A model generated the notes under the pieces. That model did no database searches, had not been told where the DNA came from, and worked only from the letters and a program-made list of their open reading frames with translations. A stretch of DNA of 64,000 nt, taken from the NCBI GenBank assembly GCA_045545295.1, contig JAZQAO010000017.1:977-64976 (forward strand), written 5' to 3'. Positions 1 to 64,000 of this stretch are shown here, piece by piece; position 1 is the first letter of the stretch; each line of letters begins with the position of its first letter. Source of the DNA: Clostridia bacterium. Its GTDB lineage: Bacteria > Bacillota > Clostridia > UMGS1883. The position numbers and the translations under genes are program-made.

Positions 1-1558
1 TGTTTATTAATTCTTTCTGTTCATTGTAAAGCTTTACAAAATTCTCATTACTTTCACCCCTAAGCTCTGCAAGCTCCGCAATCTGACGAAGCACCGTACC
101 GTACTGCATTGCAGTCCATATACTTTCACCCTTACCCTCACGGCAAACTCTTGAAAGCATATCGTTCCAGTCGGAAGCAAGCATCAGCGGGAATCCGTTT
201 TCACCGCAGTGAGTTCTCGTGTAGTCAATGGACTTTTTAAGATGCTCCCACACAGTTGCCTCTCCACCGTCATAGAATGAAACAACCTCGTCAAGATAAT
301 CGAGTTTTCCTTCTTCCATAACGATATGGTAAGCCGTCATAATAAGCCAGAGGTGGTTGTCTGAATGGATTCTCTTAAGAGGCTCCCACCCCTCATTTGG
401 GAAACAGTAATGATTTGTATGACCATCGTTATACTGTTGATTAAGAAGAAGATTAAGCTTGTCCTTAGCACGTCTCAGGTCAAAAGGAATCATTGAAAGG
501 ATATCCTGTGCAGTATCACGTACACCCGTACCGCGGAATGTGCCTGTTGCGTAATAGCTGATATTACGGGAGAACTGGAAATTACGCTCCGCCTGATAGG
601 GATTCCATATATTAATCATAGTTTCCGCATCCTTGTCGGGAAGCTCTGCCACAAAATGACTGAAGTGATTTTCCCAATGCTCATTAAGCGCCTTAAATGA
701 TTTTGAAACAAAGTTCTCTTCTCTGCAGTGAGCTACGCTCTTTTTAATATCATCCTCTGTCATTGCGGCACCGAGGAAGATATTTACTGTCTTTTCCTCC
801 CCTGCCTTAAGGTCCACATTTAACTCAAGTGCAAAGCACGGGTCGCCACCGCACATAGTACTGTTTGTAAGGTGTCCTGCCTCCACCCTCTGAGGATTTT
901 CCTCACTGCGGTAACCGCCTATAAATTCGTCTCTGTCACATTCAAATGCAGAAACAGGAACATCACTTGCAAAGTAGATAAGGGGTGTTTCGTCAGGCTT
1001 TGGCTGATCCTCACAGCCGTACTCGTAAACCAAAACATCGTCAAGATTATAACATTCAAGCTGATGCTTGCTGTAGCACTGCCACTGAAGCTCACGCATA
1101 AATTCCATCATACCAAGTTCAACATAAGGGAAAATGGTAATCTTTCTGTCTGTGTCGGATTTCAGCTTAAGATTCCAGATAAGGCAGTTTTCAAAAGGAC
1201 CTACAAAATATGTTGCAACTGCATCAAGACCGTCTTTTCCTGATTCAAATCTTGTATATCCCATACCGTGAGTTGCACTCCATTTGTCAGGTTTTTCACG
1301 CATAGGCTCCGATGTAGGACACCATACACTGTCTCCGTCCTTTATATATGTATAGAAACCGCTTCTGTCTGTGGGGATGTGGAAAAAACGGTAGTGGTTG
1401 ATTCTCCATATCTGGGGTGACTTATAGAAAGCCACACCACCGCCTGCCTGTGACATCATTGTATGGAAAGTTCCGTTTGAAAGATAATTCATCCACGGGG
1501 TAGGCATATTATATTTTTTAATTGTTATTTCTTTTTTAGCATTATTAAAGCTATACAT
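1..1558 (-). CDS. GH94-family glycoside phosphorylase (cellobiose/chitobiose phosphorylase-like). Only the N-terminal ~519 codons are present; the gene continues past the window start.
   Basis: The minus-strand frame is open from ATG 1558 (AGGAGG 6 nt upstream) to the window edge, so it is absent from the ORF track. My translation starts MYSFNNAKKEITIKKYNMPTPWMNYLSNG and contains PLMLASDWNDML, which resembles the GH94 N-terminus and catalytic DWND region. Confidence 0.75.
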   Translation of the reverse strand, partial: MYSFNNAKKEITIKKYNMPTPWMNYLSNGTFHTMMSQAGGGVAFYKSPQIWRINHYRFFHIPTDRSGFYTYIKDGDSVWCPTSEPMREKPDKWSATHGMGYTRFESGKDGLDAVATYFVGPFENCLIWNLKLKSDTDRKITIFPYVELGMMEFMRELQWQCYSKHQLECYNLDDVLVYEYGCEDQPKPDETPLIYFASDVPVSAFECDRDEFIGGYRSEENPQRVEAGHLTNSTMCGGDPCFALELNVDLKAGEEKTVNIFLGAAMTEDDIKKSVAHCREENFVSKSFKALNEHWENHFSHFVAELPDKDAETMINIWNPYQAERNFQFSRNISYYATGTFRGTGVRDTAQDILSMIPFDLRRAKDKLNLLLNQQYNDGHTNHYCFPNEGWEPLKRIHSDNHLWLIMTAYHIVMEEGKLDYLDEVVSFYDGGEATVWEHLKKSIDYTRTHCGENGFPLMLASDWNDMLSRVCREGKGESIWTAMQYGTVLRQIAELAELRGESNENFVKLYNEQKELIN

Positions 1559-1570
1559 TTTTATCCTCCT

Positions 1571-3109
1571 TTAGATAACACTTGTACCTGTAAATTCTGT
1601 TTCGCCGAGAAGTCCGTCAACAATCATTTTGACCGTCTCCTTTGTGGGGGTTGTATTCGCTTCTATATAAGTCAGTTCTTCAGGGTAGTAATCCTGTGCA
1701 AAGTAAGGCGAGCCGTAGTTTATAATCACCTTATTTTTCTTTTCAAAGTGGTGCGATGCCCATATAAGCATATGTGAATCCACCATCTGCGCCACAAAGT
1801 GTGCATTGAGGTTTATTATAACAAGGTCATATCCTTCTGCATAAGCCTTTGTTTCTTCCTGCCAGCATACAAAGGATTCTCTGTCAATAAGGTCACGTTC
1901 AACCTTTGCCTCTATGCCCCGGCTTTCAAGCTCATTTTTAAGAAGATTTGCGGAAAAGTTATCATCATCTGTTATATCAACGATAAGTGCTGATTTATAC
2001 TTCTTTGTATCAAGCGGAATAAGACCAAGCTTGTTTCTGAGAAGGCATATACCGTTCTTTGCGATTCTTTTAAGCGTATCGTCAACAAAAGTTGCATCAG
2101 GCTTGTCGCAAGAATTATTTTCAAGAGCTTTTCTTCTGAACTCTTCCATTCTCTCAATACGGGAAAGAGCATCTTCAAGACGGCTCATTGGAATTTCACC
2201 GCTTAAGATTTTTTCCTCGATAACGTCAGCCGCTTCAACGGGAGGCCAGAGAAGTAAGTCTGCACCTGCCTTGAATGCCTGAACAGTTTCTGCAACATAA
2301 TCGCCTACACCATTACCGCCCATTATAAGTGCATCTGTCACAACTGCACCATTAAACCCGAGTTCTTCTTTTAAAAGCTTCTGTGTAAGCTTACTTGAAA
2401 ATGTTGCAATGGGATAGAATCCACTCTCTCCCTCATTATCATAAGAACGTAGGGTTGTGTGGGTTGTCATTACACTCTGCACATCTTCCTTAAACATTTC
2501 CCGATATGTATATCCATAGGTTTCCATCCATTTGTCAAATTCAAAGATGTTCTGCCCCGGTGCGATGTGCATATTTACCGGATGCGTTCCAAGACCGGGA
2601 AAATGCTTAACAGTTGCACATACTCCCTGTTCCTGAATACCCTTTACAACCTCGCGGTAAATTTCTGCAATAACCTTTGGGTCTTTACCTATTGTCATAA
2701 GGTACATCTGCGGATCAAAGCACATATCTATACTTGGTGCAAGCGCCCAGTCGATACCTGCATCATTCATCTGCATACCGATAGTCTTTCCGTAGTCGTA
2801 TGCATCTTTAAGATTTCTTGAACTGCCCAAAGATGTCTGCACCTGAGCCGAAAATTTCTGCTTTGCCATTGTAACAAAGTCTGCACAAACAAGAAGCTTC
2901 TTCGTGGAAGCTTCCTTAATTTTATTAAGCGTCGGAATATCAAACTGCGTGCCCATAAACCTGCCGCTTTCATCGGTGTGGGCATCATCCTCCCCATAGA
3001 AAACACCGCCTACGGGGTATTTTTGGAAAAATTCTTCTATACCTCCGTGGGTGCTTATTTCACGGATAGTAACAACAAAGGTCTTTAATATTTTTTCTCT
3101 TAAAGTCAT
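1571..3109 (-). CDS. Glycoside hydrolase family 3 (NagZ-like beta-N-acetylhexosaminidase / beta-glucosidase)
   Basis: This lies in the 537-aa track ORF. The best start is MTLREK at 3109, with GGAG upstream. It carries the KHFPGLG GH3 signature and has GH3-like length. Confidence 0.75.
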   Translation of the reverse strand: MTLREKILKTFVVTIREISTHGGIEEFFQKYPVGGVFYGEDDAHTDESGRFMGTQFDIPTLNKIKEASTKKLLVCADFVTMAKQKFSAQVQTSLGSSRNLKDAYDYGKTIGMQMNDAGIDWALAPSIDMCFDPQMYLMTIGKDPKVIAEIYREVVKGIQEQGVCATVKHFPGLGTHPVNMHIAPGQNIFEFDKWMETYGYTYREMFKEDVQSVMTTHTTLRSYDNEGESGFYPIATFSSKLTQKLLKEELGFNGAVVTDALIMGGNGVGDYVAETVQAFKAGADLLLWPPVEAADVIEEKILSGEIPMSRLEDALSRIERMEEFRRKALENNSCDKPDATFVDDTLKRIAKNGICLLRNKLGLIPLDTKKYKSALIVDITDDDNFSANLLKNELESRGIEAKVERDLIDRESFVCWQEETKAYAEGYDLVIINLNAHFVAQMVDSHMLIWASHHFEKKNKVIINYGSPYFAQDYYPEELTYIEANTTPTKETVKMIVDGLLGETEFTGTSVI

Positions 3110-3125
3110 TTTATCTTTCTCCTTA

Positions 3126-4760
3126 TCAGTCATAATAATCTTCTTTGAATTCGTCGCCGAGGTCAGGCTTTTTACCCCATACAATTCTCATAATTTCGGG
3201 GATTGAAAGCACTTCCTTGCCGTAATCGGAATCGACAATCACATCAGGCTTTATGTAAAAGCTTGCGTTGTCAAGATAGCCGATTTCAATGATTTTTCTG
3301 AAGCATTCCATAACCTTGTCGTTACGGGTAAAATCGTTTCTGTAAAGCTCTCCGTCTATTATAGCACGAAGATAGATAAGTTGCCAGCGTTTTTTATTTC
3401 TTATATTTTCGGGAAGAGTTGCGTCCGCTTCAATAATTGTCTTTTCTATTGCAGGGATTTTTTCAGGATTATGTACAAGATAACGATGTCCCTCCACAAA
3501 GTCACGGTAGAGGGTTTCTTCCATATTAATAATTGCATCGGCTACTTTTTCAAGCATTTCGCCCTTAAAGCCGAATTCATAAGAAAGATATTCACGGATT
3601 GTAATTTCGGGGTCCTGATTATCTCTGTAAAGACGAAGCGAGATAACCTTATTTATATCCTCATAAAATCCTTCCGAGTAAGGACATCCGCCAATATTTT
3701 TGTCGCTGTAGGGCGCCCATTTTTCCATAATTCTTTTAGGAATGGGATTTGTACCGTAACCGCCCCACGGAACAGTATCACACATACTGATTTCAAATCT
3801 CGCCATAAGCGGGCGGTGCATATCAATTTCATAAGCATACGACTGATAATACGGGTCAGTACCCACATATTTAAAATCTTTGAGTCTGTCGGTTGCAAGA
3901 ATTTCGCTGAGTTTTTCAAATTCAATATTGTTACCTGTGAAAACGCCAAACATCCACAAAGAAAGATTAAGTTCTGCTTCGGGGAAATATTCTTTCACAA
4001 GCTTTGCAAGCGCTTCACAACACCTTACATATCCGTTTGCACCCCACGGAGCACAATCGGGGCAGGTACAACCACCCTCGTCGTAAGGTCCTATATCAAT
4101 CATATCGGGCGCCGCATCTTTGAAGGTTTCAAGCCAGTCGCGTCTGTATTCAAGAATTTTTTCGATACCGCCGGGCTTTGACGGACATATTTCAACGTGA
4201 TAATGGTCGTTAAGATTCTTTATGTATCCGTCGTGTCCGCCCGTCCAGTCAGCACGAAGCTCTTTCGGGCTTACGTGGAAAGCTTCATTTGAAATAATAG
4301 ACAGACAAATTTTAACACCGATAGACTTTGCGTATTTAATCATCGCTTTCATTCTGTCGGCAAATTCTTTTCCGTCTGCCATATTCTTATAATAGAAAAG
4401 GTCAAACCACATACGCATTGTATTCATACCCCAAAGAGCGAGGTCTTCAATATACTCATAAATTTCCTCAAGTGGCGCACTAACATAGTAGTTTGAGTTA
4501 TGTGATGCAAAATACATTCCGCTTATGGTTTTATAGGAATGGAATTTACCGCTTACTTTCGGATTTCTTAAAAATCTGCCTGCCGCATCAAGAAGCTGAC
4601 CGTATGCACCTGCAGAAATCACACCGTTTTTTATTTCGGAATCCATTTCGTCCATCGACTTATCAATTCTGAGTTCAACATCCGTATTTTCGGGAAGTCT
4701 TTTTCTGACAACACGGGCAATATTTGAAAGAATTTTGTCATTTTCATCGTAAATAATCAT
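3126..4760 (-). CDS. Putative glycoside-hydrolase-like protein with a GGCTCPDCAPWG cysteine motif; family uncertain
   Basis: This lies in the 561-aa track ORF. The best start is MIIYDEND at 4760, with GGGAG upstream. It is co-oriented and tightly packed with the GH3 and GH94 genes. The D-x-G-x-C-x-C-x-x-C motif reminds me of DUF4838/GH20-like proteins, from memory only. Confidence 0.45.
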   Translation of the reverse strand: MIIYDENDKILSNIARVVRKRLPENTDVELRIDKSMDEMDSEIKNGVISAGAYGQLLDAAGRFLRNPKVSGKFHSYKTISGMYFASHNSNYYVSAPLEEIYEYIEDLALWGMNTMRMWFDLFYYKNMADGKEFADRMKAMIKYAKSIGVKICLSIISNEAFHVSPKELRADWTGGHDGYIKNLNDHYHVEICPSKPGGIEKILEYRRDWLETFKDAAPDMIDIGPYDEGGCTCPDCAPWGANGYVRCCEALAKLVKEYFPEAELNLSLWMFGVFTGNNIEFEKLSEILATDRLKDFKYVGTDPYYQSYAYEIDMHRPLMARFEISMCDTVPWGGYGTNPIPKRIMEKWAPYSDKNIGGCPYSEGFYEDINKVISLRLYRDNQDPEITIREYLSYEFGFKGEMLEKVADAIINMEETLYRDFVEGHRYLVHNPEKIPAIEKTIIEADATLPENIRNKKRWQLIYLRAIIDGELYRNDFTRNDKVMECFRKIIEIGYLDNASFYIKPDVIVDSDYGKEVLSIPEIMRIVWGKKPDLGDEFKEDYYD

Positions 4761-4860
4761 ATTTATCACACTCCCTACTTGAATTTTAAGACATTTTATG
4801 CTATAATACAAGACACAAACTCGTTTTTTCAGGACAAAAAATGCACATATGGTGATTATT

Positions 4861-5643
4861 ATGCAATTTATTTATGAAAAAAAGCGTCACGGTAAGCTAC
4901 ATTGCTATATTCACGATACTGTAGATGTAGCGGCACACATACACGACAGTATTGAAATTATATATATTATTGAAGGTAGTGCATCGGCATTTTGTGACGG
5001 AAAAGAATATGTCCTTAACAGCGGTGATGCTTTTGTTGTATTCCCCCAGAAGATACACTACTACTGTGACCTAACTGATATGAAAGTGATTATCTCCATT
5101 ATCCCTATAGAATACCTGCCTGAATTCCGCAGTGCATTTCTTAACAAGACTCTCTCTTCCCCTCATATTACAGGCGCATCTGACTTTGTTGGTGAACTTC
5201 TCCGGAAAGCGGCAACGGCAGACAACCTCCACCACAAAGCATTTCGCAGAGGGGTAATACTTGCAGCATTTTCATTACTTCTCGACAAAGCGGAACTGGT
5301 TGACAGAAAATCGGACACCACCACACTGCAGAAAATACTTGATTACTGCGAAAAGCATTACAAGGAAAATATTTCTCTTGAGGATATATCAAAGGAGCTT
5401 TTTATAAGTAAGTCCTACATATCTCATATTTTCAGCGAAAAAATCGGTATGAGCTTCCGCGATTATATAAATTCCCTTCGTGTGTCGCTGTCACTTAATT
5501 ATTTAAAGGACGGTAATCTTCCAATTACAGGAGTTTCATCAGTGTGTGGATTTGAAAGTATCCGCAGTTTTAACCGTGCTTTCAGGAAGATTCATTCTAC
5601 CACTCCTACAGAGTACAGAAAGAATTTACATAATTTAATGTAA
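4861..5643 (+). CDS. AraC-family transcriptional regulator (N-terminal cupin, C-terminal HTH)
   Basis: The C-terminus SFRDYINSLRV...GFESIRSFNRAFRKIHSTTPTEYR is a typical AraC HTH. It is divergent from the GH cluster. I prefer the start at 4861 because GGTGA lies 5 nt upstream. Confidence 0.8.
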   Translation: MQFIYEKKRHGKLHCYIHDTVDVAAHIHDSIEIIYIIEGSASAFCDGKEYVLNSGDAFVVFPQKIHYYCDLTDMKVIISIIPIEYLPEFRSAFLNKTLSSPHITGASDFVGELLRKAATADNLHHKAFRRGVILAAFSLLLDKAELVDRKSDTTTLQKILDYCEKHYKENISLEDISKELFISKSYISHIFSEKIGMSFRDYINSLRVSLSLNYLKDGNLPITGVSSVCGFESIRSFNRAFRKIHSTTPTEYRKNLHNLM

Positions 5644-5660
5644 CTTTTTTTAAAAAACAC

Positions 5661-5689
5661 TTGCAATAGCGGATAATTGATGATATAAT
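5661..5689 (+). promoter_or_regulatory. Sigma-A type promoter for the rimP-nusA-infB operon
   Basis: TTGCAA (5661-5666), a 17-nt spacer, then the extended -10 TGaTATAAT (5681-5689). Confidence 0.6.
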
Positions 5690-5700
5690 GCCATTGGTAG

Positions 5701-5733
5701 AGAGTGAGCTTGCGGCTCACTCTTTCGTGTTAT
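5701..5733 (+). promoter_or_regulatory. Leader stem-loop (possible attenuator) upstream of rimP
   Basis: AGAGTGAGC-TTGC-GGCTCACTCT forms a 9-10 bp stem, followed by the interrupted T tract TTCGTGTT. It sits between the promoter and the rimP SD. Confidence 0.4.
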
Positions 5734-5750
5734 ATTAAGGAGTTGATTTC

Positions 5751-6206
5751 TTGGCTAAGATTGATGAAGCACTTGAAAAACTTGCTCTCCCCGTGTGTGA
5801 GCGTCATGGTGTGTATATCTACAACACCGAATATAAAAAGGAAGGCAGCGAATACTATCTCAGACTTTTTATTGACAAGGACAGCGGTGTAACAATTGAA
5901 GACTGCGAAAATGTCTCAAGAGAAATAAGTCCTATGCTTGACGACCTTACATTTATTAAAGATGCGTATATTTTTGAGGTATCTTCCCCCGGCATTGACA
6001 GGTCACTTACACGTCCCTGGCATTTTGAAAAGGTAATCGGGCAGGAAATTGACATCAAGCTTTTTGCGCCCATTGACGGTTCAAAGGAAATAAGCGGTAT
6101 ACTTAAGACATATTCAGACGGTGATATAACAGTTATTGCAAATGATAAAGAGATTATAATTGAAAAAGGCAAAGCAGCATCCGTAAAGCTTGCCTTCAAT
6201 TTTTGA
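5751..6206 (+). CDS. rimP: Ribosome maturation factor RimP
   Basis: 151 aa with a TTG start and AAGGAG 8 nt upstream. It carries the EVSSPGIDRSL motif and lies directly upstream of nusA. Confidence 0.85.
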   Translation: MAKIDEALEKLALPVCERHGVYIYNTEYKKEGSEYYLRLFIDKDSGVTIEDCENVSREISPMLDDLTFIKDAYIFEVSSPGIDRSLTRPWHFEKVIGQEIDIKLFAPIDGSKEISGILKTYSDGDITVIANDKEIIIEKGKAASVKLAFNF

Positions 6207-6225
6207 TAGGAGTGTTTGAAAAAAA

Positions 6226-7266
6226 ATGAACAAAGAACTTATACTGGCACTTGACTTACTGGAAAAGGAAAAACGAATCAAAAAAGACCTTATGTTTGAA
6301 GCTCTCGAGGCAGCTCTTGTAACAGCATACAAGAAAAACTTCGGTGCAAACTACAACTGCTTTGCAGAGGTAGACCGCGAAACAGGTGATATGCGTGTTT
6401 ACTGCACAAAAACAGTTGTAGAAGAGGTTGAGGACGACGCTCTTGAAATTACGCTTGAAGAGGCAAAGTCTATTAACAAACGTTACCAGCTCGGCGACAC
6501 TGTTGAGCTTGTGGCAGATCCTGCTAAATTCGGAAGAATTGCAGCACAGACAGCAAAGCAGATGGTTGTACAGAAAATCCGTGAAGCAGAACGCGGAAAT
6601 ATGTATGATGAATACAGCGACAAGGAAAATGACGTAATGCTTGGTAAGGTTGAAAAGCTTGACAAAAGAGGCATTATGGTTGACCTTGGCAGTGCAGAAG
6701 CGCTTCTTACGCCATCTGAACAGATTCCCGGTGAGGACTATACCCCCGGCAGAAAGCTTAAAGTTTATGTGTTTGAAGTTAAGAAGACTACAAAGAGCGT
6801 AAACCTTATGGTTTCAAGAACACATCCCGGACTTGTAAAGAAGCTCTTTGAGCAGGAAGTTCCCGAAATCGCTGACGGAACTGTAGTAATAAAGAGCATT
6901 GCCAGAGAAGCAGGCAGCCGCAGTAAGCTTGCAGTATATTCTGAAAACCCCGATGTTGACCCCGTAGGTGCTTGTGTAGGTCAGAAGGGTACAAGAGTTG
7001 CAGGCATTGTCGAAGAGCTTAACGATGAAAAGATAGATGTTATCCACTATAGCGAAGATCCTGCAGAGTACATCAGCGCAGCTCTCAATCCTGCCAAGGT
7101 ACTTAGCGTTGAAATTGATGAAAAGAACAAGTCAGCACTTGTAACAGTGCCTGAATTCCAGCTTTCACTTGCAATCGGTAAGGAAGGACAGAATGCCCGC
7201 CTTGCGGCAAGACTTACAGGATGGAAGATTGATATCAAAAGTGATGCAAGTGTAACTGAAGCTTAA
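6226..7266 (+). CDS. nusA: Transcription termination/antitermination factor NusA
   Basis: 346 aa with N-terminal, S1 and two KH-like regions ([35 protein letters not shown]). Confidence 0.95.
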
Positions 7267-7280
7267 AGAGGGCGATAAAA

Positions 7281-7529
7281 ATGTCAACCCATCTCAGAAT
7301 GTGCGTAGTATGCAGACAGATGAAGTCAAAAGATGAGCTTCTTCGTATTACAAAGTATGAAGGAAGTTACAGCGTTGACTTAACCGGAAAACTTCCCGGA
7401 CGTGGTGCATATATATGCAAAAAAGGTGATTGCAGCAAAAACTTTGAAGCAAAAAAGGCTTTCGAACGTGCTTTCAAAGGTGCAGTCCCCAATGAACTGA
7501 AAGAAACTATAAAAAAGGAACTGATTTAA
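7281..7529 (+). CDS. ylxR: YlxR/RnpM family (DUF448) RNA-binding protein
   Basis: 82 aa with RMCVVCRQ...GRGAYIC motifs, in the conserved position after nusA. Confidence 0.85.
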   Translation: MSTHLRMCVVCRQMKSKDELLRITKYEGSYSVDLTGKLPGRGAYICKKGDCSKNFEAKKAFERAFKGAVPNELKETIKKELI

Positions 7530-7846
7530 TGAACGATAGATTACTTGGTATGGTCGGTCTTGCCGTACGTGCCAGAAAAGCTTCAACAGGAGTTTTTCTT
7601 ACTGAAAAGGCACTTGATGAAGGAGTTTGCGAGCTTGTTATTATGTCCGAAGATATTGGACAAAGCAACAGACGCAAAATTGAAAATAAATGTCTTGAAT
7701 GGGATGTCCCTTTTATTTATTACGGTGACAAAACTTCACTCAGCCACGCGGCAGGTAAAAAGGAAATGCCTGTTATAGGAATTCTCGACCACGGCTTTGC
7801 CGAGGCTATCGCAAAGTTAAAAAATAACGGAGGTGCTGATAAATGA
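7529..7846 (+). CDS. ylxQ: L7Ae-family ribosomal-protein-like YlxQ
   Basis: 105 aa. Its start overlaps the ylxR stop (TAATG). It occupies the conserved position between ylxR and infB and shows an L7Ae-like pattern. Confidence 0.75.
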
Positions 7847-10128
7847 TTGCAAAACAGAAAATAAGCGCAATAGCAAAGGCTATAAATGTTCCCGGTAAGG
7901 AAATCGCTGCTATGCTTGGTGAAGTTGCCGGAATTACCAAAAGCTCAGCTGCTTCTCTTGATGTAGACGAAATGAGCATCGTTATGGAGTACTATACTCA
8001 GAAATTTGATGACGGTTCTACAATTGAAGAATACGTTAAAGCTTATCAGGAAAAAGTTGAAAAAGAAAAAGCTGCTGCAAAACCCAAAAAGGAAAAGAAA
8101 GCAGAGGAAGTTCTTCCTGAAATTACTGACGAGGAAATCACACAGGAAATCACTCCTCAGAAAAACCGTCGCTACGTTGACACAAGAACAAACGCTGTTG
8201 ACCTTGATGTTCAGTTGGCAAAAGAAAAAGCTGAAGAGCTTGCTCCTGAAATAAAAGACACAGAAACAACAAAACAGCGTATAAAGAAAAACAAAAACAA
8301 ACAGCAGCCACAGAAGAAGAATCAGCCTAAGCCTGAAGAAATGATTCAGAAGCCAAAAAAAGAAAAGGTTGAAAAACTTCACGTTGTTATTCCCGATACA
8401 ATCACCGTGGGCGACCTTGCACAGAAAATGAAAGTCGGTGCTACCGAAATCATCAAGCGCCTTATGCAGCTTGGCATTATGGCATCTGTGAATCAGGAAG
8501 TTGAATATGATGTAGCTGCACTTATTGCAGAAGATATGGGTGCAGATGTTGAGAGAGAAATCATCATCACAGAAGAAGACAAACTCTTTGGTGATGCTGA
8601 CGCTCCCGATGATGAAAAGGACCTTATCACCCGTCCTCCTGTTGTAGTTGTTATGGGTCACGTTGACCACGGTAAAACAAGTCTTCTTGATGCAATCCGC
8701 TCAACAAACGTTACTGCAAGCGAAGCAGGCGGTATTACACAGCACATCGGTGCTTATATGGTAAAAATCAACGACAATCCCATTGCATTTCTTGATACTC
8801 CCGGTCACGAAGCGTTCACCGCAATGCGTGCCCGCGGCGCACAGGTAACGGATATTGCAATCCTTGTTGTTGCAGCAGACGACGGTATTATGCCCCAGAC
8901 AATTGAGGCTATTAACCACGCTAAAGCTGCTGAGGTAAGTATTATCGTTGCTATTAACAAAATTGATAAAGAGGGTGCTAACCCCGACAGAGTTAAGCAG
9001 GAGCTTACAGAGCATGGTCTTGTTCCCGAAGAATGGGGCGGTGATGTTATCTGTGTTGAAGTAAGTGCAAAACAGCGTCAGAACATTGACGGACTTCTTG
9101 AAATGGTGCTTCTTACTGCGGAAATGAAGGAGCTTAAGGCTAACCCCAACCGCCGTGCAAAGGGTACTGTTATCGAGGCAAAGCTTGACAAAGGCCGCGG
9201 TCCTGTTGCAACAGTGCTTGTACAGAACGGTACACTCCGTCAGGGTGATATCATCGTTGCAGGTACTGCAGTAGGTCGTGTAAGAGCTATGCTTGACGAC
9301 AAGGGTAAGAAGATTAAAGAGGCTACTCCCTCTACACCCGTTGAGATTATCGGTCTCAGCGAAACTCCCGACGGTAACGATGTTTTCTATGCAGTTGAGG
9401 ATGAAAGAGCTGCCCGTCACGTTGTTGAGGCAAGAAAACAAAAGATTAAGGACGAAGCTAACAAGGCTAAGCAGAAGGTTAACCTTGAAGACCTCTTCAG
9501 CCAGATTCAGCAGGGCGATGTAAAAGACCTTAATATCATCGTTAAGGCTGACGTTCAGGGTAGTGTTGAGGCTGTTAAGCAGAGCCTTGAAAAGCTCTCT
9601 AACGAAGAAGTTCGTGTAAGAGTTATTCACGGTGCAGTTGGTGCTATTACAGAGAGCGACGTTACACTTGCAACTGCTTCAAACGCTATTATCGTTGGCT
9701 TTAACGTACGTCCTGACGTAGGCGGAAGAAATGCTGCCGAAATCAACAAGGTTGATATGCGTATGTACCGCGTAATTTATGATGCTATCGAAGAAATTGA
9801 AGCTGCTATGAAGGGTATGCTTGCCCCCACATTCCGTGAGGCTGTTATCGGTCATGCCGAAATCCGTCAGACCTTCAAAGTTAGCGGTGTAGGAACAATC
9901 GGTGGCTGCTATGTTACAGACGGTAAGATTCAGCGTAACTGCAGTGTTCGTATCGTTCGTGACGGTATTGTTATCCATGAAGGTGAGCTTGATTCACTTA
10001 AGCGTTTCAAGGATGACGTTAAGGAAGTTGCAAGCGGTTACGAATGCGGTATGGGCTTTGTAAGATTTAACGACATTAAAGAGGGCGACAATGTAGAGTG
10101 CTATATCATGGAAGAAGTAAAAAGATGA
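7843..10128 (+). CDS. infB: Translation initiation factor IF-2
   Basis: 761 aa with a K/E-rich N-terminal region, the G domain motifs [12 protein letters not shown] and DTPGHEAF, and an ATGA overlap with ylxQ. Confidence 0.97.
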
Positions 10129-10225
10129 TGTTAAAAATGCCCAGAGTGCAAAACGAAGGCTTAATGCGAAATTCGAAGTTCGAAATTCGAAATGAAGGTT
10201 GAAATCCTGCGGATTTCTCCTTTCC
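10127..10225 (+). repeat. Family-1 intergenic element, single-arm form, with a terminator-like hairpin
   Basis: GATGTTAAAAATGCCCAGA abuts the infB stop. It is followed by the heptad arm GCGAAAT-TCGAAGT-TCGAAAT-TCGAAAT and the hairpin GAAATCC-TGC-GGATTTC (10201-10217). Confidence 0.7.
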
Positions 10226-10314
10226 AATATTTTTAATAAACAATCAAAACCAACACAAAATAAGTAAATGAGCAAACACCTCATTTACTTATTTTTGAAA
10301 GAAGGTAAAATACT

Positions 10315-10662
10315 ATGTCTTTTAAAAGAACTGACAGAATATCAGAAGAAGTAAAAAAAGAATTATCAAGTGTTATACGAGACCTTAAGGACCCCCGTAT
10401 TCCCATGATGACAAGTGTAGTTAAGGTTGATGTCACAAACGACCTTCGCTATGCAAAGGCATATATCAGTATTATGGGAACAGACGAGGAAAAAAAGGAT
10501 GCTATAAAAGGCTTAACCGCTGCAGCCGGCTTTATACGACGCGAAATAGGCAGCCGTATAAAGCTCAGATGCGTGCCTGAATTCAGTTTTGTAATAGACA
10601 CAACTATCGAATACGGCGCACACATAAACAAGCTCCTTAACGACATCAGTAAAGAGGGATAA
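10315..10662 (+). CDS. rbfA: Ribosome-binding factor A
   Basis: 115 aa with an RbfA-like N-terminus (RTDRISEEVKKELSSVI) and conserved synteny after infB. Confidence 0.9.
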   Translation: MSFKRTDRISEEVKKELSSVIRDLKDPRIPMMTSVVKVDVTNDLRYAKAYISIMGTDEEKKDAIKGLTAAAGFIRREIGSRIKLRCVPEFSFVIDTTIEYGAHINKLLNDISKEG

Positions 10663-10664
10663 TT

Positions 10665-11621
10665 ATGCTGAGTAAAATAGCAAACCATCTTTTCAGCCAG
10701 AAGTCCGTCGGTATTTTTGTTCACGAAAATCCTGACTGGGACTGTATAGGCAGTGCTTTTGCGCTACGCAACGCACTTCGCAGCAAAGGTATAACGGCAG
10801 ATATCCTGACCGATACAGCCCTTTCCCATCATCTTTCATTTATGGAAACAGATGTTGTCACTTTTACTGACGGCAGTACACATAATTATTATGACTGCTG
10901 CTGTGCAGTTGATGTGAACGATCCGGGTCGTATGGGGCGTTGGGGAAATATTTTTGCAAAGAGTGAAAATACAGTGTGTATTGACCATCATATAGCAAAA
11001 GATAACCTTGCAAACTTAAGCTATATTGAGCCTTCAAGAAGTGCCGTAGGTGAACTTATCTTTGAGCTTTTACTGTTTACCGATGTAGAGCTTACAAAAG
11101 AAATTGCAAGCTATATTTACTGTGCAATATCATCAGATACCGGTTCTTTTCAGTATTCATCTGTAAATAAGCGCACTTACGAAATACTGATAGCTCTTAC
11201 AGAAGCAGGCATTAATGCTACTTATCTTTCAAGTATGCTTTATGAGAGAAATACTCTTACTCAGCTCAAGCTCAAGGCGGAAACCATTAATTCAATCCGC
11301 CTCTATGGCGAGGGTAAGATCGCAATCACATCTGTAAGCTATGAAACACTTGAAAAATACAATGCTCTTCCCACAGATATAGATGCATTGGCACAGATTC
11401 CCAGAAGTATTGACGGAGTTTTTATGAGCGCTTTTATAAAAGAAGTTGAAAAAGGTAACATTCGTGTCAGTCTTCGTGCTCTCGGTGATTATAATATAGA
11501 GCCGGTTGCACGTATATTCGGTGGCGGTGGACACAAGAAAGCAGCAGGTTGCCGTTTCTCCGGGATAAGCATTGAAGAAGCTGAAAAAGCTCTTGTAGAT
11601 GAATTTTTGAAGTTGGTGTAA
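10665..11621 (+). CDS. nrnA: DHH-family phosphoesterase (NrnA-like oligoribonuclease/pAp phosphatase)
   Basis: 318 aa with DHH/DHHA1 patterns (DWDCIGS, IDHH, GGGGHKKAAG). Confidence 0.8.
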   Translation: MLSKIANHLFSQKSVGIFVHENPDWDCIGSAFALRNALRSKGITADILTDTALSHHLSFMETDVVTFTDGSTHNYYDCCCAVDVNDPGRMGRWGNIFAKSENTVCIDHHIAKDNLANLSYIEPSRSAVGELIFELLLFTDVELTKEIASYIYCAISSDTGSFQYSSVNKRTYEILIALTEAGINATYLSSMLYERNTLTQLKLKAETINSIRLYGEGKIAITSVSYETLEKYNALPTDIDALAQIPRSIDGVFMSAFIKEVEKGNIRVSLRALGDYNIEPVARIFGGGGHKKAAGCRFSGISIEEAEKALVDEFLKLV

Positions 11622-11624
11622 ATT

Positions 11625-12524
11625 ATGCAAAGCGCAGAAAAATGCGGCATTATTATAATGAATAAGCCTAAAGGCGGCTCGTCACACAAATGTGTAGGTA
11701 TAGTGCGCAAAGCTATGAATATGAAAAAAGTCGGTCATACAGGAACGCTTGACCCTGAGGCAAGCGGTGTGCTCCCCATTCTTATAGGAACAGCCACCAG
11801 GGCAGCTGAGTTTCTCACAGCCGAGGACAAAAAGTATAAGGCTACAATTCTGCTTGGAACAAGAACAGATACTCTTGATATGGCAGGAACTGTTCTGGAG
11901 GAAAATCCCGTTTCAGTTACGGAGGATGAAGTTCGTGACGTTATTGCATCTTTTGTAGGTGATATTTCGCAGATACCGCCTATGTACAGTGCAATTCAGG
12001 TAAACGGACAGAGGCTTTATCACCTTGCAAGACAGGGCATTGATATAGAAAGAGAAGCACGTAATGTTACTATATTTTCTATTGATATAGAGGATATTTC
12101 TCTTCCCTATGTAACGATTAATGTACATTGCAGTAAAGGTACATACATCCGCACACTTGCGTCTGATATTGGCGACAAGCTCGGTTGCGGAGGATGTATA
12201 GGTGAGCTTTGCCGTACCGCATCCGGCATTTACAGCATTGAAAATGCAATTACTCCTGAAGATTTGTTAAAGCTGGCTGAGGAAGGCAGAACCGACGAGG
12301 TTTTAATTCCGGTTGATACGGCATTTTCACAGTATGGTGCTATTCACCTTGATAAGAAAAAGGCTGACCGCGTAAAGAATGGCGTACCGATATACTACAA
12401 AGGCAAAAAACAGGGAAACTTCTACCGTGTGTATGATGAAAACGGTATATTTATCGCACTGTCACAGGCTGACACTGTTGATGAGAGAGAATGTCTTAAA
12501 CTTATAAAGGGGTTTTATAAATGA
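11625..12524 (+). CDS. truB: tRNA pseudouridine(55) synthase TruB
   Basis: 299 aa with the HTGTLDPEASGVLPI catalytic motif. Confidence 0.92.
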   Translation: MQSAEKCGIIIMNKPKGGSSHKCVGIVRKAMNMKKVGHTGTLDPEASGVLPILIGTATRAAEFLTAEDKKYKATILLGTRTDTLDMAGTVLEENPVSVTEDEVRDVIASFVGDISQIPPMYSAIQVNGQRLYHLARQGIDIEREARNVTIFSIDIEDISLPYVTINVHCSKGTYIRTLASDIGDKLGCGGCIGELCRTASGIYSIENAITPEDLLKLAEEGRTDEVLIPVDTAFSQYGAIHLDKKKADRVKNGVPIYYKGKKQGNFYRVYDENGIFIALSQADTVDERECLKLIKGFYK

Positions 12525-13390
12525 GAGGGGCCTCAATAGCACTCGGTTTTTTTGACGGAGTGCATATTGCACATCAAAAGATAATAACCTCCGCAGTTAA
12601 TTTTGCGGAGGCTGCTTGTCTTTCTCCCATTGCACTGACTTTTGACAAATCCCCCCTTGAAATACTTGCTCCCGAAAAGGTACATTATCTTACTACTGCA
12701 CAAGAAAAGGCTGATTTAATAAAATCCCTCAGTGCAGAAACGAAATTTCTTGTGATTTCAAAGGAGCTTCTTGCTATGACTCCGGAGGATTTTGTCCGAG
12801 ATGTACTTGTAGACAGATTCAATATTAAACACGCGGTCTGCGGATATAATTACTGTTTCGGAAAAAACGGAAGCGGTGATACAGATTTGTTATGTAAGTT
12901 AGGTAATAAATACGGTTTTACAGTATATGTTTCTGACAAAATCACACACCTTGGTACAGACGTTTCTTCAAGCAGTATCAGAAAACTCCTTTCTGAGGGG
13001 AATATCACGCTTGCAAATACGCTTTTGGGCAGACCGTTTACTCTTTCGGGTACAGTTGTCGAAGGAAAGCATTTGGGTAATAAACTCGGTTTTCCTACTG
13101 CAAATGTATTCTTTCCCGAAAAATCAGCTACTCCACTTTGCGGTGTATACAAAACGCTTGCAGAGGTTGAAGGAGTAAAAATGCCCGCAATAACCAACGT
13201 AGGTATTAACCCCACCATTGGTGGTGAAAAAATGCGAAGTGAGACGCATATTCCCGGATTTTCAGAAAGCATTTACGGCAAAGAAATTAAAATCGAGTTT
13301 ATAGATTTTATCAGAAAAGAAAGAAAATTCCAATCCATTGAAGAACTAAAACAGCAGATTGAAAAAGACATAAAAGGAGGATGTATATGA
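12521..13390 (+). CDS. ribF: Bifunctional riboflavin kinase / FMN adenylyltransferase
   Basis: 289 aa with the GFFDGVHIAH motif and C-terminal kinase motifs (GFPTAN, E.H). It has an ATGA overlap with truB. Confidence 0.9.
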   Translation: MRGASIALGFFDGVHIAHQKIITSAVNFAEAACLSPIALTFDKSPLEILAPEKVHYLTTAQEKADLIKSLSAETKFLVISKELLAMTPEDFVRDVLVDRFNIKHAVCGYNYCFGKNGSGDTDLLCKLGNKYGFTVYVSDKITHLGTDVSSSSIRKLLSEGNITLANTLLGRPFTLSGTVVEGKHLGNKLGFPTANVFFPEKSATPLCGVYKTLAEVEGVKMPAITNVGINPTIGGEKMRSETHIPGFSESIYGKEIKIEFIDFIRKERKFQSIEELKQQIEKDIKGGCI

Positions 13391-14232
13391 AAACAGGTAT
13401 AGTGCTTGAAGGCGGTGCAAGCCGTGCTTATTTTACTGTAGGCGTACTTGATGCTCTCCACGATATTGGTATAAAAGCAGACTACCTGATTGGTACATCT
13501 GCAGGTATTGCAAACGGAGTATCCTTTGTATCGGGTCAGAGAGGCAGAAACCTTGAGATAGGTCTTCGTTATCTTCCCGACAAGCGTTATATGGGAATAA
13601 AACATCTTCTTAACCCTAAAAACCGTAGTCTATATAACCTTAACTTCGTGTTTAGCGATATTCCCAACATTCATCTGCCTTTTGACTATGATGCTTATGA
13701 TTCCTCCGGTTGCACAACTCTCGCCGCACTTACCAACATCGAAACCGGTGAGTGTGAATTTCACGAGGTGAAATCAAGCGACAAGGAGTGGAAAACTGTT
13801 ATTGCCAGTTGTGCTCTTCCCCTTTTGTTTCAGCCGGTTAATATTGGTGGCAAGCTTTATCTTGACGGAGGTATTACCGTTCCAATTCCGGTAGATAAAG
13901 CAATTGAAGACGGATGTGACAGAATTATTGTTGTTACAACCCGCGAACGCAGCTATGTAAAACAGAAAGAATCTGCGATAAATATAGTAACACAGCTTTA
14001 TAAGAAATACCCCCGTTTCACCGCGGCAATGCAGTCCCGCACAAGGGTTTATAATGAAAATCACACACACGTGCTTGAACTTGAAAAGGAAGGTAGAATC
14101 ATTCATATTGCCCCCGAGGTAGATACCTCTGAATGGAAACGCACAGAACGCGATAATAAAGCTATCCAGACAATGTATGACGAAGGATATAAAACAGCAA
14201 TGAAGTATAAAGATACAATAAAGAAAGGTTGA
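13387..14232 (+). CDS. Patatin-like phospholipase
   Basis: GGASRAYF and GTSAGI (GxSxG) motifs. The ATG at 13387 overlaps the ribF stop (ATGA), with AAAGGAGG 6 nt upstream. The last six codons lie inside a palindrome. Confidence 0.8.
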   Translation: MKTGIVLEGGASRAYFTVGVLDALHDIGIKADYLIGTSAGIANGVSFVSGQRGRNLEIGLRYLPDKRYMGIKHLLNPKNRSLYNLNFVFSDIPNIHLPFDYDAYDSSGCTTLAALTNIETGECEFHEVKSSDKEWKTVIASCALPLLFQPVNIGGKLYLDGGITVPIPVDKAIEDGCDRIIVVTTRERSYVKQKESAINIVTQLYKKYPRFTAAMQSRTRVYNENHTHVLELEKEGRIIHIAPEVDTSEWKRTERDNKAIQTMYDEGYKTAMKYKDTIKKG

Positions 14233-14260
14233 GCTATGCTCAACCTTTCTTTATTGTATC
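14212..14260. terminator. Perfect 23-bp inverted repeat (3-nt loop), probably a bidirectional terminator, containing both convergent stop codons
   Basis: GATACAATAAAGAAAGGTTGAGC-TAT-GCTCAACCTTTCTTTATTGTATC. The patatin stop lies at 14230-14232 and the rarA stop at 14240-14242. Confidence 0.7.
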
Positions 14261-15502
14261 CCAGTAACTTTTAGTCTGCGATTCCAGTTTGTTATCTCCG
14301 TACTGATAGTATTTTCTGCCGAGAAGTGTGTCGGGCAGATATTGTTGTTTCACATAACTATGTGGGTATGCGTGGGGATATTTATATCCGTTTCCATGTC
14401 CAAGTGATGCTGCACCACCATAGTGGGAATCCTTAAGATGTGCAGGAATATCACCCATTAATCCGTCGTTAATATCCGAAAGTGCTGCATCAATACCGCA
14501 GATTGCACTGTTTGACTTGGGCGCTGTCGCAAGCATAATTACTGCCTCCGCAAGGGGAATCCTTGCCTCCGGAAAACCAAGCTGAAGCGCTGCATCAACG
14601 CAGGATTTCGTAATAACTATTGCATTGGGGTACGCAAGTCCGATATCCTCTGCCGCCATTACAAGAATTCTTCTGCAAATGCTCTGCAAATCCCCCGCTG
14701 CAACCAAGCGCGCCAGATAATGAAGTGCCGCATCGGGGTCACTTCCCCGCACTGACTTCTGAAACGCACTCAACACATCGTAATGACTGTCACCGTCACG
14801 GTCATGGCGGAACGCTTTTTTCATTGTAACAGATTCTGCCAAATTAAGGTCTATGACTATATTATTATCTGCATCGGGCTTACCTGCCATAATGGCAACC
14901 TCAAGGGAATTGAGTGCTTTTCTTACGTCACCGCAGGCAGACTGTGCCATGTGGTCGTAAGCTTCCTCGTCTATTTTAAGAGAGTAGTCCTCACTTAATT
15001 TTTCAGTTGCTCTTTTAAGAGCCTCTTTAACATCTTCAGGCTCAACAGGGTTGAATTCAAATACCGTAGAACGTGATAAAATCGCATTGTATATGTAAAA
15101 ATAGGGATTTTCTGTAGTGGATGCAATAAGTGTTACCTTTCCGTTTTCAATACATTCAAGAAGGCTCTGCTGCTGCTTTTTGTTAAAATTCTGAATCTCG
15201 TCAAGATACAGCACAACACCATCTGCACCAAGCATTGTTTCCGCTTCCTGAAGCATTGACTTAATATCGGATACCGATGCATTGGTTGCATTAAGCTTAT
15301 AGAGAGGCTTCCCTGCTTTCTGCGCGGCAATATTTGCAACGGTGGTTTTTCCAATACCGCTGGGGCCGTAAAAAATCATATTGGGAATTTCTCCGCTTTG
15401 TATTATATTGTAAAGCACCTTACCTTCACCGAGAATGTGTTTTTGTCCCACAACGTCCTCAAGTGATACCGGGCGCATTCTGTCTGCCAAAGGTTTACGC
15501 AT
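14240..15502 (-). CDS. rarA: Replication-associated recombination protein A (RarA/MgsA AAA+ ATPase)
   Basis: The likely start is MRKPLADRMRP at 15502. It has the Walker A motif GPSGIGKTT and the MgsA C-terminal pattern (HYDVLSAFQKSVRGSDPDAALHY). Confidence 0.9.
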   Translation of the reverse strand: MRKPLADRMRPVSLEDVVGQKHILGEGKVLYNIIQSGEIPNMIFYGPSGIGKTTVANIAAQKAGKPLYKLNATNASVSDIKSMLQEAETMLGADGVVLYLDEIQNFNKKQQQSLLECIENGKVTLIASTTENPYFYIYNAILSRSTVFEFNPVEPEDVKEALKRATEKLSEDYSLKIDEEAYDHMAQSACGDVRKALNSLEVAIMAGKPDADNNIVIDLNLAESVTMKKAFRHDRDGDSHYDVLSAFQKSVRGSDPDAALHYLARLVAAGDLQSICRRILVMAAEDIGLAYPNAIVITKSCVDAALQLGFPEARIPLAEAVIMLATAPKSNSAICGIDAALSDINDGLMGDIPAHLKDSHYGGAASLGHGNGYKYPHAYPHSYVKQQYLPDTLLGRKYYQYGDNKLESQTKSYWDTIKKG

Positions 15503-15588
15503 GCTTTTTTCACCTCTTTGTATATTATACAAAGTTTTTCTTTCAAAAACAAGAGAATTATGATAAAATGTAGTTATTAAGAGAATAA

Positions 15589-15750
15589 AAAAGTGTAAAC
15601 TACACTTTTTAAATGCGAAATTCGGAGTGCGAAGTGCGAAGTGACGGTTAATTTTTGCTGAAGCAAAAATTCTTGATTTGTAAAAAGGCTTTCTCTGTTG
15701 AGAAAACCATCCATCATTTCGAATTTCGAACTTTACATTTCGAATTAATC
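15589..15750 (+). repeat. Family-1 intergenic element, full two-arm palindromic form
   Basis: The AT hairpin AAAAAGTGTA-AAC-TACACTTTTT lies at 15589-15611. The forward GC-type arm AAATGCGAAATTCGGAGTGCGAAGTGCGAAGTGAC lies at 15611-15645. Two hairpins lie at 15650-15671 and 15687-15708. The reverse AT-type arm CCATCATTTCGAATTTCGAACTTTACATTTCGAATTA lies at 15711-15747. Confidence 0.75.
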
Positions 15751-15805
15751 AAGCCTGTTCTTAACATTTTTTCTATTCCCTTATCTACTACAGGAGGCGA
15801 TAAAA

Positions 15806-16444
15806 TTGACACGAAAAGAACGTGCAGAAAAATTCTGCGAAATACTCAAAGAACTTTACCCGGAAGCAATCTGCTCACTTAACTATACAACTCCTCTCGA
15901 GCTTCTTATAGCAACACAGCTTTCTGCACAATGCACAGATGCAAGGGTGAATATAGTGACAGAAACTTTATTCAAAAAATACCCAGATGTTTCTGCCTTT
16001 GCAAGCGCATCTCAGAAAGAACTTGAAAAAGACATTCACTCAATAGGTTTCTACCATAACAAAGCAAAGAATGTAATTAACTGTTGCCGTAAAATCATTG
16101 ATAATTTTAACGGAGAAGTTCCCGACACTATGGAAGACCTGCTTACTCTTGACGGCGTAGGAAGAAAAACCGCCAACCTTGTTCTCGGAGACCTTTTCGG
16201 AAAAGGCGGTATGGTAATCGACACCCACGCAAAAAGAATTCTTTACAGAGTAGGTCTTACAAAAGAAACTGAGCCGCTGAAAGTCGAAAAAGATACAGAA
16301 AAACTCCTTCCAAGATCAGAGCACAGCGACTTCTGTCACCGACTGGTACTTCACGGAAGGGCTCTCTGTACAGCCAGAAGCCCTAAATGCACTGAATGTG
16401 CCGCTAATGAAATTTGCAAAAAAACGGAAATCAAGAATAATTAA
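15806..16444 (+). CDS. nth: Endonuclease III
   Basis: 212 aa with a TTG start and AGGAGG 8 nt upstream. It has an HhH motif (LDGVGRKTANLV) and the Fe-S cluster motif CTARSPKCTECAANEIC. Confidence 0.92.
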   Translation: MTRKERAEKFCEILKELYPEAICSLNYTTPLELLIATQLSAQCTDARVNIVTETLFKKYPDVSAFASASQKELEKDIHSIGFYHNKAKNVINCCRKIIDNFNGEVPDTMEDLLTLDGVGRKTANLVLGDLFGKGGMVIDTHAKRILYRVGLTKETEPLKVEKDTEKLLPRSEHSDFCHRLVLHGRALCTARSPKCTECAANEICKKTEIKNN

Positions 16445-16515
16445 AATATATGTTGAAAAACAATTCAGATTATTATATAATATATGTTGATATAAATTAT
16501 TCGGAGGGAATAATT

Positions 16516-17406
16516 ATGAAAAACGAAAAAAGTAATTCTCAACCGCAAAATCAAGGAAAAGATTTTGAAGTGCTCGGAGCAAAATTCTCACCTTATCAGG
16601 AAAATACTTACGGCGAGGGTGAAGATGAGTTTAAGGGGTTCAGAACAAGAAAAGATTATATCCTTGACTCACTCCAACGCTACTGGGAAAACTGCAAGGT
16701 GATGATGATGAGTTCGCTCGGTCACATGCGAAGTCCCGTTACAATTATTGTTATGATACTGCTTATAGCCATTTACATACTTTTAGGTTGGGCAGGTTCT
16801 ATCGAATTTCAGTATTATAATATAAATATTGAGCAGTATATAACTACAAATCTTGACATTATAGTGAATGCCGTTTTAGGTTATTTCTTTGGTCCTGTAA
16901 CCTGTGCAATAGGTGTTGCACTGTGTACAATTGTAAGGATGATTGTAAAACTTCAGCGTTTCTACGCAATTTATTTTATATGCGCGACAGTTGCAGGCTT
17001 TCTGCACGGCTGGCTTTTGTACAGGCATAAGACAATGTGGTTTGGGACAAGATTCCGCGGTTTTTACACCGACCTTTTGTCAAAGGTTGCTTCTACAAGA
17101 TTTGCAGTATCAACATTTATAAATGTTCTTCTTATGGCGATTCTCTACAAAATAATGTATGATTATCCCTTTAACGAATATCTTTTACACTATTCAAAGG
17201 GCGGTTTTGAGCCGCTTACATCTCTTTATGGATTTTTCTCGGTATTTATAGTAAGCCTTATATTCGAAACTCTTATTGTGTACATTGCCCTTGTTGTAAT
17301 CAATTTTATTATCAGCAGAGCTTTCCCGTCACAGTTTGATGAACCGACAATTATAGTAAATGAATCCGGCGAAATTATAAATCCCGATGAAGACAATCTG
17401 TTCTGA
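16516..17406 (+). CDS. Integral membrane protein (possibly ECF-transporter S-component-like)
   Basis: I prefer the start MKNEKSN, with GGAGGG upstream. A hydrophilic N-terminus is followed by about 5-6 hydrophobic segments. The family assignment is weak. Confidence 0.4.
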   Translation: MKNEKSNSQPQNQGKDFEVLGAKFSPYQENTYGEGEDEFKGFRTRKDYILDSLQRYWENCKVMMMSSLGHMRSPVTIIVMILLIAIYILLGWAGSIEFQYYNINIEQYITTNLDIIVNAVLGYFFGPVTCAIGVALCTIVRMIVKLQRFYAIYFICATVAGFLHGWLLYRHKTMWFGTRFRGFYTDLLSKVASTRFAVSTFINVLLMAILYKIMYDYPFNEYLLHYSKGGFEPLTSLYGFFSVFIVSLIFETLIVYIALVVINFIISRAFPSQFDEPTIIVNESGEIINPDEDNLF

Positions 17407-17432
17407 CACATCACTTATCCGGAGGGTTAACT

Positions 17433-17963
17433 GTGGACTACTGTTTTGACGACAATCTTGATGTAAAGCTTATAGCTTTATTTATTATCGAAAATTTTAA
17501 AACACCTGTACCGAATTCATTTATAGTGGACACGCTTATGCTTGAGCCTTTTGTCAATTATTTTGACCTTCAGCAGAGGGTAGGCGAGCTTGAAGAGGAT
17601 GATTTTGTTACATTCTTTACAGAAGATGATGAGAGATTTTATTCCATCACTCAAAAAGGTCGTGAGGCACTTGGGTTTTTCAGTTCACGGATTCCGAAGA
17701 CAGTCCGGGAAAGACTCCTTCGCGCAATAAAAATCAAGGTGAAAGATCTTAAAAACGCTCTCAGTATTAAGGCTGAGTATCACAAAATCAACGATATTGA
17801 ATATAGCGTTTCCCTTGGCATTTCAGAAGGTAATTTTGATATGTTCAGCCTCACGATTTCCGTAGGAGACGAAATTATGGCAAAGAAAATGTGTGGCGCA
17901 TTCAAGAATAATCCGCAGTCAATGTACAGCGAATTTCTTTCTGTACTGACAAAAAACATTTAA
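17433..17963 (+). CDS. DUF4364-family protein
   Basis: 176 aa with a GTG start and GGAGGG upstream. The N-terminal pattern (KLIALFIIENFKTPVPNSFIVDTLMLEPFVNYFDLQQ) matches my recollection of clostridial DUF4364 proteins. Confidence 0.55.
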   Translation: MDYCFDDNLDVKLIALFIIENFKTPVPNSFIVDTLMLEPFVNYFDLQQRVGELEEDDFVTFFTEDDERFYSITQKGREALGFFSSRIPKTVRERLLRAIKIKVKDLKNALSIKAEYHKINDIEYSVSLGISEGNFDMFSLTISVGDEIMAKKMCGAFKNNPQSMYSEFLSVLTKNI

Positions 17964-17975
17964 AGGAGAGACAGT

Positions 17976-19157
17976 ATGGATATTTCACAGCTCAAAAAAG
18001 AATTTATAACACTCTACGGCGGAGAAGAAAGTGACATCCGCATATTCCATTCCCCCGGCAGAGTTAATCTTATAGGCGAACATACAGACTACAACGGAGG
18101 GTTTGTTTTTCCCGCGGCACTTACTATGGGTACAACCATTGCTCTTCGCCCAAACGGGAAAAACGTTATTCATTTAAAGGCAACAGACCTTCCCGATTTT
18201 GTTGAGCTTGATATAGATAATCTTGACTCTTACCGTGATCTGTGGTGGGGTAATTATCAGGCAGGTGTATGCTTGGAGCTTCAGAAAAGCGGTTACGACA
18301 TTATCGGTTGCGATATGCTTTACGATGATACTCTTCCCCACGGCGGCGGACTTTCATCCTCAGCTGCAATCGAAGTTTGTACAGCACTTGCCCTTGCAAC
18401 ACTTTCTAACGAGAAAAACGGTAAATCTGCTCCCGATATGACAGAAATGGCATTTATCGGTCAGAGTGCGGAGCACAACTACTGTAACGTAAAGTGTGGT
18501 ATTATGGACCAGTTTGCTTCTGCAAAGGGTAAGAAAAACCACGCTATATACCTTGACTGTAAGAGTATGAATTATCAGCTTGTCCCTCTTAAAATGGACG
18601 GATGCAAGCTTGTTATTACAAACACAAACAAAAAGCATTCCCTAGCTTCAAGTAAATACAACGAACGCAGAGGCGAATGCGAAATGGGACTTGAAATTCT
18701 TAAGAAATCTCTCCCCGATATAAAATGCCTCGGTGATGTGACAGTTGAAATGTTCGAAGCCGTTAAAGGCACAGTTAAAGATGAAATAGTTCTTAAAAGA
18801 ATTACCCACGTTATATATGAGGATGACAGAGTTCTCAAGAGTATTGATGCCCTTGAAAGCGGAAATATTGAGCTTTTCGGCAAGCTTATGAATGAGAGCC
18901 ACGATTCACTGCGTGACCTTTATGAGGTAACGGGAATTGAGCTTGACACACTTGTTGAAGAGGCTAGAAAAATTGACGGTGTTCTCGGTTCAAGAATGAC
19001 AGGTGCAGGCTTTGGCGGAAGTACTGTTTCCATTGTTAAGGAAGAAGCTATCGACGAATTCATCGAAAAAGTTACTAAAAATTACACTGAGAAAATCGGT
19101 TATGCCCCCACCGTACTTATCGACGACATTGGCGACGGCGGAATGGAGATATTATGA
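17976..19157 (+). CDS. galK: Galactokinase
   Basis: 393 aa with the signature GRVNLIGEHTDYNGG and the GHMP motif PHGGGLSSSAA. Confidence 0.95.
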   Translation: MDISQLKKEFITLYGGEESDIRIFHSPGRVNLIGEHTDYNGGFVFPAALTMGTTIALRPNGKNVIHLKATDLPDFVELDIDNLDSYRDLWWGNYQAGVCLELQKSGYDIIGCDMLYDDTLPHGGGLSSSAAIEVCTALALATLSNEKNGKSAPDMTEMAFIGQSAEHNYCNVKCGIMDQFASAKGKKNHAIYLDCKSMNYQLVPLKMDGCKLVITNTNKKHSLASSKYNERRGECEMGLEILKKSLPDIKCLGDVTVEMFEAVKGTVKDEIVLKRITHVIYEDDRVLKSIDALESGNIELFGKLMNESHDSLRDLYEVTGIELDTLVEEARKIDGVLGSRMTGAGFGGSTVSIVKEEAIDEFIEKVTKNYTEKIGYAPTVLIDDIGDGGMEIL

Positions 19158-20251
19158 AAAGGCAGATAATTGATGCACACTATCATAATTGTCAGTGGTT
19201 TTCCCACGGGCAGACATTCCTTGAATTTCAGCAGGAATATCGTGAAAAATGCGGTGTGACGGGTTTTTCACTCCTTTGCGTACCCTCAATCAAGGGACAG
19301 GCTACACATTTTTGCCCTGCACAGAATATCCTCGGTGCTATTTCAAAGCTTGAGGATAAAACAAATTCTACATACGTATATGGTGGTCTTTTCTACCCCG
19401 ATGCACCGATTATTCCTGAAAAAACTGCAGAATATAACTTTAAAGCACAGGCTGAAACTCTTATGGAAATCGGTTTTGACGGTATGAAAATGTTTGAGTC
19501 AAAGCCTACTATTAATAAGAAGCTTAAATACGGTGTTGACAGAGAGGGGTATGAGGAATATTTTTCTTACCTTGAAGAAAATGAAATTCCTCTTCTTATG
19601 CACGTTAACGACCCCCACAATTTCTGGGACCCTGAAACGGCACCGCCTCTTGCCCGTCAGAACGGCTGGTTTTACGGGGATGGTACTTTTGCCACAAAGG
19701 AAGAAATATATGCACAGGTTTATAATGTGCTTGAACGCCATCCGAAACTTAAGGTGACGCTTCCCCACGGATTTTTCCTTTGTGACGGTCCCGAAGGTTT
19801 ATCACATCTTTTTGATACTTACGAAAACGTATACACAGACCTTGCCCCCGGCCCTGTATTTTTAGAGGCAATGTCCACCGATTACGAAAACTGGAAAACA
19901 TTTTTTAATAAATATTATAAGAGAATACTTTTTGCAACAGATGCAAAGAACTTCTCGCCATTCCCCCTTACAGACAGGCTTTTTAACGATGTATACCGCT
20001 TTATTGCAACAGACGATGTATACAGTGCATTTGACTATTACGACAGCGAGTGTACTCTTCACGGAATGGGACTTGACGAGGAGAAACTTCAGGCAGTTCT
20101 TGCAGGAAACTACCTTGATATTGTCGGACACAAAGCACCGAAAGAAATTGACCGCAAGGCGCTTGGAAAATATATCGAAGAATTTATTCCTAATCTTGTG
20201 GACGGAGAAACAAAAGACGAGATTATAAAGTATTATAAGGAGAAATTTTAA
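19154..20251 (+). CDS. Amidohydrolase_2-like metal-dependent hydrolase (paralog A)
   Basis: 365 aa with an IIDAHYH N-terminal metal motif and a late FATDA motif. It has an ATGA overlap with galK. Confidence 0.6.
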   Translation: MKRQIIDAHYHNCQWFSHGQTFLEFQQEYREKCGVTGFSLLCVPSIKGQATHFCPAQNILGAISKLEDKTNSTYVYGGLFYPDAPIIPEKTAEYNFKAQAETLMEIGFDGMKMFESKPTINKKLKYGVDREGYEEYFSYLEENEIPLLMHVNDPHNFWDPETAPPLARQNGWFYGDGTFATKEEIYAQVYNVLERHPKLKVTLPHGFFLCDGPEGLSHLFDTYENVYTDLAPGPVFLEAMSTDYENWKTFFNKYYKRILFATDAKNFSPFPLTDRLFNDVYRFIATDDVYSAFDYYDSECTLHGMGLDEEKLQAVLAGNYLDIVGHKAPKEIDRKALGKYIEEFIPNLVDGETKDEIIKYYKEKF

Positions 20252-21345
20252 TGGCAAGAAAAATTATCGACTCCCACTGCCATATTTGCCAGTGGAATAC
20301 AGACGGTGTTTCTTTTATAGATGCATTTAAAAATTATAAGGAAAAATGTGGTCTTTATGCAGTAAATACCCTTTCTCTTCCTATGGCAGGCGAATCCCGC
20401 GGAGTTTATTCAATGGCACAGAATATTGTGGGGGCTATTTTAAAGTTTGAGGATGAAACGGCATATTCCTACGGTGGTCTTTTCTATCCTGAGGCACCTA
20501 TTAATGACACCCTTGCCGAAAAGTTTGACTTCAAAGCTCAGGCTGAAGAATTTATGGCTATAGGATTTGACGGAATAAAGCTCCTTGAGTCAAAGCCGTC
20601 ACTTCACAAAAAACTTTCATATGGCATTGATAAAAAAGGTTATGATGCTTTCTTTAAATATATAGAGGATAATAATATTCCCATGAATTCCCACGTTGCC
20701 GACCCTCACGATTTCTGGGATGAGGACAAAGTTCCCCCGATTTTCAAAGAAAAAGGCTGGTTCTACGGTGACGGAACTTATGCATCAATTGAGGAAATCT
20801 ATGGTGAAGTTTATAATGTTCTTGACCGTTTCCCCGGCATAAGAATAACTCTTCCCCACGGTTTCTTTATGGGGCATTGTCTTCAGGAGCTTGCAAAGGT
20901 TATGGATAAATACCCCAACACTTCAATCGACCTTGCACCCGGTCCTGCACTGTTCCAGGCATCGGTTGGAAAATATGATGAATTTAAAGCGTTTTTTGAG
21001 AAATACTATAATCGTATTATTTTCGGTACTGACGCAAATAACTATTCTGATTTTGAAACACTTACAAAGCCCCTTTGCAGTGATGTATACCGTTTCTTTG
21101 CAACAGATGATGAGTATACTGCTTTCAGTTATTATGACAGCACCTGTACAATTAAAGGTATGGGACTTTCTGATAAAAAAGTGCGTGCTATAGAGTGCGA
21201 CAACTTTGTAAAGCTTGCAGGCGACAAACCGAAAAAGATTGACAAGGTACTTCTCAGGAAGTATATTGAAAAATTCCTTCCGTATATGCCTGAGGATGAA
21301 ACTAAAAAAGAAATTATTGATTATTGTAAAGAGAAACTTTTATAA
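20251..21345 (+). CDS. Amidohydrolase_2-like metal-dependent hydrolase (paralog B)
   Basis: 364 aa, colinear with paralog A along its full length (roughly half of residues identical by eye). It has a TAATG overlap. Confidence 0.6.
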   Translation: MARKIIDSHCHICQWNTDGVSFIDAFKNYKEKCGLYAVNTLSLPMAGESRGVYSMAQNIVGAILKFEDETAYSYGGLFYPEAPINDTLAEKFDFKAQAEEFMAIGFDGIKLLESKPSLHKKLSYGIDKKGYDAFFKYIEDNNIPMNSHVADPHDFWDEDKVPPIFKEKGWFYGDGTYASIEEIYGEVYNVLDRFPGIRITLPHGFFMGHCLQELAKVMDKYPNTSIDLAPGPALFQASVGKYDEFKAFFEKYYNRIIFGTDANNYSDFETLTKPLCSDVYRFFATDDEYTAFSYYDSTCTIKGMGLSDKKVRAIECDNFVKLAGDKPKKIDKVLLRKYIEKFLPYMPEDETKKEIIDYCKEKLL

Positions 21346-21385
21346 TGGATGTTGAGGATGTTCTAAATTCAAAAAACAGCTTCAA

Positions 21386-21480
21386 CAATGCGAAATGAAG
21401 GAAGATTTTGCATTGCAAAATCCATTTTTAATTTTCCTCTGTGTATAAAGTGGTGTGTAAAAATATGTTTTTTACACACC
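21386..21480 (+). repeat. Family-1 element, contracted form, plus two hairpins (probable operon terminator)
   Basis: AATGCGAAATGAAGG is a single heptad. The hairpin GATTTTGC-ATT-GCAAAATC lies at 21403-21421 and is followed by CATTTTT. A second 12-bp stem, GGTGTGTAAAAA / TTTTTACACACC, lies at 21452-21480. Confidence 0.6.
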
Positions 21481-21501
21481 CTATTTAAAAAGGTGAACTT
21501 T

Positions 21502-23622
21502 ATGTTGGTAAAAAAGTTAAAGGAAGAACACATTCTCACAAGGGATGAGTTTAAAGAACTACTTTCAGAGAATAAATATGACGAAGAGCTTTTTAAGACT
21601 GCCGATGCGGTACGCAGAGAAATCTACGGCACCGATGTTTACATCCGCGGTCTTATTGAGTTTTCAAATTTCTGCAAAAACAACTGCTATTACTGCGGTA
21701 TAAGATGTGACAACAAAAAGGCGGAGCGTTACCGTCTTACAAAGGATGAAATTATGGAATGCTGCCGTGAGGGCTACACTCTCGGTTTCCGCACATTTGT
21801 GCTTCAGGGGGGCGAGGACCCGTATTTTACGGACGAAAGATTCTGCGATATTATAAGCACTATCAGAGGCGAATTCCCTGACTGTGCCATTACTATATCC
21901 GTTGGCGAAAGGTCTTATGAAAGCTACCTTGCCTACTTTAACGCAGGTGCAAACCGTTTTCTGTTAAGACACGAAACCGCGGAGGAAGAGCATTACAATA
22001 AGCTCCACCCTGCTGAAATGAGCCTTGAAAACCGTAAACGTTGCCTTTATGACCTGAAAAAAATCGGTTATCAGGTAGGTAGCGGATTTATGGTTGGCTC
22101 CCCATACCAGACTATGGATAATATTATTTCAGACCTGTTCTTTTTAAATGAGCTTCAGCCGGATATGATTGGAATTGGTCCGTATGTAAATCATAAAGAA
22201 ACGCCTTTTAAAGATTTTGAAAGTGGAAGTGTGGAATTAACGATACGCCTTATTTCTGTACTGCGTTTAATGTTCCCCTGCGCACTTTTACCTGCAACAA
22301 CGGCACTTGGAACACTTGCCGAGGACGGCAGAGAAAGAGGGCTTAAAGCAGGTGCAAATGTAGTTATGCCCAATCTTTCACCTCAAAGATTCAGAAAGCT
22401 TTACAGTATTTACGACAATAAAATTGCCACAGGTGAAGAAGCGGCAGAAAGTCGCAGACTCCTTGAAAAGCGTGTAGAGAATGCAGGCTATAAGGTAGTG
22501 ACTGCAATTGGAAATGTGAAAAAACCTGCAGGTAACAAATGCCTTGTGGCTATGAGTGGTGGTGTTGATTCATCGGTTGCGGCACATCTGATGAAAGAAA
22601 AAGGTTACGACTGCGTTGGTGCTACAATGAAGCTTCTGGGGGCACAAATCCCCATTGATGAAGAACACGCCTGCTGCAGTCTTGAAGATATAGAAGATGC
22701 AAAAAAAGTGTGCGACGCACTTTCTATGGAGCATTTTGTGTACGATTTCTCCCCTGATTTCTGTGAAAAAGTTGTAGACAAATTTGTTTCTGCTTACGAA
22801 AACGGTGCAACGCCTAACCCGTGTATAGAGTGTAACCGTCACCTTAAGTTTGAAAGATTGTTTAAAGAGGCGGAGGGTCTTGGGTGCAACTTTATTGCAA
22901 CGGGACACTATGCACGTATTGAAAAGGAAAATGGCAGATACGTATTAAAAAAAGCCCTTGACCCGTCAAAGGACCAGAGCTATGTTCTTTATTCTCTTAC
23001 TAAGGAACAGCTTGCAAGAACTCTTTTCCCCCTTGGCAATATGACAAAAGAGGAAGCACGTGCTATTGCAGAAAAGCACAATCTTGTAAATGCCCACAAA
23101 AAGGACAGTCAAGATATATGCTTTGTTAAAGACGAAGATTATACGGACTTTATCCGCCGTTATACAGGAAAAGATTATCCTGAGGGAAATTTTATTGATA
23201 AAGACGGAAATATTCTCGGCACACACAAAGGAATTATTTCCTATACTGTAGGTCAGCGAAAAGGTCTCGGACTTGCCTTACCTGCCCCCCTTTATGTATG
23301 CGATATAGATACGGATAAAAACGCAGTTGTCCTTTGCCCCCACGAGGATTTATTTTCAAGTGAATTAATAGCAAATGATATTAACCTTACCGCAGTTGAC
23401 GATTTATATACGCCTATGCGTGTTAAAGCGAAAATCCGCTACCGTCACACACCTGCTGATGCAACGGTAGTGCAGATTGACGAAGATACAATCCGCGTTA
23501 CCTTTGACGAGCCGCAACGTGCAATAACCAAAGGTCAGGCAGTGGTGCTATATGACGGGGATACTGTTATCGGTGGCGGTACTATAATAAGTGCAGAATT
23601 CGGAATACGGAATGCGGAGTGA
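21502..23622 (+). CDS. Fusion ORF: [FeFe]-hydrogenase maturase HydE-like radical SAM domain + tRNA 2-thiouridine(34) synthase MnmA domain
   Basis: I prefer the ATG at 21502. The track ORF start at 21388 lies in repeat sequence. Residues 1-338 align by eye with HydE (IEFSNFCKNNCYYCGIR, LLRHETA, PATTALGT). Residues 339-706 are MnmA (LVAMSGGVDSSVAA, NPCIECNRHLKF, ATGHYAR). There is no stop between the two parts. Confidence 0.8.
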   Translation: MLVKKLKEEHILTRDEFKELLSENKYDEELFKTADAVRREIYGTDVYIRGLIEFSNFCKNNCYYCGIRCDNKKAERYRLTKDEIMECCREGYTLGFRTFVLQGGEDPYFTDERFCDIISTIRGEFPDCAITISVGERSYESYLAYFNAGANRFLLRHETAEEEHYNKLHPAEMSLENRKRCLYDLKKIGYQVGSGFMVGSPYQTMDNIISDLFFLNELQPDMIGIGPYVNHKETPFKDFESGSVELTIRLISVLRLMFPCALLPATTALGTLAEDGRERGLKAGANVVMPNLSPQRFRKLYSIYDNKIATGEEAAESRRLLEKRVENAGYKVVTAIGNVKKPAGNKCLVAMSGGVDSSVAAHLMKEKGYDCVGATMKLLGAQIPIDEEHACCSLEDIEDAKKVCDALSMEHFVYDFSPDFCEKVVDKFVSAYENGATPNPCIECNRHLKFERLFKEAEGLGCNFIATGHYARIEKENGRYVLKKALDPSKDQSYVLYSLTKEQLARTLFPLGNMTKEEARAIAEKHNLVNAHKKDSQDICFVKDEDYTDFIRRYTGKDYPEGNFIDKDGNILGTHKGIISYTVGQRKGLGLALPAPLYVCDIDTDKNAVVLCPHEDLFSSELIANDINLTAVDDLYTPMRVKAKIRYRHTPADATVVQIDEDTIRVTFDEPQRAITKGQAVVLYDGDTVIGGGTIISAEFGIRNAE

Positions 23623-23662
23623 CAAAAAAGGAAATCAGCTTTTAATGCTGATTTCCTTTTTT
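23596..23662 (+). terminator. Family-1 arm plus a bidirectional intrinsic terminator
   Basis: The arm is GAATTCGGAAT-ACGGAAT-GCGGAGT-GAC. It is followed by AAAAAAGGAAATCAGC-TTTTAAT-GCTGATTTCCTTTTTT. The element lies between convergent genes. Confidence 0.75.
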
Positions 23663-23672
23663 GCATCCTATA

Positions 23673-25550
23673 TTATTTTGTTTCAAAACATACTGCTCCG
23701 CCATAGGTGGTTTCTTTATCGAAGGCAAGCAAATTATAACCGCTTTGCCCGTCTGTAAGATAGTCTGTAACTTTTTCCGTTTTAATTGAATTTACATCAA
23801 TATAATCACCTGAAGAATTTATCACAAAAGCAACAGAATCTTTATCAAATTCAAGGTTTCCAAGAGTTTTGTTGTTTGAATCATATTCTTCGGAAGTATC
23901 GGCAAGTGCTGATGTTCCGTCTTCAAGAAGTATTATTCTGGTTACTCTGTTATATGCGTCTGTGGTTATTCTTGCAATGAGAGGACAATTTTCTTTAAAA
24001 TCTGCTGCAGCAGCACGTTCCTTTCCATCTTCATCGGTATAAGAAAGATATGTACTGTAGTAGTCAAACACACCGTCATCATCGCCACGCGAAGAGCTTC
24101 CGCCCCCTGCGCTGCCTCCGCCTGATGCTCCTCCGCCTATGATTAAGCTTCCTGAACCGCCGGAGCTTTCAGCAGAAATAAGGTTTCCCTCTGAATCATA
24201 AACACCGGCACTGCCATTTAGTCTATATTGTACTACAGATTCATCTGTATGAACAGCTTCTATATTAAATCCTGTATCAACGCCGTTTCGCACCTCATAC
24301 ACTGAAGCAATAAGGACATAATCCCTGCCCTCCGGCTGTGCTATCTGATAATAGGAAATCTCACCGAATGCATTGAAGAAAAATGTTCCTTCTCCACATC
24401 TTGCTATATCTGAAATATCCCTTTCAAGATAAGGGGAGGTTAAGTACTCACTTTCTGCTATGGTAACAACATTGTGAGTTGTATCATAGCTTTCCACAAA
24501 TCCGTCAAGTTTAGATGTTGATGCGTATAATATATAATAATTTTCAGTAAGCTTCACACAGTCAATTACATTTTTAGATGAAAGGTTACTAAAACTGCTC
24601 CATTCTCCGTCTATGTACAAATCCACTTCATCACCGTACTTAAATTCCGGTAAGCTTCCCGAATAGTATGTAGCTTCAAGGATATTTCCATATTCAGGAA
24701 TAGATTTCAGCACAGCTTCTGATTCAAAGGCTGTTAACAAAATCACCTCAATAGCATCATCCTCATCGTTTGAAATGAATTCTATATGTCCACCGCCTGA
24801 AATATAAGATGCCAGTCCTTTTGTAGTAAAATCGAAATCACTAACTTTGTAGTTTACATATAATGTTGCTCTTTCATCAAGTGCTATCTCCTGAACTTTA
24901 CTGCTTCCGATTTCTTTATAACCGATTTTATAGCGTTCTTCCCAAATCTTATCATCTTCATCTGCAAGCTGACCTGCATTCAGTTCAAATACAGAATTAC
25001 ATTCTTTTTCTTCTATTTCAACAATAACATTTCTGCCGTATCTGACATTGTAAACAACTTTTACATTTTTACCTAAATACTGCTGACTTTCGATAAAACC
25101 GCCGTCAGCCTGAATATTTTTAATATTCATCTGATACAACATATCGGGGTCAAACGCTCCCTCATTTGCAATGAGTGTATAAGGAACATCTGTCACAACG
25201 CCATCCGCAACAAACATTTGGGCACTTTCACATACCGGAGAAAGACCCTTCCAAACGAAAAATTTTGCTCTGTCATAAGTTATTTCGCTCCAGTCAATCC
25301 CCGTGTGCACAATCTTTGTTACACCTGCAGAAAGTTCAATATCTACTATTTCCGCTTTTACTAAGGAATTTCCGTTATATGCTACTGCTACAAGGTCATA
25401 ATCACTTGTCTTTACATTTGAATAAATTCCAATTGTTTTTTCATTAAACTCCGAATTAGCAAAATAGATTTTTGGCTGAGTTTCTGCAAAAGCACAGTTA
25501 CACCCCAATATCATAATAGCAATTATCAATGAATATAGAATTTTTTTCAT
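23673..25550 (-). CDS. Secreted protein of unknown function with a Gly/Ser-rich linker
   Basis: 625 aa. The N-terminal signal peptide is MKKILYSLIIAIMILGCNCAFAE, with a possible lipobox LGC. The low-complexity segment is SGGSGSLIIGGGASGGGSAGGGSSSRGDDDG. I recognise no catalytic motif. Confidence 0.6.
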   Translation of the reverse strand: MKKILYSLIIAIMILGCNCAFAETQPKIYFANSEFNEKTIGIYSNVKTSDYDLVAVAYNGNSLVKAEIVDIELSAGVTKIVHTGIDWSEITYDRAKFFVWKGLSPVCESAQMFVADGVVTDVPYTLIANEGAFDPDMLYQMNIKNIQADGGFIESQQYLGKNVKVVYNVRYGRNVIVEIEEKECNSVFELNAGQLADEDDKIWEERYKIGYKEIGSSKVQEIALDERATLYVNYKVSDFDFTTKGLASYISGGGHIEFISNDEDDAIEVILLTAFESEAVLKSIPEYGNILEATYYSGSLPEFKYGDEVDLYIDGEWSSFSNLSSKNVIDCVKLTENYYILYASTSKLDGFVESYDTTHNVVTIAESEYLTSPYLERDISDIARCGEGTFFFNAFGEISYYQIAQPEGRDYVLIASVYEVRNGVDTGFNIEAVHTDESVVQYRLNGSAGVYDSEGNLISAESSGGSGSLIIGGGASGGGSAGGGSSSRGDDDGVFDYYSTYLSYTDEDGKERAAAADFKENCPLIARITTDAYNRVTRIILLEDGTSALADTSEEYDSNNKTLGNLEFDKDSVAFVINSSGDYIDVNSIKTEKVTDYLTDGQSGYNLLAFDKETTYGGAVCFETK

Positions 25551-25652
25551 AACTGTTTTTCCTCCTGTAAATGTATATTTTTATTATACAATACTTTCTT
25601 ACAAATAAAATATTATCTGCATAAACAACATATAAAAAAGCACAAACAACAA

Positions 25653-25685
25653 CTTGGGATGTAAAATAAAATCTTACATCCAAAG
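25653..25685 (-). terminator. Stem-loop downstream of the histidine kinase gene
   Basis: CTTTGGATGTAA ... TTACATCCCAAG forms a 12-bp stem with one mismatch on the minus strand. The T-run is displaced, so this is only moderately convincing. Confidence 0.45.
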
Positions 25686-25689
25686 TTTC

Positions 25690-26979
25690 CTATTTGAAAA
25701 TCACAAAAGACAAAACAAACTCATTATTTTCAGATGATATTTTAAATGCGTGTTTATATTTCTTTAATGCAGTCTGAATGTTTCCGATTCCATATCCTTG
25801 ATGATTTTTATCTTGTTTAGAAGTCAAAGAATCTTTTTTTGTATCTGTATTGCAAGAGTTTATTATTTTACATACCAAAGAATCTTTATCATATACCAAA
25901 TCTATATTTATAGCTTTTTCTCCGTCATTTCCAATAAGCTCACAAGCCTCCACAGCATTATCAAGTGCATTACCGAAAATGGTGCATATATCAACAGAAT
26001 CTATCCACAAATTTTCCGGAATCTGCAAATTTGCACTGAATTTTATATTTTTACTTATTGCCAGTGCTTTTTTTGAATTCAGTATAGCATCTAACGCAAT
26101 GTTTCCGGTATTAAATGAAGCTTCATTCTTTTCTACAATTTCTTCGAGTTTATCAATATATTCTAATCCGCCGGCTTCATTTTTAGCCAGAAAAAACTGC
26201 CTGATTGCTATTATGTGGTTAAAAAAGTCGTGTCTGAATTTTTTAACTTCTTCCTGTGAAACCAAAATTTCTTCAAGATGTTTTTTCTGCTCCTTTAACT
26301 GCTGCTCATATATTTTCTTTTCTGCTATGGCTTCGTTCTGTTCGAGCATACGGTCATATAAGTACAATGTTAAAATTGCGCTTATTAAAACACCGATAGA
26401 GCAAATAACAGTTATATCATATAGCTTTTCATTTTCGTTATTGTATGACAAGTTAAAAAACAAAACCTCTGACAGAACTGCTGTAAGAAACACCACGAAG
26501 AACATAATCCAGTACTCTGTCCGTTTTTTTGAAATATCTTTTCCCTTTGTGCAAACTAAAGTAAAAACTGCGTATGTAAATATTTTTGACAAAATTGTAC
26601 CAAAAATGTATGTTGAAGGATTTCCCACTATTTCAGCCGTAGACATCTTAAAAAGGTATGCAAGGGAAAACACAACAATTATCTCCGATGCAGTTGCAAG
26701 CAAAATCCCCAAGGCTGAAACCATCGCACGTATGGCAACTTTACCCTCATACAGAAAGGACGCAATAAAAATCGCAACCACAATACCAACCGTATTCATA
26801 ATACCAAATCCAAAAAATTTATTACTCAGCATTATCAATACCATCAGCAGTAAAATCCCGCCAAATCTGTAAGTTTCTGTCATCCAGTTGCGTTTTTTCA
26901 AAAAAGCACCAAACAGTTTAAACATTATCAATGCTTCGAAAAAACAAGTAAATATATTAAGCACAGACTGCATATTCAT
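25690..26979 (-). CDS. AgrC/ComD-type (HPK10) membrane sensor histidine kinase
   Basis: 429 aa with about 6 N-terminal TM segments, the H-box FRHDFFNH, and a C-terminal GHKL ATPase pattern (NALDNA, GYGIGN). Confidence 0.8.
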   Translation of the reverse strand: MNMQSVLNIFTCFFEALIMFKLFGAFLKKRNWMTETYRFGGILLLMVLIMLSNKFFGFGIMNTVGIVVAIFIASFLYEGKVAIRAMVSALGILLATASEIIVVFSLAYLFKMSTAEIVGNPSTYIFGTILSKIFTYAVFTLVCTKGKDISKKRTEYWIMFFVVFLTAVLSEVLFFNLSYNNENEKLYDITVICSIGVLISAILTLYLYDRMLEQNEAIAEKKIYEQQLKEQKKHLEEILVSQEEVKKFRHDFFNHIIAIRQFFLAKNEAGGLEYIDKLEEIVEKNEASFNTGNIALDAILNSKKALAISKNIKFSANLQIPENLWIDSVDICTIFGNALDNAVEACELIGNDGEKAINIDLVYDKDSLVCKIINSCNTDTKKDSLTSKQDKNHQGYGIGNIQTALKKYKHAFKISSENNEFVLSFVIFK

Positions 26980-27686
26980 ATAAAATACTTCCTTTCTTTA
27001 AATTCCAGAAACGCAACCATAAAATCTTTTTTATACTTTCTTCCCAACGGTACAGTATTTCCGTCATAAAGAAGGATTTCATTGCTTTTAATTTCTTTTA
27101 TAAAATTCATATTTACGGCAAACGAATTATGAACTCTGCAGAATTCATTACTGCCAATATCAGCACATAATGCGGATAATGTTTTTACTATTCTGTAGGT
27201 TGTGTTATCGGTGTGTATATAAAGATAATGTGCTCTGCTTTCAAAAAAAGCAATATCTTTTGTAAAAAGCCTTACAGTGTTACGATTTTCACTGAAAATA
27301 AATGTTTTCTTCTCAGAGCTGATTTTTTTTGTTATAGCATCCATAACATTTAAAACATCATTCTCACTCACAGGCTTCACAAGGAATCTGAATGGCTGGC
27401 ATTCGAAGCTTTCCTGCATATATTGAGTATAGCTTGTAACAAACACTATAATTACGTCTGAATCATAATTTCTGATACTCATTCCTGTTTCTATTCCGTT
27501 AAGACCGCCAAGCTCCATATCAAGAAAAATCACATCATACTCAGCTTTTTTTGAATTATAGACATCTGCAAGTTCCTCTCCTGAGGAAAACTCATCAATT
27601 TCCGTAAGTTTTTCCGAAAAGTTGTTTATAAATCCCTTTATCTGTTTTATACATTCAAAATTATCATCACAAATCGCTATTCTCAT
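26976..27686 (-). CDS. LytTR-family response regulator (AgrA/LytR-like)
   Basis: 236 aa with a receiver domain (MRIAICDD, DVIFLDMEL) and a C-terminal LytTR pattern. It has a 4-nt overlap with the kinase gene. Confidence 0.85.
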   Translation of the reverse strand: MRIAICDDNFECIKQIKGFINNFSEKLTEIDEFSSGEELADVYNSKKAEYDVIFLDMELGGLNGIETGMSIRNYDSDVIIVFVTSYTQYMQESFECQPFRFLVKPVSENDVLNVMDAITKKISSEKKTFIFSENRNTVRLFTKDIAFFESRAHYLYIHTDNTTYRIVKTLSALCADIGSNEFCRVHNSFAVNMNFIKEIKSNEILLYDGNTVPLGRKYKKDFMVAFLEFKERKYFI

Positions 27687-27814
27687 AATTTTAATGCTCC
27701 ATGATATTTTTCTTTCGCTTTATTATTTAATGCACTATCGCACTTCCGCCGATAAATTAAGAGTTAATCGCTTTGCATTTTTAAGTAGCAGTTTTCTTTT
27801 ATGCTTGTCCTCTA

Positions 27815-29362
27815 TCATTCCTTTTCTGCCACTATAAAGCTGACACCGTTCATTCTGATAAATCCTTCTTTTTGTTCAACATTTTGACTGATTAAAACTT
27901 TCTTAAATTCAGGCACAGAATAATTATACGTTTTTCCAGAAGGATTGATAGCTATAAAAATTGTTTTTATTCCATCTGTGCGTTCGTACACCAAAGGATA
28001 ATCCCGCAAAAGAATATTTAATTCGCCATCTGCGTGAAGAGCCGGCGTAGTTTTGTGAATTTCTATCAGCTTTCTCACAAAATTGAGCAGGGAGCTTTCT
28101 TCTTTCTCCTGCTTTTCTACCGTTGGTGTGTTCTTGCGCATATCAGTTGGAAGATACGGCATATCGCTCATAGAAAACCCGTGATTTTTACTGTCATTCC
28201 ACTGCATAGGCGTTCTTGCACCGGTTCTGTTATATCCGCCTTCTTTTGAGGGCAGACCTTCGATATAATCCATTCCTATTTCGTCACCGTAATAGATAAA
28301 AGGAACACCCGGCATAGTAAATAAAAAAGTCATTGCCGCCTTAATTTCATCTGTATCCCGCCTATATGCAAGTCTTTGCATATCGTGATTTCCCGTAATA
28401 AGACCAATATAACCTTGTCCTTTTACATTTTCAAGGTCATATAAATATCTGTCGAGAAATTCGTTTATATCGCCTTTTCCATCTTTTGAAAAATAGCTGT
28501 TTCCAAGCCATAATCTTGTTGTATTTCTTCCTTTTTCGTGACGAAAAAGTGATGTATACGCAGAATTTCCTGAGTGTAAAAGGAAATCAAGATAAAAGCC
28601 TGCATTAATTGCCTTTGTAGGAAATCCCCATTCTGCAATAAGAAGACATTCGGGATTTTTACCTTCCATATAGTTTCGTATTTCTTTCCAGAAAGCTTTC
28701 ATAAAGCTTCCGTCAGTATCTCCTTTAATAAGGGATGCTGCCATATCTACCCGGAATGCATCTGTACCTAATTCCATCCAAAAGCCAATAATTTTCTTCA
28801 GCTCTTCTTTTGTGGCAATACAATCCGGATGATTTACCGGAAGCTGCCAGGTTTTATCCGGATCAGGATGAGCATATCCGTAGTTCAGTGCAGGCTGACT
28901 CCAGAAAAAATTTGTAATATAGTTGCCGTTTCGTTCACTGTATCCGGCAATACCTTCCTCATTATCAAAAGTATCGTCTGTCCATATATAACGATTGGTG
29001 TATTCATTTTTCTCAGCCTTTGCGGACTGTATAAACCAGGGATGGTCAATAGATGTGTGTCCTGCAACTAAGTCAAATATAACCTTCATTCCCAACGAAT
29101 GCGCTTTATCACACAATTCTTTATATTCCTCATTAGTTCCGTAACGTGATGCTACAGTGTAAAAATCGGTCACATCATAACCTGCATCCCGAAAAGAACT
29201 TTCATTTATAGGGTTAAGCCATATAGCTGTAAATCCCATTTTCTTAATATAATCAAGCTTATCAATAATACCACGCAAATCCCCTATTCCGTCACCATTT
29301 GAATCATAAAAAGATTGAGGATATATTTCATATACTACAGCATTATTTAACCAATTTTTCAT
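27815..29362 (-). CDS. GH13 alpha-glucosidase / oligo-1,6-glucosidase-like enzyme
   Basis: 515 aa with VYEIYPQSFYDSNGDGIGDL, DLVAGHTS, DAFRVDMA and GNHDMQR conserved regions. Confidence 0.88.
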   Translation of the reverse strand: MKNWLNNAVVYEIYPQSFYDSNGDGIGDLRGIIDKLDYIKKMGFTAIWLNPINESSFRDAGYDVTDFYTVASRYGTNEEYKELCDKAHSLGMKVIFDLVAGHTSIDHPWFIQSAKAEKNEYTNRYIWTDDTFDNEEGIAGYSERNGNYITNFFWSQPALNYGYAHPDPDKTWQLPVNHPDCIATKEELKKIIGFWMELGTDAFRVDMAASLIKGDTDGSFMKAFWKEIRNYMEGKNPECLLIAEWGFPTKAINAGFYLDFLLHSGNSAYTSLFRHEKGRNTTRLWLGNSYFSKDGKGDINEFLDRYLYDLENVKGQGYIGLITGNHDMQRLAYRRDTDEIKAAMTFLFTMPGVPFIYYGDEIGMDYIEGLPSKEGGYNRTGARTPMQWNDSKNHGFSMSDMPYLPTDMRKNTPTVEKQEKEESSLLNFVRKLIEIHKTTPALHADGELNILLRDYPLVYERTDGIKTIFIAINPSGKTYNYSVPEFKKVLISQNVEQKEGFIRMNGVSFIVAEKE

Positions 29363-29400
29363 AACCTACTCCTCGCAGTTCATTATTATTTTTTATATCT

Positions 29401-31038
29401 TCAGTGTACTATTGTACTTCCACCGATAAATTCACGAATAATTGATGTAGGCGGAATAACTTCCGGATTCATCGTTTCAAAAAACGACAACAGCTCTTTA
29501 AGGCGTATTGCCTTACTGTAGTACTCGCTGTCCTCCCCTATTGTGTTAAGGAGTTTTATCGCAGGCTCTTTAAGAACAGAAAGCTCATACACAAGGGATG
29601 AGTTAAATACCTCATCAGCTTCGCTTTCAAAGGGGAAAATATACTTTTGCTCACCTCTGCGGACACTTTTCCACAGCTTAAAGGTGTTTTCCGCAGGAGT
29701 GTTACGGAACTGTGCATCCCTGACCATTCTGCGAATAAGGCGGTTATCCGTAGGCGAAAATGCGTTGTACTCGTCAAGGCACAAGCTTGTAAGTGCACTT
29801 AAATAAATCTTATATTTATTTTTCTTGTCAACACGGCTTGTAAGAAGCTCATTAAGAGCGTGTATCCCCTCCACAATGAGAATCTGTCCCTCGTGAAGAG
29901 AAATTGTTTTCCCCTTAACTCTGTGACGAACGTTAAAATCGTACTTGGGAATTTCCACACTTTTGCCCTCTGTTAAAAGTGCAAGATGCTCGTTAAAAAG
30001 CTCATAATCTATGGATTCCACACATTCAAAATCAAAATCGCCCTTTTCATCACGGGGCATACGGTCATCATTTACATAATAATCGTCAAGGGAAATTACA
30101 ACAGGCTCAATATGGTTAATGCGAAGATGCAGACAAAGTCTGTTTGCAAAAGAGGTTTTCCCCGAGGACGACGGTCCTGCAATAAGAATAACCTTTATTC
30201 TGGGATTTTCACTGATTTTGTCTGCAATACGGCTTATTCGTTTTTCGTGAAGTCCCTCGGAAAGATTTACAATATCGGCACTCTTCCCATTTTGGATAAA
30301 GCTATTAAGGCTGAAAATATCCTCTGCCCCGATTGTAGTTATCCAGTCACGGTAGTCTTCTATCGCCTGATGTACCTTCTTTCCGGAATTAATCACCGGA
30401 ATTGTATCAACATTATAATTTGTAGGATATTTCAGAAGGAACCCGTCCTCATAAGGCATTACATCAAAATTATCTACCGACTTTATGCTGTACGCAAGGG
30501 GCTGATAGGTTATGTGGCATCTTTTTGCGGTTTCGCAGACAGAGATTTTCTCCGTTGGAAGTTTTCTTATCTCCTTTGCACGTACAACATCACCGTATTT
30601 TTCAAAAATTTCCGCAACTTCATTCCTTGAAAGCACTTTCTGATTTATTTCATTCCCGCTTTCAATCAGTTCTTTCATTTTTTCTTTTATTTTTTTTGCG
30701 GTTTCTTCCTTCGTTATATCGTTACACTCAATTTCAAAATAGGTTGATTTATTCACAGACTGTCTTATGAACACTGCACTGCAATCAGAAAGTTCTTCTA
30801 CTGCGTGCAGAAGGAGAATTATAAGAGTTTCCTTATAGATAAGATAGCCTTCGTCGTCCGAAATTTTTATTTCCTCAACAACATCACCGGTCTTAATAAC
30901 ATAATCTGCCGGTGCAATTGCATTATTTATTTTAAGTGCCAGTATCTTTTTATCCTTTTTCGCAAGCTCGCCTGCAGTTATCGCAGTTCCAGCTGTCATT
31001 CTATTTTTGTTATAGGTAATTTCAATCACTACATCCAC
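29401..31038 (-). CDS. Uridine-kinase-family nucleoside kinase with an N-terminal TGS-like extension
   Basis: 545 aa with the P-loop GPSSSGKTSF in the C-terminal half. The start is uncertain: either GTG at 31038, which abuts the hemZ stop, or GTG at 31029, which follows AGGTGG. Confidence 0.65.
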   Translation of the reverse strand: MDVVIEITYNKNRMTAGTAITAGELAKKDKKILALKINNAIAPADYVIKTGDVVEEIKISDDEGYLIYKETLIILLLHAVEELSDCSAVFIRQSVNKSTYFEIECNDITKEETAKKIKEKMKELIESGNEINQKVLSRNEVAEIFEKYGDVVRAKEIRKLPTEKISVCETAKRCHITYQPLAYSIKSVDNFDVMPYEDGFLLKYPTNYNVDTIPVINSGKKVHQAIEDYRDWITTIGAEDIFSLNSFIQNGKSADIVNLSEGLHEKRISRIADKISENPRIKVILIAGPSSSGKTSFANRLCLHLRINHIEPVVISLDDYYVNDDRMPRDEKGDFDFECVESIDYELFNEHLALLTEGKSVEIPKYDFNVRHRVKGKTISLHEGQILIVEGIHALNELLTSRVDKKNKYKIYLSALTSLCLDEYNAFSPTDNRLIRRMVRDAQFRNTPAENTFKLWKSVRRGEQKYIFPFESEADEVFNSSLVYELSVLKEPAIKLLNTIGEDSEYYSKAIRLKELLSFFETMNPEVIPPTSIIREFIGGSTIVH

Positions 31039-32457
31039 CTACTTTAAAAATTCTACTGCCTTTTTCTTTTTCTCAATTATTTCATCAATGCGTTTTATGT
31101 AATCTCCTGCTTCCTTGGGATTAAATACTCTTTCAATCAAATCACCCTTGACCATTTTTGTTGAAGCACCGCCACCAAGCGCAAAAATCGTCTGTATCTC
31201 TTCCATAATGTAGATATTATACAGACTTTCGTGACCGTCTTTTGCAAAGGCGGTATTTTCAAGATTGCCGAGGGTATTCCTCTGCTTATACATATAGTAT
31301 GGCATAAAAGCATTTTCTATGAGATAGTTGTGAGAAAAATCAACCATTTCCCCAACATGAGATGCAAACCGAAGCTTTTCAAAATCGTCTATAAGTCTTG
31401 CTGCGCGTTTCATATACATCGTATGAACGGTTACCGCATCGGGATTAAGTGAAACAACTTCTTTTACAGTTTTTTCAAAATCTTCCGGTGTTTCCTCAGG
31501 AAGTCCTGCTATAATATCTGCATTTATACTGAAAAAGTTATATTTTTTTGCCATTTCAAAGGCTTTAACCGTATCCTCCACGGTATGCTTTCTTCCAATT
31601 AAATCAAGGGTTTTCTGATTCATAGTCTGCGGGTTAATGCTTATACGGTTAACACCGTTTTCTCGAAGCACTGAAAGCATTTCATCAGAAAAGGTGTCGG
31701 GACGTCCTGCCTCAACGGTAAATTCCTTAAGGGAAGATATGTCAAAACACTCTTTAACCTTTTTAATTACTCTATCAAGAATTTCGGGGGGAAGTGTTGT
31801 AGGTGTACCGCCACCGAAATATACTGTTTCTGTTTTATATCCGAAATCTCGTGTTATTTCTGCCGTAGCCTCAATTTCTTTTACAAGGGCGTCTGCGTAA
31901 GGTTCAATGAATTTTCTGTTATGTGCCACTGCCTGAGAAATAAAGGAACAATAAGAACACCTTGTGGGACAAAAAGGCACACCCACGTAAATACTGATAC
32001 CGTTTTCAACACGGCTTTTCAGTAGCTCTGATTCTTTCTTTGCCACACCAAGGCTAAGATGTGCCTTATTCTCCGAAACAAAGTATTCGTTTTGCATAAA
32101 GGATAAAATTTCGTCTTCGGAAAATCCTTCGTCAAGCATCATTCTTGCGGTTTTTGCAGGACGTATTCCCGTAGAAATGCCCCAGGGTGTGGGCATATCG
32201 GAAAGCTTTTTGCACGCAAAAAACACCGACTTTTTAATAAGGTCGCTGAGGTCTTTTCTGACAGGTGAAAAAAGCTGCTTCTTCGCTTCTCCACAGGCTT
32301 TTTTATCGCCTATGTCAACCGTTGCAGCAGCTTCATACACATTATTATTTTCAATCAGACTTGACTGCACCGTAAAATCTGTACTTATGTCGAAAAACAG
32401 TTGAAGCACCTGTCTCACGGCGTCATCAAGTTCGTGTCCTTTTGTAATTATTTCCAT
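31039..32457 (-). CDS. hemZ: HemZ-type coproporphyrinogen dehydrogenase-like radical SAM protein
   Basis: 472 aa with the radical SAM motif CPTRCSYCSF and a HemN-like core behind a long N-terminal extension. Confidence 0.7.
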   Translation of the reverse strand: MEIITKGHELDDAVRQVLQLFFDISTDFTVQSSLIENNNVYEAAATVDIGDKKACGEAKKQLFSPVRKDLSDLIKKSVFFACKKLSDMPTPWGISTGIRPAKTARMMLDEGFSEDEILSFMQNEYFVSENKAHLSLGVAKKESELLKSRVENGISIYVGVPFCPTRCSYCSFISQAVAHNRKFIEPYADALVKEIEATAEITRDFGYKTETVYFGGGTPTTLPPEILDRVIKKVKECFDISSLKEFTVEAGRPDTFSDEMLSVLRENGVNRISINPQTMNQKTLDLIGRKHTVEDTVKAFEMAKKYNFFSINADIIAGLPEETPEDFEKTVKEVVSLNPDAVTVHTMYMKRAARLIDDFEKLRFASHVGEMVDFSHNYLIENAFMPYYMYKQRNTLGNLENTAFAKDGHESLYNIYIMEEIQTIFALGGGASTKMVKGDLIERVFNPKEAGDYIKRIDEIIEKKKKAVEFLK

Positions 32458-32461
32458 AAAA

Positions 32462-33088
32462 TCATCTCATCATTACGTGATTTATTATGTAGGGGTTATA
32501 TGCCTTCTCATCACCTATGGTAGTTGCTGAGCCGTGTCCGGGATAAACAACTATGTCATCACTAAAGTTATCTATAAGATACTTAAGCGATTTTAACTCC
32601 GTCCTGAGGTCGCCTCTGTCAAACCTGCCTATCGAGCCGGCAAACAGTAAATCTCCACTGAAAAGGTACTCTCCGCACTCGATACACACACCTCCCGCAC
32701 TGTGCCCCGGAGTGTGGTGGATTTTAAGCTTATTGGTACCAAGTTCAATAACATCACCGCTGTCATAATAAAAATCGGCCTTACAATGCTTTACTTTTGC
32801 ATTTGAAAATTCAGCAAGATTCTTAATATTGTCATCAAGCATTATCTCATCATCTTTATGCACATAAACCTTTGCACCTGTTTTTTCTGCAATATCCGAC
32901 ACTGCACCGATATGGTCAAAATGACCGTGTGTAAGAAGAATTTTTATTATTTTACAATTTTCTTTTTCTGCTGCTGCTATTATTTTTTCATATTCGTCAC
33001 CGGGGTCAATGACAATTGCCTCGCCACCCTCTGCAAGAAGGTAGCAATTTACCTCTAATTCCCCTACTACTATAGTCTGTAATTTCAT
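32462..33088 (-). CDS. MBL-fold metallo-hydrolase (glyoxalase II-like)
   Basis: 208 aa with the THGHFDH motif and the later HTPGHS and GH motifs. Confidence 0.85.
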   Translation of the reverse strand: MKLQTIVVGELEVNCYLLAEGGEAIVIDPGDEYEKIIAAAEKENCKIIKILLTHGHFDHIGAVSDIAEKTGAKVYVHKDDEIMLDDNIKNLAEFSNAKVKHCKADFYYDSGDVIELGTNKLKIHHTPGHSAGGVCIECGEYLFSGDLLFAGSIGRFDRGDLRTELKSLKYLIDNFSDDIVVYPGHGSATTIGDEKAYNPYIINHVMMR

Positions 33089-33106
33089 AATCTACTCCTT
33101 AAGTTG

Positions 33107-33354
33107 GTATAGGAAAAAATGCGGTTTGAACGGACAATTCGTATTATGAAAGTTCGAAATGTGAAGTCCGAAATTCGAAATGATGGAAGATTTTCTCTGC
33201 AGAGAAAATCCTTTTTAACCGTATAGGAAACTGCGTAATTCAATCGCGAACAACATTTAGCAAAAATCTACCGCCATTCCGCACTTCGCACTCCGAATTC
33301 CGCATTTAATCAATCGTCTTTTTGCTGTCCGGACGTTTTTAACATCCCCTTTAT
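33107..33354 (-). repeat. Family-1 composite element filling the relA-MBL spacer; it also contains a family-2 fragment
   Basis: The AT-type arm lies at 33152-33186. The hairpin GATTTTCTCTGCAGAGAAAATC lies at 33189-33210. A family-2 3' half lies at 33217-33262. The GC-type arm (reverse on the + strand) lies at 33271-33307. GGGGATGTTAAAAAC abuts the relA stop. Confidence 0.75.
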
Positions 33355-35523
33355 TTACTGCACTGTTCTCTTAATCTCATACACACCCGGTACTCTGTGG
33401 AGTTTTCTTATAATCGAATCAATCTGCTCCTTACTTGAAACCTCAATAGTAATGTCGATAAGCGCTGTTTTATCCTTAAGCGCTCTCGCATTTGTAGCAA
33501 GAAGATTGAGTTTTTCTTCTGACACAACGCCGATAACATCTGCAAGCACACCGTTACGATTTGTGCAGGCAATACTAAGTTCTGCGTTAAACGAAGTTGA
33601 AATACCCTCGAGCCAGTCACATTCTATCATACGGCTGCGCATATCCTCGGTAAGGCTTTCCGGCTGGATATTTATACAGTCACATCTGTGGACACTGACA
33701 CCTCTTCCTCGTGTGATAAATCCTATAATTTCGTCTCCAGGTACAGGATTACAACATTTTGAAAGCCTTACAAGGCAGTTGTCAACACCCTTAACCTCAA
33801 TACCTAAGTTTGTCTTATTTGGTTTTACTTTGCTCTGTTTGACAACAAATTCCGGAGGAAGATTTTCCTTATTCTCCGACTGATAGCTGTCTCTGAGTCT
33901 TGCTATAACCTTTGCTGCAGTAATGCCACCGAAACCAATTGCAGCATACATTTCTTCAACACCGGCAAAACCATAACGCTTAAGCATGGGATCAAGATAT
34001 TTTGGTTTAAAGTAATCTGTCTGATTAAGACCAAGTCTTCTGAATTCTGCTTCAACGGAATTTCTTCCGCGTTCAATGTTAGCCTCGCGGTTTTCTTTTT
34101 TGAACCATGAATTAATCTTACTTCTGGCTGTACTTGTTTTGACAATTTTCAGCCAGTCCATACTGGGGCCTTTGTTTGCTCCGGATGTAATGACCTCGAC
34201 AATGTCACCGTTCTGCAGTTTATAATCAAGTGGCACAATTTTTGAATTTGCCTTTGCACCCGTCATCTTATAACCGACAGCAGAATGGATGTAGAATGCA
34301 AAGTCAATAGGTGTAGACCCGGCAGGAAGCGCAATAACATCGCCCTTGGGAGTGAACACGTATACCTCATCTGCAAACATATCTATTTTAAGTGTGCGCA
34401 TAAAGTCTTCCGGATCAACAGAGTCATTCTGTATCTCTAAAAGCTTGTTCACCCAGTCAAGATTATCTGTACTGCCTGCTTTACCCTCTTTATATTTCCA
34501 ATGCGCCGCAACACCACGCTCAGCAACACGGTGCATATCCCATGTTCTTATCTGGATTTCAAAGGGTTGACCGTCAGGACCGATTACCGTTGTATGAAGG
34601 GATTGATACATATTGGGCTTGGGCATAGCTATATAGTCCTTAAAACGCCCCGGAATAGGTTTATACTCCTCATGAACAATACCTAAGACTGCGTAACATT
34701 CCGCTACTGTGTCAACAATGATTCTGACTGCAAAAAGGTCATAAATTTCATCAAGGGTCTTGTTCTGATTGTACATTTTTCTGAATATGCTGAATATATG
34801 CTTTGCTCTTGCAGAAATATGGCACTCAATATTCATTGCTTCCATCTTGTCGGCAATAACATTTCTTACGTTCTGAACGTATGCATCTCTTTCAGACTGC
34901 TTCTGTGAAAGTCCGTCTACAATTTCGTAATATGCCACGCTGTCAAGATATTTAAGAGACAAATCCTCAAGCTCAATTTTTATTTTTGAAATACCCAGAC
35001 GGTACGCAAGCGGAGCATACACATCAAGGGTTTCCTTTGCTTTTTCAAGCTGTTTTTCAGGTTTCATGTGCTTAAGCGTACGCATATTGTGAAGTCTGTC
35101 TGCGAGCTTGATAAGGACAACACGGATATCCTCTGCCATAGCAAAGAACATCTTACGAAGGTTTTCTATATGAGCTTCTTCCTTTGAAATAACCTTGATT
35201 TTGTCAAGCTTTGTAACGCCCTCAACCAAAAGTGCGACCTGCTCACCAAATTCTTCCTTTATTTCATCATAGCCAACCTCTGTATCCTCTATAACATCGT
35301 GCAAAAGTCCTGCAACTATAGCTTCAGCATCAAGCTCCATATCTGCAAGTATGCACGCAACCTCATAAGGATGAACAAAATATGGTTCACCGCTGTGGCG
35401 GAGCTGATTTCCGTGCTTTTCCTTGCAAAGCTCGTATGCTTTTCTGATAAGCGCTTCATCCTCTGATGCATTTTTATTATATTTTCTAACTTTATCCATT
35501 AAGGATTCAAACGCACAAGCCAT
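33355..35523 (-). CDS. relA: Bifunctional (p)ppGpp synthetase/hydrolase RelA/SpoT
   Basis: 722 aa with an HD domain (HDVIEDT), a synthetase region (YQSLHTTV), and TGS and ACT regions. Confidence 0.95.
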   Translation of the reverse strand: MACAFESLMDKVRKYNKNASEDEALIRKAYELCKEKHGNQLRHSGEPYFVHPYEVACILADMELDAEAIVAGLLHDVIEDTEVGYDEIKEEFGEQVALLVEGVTKLDKIKVISKEEAHIENLRKMFFAMAEDIRVVLIKLADRLHNMRTLKHMKPEKQLEKAKETLDVYAPLAYRLGISKIKIELEDLSLKYLDSVAYYEIVDGLSQKQSERDAYVQNVRNVIADKMEAMNIECHISARAKHIFSIFRKMYNQNKTLDEIYDLFAVRIIVDTVAECYAVLGIVHEEYKPIPGRFKDYIAMPKPNMYQSLHTTVIGPDGQPFEIQIRTWDMHRVAERGVAAHWKYKEGKAGSTDNLDWVNKLLEIQNDSVDPEDFMRTLKIDMFADEVYVFTPKGDVIALPAGSTPIDFAFYIHSAVGYKMTGAKANSKIVPLDYKLQNGDIVEVITSGANKGPSMDWLKIVKTSTARSKINSWFKKENREANIERGRNSVEAEFRRLGLNQTDYFKPKYLDPMLKRYGFAGVEEMYAAIGFGGITAAKVIARLRDSYQSENKENLPPEFVVKQSKVKPNKTNLGIEVKGVDNCLVRLSKCCNPVPGDEIIGFITRGRGVSVHRCDCINIQPESLTEDMRSRMIECDWLEGISTSFNAELSIACTNRNGVLADVIGVVSEEKLNLLATNARALKDKTALIDITIEVSSKEQIDSIIRKLHRVPGVYEIKRTVQ

Positions 35524-35537
35524 AACGAGCCTCCCTG

Positions 35538-37550
35538 TTAAGAATATTTTTCTGTTTCTTTTTTGATTTGCTGATAAACCTCGCTCTTATCTATTGCAAC
35601 CTTTTTTCCTTTTTCATTTTCAAGTACGGTTACCTGAATAACATCACCAAGCTTGTTGTAAAGAAGAATTCCAAGGTCAGCAAAAACTCTGAGCACGTTT
35701 ATTATTTTATCACGCATAATTCTCCTACCGAACATTTCACTGAATTTTCCGGTAAGGCTGGATATTTCTCCGCTGCAGGTACCCTGCTGTTTAAAATAGC
35801 GGTACATATCCACAAAATCCTGTCTGTCCGGAAGAACATCCTCCATCGTTTTGTGGGAAATTCTGATTCCTGTCATAATTATCTGCAATCTTATCTGTCC
35901 GTTATAAAGATTGATGTTGAGTTCTCCTGCTATATCGACAACATCACCTACACAATATTCTGCCGCCAGTGACCCTGCTCCGAATGCGATTGCCTCAACA
36001 ATTCTTCCTTCACTTTCAGCAAGAATTCTGGTATGTTTTCCTTCTGAAAGAGTTTTCACATCAACAACTTTCGCTCCCATAAGTGCATATACCGGCACCT
36101 TGTTTCCGGCACCGTATGGTGCGAGCACCTCGGTTTTTCTTATTGTTGCGGCATTAATGTCCGAAACAGTTATTTTGGAATCAATAAGTAACTGAGGAAG
36201 CTTTGCCGAGGAATCCGTCTCTCTGGCAAATTCGTTAAGCCGCCTGTCAAGCTCGGGGATATACTCTTCTTTAATTGAAAAACCTGCCGCATAAGCGTGA
36301 CCACCGAATTTTTCAAGTATGTCAGAGCAGTGGCTGAGAGCATCAAAAAGGTTTATTCCTTCAACGCTTCTGCCGGAGCTCTTGCACCATTCGTCTTCTA
36401 TTGATATAAGTATGCACGTTTTATTGTAACGTTCGCAAATTCTGGATGCAACAACCCCTATAATTCCATGGTGCCAGTTGCGTTTTCCAAGAACAAGCAC
36501 TTTTTTATCCGCCAGGTCAAGATTGTTTATCATCTCAACAGCTTCTTCAAAAATAACTCTTTCCTCATTCTGTCTGTTACGGTTTTCCTCATCAAGACGC
36601 ACCGCAAGTTCCTGTGCCTCCTCAGGATCCTTTGTGAGGAGAAGGTCAACGGCAATCATCGCATTTGACATTCTGCCTGCTGCATTAAGTCTTGGTGCTA
36701 TAGAATAGCTCACAACCGCACAGTTATTCCACTTTTGTCTGAGACCAAGAGTAGAAATAACTGCTGCAAGACCGGTATTAGGATTTTTGGAAAGCTTTTC
36801 TATACCACGTGCCGCAATTACTCTGTTTTCATCACGAAGCGGAACAACATCTGCAATAGTACCAAGTGCAACAAGATCAGAATATTCATCCAAAAGTTCA
36901 TTCTCACTCTTTTCACTGGCTGCACACACAAGTTTGAATGCCACTCCTACGCCTGCAAGGTCTTTGAAAGGATATTTACAGTCAGCCCTTTTTGGGTTTA
37001 CGACTGCAATAGCTTTCGGAAGTTCTTCCTTACACTCGTGGTGGTCAGTGATTATAACATCACATCCGAGTTCTTTTGCATATTCAGTTTCTTCAACGGC
37101 AGTAATACCCGTGTCAACGCTTATAAGAAGCGTTGCACCGCTGTCATATATTTTTTTGACTGCCGTTTTATTGATGCCGTAGCCTTCATTCTGTCTGTCT
37201 GGAATATATGCGCTCGCATTTACGCCCTGTCCGCGCAGATACCTTACAAGAATTGCCGTTGAAGTAATGCCGTCAACGTCATAATCTCCGTAAACTACTA
37301 CATTTTCTTTGTTTTCTATTGCTTTTTTTATTCTTTCTACAGCCTTGTCCATGTCACACATAAGATTAGGTGAATAGAAATTTTCTGATGTTTTATCAAG
37401 GAATTTCTTTGCCTCAGCCGCATCGGTAAAGCCTCTGTTTATAAGAACCTTTGCAACAATTTTGGGAATATCAAAGATTTCGGAATAAGCTTCTGCCTGC
37501 GCTTCATTGATATTTTCATCAAGAAATACCCATTCTTTTTCAAGCATCAT
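35538..37550 (-). CDS. recJ: Single-stranded-DNA-specific exonuclease RecJ
   Basis: 670 aa with DHH motifs (GDYDVDGITS, ITDHH) and DHHA1 (GGHAYAAG). Confidence 0.93.
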   Translation of the reverse strand: MMLEKEWVFLDENINEAQAEAYSEIFDIPKIVAKVLINRGFTDAAEAKKFLDKTSENFYSPNLMCDMDKAVERIKKAIENKENVVVYGDYDVDGITSTAILVRYLRGQGVNASAYIPDRQNEGYGINKTAVKKIYDSGATLLISVDTGITAVEETEYAKELGCDVIITDHHECKEELPKAIAVVNPKRADCKYPFKDLAGVGVAFKLVCAASEKSENELLDEYSDLVALGTIADVVPLRDENRVIAARGIEKLSKNPNTGLAAVISTLGLRQKWNNCAVVSYSIAPRLNAAGRMSNAMIAVDLLLTKDPEEAQELAVRLDEENRNRQNEERVIFEEAVEMINNLDLADKKVLVLGKRNWHHGIIGVVASRICERYNKTCILISIEDEWCKSSGRSVEGINLFDALSHCSDILEKFGGHAYAAGFSIKEEYIPELDRRLNEFARETDSSAKLPQLLIDSKITVSDINAATIRKTEVLAPYGAGNKVPVYALMGAKVVDVKTLSEGKHTRILAESEGRIVEAIAFGAGSLAAEYCVGDVVDIAGELNINLYNGQIRLQIIMTGIRISHKTMEDVLPDRQDFVDMYRYFKQQGTCSGEISSLTGKFSEMFGRRIMRDKIINVLRVFADLGILLYNKLGDVIQVTVLENEKGKKVAIDKSEVYQQIKKETEKYS

Positions 37551-37676
37551 TTTCCCTTCTTTCGTTAGAGTTCAAACTCTCGACCGTTCGAGTAACTATA
37601 ATATATTAATTATAGCACAGTATATCTTAAGTTTCAACATTTTTTTATTGTAAAGAAAAAGGTAATACAAAATAGG

Positions 37677-37716
37677 CACTGAAACAAAATGAGTGGAAAA
37701 AAAGCAAGGTTTTTCC
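37677..37716. terminator. Bidirectional intrinsic terminator
   Basis: AAAATGAGTGGAAAAA-AAGCAAGG-TTTTTCCACTCATTTT lies just downstream of the minus-strand gene that ends at 37731. Confidence 0.7.
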
Positions 37717-37730
37717 ACTCATTTTTAAGA

Positions 37731-38714
37731 TTATTCAAACATTCTTTTTGCATTGTAAAAGAAGATTTTTTCAACATCTTCTTTACTTAAATCAAGCAAC
37801 TCTGCCGCCTGAAAAAAGCACATCAGGCTTTCCTGCATATTGTTAAGAGGCTGATATTTATAAGGACTTCCCGTTATATAGTTCATATCAACAAATCCGG
37901 GATGAAGCCCTATAAAGTTTGTTCCGAAAGAGCAGATTCTTCCAAGAGATTCCCCGTGATTATGGTCACCGCCAAACATCATTTTTTCTGCGCCAAACAT
38001 CTTTATGCAGTAGTAAATTGCCATTGTTTCCGTAGATCCGGAAAAGTCAAACCAGATATTTTTTAAATCACTGATTTTTTCAAGACTAAGTTTAAGTTTC
38101 GGCACATTATGACCCATTGCACAGTGAGCAAGAATAAGCTTTGCCTCGGGATATTTTTCACAGAAATAACGAATTTCACGGATGTTAGCCTCATCCCACA
38201 GCATATTCTGATAATGGGAAAGATGTATCATTATGGGCATCTTTCTGTCGTGGGCAAGCTCCCACATCCACTCCGGTGCAAATTCCGAAATGTCCGATTC
38301 AAGCGCATCTTCTCCGGTAGTATAAGTAAGATACGGCTTAAGCATCTTTACGGTGGGATTTTCGTCAATGATTTTCTCTGTCTGTTCACGAGTATAGTAT
38401 GGCGGAACAAGAATTCCCACGTCAAGATTGTGCTTTTTTGAAAGCTCGATTATATAGCTATTTTCATCTGCAATATCTTCGGGGGTGTGTTTGCTTTTCG
38501 GCTGCGCCATAATAAGACCGCCTGCAAGCGGACGAGGTACGTATTTTGCCATAAAATCAGCGTACTGCTCAAACGCTCTCCCCTCATACCCTTTTGCCGC
38601 TGCATATTTGCGGTTTATATGGTAATGGGCATCGTAGATTTTTTCAGGAAGTTTCTCGTCAAGATACTCCGAAAGCCATTTTTCGAATTTTTCATCGTAA
38701 ACAGTCTGTGCCAT
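37731..38714 (-). CDS. Amidohydrolase_2-like metal-dependent hydrolase (third family member in the window)
   Basis: 327 aa with YDAHYH near the N-terminus, and the IHLSH, AHCAMGH and GGDHNHG metal-ligand-like motifs. Confidence 0.6.
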   Translation of the reverse strand: MAQTVYDEKFEKWLSEYLDEKLPEKIYDAHYHINRKYAAAKGYEGRAFEQYADFMAKYVPRPLAGGLIMAQPKSKHTPEDIADENSYIIELSKKHNLDVGILVPPYYTREQTEKIIDENPTVKMLKPYLTYTTGEDALESDISEFAPEWMWELAHDRKMPIMIHLSHYQNMLWDEANIREIRYFCEKYPEAKLILAHCAMGHNVPKLKLSLEKISDLKNIWFDFSGSTETMAIYYCIKMFGAEKMMFGGDHNHGESLGRICSFGTNFIGLHPGFVDMNYITGSPYKYQPLNNMQESLMCFFQAAELLDLSKEDVEKIFFYNAKRMFE

Positions 38715-38782
38715 AATATCACCTTTTTAAATTGGGGCTGTAAAAATTACAGCCCCATATTTTTAATATTCTGAATCATAAA

Positions 38783-39159
38783 TAATTCGAAATGTGAAGT
38801 TCGAAATTCGAAATGATGGACGATTTTCTCTTCAGAGAAAATCTTTTTTTCAAATTTGTCTTCATTTAAATGTTCACTTCGCATTCCGCACTCCGAATTC
38901 CGCATTTATTTTAACATTCCGAATCAGAGGGATAGGAAAAAATGTTCAGAACGGACGAACTGAACCCGCAGGGGGTACCCGAAGGCGTATGTGGATACGC
39001 CGAGAGGTGAAGTTCGTTCGTAGCAAAGGTCATAATTTTTGAAATTCGTGAAACGAATTTCTACCACAAACAAGAAAAGCAGTGTTGTTTCCTCACTTAT
39101 TGAAAGGAACTCTTGTTTCATCTTGACCTTTGCGGTCTGGGCATTTTTAACATCCCGAA
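38783..39159 (-). repeat. Family-1 composite element(s), the largest copy, with an extra GC-rich multi-hairpin insert
   Basis: The AT arm lies at 38783-38820. The hairpin GATTTTCTCTTCAGAGAAAATC plus T7 lies at 38822-38850. The GC arm (reverse on the + strand) lies at 38872-38907. TTTTAACATTCCGAAT lies at 38910-38925 and TTTTTAACATCCCGAAT at 39144-39160. The unique insert lies at about 38950-39030. Confidence 0.75.
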
Positions 39160-40098
39160 TTAGTTACATTCTGCTGTCAAAGGACCAGCCAGCTCCTTAA
39201 GATAGAAGAGCTTACCGGGCATTGTGGGAATGAATGAAGATGTAATGCTCTTATCAGGACCATAGTGGAGAGTCATAAGGAAGCTCATACCCTGCCAGCC
39301 CATGCCTCTGCCAAGAGCACCGTCACATCCACCGATGATTGTATCAGCCTGAAGGAAGAGACCGGGGCCTACTGTGTTAGCACGGCAAGGAACAAGTGTA
39401 GTACGGCTCTTAAAGCTTGTAATAGCGTTCTGTTCGATAGTCATAGGATTAAGCTTTGCACCAATTCTGTAGCACTGCTTCTTCCATTCTTCAACTGTAT
39501 CAAATTCATCTGCAAAGTGGGGTTCCCAGAATGCGATGTGACAAGCACGACCAATACCGAATACGAGAACAAGCTTTGCACCCTCTGCCTTAAGGGCAGC
39601 AATCTTCTCGGGATATGTGGGAAGGTTTTCCTTTGAAGCAAAGTTACGCTGACTGGGAGGAACTGTGTTCTCACCAAGCTTATCAAAGAAAGCCTGCTTC
39701 ATGCTGTATTCAAATGATGCGGGGTCTGTGTTGGGAAGTGTGTTACCCTCTGCGTCAGACCATTCGTCCATATTGAATGTGTAAACGTGGTCACACTTTA
39801 TATTCCATTCCTTAAGGAAGTAAACTGCCCATTTGTACATACCCATAGGTCCTACGGGAAGAATCATAGCGAGCTTTTCGCCTCTTTCACGAGCGTTCTT
39901 GATCTGAAGAGCGATTTCGTGTCCCATAAATGTGTCAAACTCAAAAATGTTGTCACATTCAACGGGAGTAAAGTCCTTATGCCAGAAATCTTCACGGGTT
40001 ACACCCTTTTCACAACATTCGTCAATTTTCTTGAGGTCCCAACCCTTGGGGAAAAAGCTTTCGCACATACTGCCTTCAACTGTACTTAAAAAATCCAT
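39160..40098 (-). CDS. NagB/AgaI-superfamily sugar-phosphate deaminase/isomerase-like protein with an N-terminal extension
   Basis: 312 aa. NMDEW and [13 protein letters not shown] resemble the glucosamine-6-P deaminase LDEY and G.G.DGH.AFNEP motifs. Confidence 0.6.
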
Positions 40099-40112
40099 AG
40101 TAATTCTCCTTT

Positions 40113-41060
40113 TTATTTATTATAAGTTTCAATAAATTTCATTATATCTGCGTAGGGTTTGATGCCTGTTGTTGCACCCTTTTCCATTACACAGTGTGCA
40201 CCTGTGGCATTAGCAAACACCATACATTCTTCAAGAGGTTTCTCCATAGCGTATGCTGCAAGGAAACCTGAACAGAAGCTATCTCCTGCACCTGTTGTAT
40301 CAACAGGATTCTCAATATAGAAGGGCGGATAAACTGTACCCTTACTCTCCCCTTCTTTACGAAGGTAACTACCCTTTGAGCCAAGCTTGATGATTACATT
40401 CTTAGCACCTTTTGACTGAAATACGTCTGCAATGCTTTCAGGGTTTTCTTCCTTTGCGATGCAAACCGCTTCGTCAATGCTGGGCATAAAGTAATCTATG
40501 TAAGGAAGTGACATATCAAGAAGTTCACCCCATCTGCCGCTTGCATCCCAGCAAACGTCAAGGAATGTAGTCTTTCCCATCTCCTTACAACGCTTAAGGA
40601 ACTTCATAGTTTCCTCACCGTCAAAGGTGTCCATAATAAATGAACCCGTTACAAAAACCATATCGCACTTTTCAACCGCATCATAGTTGATGTCGCTTTC
40701 AGCAAAAACACCATTCGCACCAACACAGTGGAAGAACGAGCGTTCACCTGTCCCGGGATCTATCATAAGCACCGATGCAGAGGTCTGTGCATCATCAGAC
40801 ACTTTAAGACCTGAAACATCAACGCCTGCGTCTTTAAGTCTGCCCTTAAGGAATTCACCGAACATATCGTTTCCGACCATTCCTACCATCGTCGACTCAA
40901 CACCGATTTTACGAAGGTTGATTGATGCAGTCATAGCGTTACCGCCATTGTGCATAGTGATTGAATTAACCTTTTCAAGTATACCTTTTTCGGGGAATTT
41001 AGTAACAGGCTCAACAATAACGTCTGCTACTAAAATTCCGACACAAGCTACTTTTTTCAT
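40113..41060 (-). CDS. PfkB-family carbohydrate kinase
   Basis: 315 aa with the N-terminal GG motif (MHNGGNA) and the C-terminal DTTGAGDSF signature. Confidence 0.85.
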
Positions 41061-41767
41061 GGAAGCATTCTCCTAACTGTTGGTTTTGGATATACCATAC
41101 ACTGTGAAAAAGCCTCTGCATACTGTGCACCGCACTGATAGCCGCGATATTTTGAAATAGTCTTAACCATATCTGCAAAGTCAATATTATCGTGCTCTCT
41201 CATCCACTTAAGCTGACTTTCATGGCATTCAAGCATTTCAAGCTTTAAATCAATCTCATCTGTTATATCCACATATTCAGTAGGTAAAAATTCATTTCCG
41301 CCAAGATTATCCATATAGAATATGGGTGTAACCTCTGAAGGGGTAGCTACAGACGTTTTATAATGAGGCACGCTTGCCGCAAATGAAGCATCAAATACAA
41401 GCTTTGACACTGCTGTATGGTCAGGCATATAATCATTTGGTGCATGAGTGATAATAAAGTCAGGCTGTGCTTCACGAATTATATCTACAACCTTATCACG
41501 CTGCTCCTTACTGGATTCATAAGCCAAAAGGTCACCAATGTCACAGGTTACAACCTTGATTCCTGCAAGAGATCCCGCTTTTATAGCCTCATTCCTACGA
41601 ATCCGGGCAAGCTCATCAGGTTCTATGATAACGTGTCCCAGATTACCGTTGCATACATGGCACACAGTAACATTGTCACCACGCTTTACACATTTAGCTA
41701 AAGTTCCTGCACAGTTAATTTCAATGTCATCAGGATGACAGCCGATTGCAAGTACATTCATTTTCAA
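41057..41767 (-). CDS. PIG-L/LmbE-family N-acetyl-sugar deacetylase
   Basis: 236 aa with the VLAIGCHPDDIE motif and later H..DH (PNDYMPDH). It has a 4-nt overlap with the kinase gene. Confidence 0.85.
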   Translation of the reverse strand: MKMNVLAIGCHPDDIEINCAGTLAKCVKRGDNVTVCHVCNGNLGHVIIEPDELARIRRNEAIKAGSLAGIKVVTCDIGDLLAYESSKEQRDKVVDIIREAQPDFIITHAPNDYMPDHTAVSKLVFDASFAASVPHYKTSVATPSEVTPIFYMDNLGGNEFLPTEYVDITDEIDLKLEMLECHESQLKWMREHDNIDFADMVKTISKYRGYQCGAQYAEAFSQCMVYPKPTVRRMLP

Positions 41768-41895
41768 AAACCTCCGTTAATTTAGCATTCTGATTGACTT
41801 TCTGTCATTTTTATTATACAATTACAGTACAATTATGTATTTAACAATATTTGCGTTTTTTTTATCATTTTGTCCGCGAGGAGGTTTTTTGGAAA

Positions 41896-42768
41896 ATGTT
41901 CGACACTCAAAAGGTACATAAGGAAATAGAAATAAAAGGCTTTAACAGCATATATTACTTTGAATTTGGAAAAGACTTCTCCCACGCACCCGAAAAACAT
42001 GATTTCTGGGAAATGGTTTATGTTGACAGCGGGCGGATAAACGCTATTACCAACGGCGTTGGTCTTACTCTTGAAGAGGGGCAGGCTATTTTTCACGAGC
42101 CGATGGAAGTTCACGCCCATATTTCTGACAACCGTGTGGCAAATAATATGCTTGTCATTTCTTTCACGGCAGATGGTGAAATGCTCAGCCACCTGAAAGG
42201 AAAAACCTTTAATCTTAATAAGACCGGCAAAATGCTTCTTTCACTGTTTATTGATGAGGCAAAAAATGCTCTCGGCACAGTGCCGTCTAATTATGAAAAT
42301 AAGGAAAACCTGAATTTTAGAAACGACGTATTCGGTGCTTCACAGCTCCTTAACTGCTATTTCACGGAGTTTATTATTCGCCTTATCCGAAGCGGAAGTG
42401 ATATGAGTAAAAAACTTGAAACAAGCAAAAAATCCCGTGACATTGCAAACAACTCTCTTAGTGAGCTTATATCAGATTATCTTAAAAGCAGTGTTTATAC
42501 GCCAATAACCCTTAAAGAATTATGCGAGCATTTTCTTATCGGAAAAACCCAGCTTTGCAAAATATTCCGTGAAAGTACAGGACAGAGCCCCATGGAATAT
42601 TATATGGAACAAAAGATATCCGAGGCAAAAAAGCTTCTCCGCGAGAAAAACCACACTGTAAGTCAGATTTCAGATATGCTTGGTTATTCATCCATACACA
42701 TTTTTTCCAGGGCATTTAAAAAAGCAGTGGGACTTTCTCCCACTGCTTATCAAAGACGCATAATATGA
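41896..42768 (+). CDS. AraC-family transcriptional regulator
   Basis: I prefer the start MFDTQKV, with GAGGAGG upstream. It has a cupin-like N-terminus and the C-terminal HTH GYSSIHIFSRAFKKAVGLSPTAYQ. It is divergent from the PIG-L operon. Confidence 0.8.
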   Translation: MFDTQKVHKEIEIKGFNSIYYFEFGKDFSHAPEKHDFWEMVYVDSGRINAITNGVGLTLEEGQAIFHEPMEVHAHISDNRVANNMLVISFTADGEMLSHLKGKTFNLNKTGKMLLSLFIDEAKNALGTVPSNYENKENLNFRNDVFGASQLLNCYFTEFIIRLIRSGSDMSKKLETSKKSRDIANNSLSELISDYLKSSVYTPITLKELCEHFLIGKTQLCKIFRESTGQSPMEYYMEQKISEAKKLLREKNHTVSQISDMLGYSSIHIFSRAFKKAVGLSPTAYQRRII

Positions 42769-42771
42769 CTA

Positions 42772-44217
42772 TTACGTATTTACGGAATAATCTTTTTTAA
42801 ATCCGTGTGCACCGAAAATTTGCCACCTGCCAACACCAAGTCTTTCAATTATTGCATTTCTTTCCTCTACGCATAATCCGGGGTCCGTGTCTACCGATGT
42901 CATAAGTATGGGTGCATACTTATTATATTTCGCTTGTTCTGCCGTCAATCCGTGCATATTGATATAAATATCACCTGTGATTGCAATATGCTTTGAATAG
43001 TCTATCAGTACAATCTCCCCGGGAAGATGTCCGCCTTTACCTTCATACACCTCAAAATGCAATTCACCAAAATCAAAGAAACCGATTTGTGTAAGGGGTT
43101 CTGCGGGATTTTCAATGTTATTCCACATAGCAGTCAGCTTTGCTGAATTTACCGCTTTGTATGAAGTCAGAATTTTGCAAATGTTTATATAAGGCTTGTG
43201 GAGGGGATTTTCTTCTCTGTATCCGTTTTTGCCTTCGTATTCATTTCTCAGGCAATTTACCGTTTTAGTGCTTCCAATTACTTTGTCAAATACCGGTAAC
43301 AGTCCGCAGTGGTCAACATCTGCGTGAGTTACAAGAATCGTCTTTTCCATAGTTTCAAACTCAGGAAGGATTCTTCTGAATATATCAAGCATTTCTTTGG
43401 CATAGCAAGCGTATCCGCTATCAACAAATAAGACCTTATCATTGCTTTTTATGATAATGGTATTACTTCCGCAGGGAGGCTCTATAAGAGTTATTTCCGT
43501 ATTATCGGTTACCTTGTGAGTGCTTATGCGGGGATTAAAGTTTTTTCCTTTCGAAGCGGCTAAAAGCTCTGCAAACTTACTGATACTGTCAAATGTACGA
43601 TAGGGTGACAGTCCCTTTTCGTCAAGGGTCTGCATCGCAAGATTAACAGAAGTCAGAAGTTCACGGCTTACCTCTTCTGAAAGTCCCATTGTCTGCGACA
43701 ATCCTGAAACATAAGTATTATAAAAGATACTGTTATCGTATACTTTTTCAGAACTGTTGTAATCTATAACACGAACCTTGCAAAGCTTTGCCGCTTCCTT
43801 CAGGAAGAGTGAAATCTTATCGTAATCCTCAACATACAAGCCCATTTTGAAATACTGATAATCTGTTCCGTTTTCCTGCGAGCTGATGTAGGAAATATTG
43901 AAATTAAATTCGTTTATAAGCTCAAGCACTCTGGTTACACTGCCCGGAACATCCGAAAGGCAGAATTCTATCAGAACAATGCTTGTTTTACTTGTACCTG
44001 TTTGCAGATAACCGATTTTCTGAAGCTCGGCATCTGCTTTTTTTAATTGTTCCTTTGTGCCCTCTGCATCAATAAACAAGGTGTGTGAATCAACCGCTTT
44101 GTTGTAGCTTACGCGGGTAATATTTACTCCCAATGCAGAAAAGCATTTACTTGCCTTCAAAAATGCACCGATATGATTAGGCATAGAAGTTACATAGGTT
44201 TTTTTCACATAAATCAC
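42772..44217 (-). CDS. ACT-ACT-MBL-fold fusion protein, function unknown
   Basis: 481 aa with two ACT-like units in residues 1-150 (MPNHIGAFLKASKCFSALGVNITRVS; LSDVPGSVTRVLELINEFNFNISYIS). The C-terminal MBL-like fold carries the variant metal motif THADVDHCG. GAGGTG lies 4 nt before the ATG and 24 nt after the upstream stop. Confidence 0.6.
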   Translation of the reverse strand: MIYVKKTYVTSMPNHIGAFLKASKCFSALGVNITRVSYNKAVDSHTLFIDAEGTKEQLKKADAELQKIGYLQTGTSKTSIVLIEFCLSDVPGSVTRVLELINEFNFNISYISSQENGTDYQYFKMGLYVEDYDKISLFLKEAAKLCKVRVIDYNSSEKVYDNSIFYNTYVSGLSQTMGLSEEVSRELLTSVNLAMQTLDEKGLSPYRTFDSISKFAELLAASKGKNFNPRISTHKVTDNTEITLIEPPCGSNTIIIKSNDKVLFVDSGYACYAKEMLDIFRRILPEFETMEKTILVTHADVDHCGLLPVFDKVIGSTKTVNCLRNEYEGKNGYREENPLHKPYINICKILTSYKAVNSAKLTAMWNNIENPAEPLTQIGFFDFGELHFEVYEGKGGHLPGEIVLIDYSKHIAITGDIYINMHGLTAEQAKYNKYAPILMTSVDTDPGLCVEERNAIIERLGVGRWQIFGAHGFKKDYSVNT

Positions 44218-44241
44218 CTCGTTTATATGCTTTGTATAGAA

Positions 44242-46542
44242 TTACTTGCCCATTTTCTCCATATCATTTTTGCGGATTTCAACACGTCTTACCTTACCGC
44301 TGATTGTTTTGGGAAGCTCATCAACAAACTCAACGATTCTCGGATATTTGTAAGGAGCAGTGTGAGTTTTTACATATTCCTGAATTTCTTTTTTGAGTTC
44401 GTCTGTTCCTTCTGTGCCTTTGACAAGAACTATGGTAGCTTTTACAATCTGACCGCGTACTTCATCAGGAACAGGTGTGATTGCACATTCAAGAACGTAA
44501 GGAAGCTCCATGATAACACTCTCTATTTCGAAAGGTCCGATACGGTAACCGGATGACTTGATAACATCGTCGATACGACCTACATACCAAAGATATCCGT
44601 CCTCATCCATTGTTGCCTGATCGCCTGTATGATAATATCCGTCATGCCATACTTCGTTTGTTTTTTCTTCATCAAGATAGTAGCCGATAAAGAGACCGCA
44701 AGGTATTTCGTCCTTTACACGGATACAGATTTCGCCTGTATCTCCGGTCTTGCACTCGTTTCCGTCAGGATCAAGGACAACAACATCGTAGAGAGGGGAA
44801 GGTCTTCCCATAGAACCGATTTTTGGTGTTGGGCCGACAAAGTTTGCGATAGAAAGTGTTGTTTCCGTCTGACCAAAGCCTTCCATGATTGTAAGTCCCG
44901 TTGCTTTTTTGAACTGATTAAATACTTCGGGGTTAAGTGCTTCCCCTGCGGTTGTAGCATATTCGATAGAAGAAAGGTCATACTTTGATAAATCTTCTTT
45001 AATAAAGAAACGGTACATTGTAGGCGGTGCACAGAAGGTTGTGATATGGTATTTTGCAAACATCGGCAAGATGTCCTCTGAATGGAAGCGGTCAAAGTCA
45101 TAAGTGAACTGTGCTGCTTCACAGAGCCATTGTCCGTAGAGCTTACCCCAAAGAGCCTTACCCCAGCCTGTATCTGAGATTGGAAAGTGAAGTCCGTCAG
45201 GATTTACATTGTGCCAATGCTTTGCAGTAGGATAATGACCGAGTGCATATTTGTATGAGTGTGTTGCGATTCTCGGATATCCTGTTGTACCTGATGTAAA
45301 GAGCATAAGCATCGGGTCGTTACCGCAGGGTGTATTCTCTGTCCGGTCAAAATGAGTGCTGAAGCGTTCCATTTCAACATTGAAATCGTGCCAGCCTTCT
45401 TTATTGCCGCCAACTAAAACTTTAACCATACCGGGATAGTTTGCTGCGGCTTTTTCTGCTTCAGCTGACACATCGCCGTCAGCAGTACATACAACCGCTT
45501 TTACTCTTGCTGCTTTGTATCTGTAATCAAAATCGTGTTCTACAAGCTGATTTGTTGCAGGGATTGCGATAGCGCCGATTTTATGGAGTGCAAGCATTGA
45601 AAACCAGAACTGATAATGACGCTTTAATACAAGCATTACCGTATCGCCCTTTTTGATACCCAGTGATTCAAAATAATTTGCAGTTTTGTTGGAATACTTT
45701 TTCATATCGCTGAAAGTAAAGCGTCTGTCGGTCTTATCATTTGCAACCCACATCATAGCCAGTTTTTCGGGATTTTTTTCTGCGATAGCATCCACACAGT
45801 CAAATGCAAAATTGAATGTATCTGCGTTTTTGAATTTGATACCATTGAAAACTCCGTTTTCATCATAGGATGATTCAATAAATTTATCTGCAACTGTTTC
45901 TGACTTTTTCTTTTCAGAAGCTGCCTTAGCCGCAATCATAGGTGCTTCGGGATATTCCTCACTAACAGTTCCGTCCTGGGGATTTAACACAACTGCATGG
46001 AACTCACATCCGCCTTCTGACACTGCAATCATACCGTGAGGAATGAGGCTGTTATAGAAAATAGAGTCTCCTTCGTGAAGTATATCTACGTGATTTCCAA
46101 TCTGAACCTTGAGAGAGCCTTTAACGATAACATCAAATTCCTGACCGTTATGTGAGTTTAACTGCATCGGTGCATTTTGCTCCTCTTCAATATAGGGAAA
46201 TTTAACAAGGAAGGGTTCAGCAAGCTTTTCTCTGAATTTAGGAGCAAGGTTATTATACTCTACACCGTGCTTCTTTACGATTTTAAGTCCCTCGCCTTTT
46301 CTTGTGATTGCAAAGGAGGTAAGTGTTGTGCTTGTTCCTTCAAGCAAATCAACAACCTCTACACCGCAAGCCTTTGCACACTTGTAGATAAATGTGAAGC
46401 TGAAGTCTGTTTCCCCCATCTCCAAAACCTTGTAATCTTCTACTGATACACCTGTAAGCTTTGCAAGCTCCTCCTGTGTAAAACCTTTTGCCTCGCGCAG
46501 GTCTTTGATTCTGCCTGCAACTTCTTTCAAACTGTAATCCAT
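44242..46542 (-). CDS. XRE-HTH + cupin + AMP-forming (medium-chain type) acyl-CoA synthetase fusion
   Basis: 766 aa. Residues 1-65 form an HTH (KGFTQEELAKLTGVSVEDYKVLEMG). Residues ~110-190 form a cupin (GQEFDVIVKGSLKVQIGN...HEGDSIFY..IPHG). The remainder carries adenylate-forming motifs (FTSGTTGYPR, YHTGD, SGKVRR). Confidence 0.8.
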   Translation of the reverse strand: MDYSLKEVAGRIKDLREAKGFTQEELAKLTGVSVEDYKVLEMGETDFSFTFIYKCAKACGVEVVDLLEGTSTTLTSFAITRKGEGLKIVKKHGVEYNNLAPKFREKLAEPFLVKFPYIEEEQNAPMQLNSHNGQEFDVIVKGSLKVQIGNHVDILHEGDSIFYNSLIPHGMIAVSEGGCEFHAVVLNPQDGTVSEEYPEAPMIAAKAASEKKKSETVADKFIESSYDENGVFNGIKFKNADTFNFAFDCVDAIAEKNPEKLAMMWVANDKTDRRFTFSDMKKYSNKTANYFESLGIKKGDTVMLVLKRHYQFWFSMLALHKIGAIAIPATNQLVEHDFDYRYKAARVKAVVCTADGDVSAEAEKAAANYPGMVKVLVGGNKEGWHDFNVEMERFSTHFDRTENTPCGNDPMLMLFTSGTTGYPRIATHSYKYALGHYPTAKHWHNVNPDGLHFPISDTGWGKALWGKLYGQWLCEAAQFTYDFDRFHSEDILPMFAKYHITTFCAPPTMYRFFIKEDLSKYDLSSIEYATTAGEALNPEVFNQFKKATGLTIMEGFGQTETTLSIANFVGPTPKIGSMGRPSPLYDVVVLDPDGNECKTGDTGEICIRVKDEIPCGLFIGYYLDEEKTNEVWHDGYYHTGDQATMDEDGYLWYVGRIDDVIKSSGYRIGPFEIESVIMELPYVLECAITPVPDEVRGQIVKATIVLVKGTEGTDELKKEIQEYVKTHTAPYKYPRIVEFVDELPKTISGKVRRVEIRKNDMEKMGK

Positions 46543-46599
46543 TGTTTTTGTCTCCTTTCAATTTTTGACAAATTTGATATTTGGTTACAAATCTGAATA

Positions 46600-46890
46600 A
46601 AACAAAAAAACTCGCCTCAAAGATAACTTTGAGACGAGTTATAATAACCCGCGGTACCACTCAAATTACGGAAATACAAAATCTCCGTCACTTACCGAGC
46701 TCCAACAAGCCCTTTGCCTTTACGCAGCATTACGGAAGGAATCTACTCACATTTTGCTTTCGGTCCTCCGACTCAGAGGTGATAAGTCATTGGAAAGTCT
46801 CACCATTGCCTCGCACCAACCGGCAACTCTCTCCAGGCTCCACAATCCGACCGTCCTCGTCACAGTCATTTTTGTGATATTCAAATTTTA
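46600..46890 (-). promoter_or_regulatory. T-box riboswitch leader with a terminator/antiterminator
   Basis: On the minus strand: the GA/K-turn motif; the AGAGAG bulge and GGUUGGUGCGA distal loop (46834-46806); the T-box sequence AAUUUGAGUGGUACCGCGGG (46667-46646); and the terminator CUCGUCUCAAAG-UUAU-CUUUGAGGCGAG + U7 (46640-46604). Confidence 0.85.
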
Positions 46891-46896
46891 ATATGG

Positions 46897-46925
46897 ATTA
46901 TACGCTCACAATTTTAATTTGTCAA
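46897..46925 (-). promoter_or_regulatory. Consensus sigma-A promoter driving the T-box leader
   Basis: On the minus strand: TTGACA (46925-46920), a 17-nt spacer, then TATAAT (46902-46897). Confidence 0.75.
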
Positions 46926-47037
46926 TAGTTTTTTCAAAATAAATTTGTTTTTTTATTCATTATTCATTGAGCAGCTCTGTAAAACAGGCAATAATTATGC
47001 AAATTTTTTCATAGACATTTTCTTACAAACTCTTACA

Positions 47038-47066
47038 TTGACTATATTTATTAAGGGCTGTATAAT
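47038..47066 (+). promoter_or_regulatory. Sigma-A type promoter for the 129-aa gene
   Basis: TTGACT (47038-47043), a 17-nt spacer, then TATAAT (47061-47066). The GAGGTGA SD follows before the ATG at 47087. Confidence 0.65.
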
Positions 47067-47086
47067 TTTACTTGAGGTGAAATTAT

Positions 47087-47476
47087 ATGGTCCATTCTTT
47101 ATCTGAAGACTTTCAGAATAAGGTTTCTGTTCTGATTGCAAGAAATAACAATATCCTTGATATTCTCACAAAATTTCAGGACAGCGCAGGAAAAACAAGC
47201 CGCAGTGTAATAAAATCCGCAACAGGATGCGGATGTGTAAAAATTGAAGCAGAGAAAACAGTTTTTGACATTGACAGTGTGATAATCTCACCCAAAGAGC
47301 TTTCCGGTGTCAAAGGCAACATCTGTAACGCCTGTAAAGAGCGCATAGAACAGGAAATCGGAGAATCACTCTTTTATCTTGCTGCACTATGTAACGCACT
47401 TGGTTTTTCAATGAAAGATATTATGAAAAATGAACTGAAAAGCGTAGAAATGCTTGGAAAGTACAGTCTGAAATAG
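47087..47476 (+). CDS. Small Cys-containing protein with a MazG-like C-terminal helix pattern
   Basis: 129 aa. EQEIGESLFYLAALCNALGFSMKDI resembles the MazG E..E/L.YL..LA..LG motif. It has a good promoter and SD. Confidence 0.45.
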   Translation: MVHSLSEDFQNKVSVLIARNNNILDILTKFQDSAGKTSRSVIKSATGCGCVKIEAEKTVFDIDSVIISPKELSGVKGNICNACKERIEQEIGESLFYLAALCNALGFSMKDIMKNELKSVEMLGKYSLK

Positions 47477-47543
47477 CAGATTGAATCAAATTGGTTTGTG
47501 CGAATAAGGATTTCTGCACCTTAACTTTTAAATTCTTGCACAT

Positions 47544-47638
47544 AAAAAAGAAGCGTGCCGCTTCACCCATGTCGCACCCTCACAGGAGTGCAAACAAAGT
47601 TTCCTGCGTCATAATTTGACGCAAATTCCTATACGGTT
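47544..47638 (+). repeat. Family-2 ~95-nt structured repeat, copy A
   Basis: AAAAAAGAAGCGTGCCGCTTCACCCATGTCGCACCCTCACAGGAGTGCAAACAAAGTTTCCTGCGTCATAATTTGACGCAAATTCCTATACGGTT. Confidence 0.8.
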
Positions 47639-47732
47639 AAAAAGAAGCGTGCCGCTTCACCCATGTCGCACCCTCACAGAAGTGTAAACACAGTTTCCTG
47701 CGTCATAATTTTGCGCAAATTCCTATCAAGTT
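47639..47732 (+). repeat. Family-2 repeat, copy B (tandem to copy A)
   Basis: The same unit with a few substitutions (…CACAGAAGTGTAAACACAG…TTTTGCGCAAATTCCTATCAAGTT). Confidence 0.8.
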
Positions 47733-47737
47733 AAAAA

Positions 47738-47761
47738 CAGAGGATGCTTTTGCATCCTCTG
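47738..47761 (-). terminator. Intrinsic terminator downstream of the yabR-like gene; it also closes the family-2 tandem on the + strand
   Basis: CAGAGGATGC-TTTT-GCATCCTCTG, with an A5/T5 tract on the minus-strand 3' side. Confidence 0.7.
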
Positions 47762-47765
47762 TCTG

Positions 47766-48182
47766 TTATTTTCTTCTGCTTCCGCGCTTTGATTCTGTGT
47801 TGCGCTTTATATCAAGCATTCTGGCATCGCTGGAAATTTTAAAAGAAGCCATCATATCTTCAAAAGACATATCCTTCTGACTGTTTTCACTTTCCCAGTC
47901 AATTTCTGCAGGACGACCTGTAAAAGGCGCACTCTTAGCACTTCTGGGCTCCTGTGCTTTCTTTATAGAAAGGCTGATTTTACCTTTATCATCAAGAGAA
48001 AGAACTTTAACCTTAACCTCCTGATTCAGCGAAAGATGTTCATTAATGTCTTTAACGTAGTTTCTGGCCACTTCGGAAATATGTACAAGACCCGTCTCCC
48101 CACCGGGAAGATCTATAAATGCACCAAATCCCGTTATACCTGAAACTTTGCCCACAACAATTTGTCCTACTTCGAGTGCCAT
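47766..48182 (-). CDS. yabR: S1-domain RNA-binding protein (YabR-like)
   Basis: 138 aa. The N-terminal S1 domain is VGQIVVGKVSGITGFGAFIDLPGGETGLVHISEV. It has conserved synteny after divIC. Confidence 0.8.
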   Translation of the reverse strand: MALEVGQIVVGKVSGITGFGAFIDLPGGETGLVHISEVARNYVKDINEHLSLNQEVKVKVLSLDDKGKISLSIKKAQEPRSAKSAPFTGRPAEIDWESENSQKDMSFEDMMASFKISSDARMLDIKRNTESKRGSRRK

Positions 48183-48221
48183 AAAGGTACTTTGCCCCTT
48201 TCAGTGTGTAAAATGTTTTTG

Positions 48222-48539
48222 TCAGTTACCTACAATAAAAACTGTTTCGTCAGAACTCACATAACCTTCGTCACGTGCTTTCTTTTCGTAAAATTCATCA
48301 GAAGCGCTGTACTCGGCTTTTTTGCTGAGTCTCTCATACTCTTCCTCCTGAACAGCATACTGTTTCTTACACTGCTCTGTCTCACGGCGAATGCTCGAAA
48401 TGCGAATCTGCTGAGATATAAGAGTACCTACAAAACCGCCAACAACCAGAATGCACACTATAAGACGAACATAGCCGGCACGGGTCAATTTTCTTTTTTT
48501 AGCTACGGTTTTTTTCGCAACTCGCTTCAAGCCTCTCAC
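48222..48539 (-). CDS. divIC: Septum formation initiator (DivIC/FtsB family)
   Basis: 105 aa with a basic N-terminus, one TM segment, then a coiled-coil region. It has conserved synteny. Confidence 0.75.
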   Translation of the reverse strand: MRGLKRVAKKTVAKKRKLTRAGYVRLIVCILVVGGFVGTLISQQIRISSIRRETEQCKKQYAVQEEEYERLSKKAEYSASDEFYEKKARDEGYVSSDETVFIVGN

Positions 48540-48587
48540 CCCTTATAGTATAGTATAACTTATAGTAATTAATTTGTAAAGATTTTT

Positions 48588-49076
48588 TTACAACATTTTC
48601 ATTCTTTTTTTAAGAGCTTTGAATCGGATTTTTGTATGTTTCAGAATGCGTTTTTTCACCCGTTTGGCTTTAATTATTCCAGATTTCAAAAAAGCGCATA
48701 GCTTTCCAACCGGAAAAAGAACACAGCGTACAAGCTTACGTATAGGACGAATAAAGTATTTATATATAATTTTATAAATTCCCGATATAAAACGCATTGT
48801 GCTGCGACTTAGGAATGCTGCATAGAAAAGGGCCCCGCTGAGAGCCCCCATAATCTGGTAGTAACGAATTTGCCCGCGGTTAAAGAAAAAACCGAGCCCT
48901 ATCAGAACTGATGTAACTATAATAGCGAAAAGAATATCTTCAGCCGTTGTTCTCACTTTTCCTGCACTATAAAGGCGACGCAGGCTTCTCTGAATATCAA
49001 AAAACAGAGCACATGCCATACCCGAAAATATACTGAGAAGAAAAACCACAAGCTGATGCTTTGAAGAAATCTCCAT
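48588..49076 (-). CDS. yabQ: Spore cortex biosynthesis protein YabQ
   Basis: 162 aa multi-TM protein immediately after yabP (stop/start overlap). Confidence 0.7.
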   Translation of the reverse strand: MEISSKHQLVVFLLSIFSGMACALFFDIQRSLRRLYSAGKVRTTAEDILFAIIVTSVLIGLGFFFNRGQIRYYQIMGALSGALFYAAFLSRSTMRFISGIYKIIYKYFIRPIRKLVRCVLFPVGKLCAFLKSGIIKAKRVKKRILKHTKIRFKALKKRMKML

Positions 49077-49351
49077 TACTTAAGCACCCTTTTAAGAAAG
49101 CTTTCCTTTTCTGCTTTTGCTTTAGTGTAGGAGCATCCGTCTATATCTCCCTCAATAAGAATTTCTCCGTTTTGCGAAGACAAATTTTTCACCTTCATCC
49201 CACTTCCCGTAATAATAAGATTTGCCGTTTCGGTAATAAGTACAATTTTTTCCGGTAAAAAGCTCTCCACATCTTTAACACCGCTTGCTGTGAGCTTTCT
49301 GCGGTTTTCAATAATGATGTTTCCGCATTTTGCAACTGTTATTTCTGCCAT
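49076..49351 (-). CDS. yabP: Sporulation protein YabP
   Basis: I prefer the start MAEITVAKCGN at 49351, with GGAGG upstream. It gives a 91-aa YabP-like sequence (IENRRKLTASGVKDVESF). Confidence 0.8.
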   Translation of the reverse strand: MAEITVAKCGNIIIENRRKLTASGVKDVESFLPEKIVLITETANLIITGSGMKVKNLSSQNGEILIEGDIDGCSYTKAKAEKESFLKRVLK

Positions 49352-49466
49352 AACAAAACCTCCTTGTCTTAAATTATACTTAAATATATAAAGTTTTATT
49401 ACCTTTGTTGACAAAGTTCTTTTATTCCGATATAATTAACAGGATTTCTTTTCAAGGAGGATTAGA

Positions 49467-50399
49467 ATGGCAGTTTTTACATCCACTCTCAATCAGACGG
49501 CATTTCTTTTTGCTTTTATCGTAATAGGGTTCATTCTGGCAAAGCTCAGGCAAATACCTCAGAACTCTGCTTCTGTTTTATCTAAGCTTGAAAACACAAT
49601 TTTCATTCCTGCGCTTGTGGGAGGTACATTTATCTCAGATTTCACACCTGAAAAGCTTGGCACTATGCTCAGAATATTCTTTATAAGCAGTATTGTAATG
49701 CTTATTGCAGTGCCGATAGCGATTCTTATATCAAAAGCTATTTCAAAAGATAAATATATACAGAATATTTTTACATACGGACTTACATTTTCAAACTTTG
49801 GTTTTATGGGAAACGCAGTTGTAAAAGCTCTTTTTCCGGAGATTTTTGCAGAATATATTATTTTCACGCTTCCGTTGTGGATACTTATATATCTGTGGGG
49901 TGTTCCGGTTCTTCTGCTATCAGACACTGGAAAGAAACAGACTACAAAAGAAAAGCTCAAGAATTTTCTTAACCCTATGTTTGTTGCGATGATAATCGGT
50001 ATGATAATTGGTATTACAGGACTCAAGCTTCCTCTGTGGATAACCTCCGTAGTTACTACTGCAGGAAATTGTATGTCCCCTGTTGCAATGCTCCTTACCG
50101 GAATCACGGTGTCTTCCATAGATTTCAAAAAGACATTTACGAATGCAGGAATATATGCCGTTACGTTCGTAAGGCTGATTGCAATTCCGCTATTGTTTGT
50201 GGCAGTTGCAAAGTTTATTCCTTTTGACAGAACTATTTTTGTGTGTACACTTTGCTCACTTGCAATGCCTCTCGGTCTTAACACGGTTGTTATTCCAAGT
50301 GCATACGGAAAAGATACTTCCGTCCCTGCAGGTATGGCAGTTGTTTCACACCTGCTGTCGTGTATAACTATTCCGCTGCTGTTTACGTTTTTTATATAA
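49467..50399 (+). CDS. AEC-family (auxin efflux carrier / malate permease-like) transporter
   Basis: 310 aa with about 10 hydrophobic segments, typical AEC size and pattern, and an AAGGAGG SD. Confidence 0.7.
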   Translation: MAVFTSTLNQTAFLFAFIVIGFILAKLRQIPQNSASVLSKLENTIFIPALVGGTFISDFTPEKLGTMLRIFFISSIVMLIAVPIAILISKAISKDKYIQNIFTYGLTFSNFGFMGNAVVKALFPEIFAEYIIFTLPLWILIYLWGVPVLLLSDTGKKQTTKEKLKNFLNPMFVAMIIGMIIGITGLKLPLWITSVVTTAGNCMSPVAMLLTGITVSSIDFKKTFTNAGIYAVTFVRLIAIPLLFVAVAKFIPFDRTIFVCTLCSLAMPLGLNTVVIPSAYGKDTSVPAGMAVVSHLLSCITIPLLFTFFI

Positions 50400-50493
50400 A
50401 AAAGAAGCGTGCCGCTTCACCCACATCGCGTCCAAACTTAACTTAAAACCCACAAATATTGCTCGCGATAAAAAACGCAATTTCCTATACGAT
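50398..50493 (+). repeat. Family-2 repeat, copy C (divergent middle section)
   Basis: It starts in the transporter stop codon: AAAAAAGAAGCGTGCCGCTTCACCCACATCGCG…ACGCAATTTCCTATACGAT. Confidence 0.7.
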
Positions 50494-50495
50494 AA

Positions 50496-50535
50496 AATAA
50501 ATCCGGTGCAGTTAATTAACTGCACCGGATTTATT
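50496..50535. terminator. Bidirectional intrinsic terminator between the transporter gene and uvrA
   Basis: AAATAAATCCGGTGCAGTTAAT / TAACTGCACCGGATTTATTT is a near-perfect palindrome. Confidence 0.8.
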
Positions 50536-53358
50536 TTACAACAACTTTTTAAGGAACATACCTGTGTAAGATTTCGGATTTTCTGCAATTTCTTCGGGAG
50601 TACCGCATCCGACTACCGTACCGCCTCCGTCTCCGCCTTCAGGACCAAGGTCTATAATATGGTCTGCAGTTTTGATAACATCAAGGTTATGTTCAATTAC
50701 AAGAACGCTATTACCCTCATCAACAAAGCGGTTAAGAACATCAATCAGCCTGTGAACATCAGCACTGTGAAGTCCTGTTGTAGGCTCATCAAGGATATAG
50801 ATAGTTTTTCCCGTTGACCGCTTTGAAAGCTCCGTTGCAAGCTTTACTCTCTGTGCTTCACCGCCTGAAAGAGTAGTTGACGACTGACCTAGCTTGATAT
50901 ATCCAAGACCTACATCCTTTATCGTCTGAAGCTTATTCTTGATTTTGGGAATAGCATCAAAAAACTCAACGGCTTCGTCAATCGTCATATCAAGAACTTC
51001 AAATATGTTTTTGCCTTTATAGCGGACTTCAAGGGTTTCACGGTTGTAGCGTTTTCCTTTACACACCTCGCAGGGAACATACACATCAGGCAAAAAGTGC
51101 ATTTCGATTTTGAGGATACCGTCGCCGCTGCAGGCTTCACACCTTCCGCCACGCACATTGAAGCTGAAACGTCCTTGGTTGTAGCCACGGGATTTTGCTT
51201 CAGGCGTCATTGCAAAAAGCTCACGGATGTCGTTGAACACACCTGTATAAGTCGCAGGATTCGAGCGTGGAGTTCTGCCGATGGGTGACTGGTCAATATT
51301 TATAACTTTGTCAAGGTTATCAATACCCTCAAACCCCTTATGTTTACCCGGAACGGCTTTACTGCGGTTGAGCTTATATGCAAGGTGCTTGTACACAACT
51401 TCATTTACAAGTGAGCTTTTTCCCGAACCTGACACACCTGTTACGGCAACAAATTTTCCCAGCGGAATTTCCACATCTATATTTTTAAGGTTATTTTCCG
51501 CTGCCTTAATTACCTTTATACTCTTGCCGTTACCAGGACGTCTTTCTGATGGAACTTCGATTTTCTTCCTTCCGCTTAAGTAGTCGCCCGTAAGTGAGCT
51601 TTCGCAGGCAATAATTTCCTCTACTGTGCCCTGTGCAATAATTTCACCACCGTGAATACCTGCACCCGGGCCTACGTCTACAATGTAATCCGCTTCACGC
51701 ATTGTATCTTCGTCGTGCTCCACAACAATGAGTGTATTTCCCAAATCACGTAATGACTTAAGTGCATCTATCAGCTTGTTATTATCACGTTGATGCAGAC
51801 CGATGCTTGGCTCATCAAGTATATAAAGAACGCCCACAAGCCCTGAGCCTATCTGAGTTGCTAGACGAATTCTCTGTGCTTCACCGCCCGAAAGAGTGCC
51901 TGCAGAACGTGACATCGTAAGATAATCAAGCCCTACATTATTCAGGAATCCAATTCTTGCACGAATTTCCTTAAGAATTTCTTCCGCTATCATCTGTTCC
52001 TTTTCGGGAAGATTTATCTCGCGGAAGAACTTGTCCGCTTTTGATACAGAAAGTCCGCATACCTCATCAATATTTTTGCCGTCAATGGTTACGGCAAGAC
52101 TTTCACGACGAAGCCTTTTTCCTTTACATTCGTCACAGGGAATTTCACGCATTAAGCCTTCAATATCCCATTTTGACCATTCACTTGTTGTTTCGTCATA
52201 GCGTCGCTGAAGATTGTTCACAATGCCTTCAAAGCGTGTATTATATACAGAAACCCCTCGCTTGCCTTTGTATTCGATTTCAATTTCCTCGTCACCTGTT
52301 CCGAAAAGGATTACCTCTATTGCTTTGTCGGGAAGATTTTTTACAGGAACGTCAAGCCTGAAGTTGTACTTTTTAGCAAGAGCACGGAAAATGGCGTTAG
52401 CGTTACTGTCCTCTTTATCGGGGGCACGCCAGCCGCTTACGTGAAAAGCACCCTCAAGCACGGAAAGCTCGTCACTTACAAGCACAAGTGACGGGTCCAC
52501 TCTTTTAAGCAGTCCTATACCGCTGCACTTGGGACAGGCACCAAGAGGATTATTGAAAGAAAACATTCTTGGAGAAAGCTCGTCAAGGCTTATACCGCAG
52601 TCGTCACAGGCATAGTTCTGACTGAAAATCATTTCTTCGTCACCGTTCAGTATCATTACGATACCTTCGCAAAGGTGGAGGGTAATTTCAATAGAATCTG
52701 CAAGACGTTTTCTGATATCGGGTTTCACGACAAGTCTGTCAACGACGATTTCCACATAGTGCTTTTTCTGCTTGTCAAGCTCAATCACTTCTGAAAGGTC
52801 ATAGATAATTCCGTCAACCCTTACACGGACATAACCGCTTTTCTTTGCATTTTCAAAAATCTTCTGATGTTCACCCTTTTTACCTCTTACCATAGGGGCA
52901 AGAATCTGCACACGGCTACCCTCGGGAAAAGCCATTACCTGCTCCACAATCTGGTCTAAGGTCTGCTGGGTAATTCTTTTTCCGCATTTGGGACAGTGAG
53001 GCACGCCCACTCTTGCATACAAAAGTCTTAAATAGTCATATATTTCCGTTACCGTACCAACGGTCGAACGGGGATTTTTATTTGTGGTTTTCTGATCAAT
53101 ACTGATTGCGGGACTTAATCCTTCAATATAATCAACCTCAGGCTTTTCCATCTGACCGAGAAACATTCTGGCATAGGAAGAGAGTGATTCCACATACCTT
53201 CTCTGCCCTTCGGCATAGATTGTATCAAAAGCAAGGGAAGTCTTTCCCGAGCCTGAAACGCCCGTGAATACGATGAATTTATCTCTTGGAATTGTAAGGT
53301 CAACATTTTTCAGGTTGTTTTCACGTGCACCCTGAATTACTATTTCATTCTTTTTCAT
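50536..53358 (-). CDS. uvrA: Excinuclease ABC subunit A
   Basis: 940 aa with two ABC ATPase modules ([10 protein letters not shown] appears twice) and zinc-finger cysteines. Confidence 0.97.
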
Positions 53359-55289
53359 ATTTTTTTCAACCTCTTTATTCTGTCACGAAGCTTTGCCGCA
53401 TCCTCGAAACGAAGTTCTTCAGCAGCTTTTTTCATTTCTTCCTCAAGATGCGCTATAACATTCTGTGCATTGGTTACAGGTGAATTTTCTTCCTCCTGAA
53501 CTGCCGCAATAAGTTCCGCAACATTCTTCACTATGGTTTTCGGCACAATTCCGTGCTCCTCGTTATATTTATTCTGAATCTCACGACGCCTGTTTGTTTC
53601 GCTGATTGCACGCTCCATTGAATCGGTAATCCTGTCAGCGTACATTATAACCTGCCCTTCTGCATTTCTTGCGGCACGTCCGATTGTCTGTATAAGCGAG
53701 GTTTCACTTCTGAGAAATCCCTCTTTATCGGCATCAAGAATTGCAACAAGCGAAACCTCCGGAATATCAAGTCCTTCACGAAGAAGGTTGATTCCTACAA
53801 GCACGTCAAATACTCCCATTCTTAGGTCACGGACAATTTCCATACGCTCTAACGTTTCAACCTCGGAATGCATATACTTGACCTTTACACCCATTGTGCG
53901 AAGATAGTCCGTAAGGTCCTCTGCCATTTTCTTGGTAAGAGTTGTTACAAGCACCCTTTCCTTTTTATCCGCTCTTGCATATATTTCCGTAAGAAGGTCG
54001 TCAATCTGCCCCTCAACAGGTCTTACAATAACCTCGGGGTCAAGAAGTCCCGTGGGACGTATTACCTGCTGGGCAACACTTTGTGAATTATCGTATTCGT
54101 ACTGTGCAGGTGTTGCACTGACAAACACAATCTGATTAATTCTTTCCTCAAACTCTTCAAAATTAAGAGGTCTGTTATCAAATGCCGACGGAAGACGAAA
54201 GCCGTACTGAACAAGGCTTGTTTTTCTGCTTCTGTCCCCTGCAAACATTGCCCTTACCTGAGGAATTGTAACGTGGCTTTCATCAACTACAAGCAAGAAA
54301 TCATCCGGGAAGTAATCCATAAGCGTGTATGGTGCACTGCCCGGCTCCCTTCCGCTGATATGACGGGAATAGTTTTCGATACCGCTGCAAAAACCAATCT
54401 CACGCATCATTTCAATATCGTAATTAGTACGCTCTTCAAGACGCTGTGCCTCAAGAAGCCTGTCATTGTCACGAAGCTCTTTAAGCCGTCCCTCAAGCTC
54501 TTTTTTTATTGACTCAATAGCAATCTCACGCTTTTTGGGAGTTGTTACATAGTGTGATGCAGGGAAAATTCCCACGTGACTTCTTACCCCGAGCACCTCG
54601 CCTGTAAGGGTATCAATTTCTGTTATTCTGTCAATTTCATCACCGAAAAATTCCACCCTGACTGCACTTTCACCGCTGTCAATAGGGAAAATTTCAACAA
54701 CGTCTCCACGGACACGGAATTTTCCGCGGATGAAGTTTATATCATTTCTTTCATACTGCATTTCCACAAGCTTTTTTATAACCTCGTCACGGTCTTTAAT
54801 CATCCCGGGACGGAGTGAAAGCATAAGTGTACGGTAATCCTCCGGGTCACCAAGACCATAGATACAGCTTACCGATGCAACGACAATAACGTCACGACGT
54901 TCAAAAAGTGCCGCTGTAGCACTGTGGCGGAGCTTATCAATTTCCTCGTTTATCTGTGCATCCTTTTCTATATAGGTGTCGCTTGAAGCAATATATGCTT
55001 CAGGCTGATAGTAGTCATAGTAGCTGACAAAATACTCTACCGCATTGTCGGGGAAAAATTCCTTGAACTCGCTGAAAAGCTGTGCCGCAAGGGTTTTGTT
55101 GTGAGCAAGCACAAGCGTCGGCTTATTTATTTTTTCAATCACATTTGCCACGGTGAAAGTCTTACCGCTGCCCGTAACGCCCAAAAGAACCTGTCCGCGG
55201 TTTCCGTATTCAATACTTTTTACAAGAGTATCAATCGCCTCAGGCTGGTCGCCTGTAGGTTTAAAATCTGAAACAAGCTTGAAATTCAT
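53355..55289 (-). CDS. uvrB: Excinuclease ABC subunit B
   Basis: 644 aa with helicase motifs ([13 protein letters not shown]) and a C-terminal UVR domain ([13 protein letters not shown]). It overlaps uvrA by 4 nt. Confidence 0.97.
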
Positions 55290-55731
55290 ATTATCTCCCC
55301 TTCCTTATATTTTGCTGAATTATATTATTATACACCATATTTTTAAAAAATTCAACCCCCTAATAGGCTAACATTTTAAAAGGGAAAATTTATATTACCT
55401 TATAATTCAACAGTTCGGGGACGGGCAGTTTTTTACATTTCCTTGCATATTGCAAAAAATCTCCTTTTGCTGTTTTATATTCTATTTTTTTCCAATTAAG
55501 TTGTTTTTTGTATATCTTGCACAAAAGAAAATCTCAAACAATATTGATTTTTTACAGTTTGTGCATTGAAATTTGTAGAATTTTGTTTTATTATATAGAT
55601 GTACCGATAAGGTACTAAACTTTTTTCATTTTCCCTCCTTTTAGTGGCAGACGATTTATCTTGTCTGTCATATTTTTTTGCATATTTTCCTCCCTCCACA
55701 AATATATTTCTTGTGTAAGGAGGATTTTTTT

Positions 55732-57258
55732 ATGGAATTGAATATTAAAAACGAAAGCCTGCACATGTGCACCGCGGTATGTTGCACAAAAAACAACTTC
55801 ACAGCAGAGTGCGATGTTATTGTACCTGACACCAAGCCCGATATTCTTAAGGTGCTTCAGCTTAGCGCTGATATGAAATCAGTTTCTTACGAAACGAAAA
55901 ACGGACGTGTAACAGCGTCGGGAACATTATGTTTCAATATTTTATATCTTGCAGATGACGAGGATAAAAGCATTCACACAATTACCTCCTCCTGCGAATT
56001 TTCGAATATCATCCGCGATGATACTATTTCTGAATTCATGCTTACCTTTGCAGATGTTGATGTAGACAGATTAAGTTACAATATAGCAAACTGCCGGAAG
56101 CTTACCTTGCGAGCTGATCTTATTATGTCTATTCAGGTTTATTCGTGCCATGACCTTGATATTATATCAGACATTGATGGTGCCTGTGCTCAAAAAAGAA
56201 GTATATCTTCCGGAGTTATATGTGCACATAACCAAAGTACAACAAATCTTTCCGATAGCTTTACTCTGTCCCCAGGTAAAGCTCCAATCTGTGAGATTTA
56301 CAAAACAGAAGCCAGCATCACAGATAGCGATATAAAATTGATTGATGACAAAGCCATAATTAAAGGCAACCTTCGCATAACTGTGCTTTACCGTTCGGAA
56401 ATCGGAATAGAACACGCGCAAAGCGAGATCCCATTTGCACACATCCTTCCTGCTGACGGAATCCGTGAGGGTATGGACACAGATTACCTTGTAAAGGTGC
56501 TGTGCATCACTTCCGAAAGTGCGGAAAATCAAAGCGGAGATATGAACATTATAAATTTCTCGGCAGATTTATATTTCCGTGTTATCGCCAGATGTACTTA
56601 TACGGCAACCTGCATTACAGATGCTTTTTTGCCTCATGGAAATCTCTCCTGCAAGCATTCACCGGTTTGTGTAAGTCACACAGAAAAAACACTTTGTCAT
56701 AACGCTGACCTAAAAGAAATCATCACCCTTGCAGATGATTGTCCTGCAATAAATGAGATTTGTCACATTTCTTTCAGGCCTATGGTTAAGGAGGTTTTTT
56801 CCGAGGGCAATTATCTGCGAATAAACGGCTGTACCGAGGTATGTATTCTATATATTTCAGGAGATAATTTCTTCCCTGTATGCAGTTATAAAACAGAGGT
56901 AACATTCTCCACTGCCTGCGAATCGGCAGGATGTGATTTGACGCCTGTTGCTGACTGCATTCTTAAAAATATGAGCTACACCATAACTTCGGACAATTCT
57001 GTTGAACTCCGGGGGACTCTTCAGTTAAAAATACAGTGTATCCGCACTTCGGAAGAAAACATAGTTTTCAGTGCAGAAGAGTGTGAATATACACCTAAAA
57101 AACGCCCCGGAATAATCGTTTCTTGTGTTTCTCCGGGAAGAAGTTTATGGGATATCGCAAAGGATTATGCAATTACTCCGGAGAGTATTCTTTCAGCTAA
57201 TGCACTTACTTGTGAAGATGACATTAAAGCACACATGACACTTATTATCCCTAAATAA
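55732..57258 (+). CDS. DUF3794/SPOCS-like protein with a C-terminal LysM domain (probably spore-associated)
   Basis: I prefer the start MELNIKNESL, with AAGGAGG upstream. It contains a repeated beta-rich DUF3794-like module, and the C-terminus SLWDIAKDYAITPESILSANAL is LysM-like. Confidence 0.6.
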   Translation: MELNIKNESLHMCTAVCCTKNNFTAECDVIVPDTKPDILKVLQLSADMKSVSYETKNGRVTASGTLCFNILYLADDEDKSIHTITSSCEFSNIIRDDTISEFMLTFADVDVDRLSYNIANCRKLTLRADLIMSIQVYSCHDLDIISDIDGACAQKRSISSGVICAHNQSTTNLSDSFTLSPGKAPICEIYKTEASITDSDIKLIDDKAIIKGNLRITVLYRSEIGIEHAQSEIPFAHILPADGIREGMDTDYLVKVLCITSESAENQSGDMNIINFSADLYFRVIARCTYTATCITDAFLPHGNLSCKHSPVCVSHTEKTLCHNADLKEIITLADDCPAINEICHISFRPMVKEVFSEGNYLRINGCTEVCILYISGDNFFPVCSYKTEVTFSTACESAGCDLTPVADCILKNMSYTITSDNSVELRGTLQLKIQCIRTSEENIVFSAEECEYTPKKRPGIIVSCVSPGRSLWDIAKDYAITPESILSANALTCEDDIKAHMTLIIPK

Positions 57259-57327
57259 TAGTTTTGCCTGCACTTATGCAGCACACTTAATATGTGAAAC
57301 AGGATTTTTAAGAGTACTAATTTCGCA

Positions 57328-57382
57328 CACCAATCTATAAAAAAAAGCAAGGTAACTACCTTGCTTTTTTTATAGATTGGTG
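57328..57382. terminator. Long palindromic intrinsic terminator
   Basis: CACCAATCTATAAAAAAAAGCAAGGT-AACT-ACCTTGCTTTTTTTATAGATTGGTG. Confidence 0.75.
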
Positions 57383-57418
57383 TTATACTTATTAAACGAC
57401 TTAAAAGGAAGTGTTATT

Positions 57419-58306
57419 ATGGCAAAGAAAGTGTTAATGATTGGTGCACATCTTGATGATTGCGATTTTGAAGGCGGTGGTACTGCCCTTAAATATATCG
57501 AAGCAGGATACGAGGTTCGGTTTCTTTCTCTGTGTAACGGAAGTGGCGGACATCACATTATGAAGCCTCAGGAAATCGTTGCCCGCAGAAAGAAAGAGTC
57601 TGAAGCAGTTATGAAGCTTACAGGCATTACATACGATGTGTGGAGCGATGTTAACGATTGCGAGATTATGGCAAGTCTGGAGCTGAGAATGCGTCTCATC
57701 CGCTACATAAGAGAGTATAATCCGGATATTATCTTCTCCCATAGACTTAACGATTACCACGCAGATCATCGTAATGCGGCACTTCTTGTTCAGGATGCTT
57801 CTTATCTGCTTGTTGTTCCTAATTTCTGTCCGGAATCACCTGCAATGCGTTTTATGCCTGTTATTATGTATTTCCACGACAGATTCACTGATCCTGTTTT
57901 CAGGCCCGATGTAGTGGTTCCTACAGACGATGTAATTGAAAAGAAATACGCTATGTATGACTGCTACGTGTCGCAAATGTACGAATGGCTTCCCTATGTA
58001 GACGGTGTTCTGAATCAGGTTCCAGACAATCCGAAAGAACGACTTGAATGGCTTCACTGTCCCCGTGTTCCACGTGATGGCACAATACTTACTGTGGAGG
58101 ACCTCGATGTACCACGTATCAGCAGTGCATCCGAATACCGTGAGGCTACCTGCGCAGTTAAGTATCGCGACCTTCTTGTTAAGCAGTATGGAGAAGAAGC
58201 AAGAGGAACACTTTTTGCAGAAGCATTCCAGCTTTCAGAATACGGTAAAAAGCTTACAAAGGATAATGTGAAAGAGCTTTTCCCCTGGGTTAAAAATTTC
58301 TGCTAA
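57419..58306 (+). CDS. PIG-L/LmbE-family deacetylase (second copy in the window)
   Basis: I prefer the start MAKKVLMIGAHLDDCDFEGGG. The later motif is HRLNDYHADH. Confidence 0.8.
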   Translation: MAKKVLMIGAHLDDCDFEGGGTALKYIEAGYEVRFLSLCNGSGGHHIMKPQEIVARRKKESEAVMKLTGITYDVWSDVNDCEIMASLELRMRLIRYIREYNPDIIFSHRLNDYHADHRNAALLVQDASYLLVVPNFCPESPAMRFMPVIMYFHDRFTDPVFRPDVVVPTDDVIEKKYAMYDCYVSQMYEWLPYVDGVLNQVPDNPKERLEWLHCPRVPRDGTILTVEDLDVPRISSASEYREATCAVKYRDLLVKQYGEEARGTLFAEAFQLSEYGKKLTKDNVKELFPWVKNFC

Positions 58307-58400
58307 CCAAAAAGGCATATTTATTTACATAATGTAGGGCAAGTGCTTGCTCTTGCCGAAAAGCGGACCGACACACAGGTCGTTCCCTACAAAAAATCCA

Positions 58401-58452
58401 CAAAAAAGTACACTTTGGGGACAGTCCCCAAAGTGTACTTTTTTACATTCCC
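58401..58452. repeat. Terminator-containing direct repeat, copy 1
   Basis: CAAAAAAGTACACTTTGGGGACAGTCCCCAAAGTGTACTTTTTTACATTCCC. It has 15-bp perfect arms. Confidence 0.85.
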
Positions 58453-58454
58453 TT

Positions 58455-61400
58455 TTATTTAATTTCAACCGATGCATTAGCACATTCAGGGTTCATTGTC
58501 AACGAATCAACGCAGAACACTTTTACATATTTAACCGTGTCCAAAGTATCAAGTTCTGCATTAATCACGCTTTGTGCTTGGCACCTCTTAACACCCACAA
58601 GTTTATGATTCTCATTATATACTGCAACTAAAACAGCTCCATCTGCATCATCACTCATAGTTATCGTGATTGATGCCTCCAGGGAATTCTGGCTGAAGTC
58701 TGTAACTTCCATCGAAAGCTCTTTTGGTGCAACAACCTCAACTTCAAACTCAAACTGATTGTCTTTACGATAGAAAGCTTCGTACGTTGTTGAATAAGTT
58801 TCTACCTGAATATTCTTACCATCTTCAGAGAAGTAGAACATTGTCACAAGGCCTGAGCCTTCGTATGTAGTATCATTAGTTTGCTGATTAATAAGAAATT
58901 CCTTGATAACATTTCCGTTTACGCCAACTCTTTCATTCATAACAACGGTATCTGCCGCAATATGACCGCAAAGCAACATAACGATATTTTTGTGATGCTT
59001 CACAAAGTTTTCCCAGATTTCAACACCGCTGTTCTGACCGTAGTTATCAACGCCGTACCAATGAGGAATAAGCTGTCTATCTTCACGCATATAAAGGTGC
59101 GTTGCAACAATTACATTATAATCAGGATGAGCTGCAACAACCTCGTTTGCCCACTCAAGCATAGGGTCTTTTGCACCGCAGTCAAGGTTAAGAAGCATAT
59201 ATTTTCTTCCACCCGCTTCAAAGAGAGTGTAGGTATTTTTCATGGACTCGTCATAGCTTCCGTCAATGGTATCCTTATATTCTTCATAAGAAATATATTT
59301 GTCGAAGTTTGCAACGTCGTGATTACCGCGTATAATCGAGTGAGGAACAACTCCGTCAAGAACGCTGAATGCATCCTTAACAACGTCATACTCTTCTTTT
59401 GTATCCTTGTCGGTAATATCGCCGAGGCTTATTACACGGGCTATATTCTTCGCCTCTGCATTTTCTGCAATCCAGTTGTATGTTTTTGGAAGCTTTTCAG
59501 GCCAGTAATAAGTAGTTTTCTGAATATCCCCCACGATTGCAAGGGAGAAGTCATAATCCCCGACAGGCTCTTTTCTGTTATAAAATCCGTATTCTGCCAC
59601 ATCGGACTTATATAATTCATCATTTATCGTATAAAGAGCAAGGTTATCCATATACATACCGGTATCTGCCATATTACAGTTGAAGAATATTCCCGAAAAT
59701 CCCGGCACTTTTCCCGACGGAAGACTTGTTCCGTAATAGTCGTGTGAGCAGGTATTGGTCATTTCGGTTTCATATCCCAGAACGCTTTTTCCGTCAATGA
59801 ATACTTCCATCAACTCACGTTTGGTATCAATAACAACCTTAATATTAAACCACTGACCGCTTTCGGGAAGCTTCACTGCATAGTCATAGGTGTTTATTGT
59901 AAGAGCCTCTGCCAGGTAGTCAAATTTAACAAGAGTTGCACCACCACCGTTACCTCTTTCCCAGAAGTCTACAATATAGGAAGGTGTCTGCCCCTCTTCA
60001 AAATCGAAGCACAAGTCTGCCGAAACTGTTATAAGACCATTTGAATAGCTGCCGTCAACAGCCTTATACTTTGGCGAAAGGCCATAACATCTCTTGGTCT
60101 GGTCCTCATTTGCACGGTGCAGATAAAGCACACGGGATGCACCATCCTCGCCCTTATCTACAACAACGTGATTGAAGGTAAGGTCGGCATCTTTTACTCC
60201 GTCAATTTCAACACCGTTACCACCGCCGTTACCGGTACCCCATATTGATTTAAAAGCATTTGCACGCTCAAAGTTTTCACTGCTGAGCCAATATGATGTA
60301 CTTACTCTGTTTGAAAGAACATTGAATTTAAAGGTCTTGTCCGCTTCACCGTCAATTTTAGAAGTTAAGATAACTTCGTTGTTTTCGGCATTTCTTGTAA
60401 CAGTACCATCGGGAGCAATTACTTCCGGTTTACTGCTTTCCCACACAACAGCTTTTCCGTTGAATATGGTCGGAAGATTAAGACTTTTTGTAATTGCACT
60501 CGGTGCTTCATCCGTGAAATCCTCATATCTTAATCCTGATGCTTTTTCACTGTAAACTGCAATATCCTTGATTTTGAATTCCGCAGGAGAAAGATTATGT
60601 CTTATCATACCAATCTGCAGAGATTTCAACTTAACTGAAAGGTCATACTCGGGAAGGTTGTGCTCCACGCCCACCTGTGCACCATTAGAATATACTTTGT
60701 ATGTATTTGTGCGGTAGTTTATCTCTATTTCAATGGTTTTATTCACGCCTCTACCGATATTTGCCGTTGTACAAGCCGTGCTTTTTGTAAAGTCTGTTGG
60801 CTGTCCCGTGGGATTGAAAAGATAGAATCTGTCTGTAGACATACGGATTTCTACAATTTTTTTATTATTGCCATCCGTGTCTGTTCCGAAAAGGTACATA
60901 TCAATTCTCGGAGTACCACTGCCCCAGCTGACAAGATTCATCGTAGCAGAAAAGGTAACAACGTCTGCATCTGTCGAAATATCAAGAGGCTTTACAAGGT
61001 CGAACTGACTTCCGACTTCAGTATTCACACGCTTATAATCAATGGCATAGCCGTCAACGTCACTTATAAGTTTCGTGCTTACATTTGACGAAAAATTTGT
61101 TCTGGTATTGCTATAATTCCAGTCAAGAAAACTGCTTTCGTTTTTAGCCGATACACTATTGTAGTTTACTATTTCCTTATCTGCATTTTCGGGAGAATAG
61201 AAGTTTTCCGAATAATAAACTGTTTTTTCTGTCTTAAGAACTGTGAACGAAAGTTCTTTTGTAACAGAGGCACTTCCCTCTTTACTTACTGTAGCGATAA
61301 CTTTTGCATCGCCGTCGTAAGCAGAGGTTCTTCGCACTGTGCCGTCATTTGCGATAAGCGAGGTATCGCTTGATAAAAAAGCTACAGATACGCCCTCTGG

Positions 61401-61616
61401 AAGAGTAATATCTCCATCAAGGGACATATCAAGATTCTTTGTCAAAAGATGTGCAGGTTCATTATCCTGCGTAAGCATTTCTGCAGTAATTGCATCTGCC
61501 ACCGCCTGAACCGATTCATCAACAGTAGCTTCTGTATCTTCCGCAAAAGCAGAAAAACTACCTACCGAAATTACTACAGAAAGGGCAAGCATAAGGCTCA
61601 AAATTTTCTTTGTCAT
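58455..61616 (-). CDS. Secreted multidomain protein: N-terminal Ig-like/LamG-like regions + C-terminal calcineurin-like metallophosphoesterase
   Basis: I prefer the start MTKKILSLMLALSVVISVGSFSAFAE at 61616, with AAAGGAGAGAGG upstream. The phosphoesterase motifs are GDITD, RGNHD, ATHLY and CGHIA. Confidence 0.7.
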   Translation of the reverse strand: MTKKILSLMLALSVVISVGSFSAFAEDTEATVDESVQAVADAITAEMLTQDNEPAHLLTKNLDMSLDGDITLPEGVSVAFLSSDTSLIANDGTVRRTSAYDGDAKVIATVSKEGSASVTKELSFTVLKTEKTVYYSENFYSPENADKEIVNYNSVSAKNESSFLDWNYSNTRTNFSSNVSTKLISDVDGYAIDYKRVNTEVGSQFDLVKPLDISTDADVVTFSATMNLVSWGSGTPRIDMYLFGTDTDGNNKKIVEIRMSTDRFYLFNPTGQPTDFTKSTACTTANIGRGVNKTIEIEINYRTNTYKVYSNGAQVGVEHNLPEYDLSVKLKSLQIGMIRHNLSPAEFKIKDIAVYSEKASGLRYEDFTDEAPSAITKSLNLPTIFNGKAVVWESSKPEVIAPDGTVTRNAENNEVILTSKIDGEADKTFKFNVLSNRVSTSYWLSSENFERANAFKSIWGTGNGGGNGVEIDGVKDADLTFNHVVVDKGEDGASRVLYLHRANEDQTKRCYGLSPKYKAVDGSYSNGLITVSADLCFDFEEGQTPSYIVDFWERGNGGGATLVKFDYLAEALTINTYDYAVKLPESGQWFNIKVVIDTKRELMEVFIDGKSVLGYETEMTNTCSHDYYGTSLPSGKVPGFSGIFFNCNMADTGMYMDNLALYTINDELYKSDVAEYGFYNRKEPVGDYDFSLAIVGDIQKTTYYWPEKLPKTYNWIAENAEAKNIARVISLGDITDKDTKEEYDVVKDAFSVLDGVVPHSIIRGNHDVANFDKYISYEEYKDTIDGSYDESMKNTYTLFEAGGRKYMLLNLDCGAKDPMLEWANEVVAAHPDYNVIVATHLYMREDRQLIPHWYGVDNYGQNSGVEIWENFVKHHKNIVMLLCGHIAADTVVMNERVGVNGNVIKEFLINQQTNDTTYEGSGLVTMFYFSEDGKNIQVETYSTTYEAFYRKDNQFEFEVEVVAPKELSMEVTDFSQNSLEASITITMSDDADGAVLVAVYNENHKLVGVKRCQAQSVINAELDTLDTVKYVKVFCVDSLTMNPECANASVEIK

Positions 61617-61766
61617 TTTCCTCTCTCCTTTTTGCATACTCCTTGACAGATTAATCAATTTATATTATGATTATACCACACACAAAAATTATAAATCAAT
61701 ACGTTTTTGGACGTTTATTTATGTTTTTGGACGCTTATACTTTTTTCTGTTTGCGGGAGGTGCTTT

Positions 61767-62666
61767 ATGCTGGATTACGAAATAAAACCGTTCTTTGTGA
61801 CGGAGCCTTTTAAAATAGATAAACTTTATACAATGTTTCATAGAACACATATCCCCGCTAACAAGCGTTACGCAGGAGAATCTCATGATTTCTGGGAATG
61901 CATCTACCTCAAGGATGGGAATGTTTGCAACTGCGTTGACGGCAAGGTTTACAATATGGAAAAAGGCGACCTTATTTTTTACAAGCCGTTAGAATTTCAT
62001 CACGCCGTTGAGAACGACAAAAAAGCCGATTTGTTTTACTTTACCTTCTCATTGGAAAATTGTCCTGAAGACTTTGCATCCGATACAGTATATAAATTAA
62101 GTTCAAATCAAATGAAAATCATGGAAAAAATAATTGATTTTGCTATGAATGCAATAAAAAACAATCCTTTCACAGAAGAAGAAATTGCCCGTCAAAAAGC
62201 AGAATATATAAACTACGACTATATAAGACCTCTTCTTGCATTCGGGAAAAATACAACCGATACAGCTACAGTAGTAAACTATATAGAGGAACTGTTTCTT
62301 GATTTATATAACACCAAAAACGTTGTTGTAGAAACCGACTCTTTTTACGCAGGAATTTACAGAAAAGCGGTTTTCTTTATGACAGAGCATATTTCGGAGA
62401 AGCTTACCACTCCTGAAATTGCATCTTACTGCAACGTGGGCACAACCACATTGAAAAAGATATTTTTAGAATTTTCAAATCTGAGCATACATAAGCATTT
62501 TATTAAGTTAAAAATCAATCACGCTATTATTCTTTTAAAAAGCGGAGCAAGTGTAAATGAAGCGGCTCTCCGCACAGGTTTTTCAAGTCAGGCATATTTT
62601 TCCGCCGCATTCAAAAGAGAAACAGGAGCTACACCAAGAGATTATTTAAAATGGTATTCAGATTAA
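61767..62666 (+). CDS. AraC-family transcriptional regulator
   Basis: I prefer the start MLDYEIKP, with GGGAGGTG upstream. It has a cupin-like N-terminus and the C-terminal HTH GFSSQAYFSAAFKRETGATPRDY. It is divergent from the secreted phosphoesterase gene. Confidence 0.8.
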   Translation: MLDYEIKPFFVTEPFKIDKLYTMFHRTHIPANKRYAGESHDFWECIYLKDGNVCNCVDGKVYNMEKGDLIFYKPLEFHHAVENDKKADLFYFTFSLENCPEDFASDTVYKLSSNQMKIMEKIIDFAMNAIKNNPFTEEEIARQKAEYINYDYIRPLLAFGKNTTDTATVVNYIEELFLDLYNTKNVVVETDSFYAGIYRKAVFFMTEHISEKLTTPEIASYCNVGTTTLKKIFLEFSNLSIHKHFIKLKINHAIILLKSGASVNEAALRTGFSSQAYFSAAFKRETGATPRDYLKWYSD

Positions 62667-62723
62667 CAAAAAAAGTACACTTTGGGGACAGTCCCCAAAG
62701 TGTACTTTTTTTGTTACATTCCT
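62667..62723. repeat. Terminator-containing direct repeat, copy 2
   Basis: CAAAAAAAGTACACTTTGGGGACAGTCCCCAAAGTGTACTTTTTTTGTTACATTCCT. It overlaps the last codons of the MBL gene. Confidence 0.85.
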
Positions 62724-63514
62724 TTTTCAACTAAGTCTGCGAATTCTTTCTTTACACCGTTAAGGAAGGTCTTCCATTGTTCTTTATCAACGAAGGCATC
62801 CTTATCGCCATCAATAAGCTTCTGGTATCTGTCAACAGTTTTATTGTTCCATACATGGTTTCCGATAAAGATATCTACATCACGGCCAATAACCCTGTCA
62901 ATACCACGAATGAATTCATCACGCAGGCTATGGGGCAGATTATATTTATTAAGGAAATCCAATGTAAGGGAATTAATTCCCACACCGCCGTGCATTGCAA
63001 CATGATAGGTTTTGCCGTCTTCTGCAATGTCAAAGAAAATTGACATTGTCCCGGGAGTATGACCGGGAGTTGAAATAACCTCAATTTTTGTATTTCCAAG
63101 TTCGATAATATCACCGTCGTGCATAATTACATCAGGAGTGAATTTTTCGTAAAATTCGTAACCCAGTTCTTTTGCCCATGTCAAGTCATCAGTACCGTCT
63201 GCATAGGTTTCGTCACCGCAACCAATAAAGGTCTTTGCACCGGTCAGCTCACAAAAGGCCTTTGTTCCTCCAAGATGGTCATAATGACCGTGGGATTGTA
63301 TTATGTATTTTACATCATAAGGAGAAAAACCCAGCTTATATATTGAATTTATAAGCAGATACAAATTTTGTGGATATCCGGTGTCAATAAGTATAAGACC
63401 CTGTCCGGTATCAACAAGATGCGACGAAGCACCATGGCATCCTACAAAATAAAGATTGCCCTTTATCTTAAAAGGCTCCATATATTCTACCCACGGAGTA
63501 TTCATCTGTGCCAT
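62714..63514 (-). CDS. MBL-fold metallo-hydrolase
   Basis: It carries the QSHGHYDH motif, with later HTPG and H motifs. The start is ambiguous among 63532, 63523 and 63514. I prefer 63514 because GGAAGGA lies 8 nt upstream. Confidence 0.8.
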   Translation of the reverse strand: MAQMNTPWVEYMEPFKIKGNLYFVGCHGASSHLVDTGQGLILIDTGYPQNLYLLINSIYKLGFSPYDVKYIIQSHGHYDHLGGTKAFCELTGAKTFIGCGDETYADGTDDLTWAKELGYEFYEKFTPDVIMHDGDIIELGNTKIEVISTPGHTPGTMSIFFDIAEDGKTYHVAMHGGVGINSLTLDFLNKYNLPHSLRDEFIRGIDRVIGRDVDIFIGNHVWNNKTVDRYQKLIDGDKDAFVDKEQWKTFLNGVKKEFADLVEKGM

Positions 63515-63628
63515 AATAATCATCCTTCCCATATTTCGCGATACAGACGTTGTTTTTTGCTTTGTTTTTATTCTATCATAAAAAATTTCTAATTACAATA
63601 CATATTATGGAGTCGTTTACCTAAAGGT

Positions 63629-63720
63629 AAAAAAGAAGCGTGCCGCTTCACCCACGTCGCGCACGTACAAAGTGCAAACACAGTTTCACGCGTATTAATT
63701 TACGCAAATTCCTATACGGT
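63629..63720 (+). repeat. Family-2 repeat, copy D
   Basis: AAAAAAGAAGCGTGCCGCTTCACCCACGTCGCGCACGTACAAAGTGCAAACACAGTTTCACGCGTATTAATTTACGCAAATTCCTATACGGT. Confidence 0.8.
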
Positions 63721-63757
63721 AAAAAAGACGGAACGCTTTTGCGTTCCGCCTTTTTTT
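63721..63757. terminator. Bidirectional intrinsic terminator downstream of the SLH-domain gene
   Basis: AAAAAAGACGGAACGC-TTTT-GCGTTCCGCCTTTTTTT, with one mismatch in the stem. Confidence 0.75.
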
Positions 63758-63777
63758 ATTAAACCTTAATGGTTTTA

Positions 63778-64000
63778 TTATTTTGAGAGATATCTCTGAA
63801 GAACTGTTGCCATTTCTGCTCTTGTGATGTTGTTAGCAGGTCTTACAGTGTTATCTTCATAACCCTTGATAAGATTCTGACCAACAGCCCAGTTCATAGC
63901 AGATACTGCATATTCAGAAATTTCGTCTGCATCAACAAAGCCAAGGTTTTCGCTGAGATCTACAGCATCCATACCCTTGTAGATTGCATATCTGTAAAGG
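63778..64000 (-). CDS. C-terminal part of an S-layer-homology (SLH) domain protein; the gene starts beyond the window end
   Basis: The frame is open to the window edge. The tail FVDADEISEYAVSAMNWAVGQNLIKGYEDNTVRPANNITRAEMATVLQRYL is a typical SLH repeat. Confidence 0.7.
   Translation of the reverse strand, partial: LYRYAIYKGMDAVDLSENLGFVDADEISEYAVSAMNWAVGQNLIKGYEDNTVRPANNITRAEMATVLQRYLSK

Follow-up and report, generated by a model that had tools for sequence, protein, structure and literature searches.

Repeat elements in the relA spacer and elsewhere in the window

The relA gene and the gene downstream of it, which predicts a 208-aa product, are both transcribed from the minus strand of the window (the whole 64-kb stretch of DNA analysed) and are separated by an element that is a hybrid. 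A two-hairpin heptad element lies within the termini of a second repeat family, here called Element 2 (Table 1), and Element 2 is the source of the GATGTTAAAAATG box in the hybrid. Two arms of four 7-nt units face each other, and the A arm appears in the sense RNA as a pyrimidine-rich 3′ arm, ATTTCGA ATTTCGG ACTTCAC ATTTCGA. A third kind of element is present as nested cargo. The family to which it belongs (GCRAATTCCTATA) has approximately 100 copies in the genome, and at other loci it is placed after the T-run of hairpin B.

Table 1. Positions of repeat features in the window and of the gene-bearing copy. Sequences are read on the strand given unless stated otherwise.
Feature	Position	Strand	Details
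Hybrid element	33107-33354	- (sense strand)	Spacer between relA (33355-35523, -) and the 208-aa gene (32462-33088, -)
box1, GATGTTAAAAACGTCCGGA (GGGGATGTTAAAAACGTCCGGA in the sense-strand reading)	33328-33346	-	5′ terminus of Element 2 (second repeat family); 8 nt past the relA stop
Linker between box1 and B arm		- (sense)	Read on the sense strand
B arm, GCGGAAT TCGGAGT GCGAAGT GCGGAAT	33276-33303	- (sense)	Four heptads
Hairpin B, 5′ half, GATTTTTGCTAAA	33256-33268	-	Begins GATTTTTGC; other half displaced by the nested fragment
Nested 3′ fragment of third repeat family (...GCRAATTCCTATA...)	33219-33254	-	
Hairpin A, GATTTTCTC-TGCA-GAGAAAATC, then CTTTTTAA	33189-33210	+	Terminator-like on +, i.e. 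antisense to the genes
A arm, TCGAAAT GTGAAGT CCGAAAT TCGAAAT	33154-33181	+	Then GATGG
box2-like Element 2 terminus, TATAGGAAAAAATGCGGTTTGAACGGACAA (sense reading ...GTCCGTTCAAACCGCATTTTTTCCTATAC)	33108-33137	+	Then RBS and ATG of the 208-aa gene
Two-hairpin composite, hairpin B degenerate	38787-38903	-	A arm 38787-38814 (+), hairpin A 38822-38843, B arm 38876-38903 (-)
Truncated box1	38908-38921		Beside the composite 38787-38903
Element 2, complete copy	38931-39154	-	box2 38931-38952, box1 39136-39154; begins 5 nt past the stop of gene 39160-40098 (-)
Two-hairpin composite	15615-15743	+	B arm 15615-15642, hairpin B 15650-15671, hairpin A 15687-15708, A′ arm 15716-15743
box1 and solo module	10127-10217	+	box1 10127-10145, arm 10166-10193, GAAGG, hairpin 10201-10217
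Remnant module	21390-21422	+	Single heptad, GAAGG, hairpin GATTTTGCATTGCAAAATC
Solo G-rich arm, TCGGAAT ACGGAAT GCGGAGT	23600-23620	+	Forms the final codons and stop of mnmA
Gene-bearing copy	C36:87641-88130		Between aspS and the next gene; arm, GATTTTCGC hairpin, RBS, 121-aa ORF, near-identical hairpin, inverted arm

A preliminary description of the window had reported related sequence at six loci, and it was found at all six. Over the whole window the pattern CGRARTNCGRART has 17 occurrences where 0.17 are expected. A GC-type arm is opposite an inverted AT-type arm in the three full copies, as described, and the G-rich arm is in the sense orientation at all window loci. The composite at 15615-15743 lies upstream of a plus-strand gene at 15806, and the box1 copy at 10127 starts on the final base of the infB stop codon. 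At 23596-23662 the reported heptads are present (23596-23620) and run over the end of mnmA, but the hairpin downstream of them (23630-23656) is an ordinary terminator. For the window copies, the preliminary description was largely right.

Number and anatomy of heptad elements

The assembly is a MAG of 2.02 Mb in 60 contigs (79% complete, 40.8% G+C), and iterated nhmmer searches over all of it found 134 modules at 80 loci. In a module, K-C-G-R-A-R-T units make up an arm, to which a GAWGG linker joins an A/T-rich hairpin of 9-10 bp. The commonest units, TCGAAAT, GCGAAAT and TCGAAGT, include no GG or GGG tract. The arms were originally described as having between 1 and 4 units; the number is indeed variable but extends from 2 to 6, and four units (28 nt) is the mode, found in 88 of 128 arms. 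Likewise, the terminator-like hairpin said to follow the arm is represented by a short hairpin after most arms, but each stem includes 2-3 G-C pairs and is weak, at about -8 kcal/mol, and the sole hairpin flagged by a simple terminator scan was hairpin A (at 33189, 38822 and 15708), on the antisense strand.

Convergent pairs of modules are found at 45 of the 80 loci, and were split by spacing into 13 compact forms, 22 two-hairpin forms and 10 with longer inserts. The compact form (∼98 nt) comprises an arm, one common hairpin, mostly GATTTTCGC-N4-GCGAAAATC, and an inverted arm. In the two-hairpin form (∼135 nt), a G-richer B module with the hairpin ATTTTTGC... is opposite an A module, which has the arm TCGAAAT GTRAART TCGAAAT TCGAAAT and the hairpin GATTTTCTC..., and T- and A-runs lie between both hairpins. 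Alignment of the 22 two-hairpin copies revealed sharp boundaries. As in a MITE, inverted 28-nt arms bound a short, non-coding element present in many copies. Longer arm-bounded units that contain other genes were considered and rejected, as these are really separate elements on either side of ordinary host genes.

The spread in unit number, an array of 15 units in the relative G021 and the excess of heptanucleotide repeats reported in many bacteria (PMC4679880) would be consistent with simple-sequence repeats made in place by replication slippage, not copied as units. However, the idiosyncratic second heptad of the A arm (GTRAART) is kept, with the same linker and hairpin, at more than 20 loci and in other species. 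There is also a strong preference for four units, and whole composites of identical architecture are present or absent at orthologous sites. The conserved non-repetitive parts largely refute slippage, and it is very improbable.

No Rfam family matched the window at the gathering score, and scans of the relA element and nine other copies at E ≤ 1 gave only chance-level matches. A scan of IMG/VR for the arm-linker pattern found no match.

Location of heptad elements

By our own ORF-based gene calls, co-directional genes flank 67 of the 80 loci, convergent genes 9 and divergent genes 4. The corresponding background for spacers longer than 50 nt (n = 725) is 461 co-directional, 120 convergent and 144 divergent. 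The median distance from the upstream stop codon to the first arm is 30 nt, and at 31 of 67 loci it is no more than 14 nt, while the last arm often stops 12-26 nt ahead of the next start codon, with only the RBS left between them. Each of the 80 loci is placed either between protein-coding genes or at the end of one, and none of these 80 is in a 23S rRNA helix. Nine of the 80 are on two phage-like contigs, carrying genes for a major head protein, a ParB-like protein and an HNH endonuclease, that together account for 1.8% of the assembly.

The box and Element 2

The box, GATGTTAAAAATGCCCAGA, is present in 55 copies at up to 3 mismatches, and 44 of the 49 intergenic copies are downstream of a gene on the same strand. 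That it abuts stop codons was borne out, with 34 of the 49 located between -8 and +12 nt from a same-strand stop, and in seven of these 34 the TAA of the box is the stop codon itself. However, the box does not belong to the heptad family, to which it had been assigned, and is instead the 5′ terminus of Element 2, a separate repeat of ∼220 nt (∼200-230 nt) with at least 21 complete copies. The other end of Element 2, ...GTTCTGAACATTTTTTCCTATCCC, is an imperfect inverted copy of the box.

Element 2 has a strong secondary structure, and in its alifold consensus 26 pairs are changed on both sides. It folds better antisense to the upstream gene (-60 versus -39 kcal/mol), with 82 G·U versus 12 A·C oppositions, and it matched no Rfam family. 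At about 10 loci, including 33107-33354, just the two termini of Element 2 are left, located around a heptad composite, and at other loci the first 12-13 nt of the box are fused directly to a B arm.

Polarity

The elements had been described as having the same orientation as the flanking genes. Genome-wide, this applies to the two-hairpin form, in which the B arm is sense in 15 cases and antisense in 2, but not to the compact form, where the hairpin has no polarity (15:12). Hairpins of the B type (TTTTTG) are sense in 22 cases and antisense in 8, and those of the A type (TTTCT) are sense in 6 and antisense in 20 (Fisher p = 4e-4). The G-richer arm is sense by 21:5 among composites whose spacer is no shorter than 45 nt. 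Hairpin tails include 4.8 T of 9 when they face antisense and 3.7 when they face sense (p = 0.013). A bias set by the replication strand was rejected as the source of polarity, because where the gene strand and the GC-skew leading strand are in conflict all seven composites follow the gene, indicating that polarity is tied to transcription and not to replication.

Orientation by transcription and the polarity of hairpin types would both be expected of a selected RNA-level module, in which the two-hairpin form is an intercistronic processing, stability or attenuation signal, the duplex and hairpins are under selection and spread is secondary. The T-runs that trail both hairpins would fit such a module, as would the folding of the sense strand, which is the more stable in 13 of 17 two-hairpin copies (mean MFE -41.7 versus -36.0 kcal/mol, a mean gain of 5.8 kcal/mol) and in the relA element (-63.9 kcal/mol, z = -2.05, versus -48.5 kcal/mol, z = -0.22, on the opposite strand). 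The weakness of the hairpins counts against it. A simple alternative for the polarity is that selection may remove those operon insertions in which hairpin A faces the sense direction.

Pairing between arms

Most differences between the arms were thought to fall as G·U pairs. Over all tandem composites this is not the case, as Watson-Crick pairs account for 790 of the oppositions, G·U for 110, A·C for 78 and other combinations for 171, and the 'other' mismatches are as common as G·U. The window copies gave 22 Watson-Crick, 5 G·U, 2 A·C and 4 other, and 21, 4, 2 and 6, respectively. An excess of G·U in the sense RNA is found in the two-hairpin class only (54 G·U versus 26 A·C, p = 0.002), which favours the RNA-level module. 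In the compact copies (29 G·U versus 25 A·C) there is no strand asymmetry in pairing or folding, which does not. Further, the 17 two-hairpin copies descend from a few master sequences, so that their asymmetry does not represent 17 independent events.

Arm-arm covariation was absent, with 0.82 of positions paired between an arm and its own partner and 0.84-0.85 after partners were swapped (permutation P(≥obs) ∼1). Arms share an identity of 0.70 with their own partners and of 0.77 with other partners. As own partners pair no better than swapped ones, covariation gives a selected long RNA stem no support, and the arms are complementary because all of them are versions of one heptad and not because a helix has been kept by compensatory change. 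The RNA-level option in the preliminary description is supported by the orientation of the two-hairpin form with transcription and by its better sense fold, but not by the arms or the compact class. Together with the relatives that lack an element at the same operon junctions (see below), this makes a selected module an unlikely account of the family, though the element may plausibly act in RNA processing or termination.

Gain and loss among relatives

In 14 relatives, the distance from relA to the next gene is 12-19 nt, which includes the stop, RBS and ATG, versus the 248-nt element here, and in the relative G012 the junction downstream of relA is occupied by an unrelated 180-nt palindrome. 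A sheep-gut contig of a relative has an empty site at this junction, and a different sample yielded contigs that bear out the filled form (low-coverage DNA runs). Among RNA runs, a search with infB found none, and a metatranscriptome matching the C48 gene region (EF-Tu or EF-G) gave no usable reads over the heptad element.

Three related MAGs, which share 71-93% nucleotide identity in the flanking aligned blocks, were also compared. Some of their orthologous spacers are empty where this genome has elements of 167, 265 or 421 nt, and others include collapsed copies with the outer heptads of both arms directly joined. Solo arms occur at some orthologous sites where the other species has a full composite, and at two orthologous sites one species has a heptad composite and the other has Element 2, with identical boundaries. 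The empty sites, the collapsed copies and the presence of a different repeat at identical boundaries indicate that the elements have been gained and lost. One precise insertion (L003 versus C36:84289) has AAAAAAG on both sides, a possible duplication in a single case, and the other filled and empty pairs are too diverged for a duplication to be read. No excision product was found, and an exact-protein look-up for strain variants returned no record.

Searches for a three-heptad pattern gave 0 to 119 matches per genome within the genus, with 13 of 25 genomes positive, and no match in 16 genomes representing other families in the order. This patchy distribution, the short relA spacers and the empty, collapsed or swapped sites support well the suggestion, also made in the preliminary description, that the elements are MITE-like.

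The genome has a single-copy gene for a RAYT-like Y1 (HUH) transposase that could move the elements as REPIN/REP-type repeats. It is a 289-aa ORF at C24:134536-135405 with a Y1_Tnp domain (match at 134932-135270, 70 bits), and similar genes were found in 7 of 9 heptad-rich and in approximately 4-5 of 16 heptad-poor members of the genus. However, it is flanked on both sides not by heptad arms but by GGGGAC(A/T)GTCCCC palindromes, which we take to be the classic RAYT-REP arrangement, and the closest heptad element is more than 4 kb away. As the Y1 gene has these palindromes of its own, its involvement is highly improbable and was rejected. Around 19 GGGGAC(A/T)GTCCCC palindromes are dispersed in the genome. 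Nor did a scan for Y1 transposases show the heptad elements to be pieces of a known IS whose transposase lies elsewhere, as the Y1 gene is flanked otherwise and the sole gene-bearing copy has a PF05635 gene and not one for a transposase.

A gene-bearing copy and the PF05635 association

In one copy, located between aspS and the next gene, an ORF is enclosed by the two hairpins and arms (Table 1). The predicted 121-aa product (C36:87697-88062) matches PF05635 (23S_rRNA_IVP) at 97 bits, and this is the only PF05635 gene in the assembly. An arrangement of the type seen in rRNA intervening sequences (IVS), with a PF05635 ORF within stem-forming inverted repeats, was found at C36:87641-88130 only, and the window copies have no ORF. 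The PF05635 family shares homology with Avd of diversity-generating retroelements (PMC10053308). The cassette hairpin, GATTTTCGC, is shared by 8 of the 13 compact elements, one of which is 2.7 kb from the cassette and has an identical loop. KCGRAAT arms are also present in the orthologous cassette of G021 and in a cassette of G009. No PF05635 pseudogene remnants were detected in other copies using tblastn (E ≤ 10).

The flanks of PF05635 genes were surveyed at 52 loci from 26 relatives, taking the gene and 300 nt on each side (46 kb), with controls from the same genomes (95 kb). The PF05635 loci include 12 arrays with a period of 7, one with a period of 5 and none with a period of 6, 8, 9 or 10, versus none at any period in the controls. 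The five sampled proteins with at least 63% identity to the C36 protein are all accompanied by recognizable heptad arrays, four of which are of a related type (KCGRAAT or GCARAAT) and one TKGAAAA, and more distant PF05635 proteins are accompanied by other motifs. The motifs TGCARAA and TKGAAAA, from the cassettes of other genomes, are rare outside their own cassettes, and amplification to 80 loci is thus special to the KCGRAAT lineage. Across the genus, the presence of PF05635 does not track the number of KCGRAAT arrays. No paper was found that links PF05635 genes to heptad arrays, and one survey places PF05635 among proteins associated with CRISPR-like repeat arrays (PMC10910872).

Comparison with known repeats

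REP, BIME and REPIN sequences of Proteobacteria are abundant extragenic palindromes that form mosaics of a few modules, are located between co-transcribed genes or at gene ends and vary between strains. An influence on mRNA stability and termination is attributed to them. They are the nearest functional analogy to the elements described here, which differ in having heptad arms and no association with a RAYT, and in being from a different host phylum.

The closest described objects are the ORF-bearing IVS of 23S rRNA in Coxiella and Leptospira, where an ORF of the PF05635/S23p type, predicting a four-helix bundle, lies between inverted terminal repeats that pair as a stem of ∼28 bp, and which have a sporadic distribution and are regarded as selfish. 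The gene-bearing copy shares with them the 28-nt arms and the protein family. However, the elements in this genome lie between protein-coding genes, their arms are tandem heptads accompanied by extra small hairpins, and about 80 loci have no ORF. The IVS of Coxiella burnetii has been called selfish and encloses an S23p ORF, and RNase III cuts its 28-bp terminal stem (PMC4990558).

Two other groups of heptamer arrays are comparable. In Xanthomonas and Nostoc, GGGNATC arrays show enrichment where ORFs are aligned and depletion where they diverge, with four units preferred and G-quadruplex formation offered as the explanation (PMC4692102, Rehm et al. 2015). Their purine-rich strand is the coding strand within 50 bp past stop codons and the non-coding strand before start codons (PMC4692102). 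The heptads here follow the same positional rule and the same preference for four units, but most units have no G-tract, the commonest ones do not provide the four G-tracts of a G-quadruplex, and the arrays are joined to conserved hairpins as defined palindromes. The TAACTGA direct repeats of Beggiatoaceae, Cyanobacteria and Bacteroidetes consist of 2-6 units near start codons, and have a patchy distribution and no known function (PMC4679880, MacGregor 2015). They are also intergenic heptamer arrays, but have a different motif and mostly no partner arm or hairpin.

Origin of the elements

The presence of a PF05635 gene in one copy from the same genome suggests an origin for such repeats. The elements are probably lineage-specific, small palindromic non-coding repeats that are gained and lost and that are gene-less derivatives of an IVS-like PF05635 cassette, a reading to which we assign a probability of about 0.6. 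The ancestral cassette would have been made up of an arm, a hairpin, a gene for an Avd-like four-helix-bundle protein (PF05635), a second hairpin and an inverted arm, and deletion or recombination between its two near-identical hairpins would give rise to the compact form. Two inverted modules constitute one element, and elements are placed where a short spacer separates a stop codon from the next RBS. The polarity of the two-hairpin form may reflect constraints of transcription in host operons, with the more terminator-like hairpin A facing against the flow, and alternatively, or in addition, it may have been inherited from a gene-bearing ancestor that needed to be read in the sense direction. 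On read-through transcripts, the arms would be expected to form an imperfect duplex of ∼28 bp, the type of stem cut by RNase III in rRNA IVS.

Several observations count against descent from a cassette. No transposase and no established target-site duplication were found, and PF05635 presence does not follow the number of KCGRAAT arrays across the genus. In the two-hairpin form, the surplus of G·U and the more stable sense fold would also fit real selection on the RNA. With a single gene-bearing copy in the genome, the gene could be cargo that has landed within an element.

A more tentative proposal, and one that we consider doubtful, is that the PF05635 protein is the specific partner of the flanking heptads, recognizing approximately four 7-nt units as single-stranded nucleic acid. 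The gene and its arms would form the autonomous version of a widespread mobile or self-maintaining element, and the ∼80 gene-less elements would be non-autonomous descendants that depend in trans on the single gene left.

Implications

The elements split tight operon junctions, as between relA and its downstream gene and between infB and rbfA, and can extend coding regions, as at the C-terminus of MnmA (mnmA), so that those annotating genomes or predicting operons in gut Clostridia should expect them. To our knowledge, both the excess of 7-nt repeats in bacteria and the small ORFs of rRNA IVS have been known for about 30 years with no mechanism. This genome provides a compact test case for linking the two, having one cassette, about 80 gene-less copies, relatives with empty sites and a polarity rule. 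It also shows that a preference for four units can arise where G-quadruplex potential is lacking. If the PF05635 protein were indeed the partner of the heptads, a single account would cover heptamer repeats, the preference for four units and rRNA intervening sequences.

Element 2 and the relA junction

Element 2 is a repeat of ∼220 nt that starts 2-12 nt 3′ of stop codons, and in 7 cases provides the stop codon itself. In its structure, 26 base pairs show compensatory changes, and folding is more stable when the repeat is read antisense to the upstream gene (-60 versus -39 kcal/mol). No match for Element 2 was found in Rfam, and an RNA gene, an ssDNA element and a mobile element are candidates for its nature.

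Between relA and the downstream gene, where the present genome carries a hybrid of a two-hairpin heptad element inside Element 2 termini, a related genome (G012:C2, locus L035) has an unrelated 180-nt palindrome with the ends GGCCGAGAGGAG...CTCCTCTCGGCC in the same stop-to-RBS spacer. This junction seems to be a favoured landing site for palindromic elements.

Insertions, arrays and collapsed forms

A third repeat family (...CGTGCCGCTTC...GCRAATTCCTATA...), with ∼100 core matches, was found nested within heptad composites, i.e. pairs of facing modules. The T-run of hairpin B, which belongs to the G-rich module, is followed directly by the third-family repeat, as if this family targeted terminator-like T-tracts. 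An insert of ∼130 nt (TACAGTATACTCCGTGAATGGAGCTGAAAGCGAACATAAACGG...), near-identical in three loci outside the window, separates the arm of the A-rich (A) module from its GATGG linker. It looks structured, and Rfam searches returned nothing above chance for it.

In collapsed elements, the outer heptads of the A arm are fused straight to those of the inverted B arm (B′), the inner heptads and hairpins being absent. These look like palindrome deletion products, or footprints. One unbroken array in the related genome G021 contains ∼15 GCGGAAT/ACGGAAT units, far more than the usual four.

Locations of repeats and associated genes
Feature	Window	Elsewhere
Element 2	38931-39154; 10127-10145; 33328-33346	>50 others in assembly
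Third repeat family	33219-33254	C42:14.9k, 25.6k, 28.5k; C48:7.9k; C24:26.2k
∼130-nt TACAGTATACTCCGTGAATGGAGCTGAAAGCGAACATAAACGG insert		C24:106651-106780; C48:28815-28945; C48:48711-48840
Collapsed elements		C4:2415-2450; C42:7293-7338; L015:430-470
Long heptad array		G021:C73:14383-14486
Radical-SAM/mnmA open frame	21388-23622	
RAYT-like gene		C24:134536-135405

Heptad sequence in the mnmA reading frame

In the window, a single open frame of 744 aa spans both mnmA and the radical-SAM (HydE-like) gene; in a goat-rectum MAG the two are separate genes with a ∼130-nt spacer that includes a heptad module. The mnmA C-terminus in the window has ∼9 extra residues (AEFGIRNAE) translated from a heptad arm, which also supplies the stop codon.

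Phage-like contigs and a RAYT-like gene

Of the 80 heptad loci, 9 lie on two phage-like contigs, C5 (25.9 kb) and C59 (11.5 kb), at ∼six times the average density for the genome. Their phage-like gene content comprises a major head protein, a ParB-like protein and an HNH endonuclease. The heptad repeats may spread by way of the phage, or the shared repeats may mark a phage-host link.

A gene for a RAYT-like Y1 (HUH) transposase is present as a single copy outside the window, with TTTGGGGAC(A/T)GTCCCCAAA palindromes on either side, and ∼19 such palindromes are scattered over the genome. Together, the gene and its palindromes may represent a REP/RAYT system in Clostridia.

What the first reader, a model, noticed from the sequence alone, without database searches (positions are those of the whole stretch)
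42772..46925. T-box riboswitch controls an acyl-CoA synthetase + ACT-domain operon rather than an aaRS, biosynthesis or transporter gene
Seen: on the minus strand a consensus promoter (TTGACA-17-TATAAT, 46925-46897) is followed by a ~290-nt leader with T-box hallmarks. These are a 5' GA/K-turn motif (GAC-UGU-GA-C-GAGG paired with CCUC-U-GA-GUC), an AGAGAG bulge and GGUUGGUGCGA distal loop, the T-box sequence AAUUUGAGUGGUACCGCGGG (46667-46646), and an intrinsic terminator with U7 (46640-46604). The terminator lies 60 nt before the SD/ATG at 46542. The second gene follows after 24 nt with its own SD, so the two look like one operon.

Known: T-boxes sense uncharged tRNA and nearly always precede aminoacyl-tRNA synthetase, amino-acid biosynthesis or amino-acid transport genes. 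ACT domains are amino-acid-binding modules. Rumen and gut anaerobes are known physiologically to make Ile/Leu/Val (and Phe/Trp) by reductive carboxylation of the corresponding short acids after CoA activation.

Inference: this operon may be a starvation-induced ligase system for branched short-chain acids (2-methylbutyrate, isovalerate, isobutyrate). That would be a regulatory link I do not recognise as described.
Basis: partly seen in the sequence, partly recalled or inferred. Interest (0 to 1): 0.78.

Follow-up and report, generated by a model that had tools for sequence, protein, structure and literature searches.

The report
Isoleucine T-box controlling a branched-acid CoA ligase
A tRNA-sensing RNA switch that detects isoleucine shortage turns on an enzyme that most likely activates the branched short-chain acid 2-methylbutyrate, which points to the genes and regulation behind the long-known ability of rumen and gut anaerobes to build branched-chain amino acids from such acids.

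Summary
A perfect sigma-70 promoter, a full-length T-box (RF00230, 92.7 bits against a gathering score of 93, E 6e-21) and an intrinsic terminator precede a two-gene operon on the minus strand. The specifier is AUC (Ile).

Gene 1 is more than an acyl-CoA synthetase. It is a complete XRE-HTH + cupin regulator module fused to a ligase that is 55% identical to MacsMa, whose preferred substrate is 2-methylbutyrate. Gene 2 is a tandem-ACT + metallo-beta-lactamase protein.

In 80 species-representative genomes the fusion ligase carries a T-box in 71 of 77 testable loci. The specifier is AUC in 66 leaders and GUA (Val) in 3.

In 14 species an Ile-T-box ligase is followed by a Val T-box, with a complete second ligase on the contig in 11. 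Val-type ligases form their own clade and differ by one fixed pocket-position change (Gly461 to Ala).

In 13 species the ligases are followed by a VorB-type 2-oxoacid:ferredoxin oxidoreductase. A branched-chain aminotransferase follows that in the five contigs that extend far enough.

The ACT-MBL gene is only an occasional partner. I found no prior description.

The parts
46897..46925 (-). Sigma-70 promoter, TTGACA-17 nt-TATAAT
   Evidence: 12/12 consensus match. A promoter in the same position is seen in orthologous leaders.
46627..46872 (-). T-box leader (Stem I with K-turn and specifier loop, Stems II and III, antiterminator)
   Evidence: RF00230 at 92.7 bits, E 6e-21, model positions 1-219. 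38 of 53 consensus pairs covary in 43 orthologues.
46781..46783 (-). Specifier codon AUC (Ile), followed by A46780 and the CCUC strand of the helix that closes the specifier loop
   Evidence: Register from the Rfam alignment. AUC is invariant in 66 of 69 leaders while both flanks vary, and the other 3 leaders read GUA at the same place.
46648..46667 (-). Conserved T-box sequence AAUUUGAGUGGUACCGCGGG. The UGGU bulge (46659-46656) would pair with an NCCA end whose discriminator base is A73.
   Evidence: The core UGAGUGGUACCGCG is identical in 70 related loci.
46604..46640 (-). Intrinsic terminator. Its 5' strand is also the 3' strand of the antiterminator.
   Evidence: 14-bp stem with 6 GC pairs followed by a T-run. 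The shared strand is visible in the Rfam alignment. Conserved and covarying in orthologues.
46588..46612 (-). 3' arm of a clade-specific long-range complementarity. It pairs with 46868-46890, the first bases of the transcript.
   Evidence: duplexfold dG -13.8 kcal/mol, z -4.3. The pairing is kept through U.G wobble changes and one change of both arms among close relatives, and is absent in distant clades.
44242..46542 (-). Gene 1, 766 aa. Domains: HTH_3 (residues 12-65), Cupin_2 (128-184), AMP-binding (252-622), AMP-binding_C (672-750). Predicted 2-methylbutyrate-CoA ligase fused to an XRE-cupin regulator module.
   Evidence: Pfam. NCBIfam best hit MbcS. 665 bits and 54.8% identity to MacsMa / 3ETC. 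N-terminal module matches 1Y9Q across HTH and cupin.
45160..45162 (-). Codon of Gly461 (motif DTGW-G-KALWGK), the candidate specificity determinant
   Evidence: Gly in 62/62 Ile-leader ligases and Ala in 12/12 Val-leader ligases. Aligns with Val310 of E. coli Acs.
42772..44208 (-). Gene 2, 478 aa. Two ACT-like units (about residues 2-64 and 76-150), a helical linker, and a metallo-beta-lactamase-fold domain (248-417) with a variant motif HADVDH.
   Evidence: Pfam ACT 30.9 bits and Lactamase_B 33 bits. Secondary structure from the AF2 model. Start inferred from 478-aa homologues and the SD.
42716..42748 (-). Intrinsic terminator that closes the operon. It overlaps the 3' end of the convergent AraC-family gene (41851-42768, + strand).
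   Evidence: 11-bp stem with 6 GC pairs followed by a T-run. AraC annotation.

Best explanation
A transcription-attenuating T-box riboswitch specific for tRNA-Ile (specifier AUC, UGGU bulge for discriminator A73) gates a two-gene operon.

When isoleucine is scarce, uncharged tRNA-Ile should stabilise the antiterminator and RNA polymerase should read through into gene 1. Gene 1 encodes a MacsMa/MbcS-type short branched-chain acyl-CoA synthetase that most likely converts exogenous 2-methylbutyrate to 2-methylbutyryl-CoA.

In this bacterial group that thioester is then reductively carboxylated by a VorB-type 2-oxoacid:ferredoxin oxidoreductase. The product is transaminated by IlvE to give isoleucine. 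A paralogous ligase behind a Val (GUA) T-box does the same with isobutyrate for valine.

Shown here: the T-box, its specifier, its conservation and covariation, the family relationships of the ligase, the Ile/Val paralogue split, and the gene linkage to VorB and IlvE.

Inferred: the substrates, the direction of flux, and induction on starvation.

Unresolved: the roles of the fused HTH-cupin module and of the co-transcribed ACT-MBL protein. My guesses are a second sensing or allosteric layer for the former, and an amino-acid-gated metallo-enzyme acting on the pathway's thioester or adenylate for the latter.
For: T-box:
- RF00230 at E 6e-21 over the full model.
- Promoter and terminator present.
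- 38 of 53 pairs covary.

Specificity:
- AUC in 66 of 69 leaders with variable flanks, GUA in 3.
- In the Val leaders the +1 frame would read UAG or UAA, which fixes the register.
- UGGU is present in all leaders.

Family-wide linkage:
- The T-box core lies 86-238 nt upstream of the fusion ligase in 70 of 77 loci, 71 after re-anchoring L067.
- It is also present in the most distant fusion cluster, at 42% identity.
- Fusion-less relatives lack it.

Enzyme:
- 54.8% identity and 665 bits to MacsMa, whose preferred substrate is 2-methylbutyrate.
- Best NCBIfam model is MbcS.
- The MacsMa pocket Trp259 and the Trp414-to-Gly replacement are both conserved.

Paralogue logic:
- 14 loci carry an Ile T-box and ligase followed by a Val T-box. 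A complete second ligase is on the contig in 11 of them.
- The 12 full-length Val-type ligases (those 11 plus L064) are monophyletic and differ by Gly461Ala at the position that aligns with Acs pocket residue Val310.

Pathway linkage:
- VorB scores 557 bits against a cutoff of 399, and BCAT scores 499 against 307.
- A ferredoxin-type delta subunit is present, and the only convincing terminator lies after ilvE.
- The VOR genes recur in 13 of 80 loci.
Against: - There are no biochemical or expression data for any member of this fusion family.
- The window holds no VOR or IlvE gene, so the pathway is inferred from relatives for this organism.
- The ligase scores well below the MbcS equivalog cutoff (453 against 850).
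- MacsMa adenylates C3-C8 acids, so sequence alone does not settle the substrate.
- Six loci have the same fusion without a T-box.
- VOR and IlvE are reversible and also serve catabolism and lipid-primer formation.
- That Acs Val310 lines the acyl pocket rests on my memory of Gulick 2003 and Ingram-Smith 2006. The papers were not available.
- The 80 loci are the best-scoring of at least 590, so they are not a random sample.
Confidence: 0.7

Rival explanations
1. The ligase mainly supplies branched acyl-CoA primers for anteiso and iso membrane fatty acids, as MbcS does in S. aureus. Inducing it on Ile starvation would spare isoleucine from being degraded to 2-methylbutyryl-CoA, rather than making isoleucine.
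For: - Best NCBIfam match is MbcS.
- S. aureus mbcS is derepressed when CodY senses low BCAA, and the authors propose exactly this sparing logic (PMC13584741).
- The window has no VOR or IlvE next to the ligase.
- From my own knowledge, rumen cocci incorporate branched acids into both lipids and amino acids.
Against: - In 13 species the T-box ligases are followed by VorB-type oxidoreductase genes, and by a branched-chain aminotransferase where the contig extends far enough. In L065 these lie in one apparent transcription unit with the ligases. Priming fatty acid synthesis from an acyl-CoA needs neither enzyme.
- A T-box reports tRNA charging, which is the demand of protein synthesis.
- The two roles are not exclusive.
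Confidence: 0.15
2. The Ile-type ligase activates propionate. Propionyl-CoA is reductively carboxylated to 2-oxobutyrate, which enters the ordinary ilv pathway to isoleucine.
For: - MacsMa adenylates propionate.
- From my own knowledge, propionate to 2-oxobutyrate is a known alternative Ile route in anaerobes.
- Underground variants of this route exist in E. coli (PMC7476758, listed).
- An Ile specifier fits this route as well.
Against: - The closest characterised enzyme completes the CoA-ligation step best with 2-methylbutyrate and handles many other acyl-adenylates poorly.
- A sister paralogue sits behind a Val T-box, and valine cannot come from propionate.
- The paralogues differ by a single methyl-sized change at position 461, which fits C5 against C4 branched acids.
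- The linked oxidoreductase is VorB-type.
Confidence: 0.07
3. Gene 1 is primarily a ligand-controlled transcription factor (BirA-like logic). The adenylating domain would make or sense an acyl-adenylate or acyl-CoA that controls DNA binding by the HTH-cupin module, and CoA-ester supply would be secondary.
For: - A complete XRE-HTH + cupin regulator scaffold is fused in all 80 loci and in the 42%-identity cluster.
- Three of the four positions that separate Ile-type from Val-type proteins lie in this module: F47L, K54R and K106R.
- Six loci rely on a plain promoter without a T-box.
Against: - All catalytic motifs of the ligase are intact, and it is 55% identical to a working enzyme.
- No operator was found. 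The repeat flanking the leader behaves as an RNA helix, with wobble-compensated changes, and the motif is not enriched in the window.
- The recognition helix is unusually acidic (VSVEDYKVLEMGE).
- DNA binding is untested.
Confidence: 0.06
4. The T-box resemblance is a chance match or a decayed relic with no regulatory role.
For: The score is 0.3 bit under Rfam's gathering score. The 5' side of the specifier loop is shortened and lacks the usual AGUA.
Against: - E 6e-21 over the full-length model.
- Intact antiterminator/terminator switch.
- The same architecture is conserved, with covariation, in 70 species.
- The specifier switches coherently between paralogues.
Confidence: 0.01

Closest known systems
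T-box leaders (Rfam RF00230) of ileS, ilv-leu and brnQ type genes in Firmicutes
   Same: Same RNA family and the same predicted mechanism. The Stem I specifier pairs with the tRNA anticodon, UGGN pairs with the uncharged NCCA end, and an antiterminator competes with a terminator. AUC is a usual Ile specifier.
   Different: The controlled genes are not an aminoacyl-tRNA synthetase, a classical ilv/leu enzyme or a transporter. They are a short-chain acyl-CoA ligase fused to a regulator module, an ACT-MBL protein and, in relatives, VOR and IlvE. The open-access 2008 regulon survey never mentions CoA, acyl, ferredoxin or oxidoreductase. The 5' side of the specifier loop is shortened, which drops the score just under the gathering score.
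MacsMa, the medium-chain acyl-CoA synthetase of Methanosarcina acetivorans (PDB 3ETC)
   Same: 54.8% identity over 529 residues. Gly replaces the Acs pocket Trp414, and the alternate pocket Trp259 is conserved. The preferred substrate of MacsMa is 2-methylbutyrate.
   Different: MacsMa has no HTH-cupin extension. It is archaeal, its physiological role is unknown, and no T-box is known for it.
MbcS, the methylbutyryl-CoA synthetase of Staphylococcus aureus
   Same: It is the best-scoring curated family. It activates 2-methylbutyrate and isobutyrate, and its expression rises when BCAA sufficiency signalling through CodY is lost.
   Different: The score is far below the equivalog cutoff (453 against 850). 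MbcS serves fatty-acid primer supply, has no fusion, and is regulated indirectly through CodY rather than by a T-box. It is not linked to VOR or IlvE.
Reductive carboxylation of branched-chain volatile fatty acids to Ile, Val and Leu in rumen bacteria (Allison, Bryant and Robinson, 1958-1969; recalled from my own knowledge)
   Same: The predicted chemistry is identical: acid, then acyl-CoA, then 2-oxoacid, then amino acid. The carriers include Ruminococcus flavefaciens (L080), a classic organism that requires branched-chain VFAs.
   Different: That work was physiology and isotope tracing. As far as I could find, the ligase genes and their regulation were not assigned.
PuuR / 1Y9Q-type XRE-HTH + cupin regulators, and BirA as a precedent for an adenylating enzyme fused to a DNA-binding domain
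   Same: Residues 1-190 match both domains of 1Y9Q. As in BirA, an adenylate-forming enzyme carries an N-terminal HTH.
   Different: The similarity is weak (E 3e-5). No operator was found, and DNA binding and the cupin ligand are unknown. BirA belongs to a different enzyme superfamily. The comparison is an analogy, not homology.

Membership tests
T-box leader (RF00230) | Covariance-model score at or above Rfam's gathering score (93 bits) | tested here: not met
   92.7 bits, 0.3 bit short, at E 6e-21. Orthologous leaders of the same gene score 94.7, 102 and 106.5 bits. The shortfall comes from a 4-nt deletion in the 5' side of the specifier loop.
T-box leader (RF00230) | Stem I with K-turn, specifier loop, AGAGA motif and distal-loop motif | tested here: met
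   All are aligned to the model. AGAGA is invariant, and the Stem I helices covary in 43 leaders.
T-box leader (RF00230) | Conserved T-box sequence with a UGGN bulge inside an antiterminator that shares a strand with a terminator | tested here: met
   UGAG-UGGUACC-GCGGG...CUCGU-CUCA. The strand CUCGUCUCA also forms the 5' arm of the terminator at 46640-46609.
T-box leader (RF00230) | tRNA-dependent read-through that responds to the charging state | not testable with these tools
   Needs in vitro transcription or in vivo reporters.
ANL-superfamily short/medium-chain acyl-CoA synthetase (MacsMa / MbcS type) | AMP-binding and AMP-binding_C domains with core motifs | tested here: met
   PF00501 at 196.7 bits and PF13193 at 78 bits. 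TSGTTGYPR, GYYHTGD and the C-terminal SGK are visible.
ANL-superfamily short/medium-chain acyl-CoA synthetase (MacsMa / MbcS type) | NCBIfam MbcS equivalog cutoff (850 bits) | tested here: not met
   453 bits. It is related to MbcS but is not an MbcS orthologue.
ANL-superfamily short/medium-chain acyl-CoA synthetase (MacsMa / MbcS type) | Enlarged acyl pocket: Gly in place of Acs Trp414, and the alternate pocket Trp (MacsMa Trp259) | tested here: met
   Acs W414 aligns with window G557. AKHW443 aligns with MacsMa AKYW. The rule is taken from PMC10455477.
ANL-superfamily short/medium-chain acyl-CoA synthetase (MacsMa / MbcS type) | Activity on 2-methylbutyrate or isobutyrate | not testable with these tools
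   Inferred from homology, from the T-box specifiers and from the Gly461/Ala split.
ACT domain proteins | Pfam ACT above its gathering score, with a beta-alpha-beta-beta-alpha-beta fold | tested here: met
   PF01842 at 30.9 bits against a cutoff of 27, residues 82-144. The AF2 secondary structure shows two such units, but the model has low confidence.
Metallo-beta-lactamase-fold hydrolases | Canonical HxHxDH metal-binding motif | tested here: not met
   PF00753 at 33 bits against a cutoff of 22.7, but the motif reads H-A-D-V-D-H, invariant in 23 homologues. The nearest PDB sequences are flavodiiron-protein MBL domains (HxExDH) at E 0.003. The fold family applies, but the chemistry is open.
XRE-HTH + cupin transcription regulators (PuuR-like) | HTH_3 and Cupin_2 domains in that order | tested here: met
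   PF01381 at 40.9 bits and PF07883 at 34.1 bits. Both domains align to 1Y9Q. The PuuR equivalog is far below its cutoff (20 against 211).
XRE-HTH + cupin transcription regulators (PuuR-like) | Sequence-specific DNA binding at an operator | tested here: inconclusive
   The only conserved repeat around the leader behaves as an RNA helix, and the motif is not enriched in the window.
Branched-chain acid to BCAA reductive-carboxylation pathway (ligase + VOR + IlvE) | 2-oxoisovalerate-type ferredoxin oxidoreductase and branched-chain aminotransferase genetically linked to the ligase | tested here: met
   Met in relatives: VorB at 557 bits against 399, BCAT at 499 against 307, a delta ferredoxin, and VOR genes in 13 of 80 loci. 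Not met inside this 64-kb window. The rest of this genome is not available.

The most novel reading that the evidence does not exclude
Gut and rumen Oscillospirales carry a modular, amino-acid-addressed salvage regulon. Separate Ile, Val and probably Leu T-boxes would each gate a dedicated short branched-chain acid CoA ligase that feeds a shared VOR-IlvE reductive-carboxylation line. One pocket residue (Gly461/Ala) would set C5 against C4 specificity.

In this reading the ligases are also bifunctional. Their fused XRE-cupin module would act as a second sensor, either DNA-binding or allosteric. The ACT-MBL protein would be a third, amino-acid-gated component of the same Ile regulon.
Probability: 0.3. 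Interest if true: 0.85.

Novelty: new variant of a known kind. Interest (0 to 1): 0.72.

Why it matters
Cellulolytic ruminococci and many gut Clostridia have been known since about 1960 to need, or profit from, isobutyrate, 2-methylbutyrate and isovalerate. "Isoacid" supplements are fed to dairy cattle for that reason. The genes that activate these acids, and the signal that switches the pathway on, have remained largely unassigned.

This locus family offers candidate genes for the whole route: ligase, four-subunit VOR and IlvE. It also gives a precise regulatory logic, in which charging of the cognate tRNA is read by a T-box whose specifier names the amino acid. And it gives a testable specificity determinant, Gly461/Ala.

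It extends the T-box regulon to acyl-CoA ligases and ferredoxin oxidoreductases. It shows that T-box specifiers can be used to annotate the substrates of paralogous acid ligases in uncultured gut bacteria. Finally, it raises a new question about adenylating enzymes fused to a complete HTH-cupin regulator.

Tried and rejected
- **Default Rfam scan.** The gathering-threshold scan of the window found nothing, because the T-box is 0.3 bit under the cutoff. The E-value mode recovered it.
- **Operon hypothesis for the ACT-MBL gene.** tblastn shows it next to the ligase in only about 6 of 80 loci. I therefore dropped the idea that ligase + ACT protein is the conserved unit. It does, however, stay under the same Ile T-box in L081, where the ligase gene was deleted.
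- **AlphaFold model of gene 2.** Built from a 23-sequence alignment at 85-97% identity, it reached mean pLDDT 52.5. That is too poor for fold search, which I did not run.
- **DNA-operator hypothesis for the HTH.** The motif TATTCARATTTG is not enriched in the window (25 matches against 29 expected). The two copies flanking the leader covary as an RNA helix and occur only in the closest clade. I rejected this as evidence for an operator.
- **Literature.** Ten full-text searches found no paper linking a T-box with an acyl-CoA synthetase, VOR or branched-chain VFAs. Vitreschak 2008, Shah 2009 and Meng 2010 are not held, so prior mention there cannot be excluded. The Acs pocket assignment of Val310 remains recalled knowledge (one search found nothing).
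- **Script problems.** Two of my ORF filters were too strict and had to be redone (then 74). One script timed out (then 61).
- **Fusion-less relatives.** The nearest ones (P0245) have no T-box.

Full report
**1. The observation**

On the minus strand a 12/12 sigma-70 promoter (46925-46897) is followed by a leader that matches the Rfam T-box model over its whole length (46872-46627). The match scores 92.7 bits. E is 6e-21 for the leader alone and 6e-19 for the whole 64-kb window.

The score is 0.3 bit below Rfam's gathering score. That is why the default scan reported nothing, and why an Rfam-based annotation pipeline would miss it. The shortfall comes from a shortened 5' side of the specifier loop.

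The downstream operon has two genes and ends at a second strong terminator (42748-42722), opposite a convergent AraC-family gene. There are small corrections. The T-box core ends at 46648. Gene 2 probably starts at the GTG at 44208, 33 nt after the gene 1 stop and behind a GAGGTG Shine-Dalgarno.

**2. What the genes are**

It joins an XRE-type HTH (residues 12-65) and a cupin (128-184) to an AMP-binding acyl-CoA synthetase (252-750). The N-terminal 190 residues align over both domains with a stand-alone HTH-cupin regulator, 1Y9Q.

The ligase module scores 665 bits against PDB 3ETC and is 54.8% identical to it. 3ETC is MacsMa of Methanosarcina acetivorans, whose preferred substrate is 2-methylbutyrate (PMC10455477). 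The best curated family is MbcS, the 2-methylbutyryl-CoA synthetase of S. aureus, though the score is far below its equivalog cutoff.

Gene 2 (478 aa) has two ACT-like units and a metallo-beta-lactamase-fold domain. Its metal motif is the variant HADVDH. It has no close solved relative, and the AlphaFold model was too poor to use.

**3. The specifier**

In the Rfam register the specifier is AUC (46783-46781), followed by A and the CCUC strand of the helix that closes the specifier loop.

I fetched 80 loci, one per GTDB species, that encode the full-length fusion. They were the best 80 of at least 590 hits. They come from Oscillospiraceae, Acutalibacteraceae and Ruminococcus, mostly gut and rumen MAGs, but include cultured R. 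flavefaciens SAb67.

The T-box core UGAGUGGUACCGCG lies 86-238 nt upstream of the ligase in 70 of the 77 loci that have upstream sequence, or 71 after re-anchoring L067. In 69 readable leaders the triplet in the specifier register is AUC 66 times and GUA 3 times. The two preceding bases and the following base vary freely.

In the Val leaders the +1 frame would read UAG or UAA, which fixes the register. Every leader has UGGU, which fits the A73 discriminator of tRNA-Ile and tRNA-Val and not the G73 of tRNA-Ser (discriminator identities are from my own knowledge).

An alignment of 43 leaders gives 53 consensus pairs, 38 of them with compensatory changes, spread over Stem I, the distal stem, Stems II and III and the terminator.

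Even the most distant fusion cluster, at 42% identity, sits behind an Ile T-box. Fusion-less relatives do not. Six loci have the fusion behind a plain promoter or another gene.

**4. Paralogues addressed to different amino acids**

Fourteen loci carry an Ile T-box and ligase followed immediately by a Val T-box (GUA, once GUC). A complete second ligase lies on the contig in eleven of them. In L055 and L060 the contig ends first, and in L069 the copy is fragmentary. Rfam alignments confirm the registers.

In an alignment of 74 T-box-led ligases, the 12 full-length Val-type enzymes (those eleven plus L064) form one clade. They are 64-72% identical to any Ile-type enzyme.

One catalytic-domain column separates the groups perfectly. 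Residue 461 is Gly in 62 of 62 Ile-type enzymes and Ala in 12 of 12 Val-type enzymes. Aligned with E. coli Acs, this position is Val310 in the DVGW-V-T-GH stretch, and Acs Trp414 aligns with Gly557.

The Trp414-to-Gly rule for larger substrates is documented. That Val310 lines the acetate pocket is my recollection of Gulick 2003 and Ingram-Smith 2006, which I could not verify. One more methyl group on the enzyme for one less carbon on the substrate is what a 2-methylbutyrate/isobutyrate pair would predict.

**5. Link to the rest of the pathway**

In L065 the Val-T-box ligase is followed after about 10 nt by a ParA/CbiA-like P-loop gene and then by:

- a 74-aa 2x[4Fe-4S] ferredoxin (delta subunit);
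- VorB (NF005507, 557 bits against a cutoff of 399);
- a TPP-binding beta subunit;
- a gamma subunit;
- a branched-chain aminotransferase (NF009897, 499 bits against a cutoff of 307).

The only convincing terminator follows ilvE. One 12/12 promoter-like site inside the ParA-like gene leaves room for an internal start.

The VOR genes follow the ligase(s) in 13 of 80 loci. IlvE follows them in the five contigs that reach far enough. The window itself has none of these genes, and the rest of its genome is not available.

**6. The ACT-MBL gene**

It is adjacent to the ligase in only about 6 of 80 loci, and is absent next to ligases 92-94% identical to the window's. So the conserved unit is T-box + ligase, not ligase + ACT protein.

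It is not a random passenger, however. It recurs with the ligase in distant lineages (L077, at 62% ligase identity). In L081-L084 the same promoter, Ile T-box, SD and first five ligase codons are followed by a deletion of the ligase and then directly by the ACT-MBL gene. It therefore belongs to the Ile T-box regulon in several lineages.

Its chemistry is open. MBL-fold acyl-CoA thioesterases exist (recalled from my own knowledge), but the HxDxDH motif is closer to the carboxylate-rich sites of flavodiiron proteins.

**7. Mechanism and rivals**

The best-supported reading runs as follows. Ile starvation leaves tRNA-Ile uncharged. The antiterminator forms and the ligase is made. The ligase converts 2-methylbutyrate to 2-methylbutyryl-CoA. 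VOR reductively carboxylates this to 2-oxo-3-methylvalerate, and IlvE converts that to Ile. A parallel Val/isobutyrate module does the same for valine.

The main rival is primer supply for branched-chain fatty acids with sparing of Ile. S. aureus MbcS is a precedent, being derepressed in a codY mutant. This rival is not exclusive, but it does not explain the co-transcribed VOR and IlvE. Propionate activation is a weaker rival.

The fused HTH-cupin module remains unexplained. Three of the four Ile/Val-discriminating positions lie in it. I found no operator.

**8. Novelty**

The RNA is an ordinary member of a known family. The target class and the paralogue-specific addressing are, as far as I could find, not described. 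The open-access T-box regulon survey never mentions CoA, acyl, ferredoxin or oxidoreductase, and nine further searches found nothing relevant.

The caveat is that the other major survey (Vitreschak 2008) and much of the rumen literature are not in the library. I rate the finding as a new variant of a known kind, with interest 0.72.

Noticed in passing
window 46868-46890 and 46588-46612 (minus strand): About 20 nt at the very 5' end of the transcript (AAAUUUGAAUAUCACAAAAA) are complementary to the terminator U-tract plus the next 13 nt (UUUUUGUUUUAUUCAGAUUU). The pairing is kept in the clade of close relatives through U.G wobble changes and one change of both arms (L024), and is absent in distant clades. 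It could close the whole leader in read-through transcripts, for processing or stability.
   Followed up: partly
L005 1619-5597; also L001, L007, L009, L011, L028, L032, L045, L050, L076: A Leu (CUC) T-box drives a short LeuA-like gene (HMGL-like + LeuA_dimer, 462 aa, below the IPMS cutoffs). It overlaps an 831-aa fusion of a xylose-isomerase-like TIM barrel with an AMP-binding ligase, and the pair sits immediately upstream of the Ile-T-box ligase. This may be the leucine/isovalerate arm of the same system. It is not present in the window.
   Followed up: partly
L066 8334-8582: A second T-box (73 bits) sits directly before the ParA-like and VOR genes, where other species have the Val-type ligase. 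In the normal register its specifier reads GCA followed by U. This may be a decaying Val T-box left after loss of the ligase, or a change of specificity.
   Followed up: no
L081 4430-5010 (also L082-L084): The promoter, Ile T-box, SD and first five codons (MDYSL) of the ligase are retained. The ligase ORF is then deleted and the ACT-MBL gene follows about 180 nt later. This is a natural deletion that puts ACT-MBL directly under the Ile T-box.
   Followed up: yes
window 42772-44208, protein residues 295-300: The metallo-beta-lactamase domain has H-A-D-V-D-H in place of the canonical HxHxDH motif, invariant in 23 homologues. The nearest PDB sequences are flavodiiron-protein domains (HxExDH). The metal and the chemistry may not be those of a zinc hydrolase.
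   Followed up: partly
L065 8285-8956 and 13 further loci: A small ParA/CbiA-like P-loop protein (223 aa, no NCBIfam match) consistently lies between the ligase(s) and the VOR delta subunit. Its role is unknown. L065 also has a 12/12 promoter-like site inside this gene (8550-8577).
   Followed up: no
L087 946-7486: In the most distant fusion cluster (42% identity) an Ile T-box (65 bits) precedes two tandem HTH-cupin ligases with only 73 nt between them. A class I/II aminotransferase follows, instead of VOR and IlvE.
   Followed up: partly
L073, L074, L075, L035, L049: The same HTH-cupin ligase fusion sits behind a consensus promoter and a short leader with no T-box. This includes rumen Ruminococcus MAGs. 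These may be the cases in which the fused HTH matters for regulation.
   Followed up: no
L088 2910-2987 and 3919-3996; L089 likewise: Two Gut-1 RNA (RF01706) matches just under the gathering score (49.3 and 43.8 bits against 50) flank a DUF6199 gene in inverted orientation, next to a fusion-less MacsMa-like ligase.
   Followed up: no
window 50486-50545 (minus strand): A sub-threshold match to the microRNA family mir-2767 (34.9 bits against 69, E 0.004) lies at the 3' end of uvrA. It is almost certainly a hairpin or terminator, not a miRNA.
   Followed up: no
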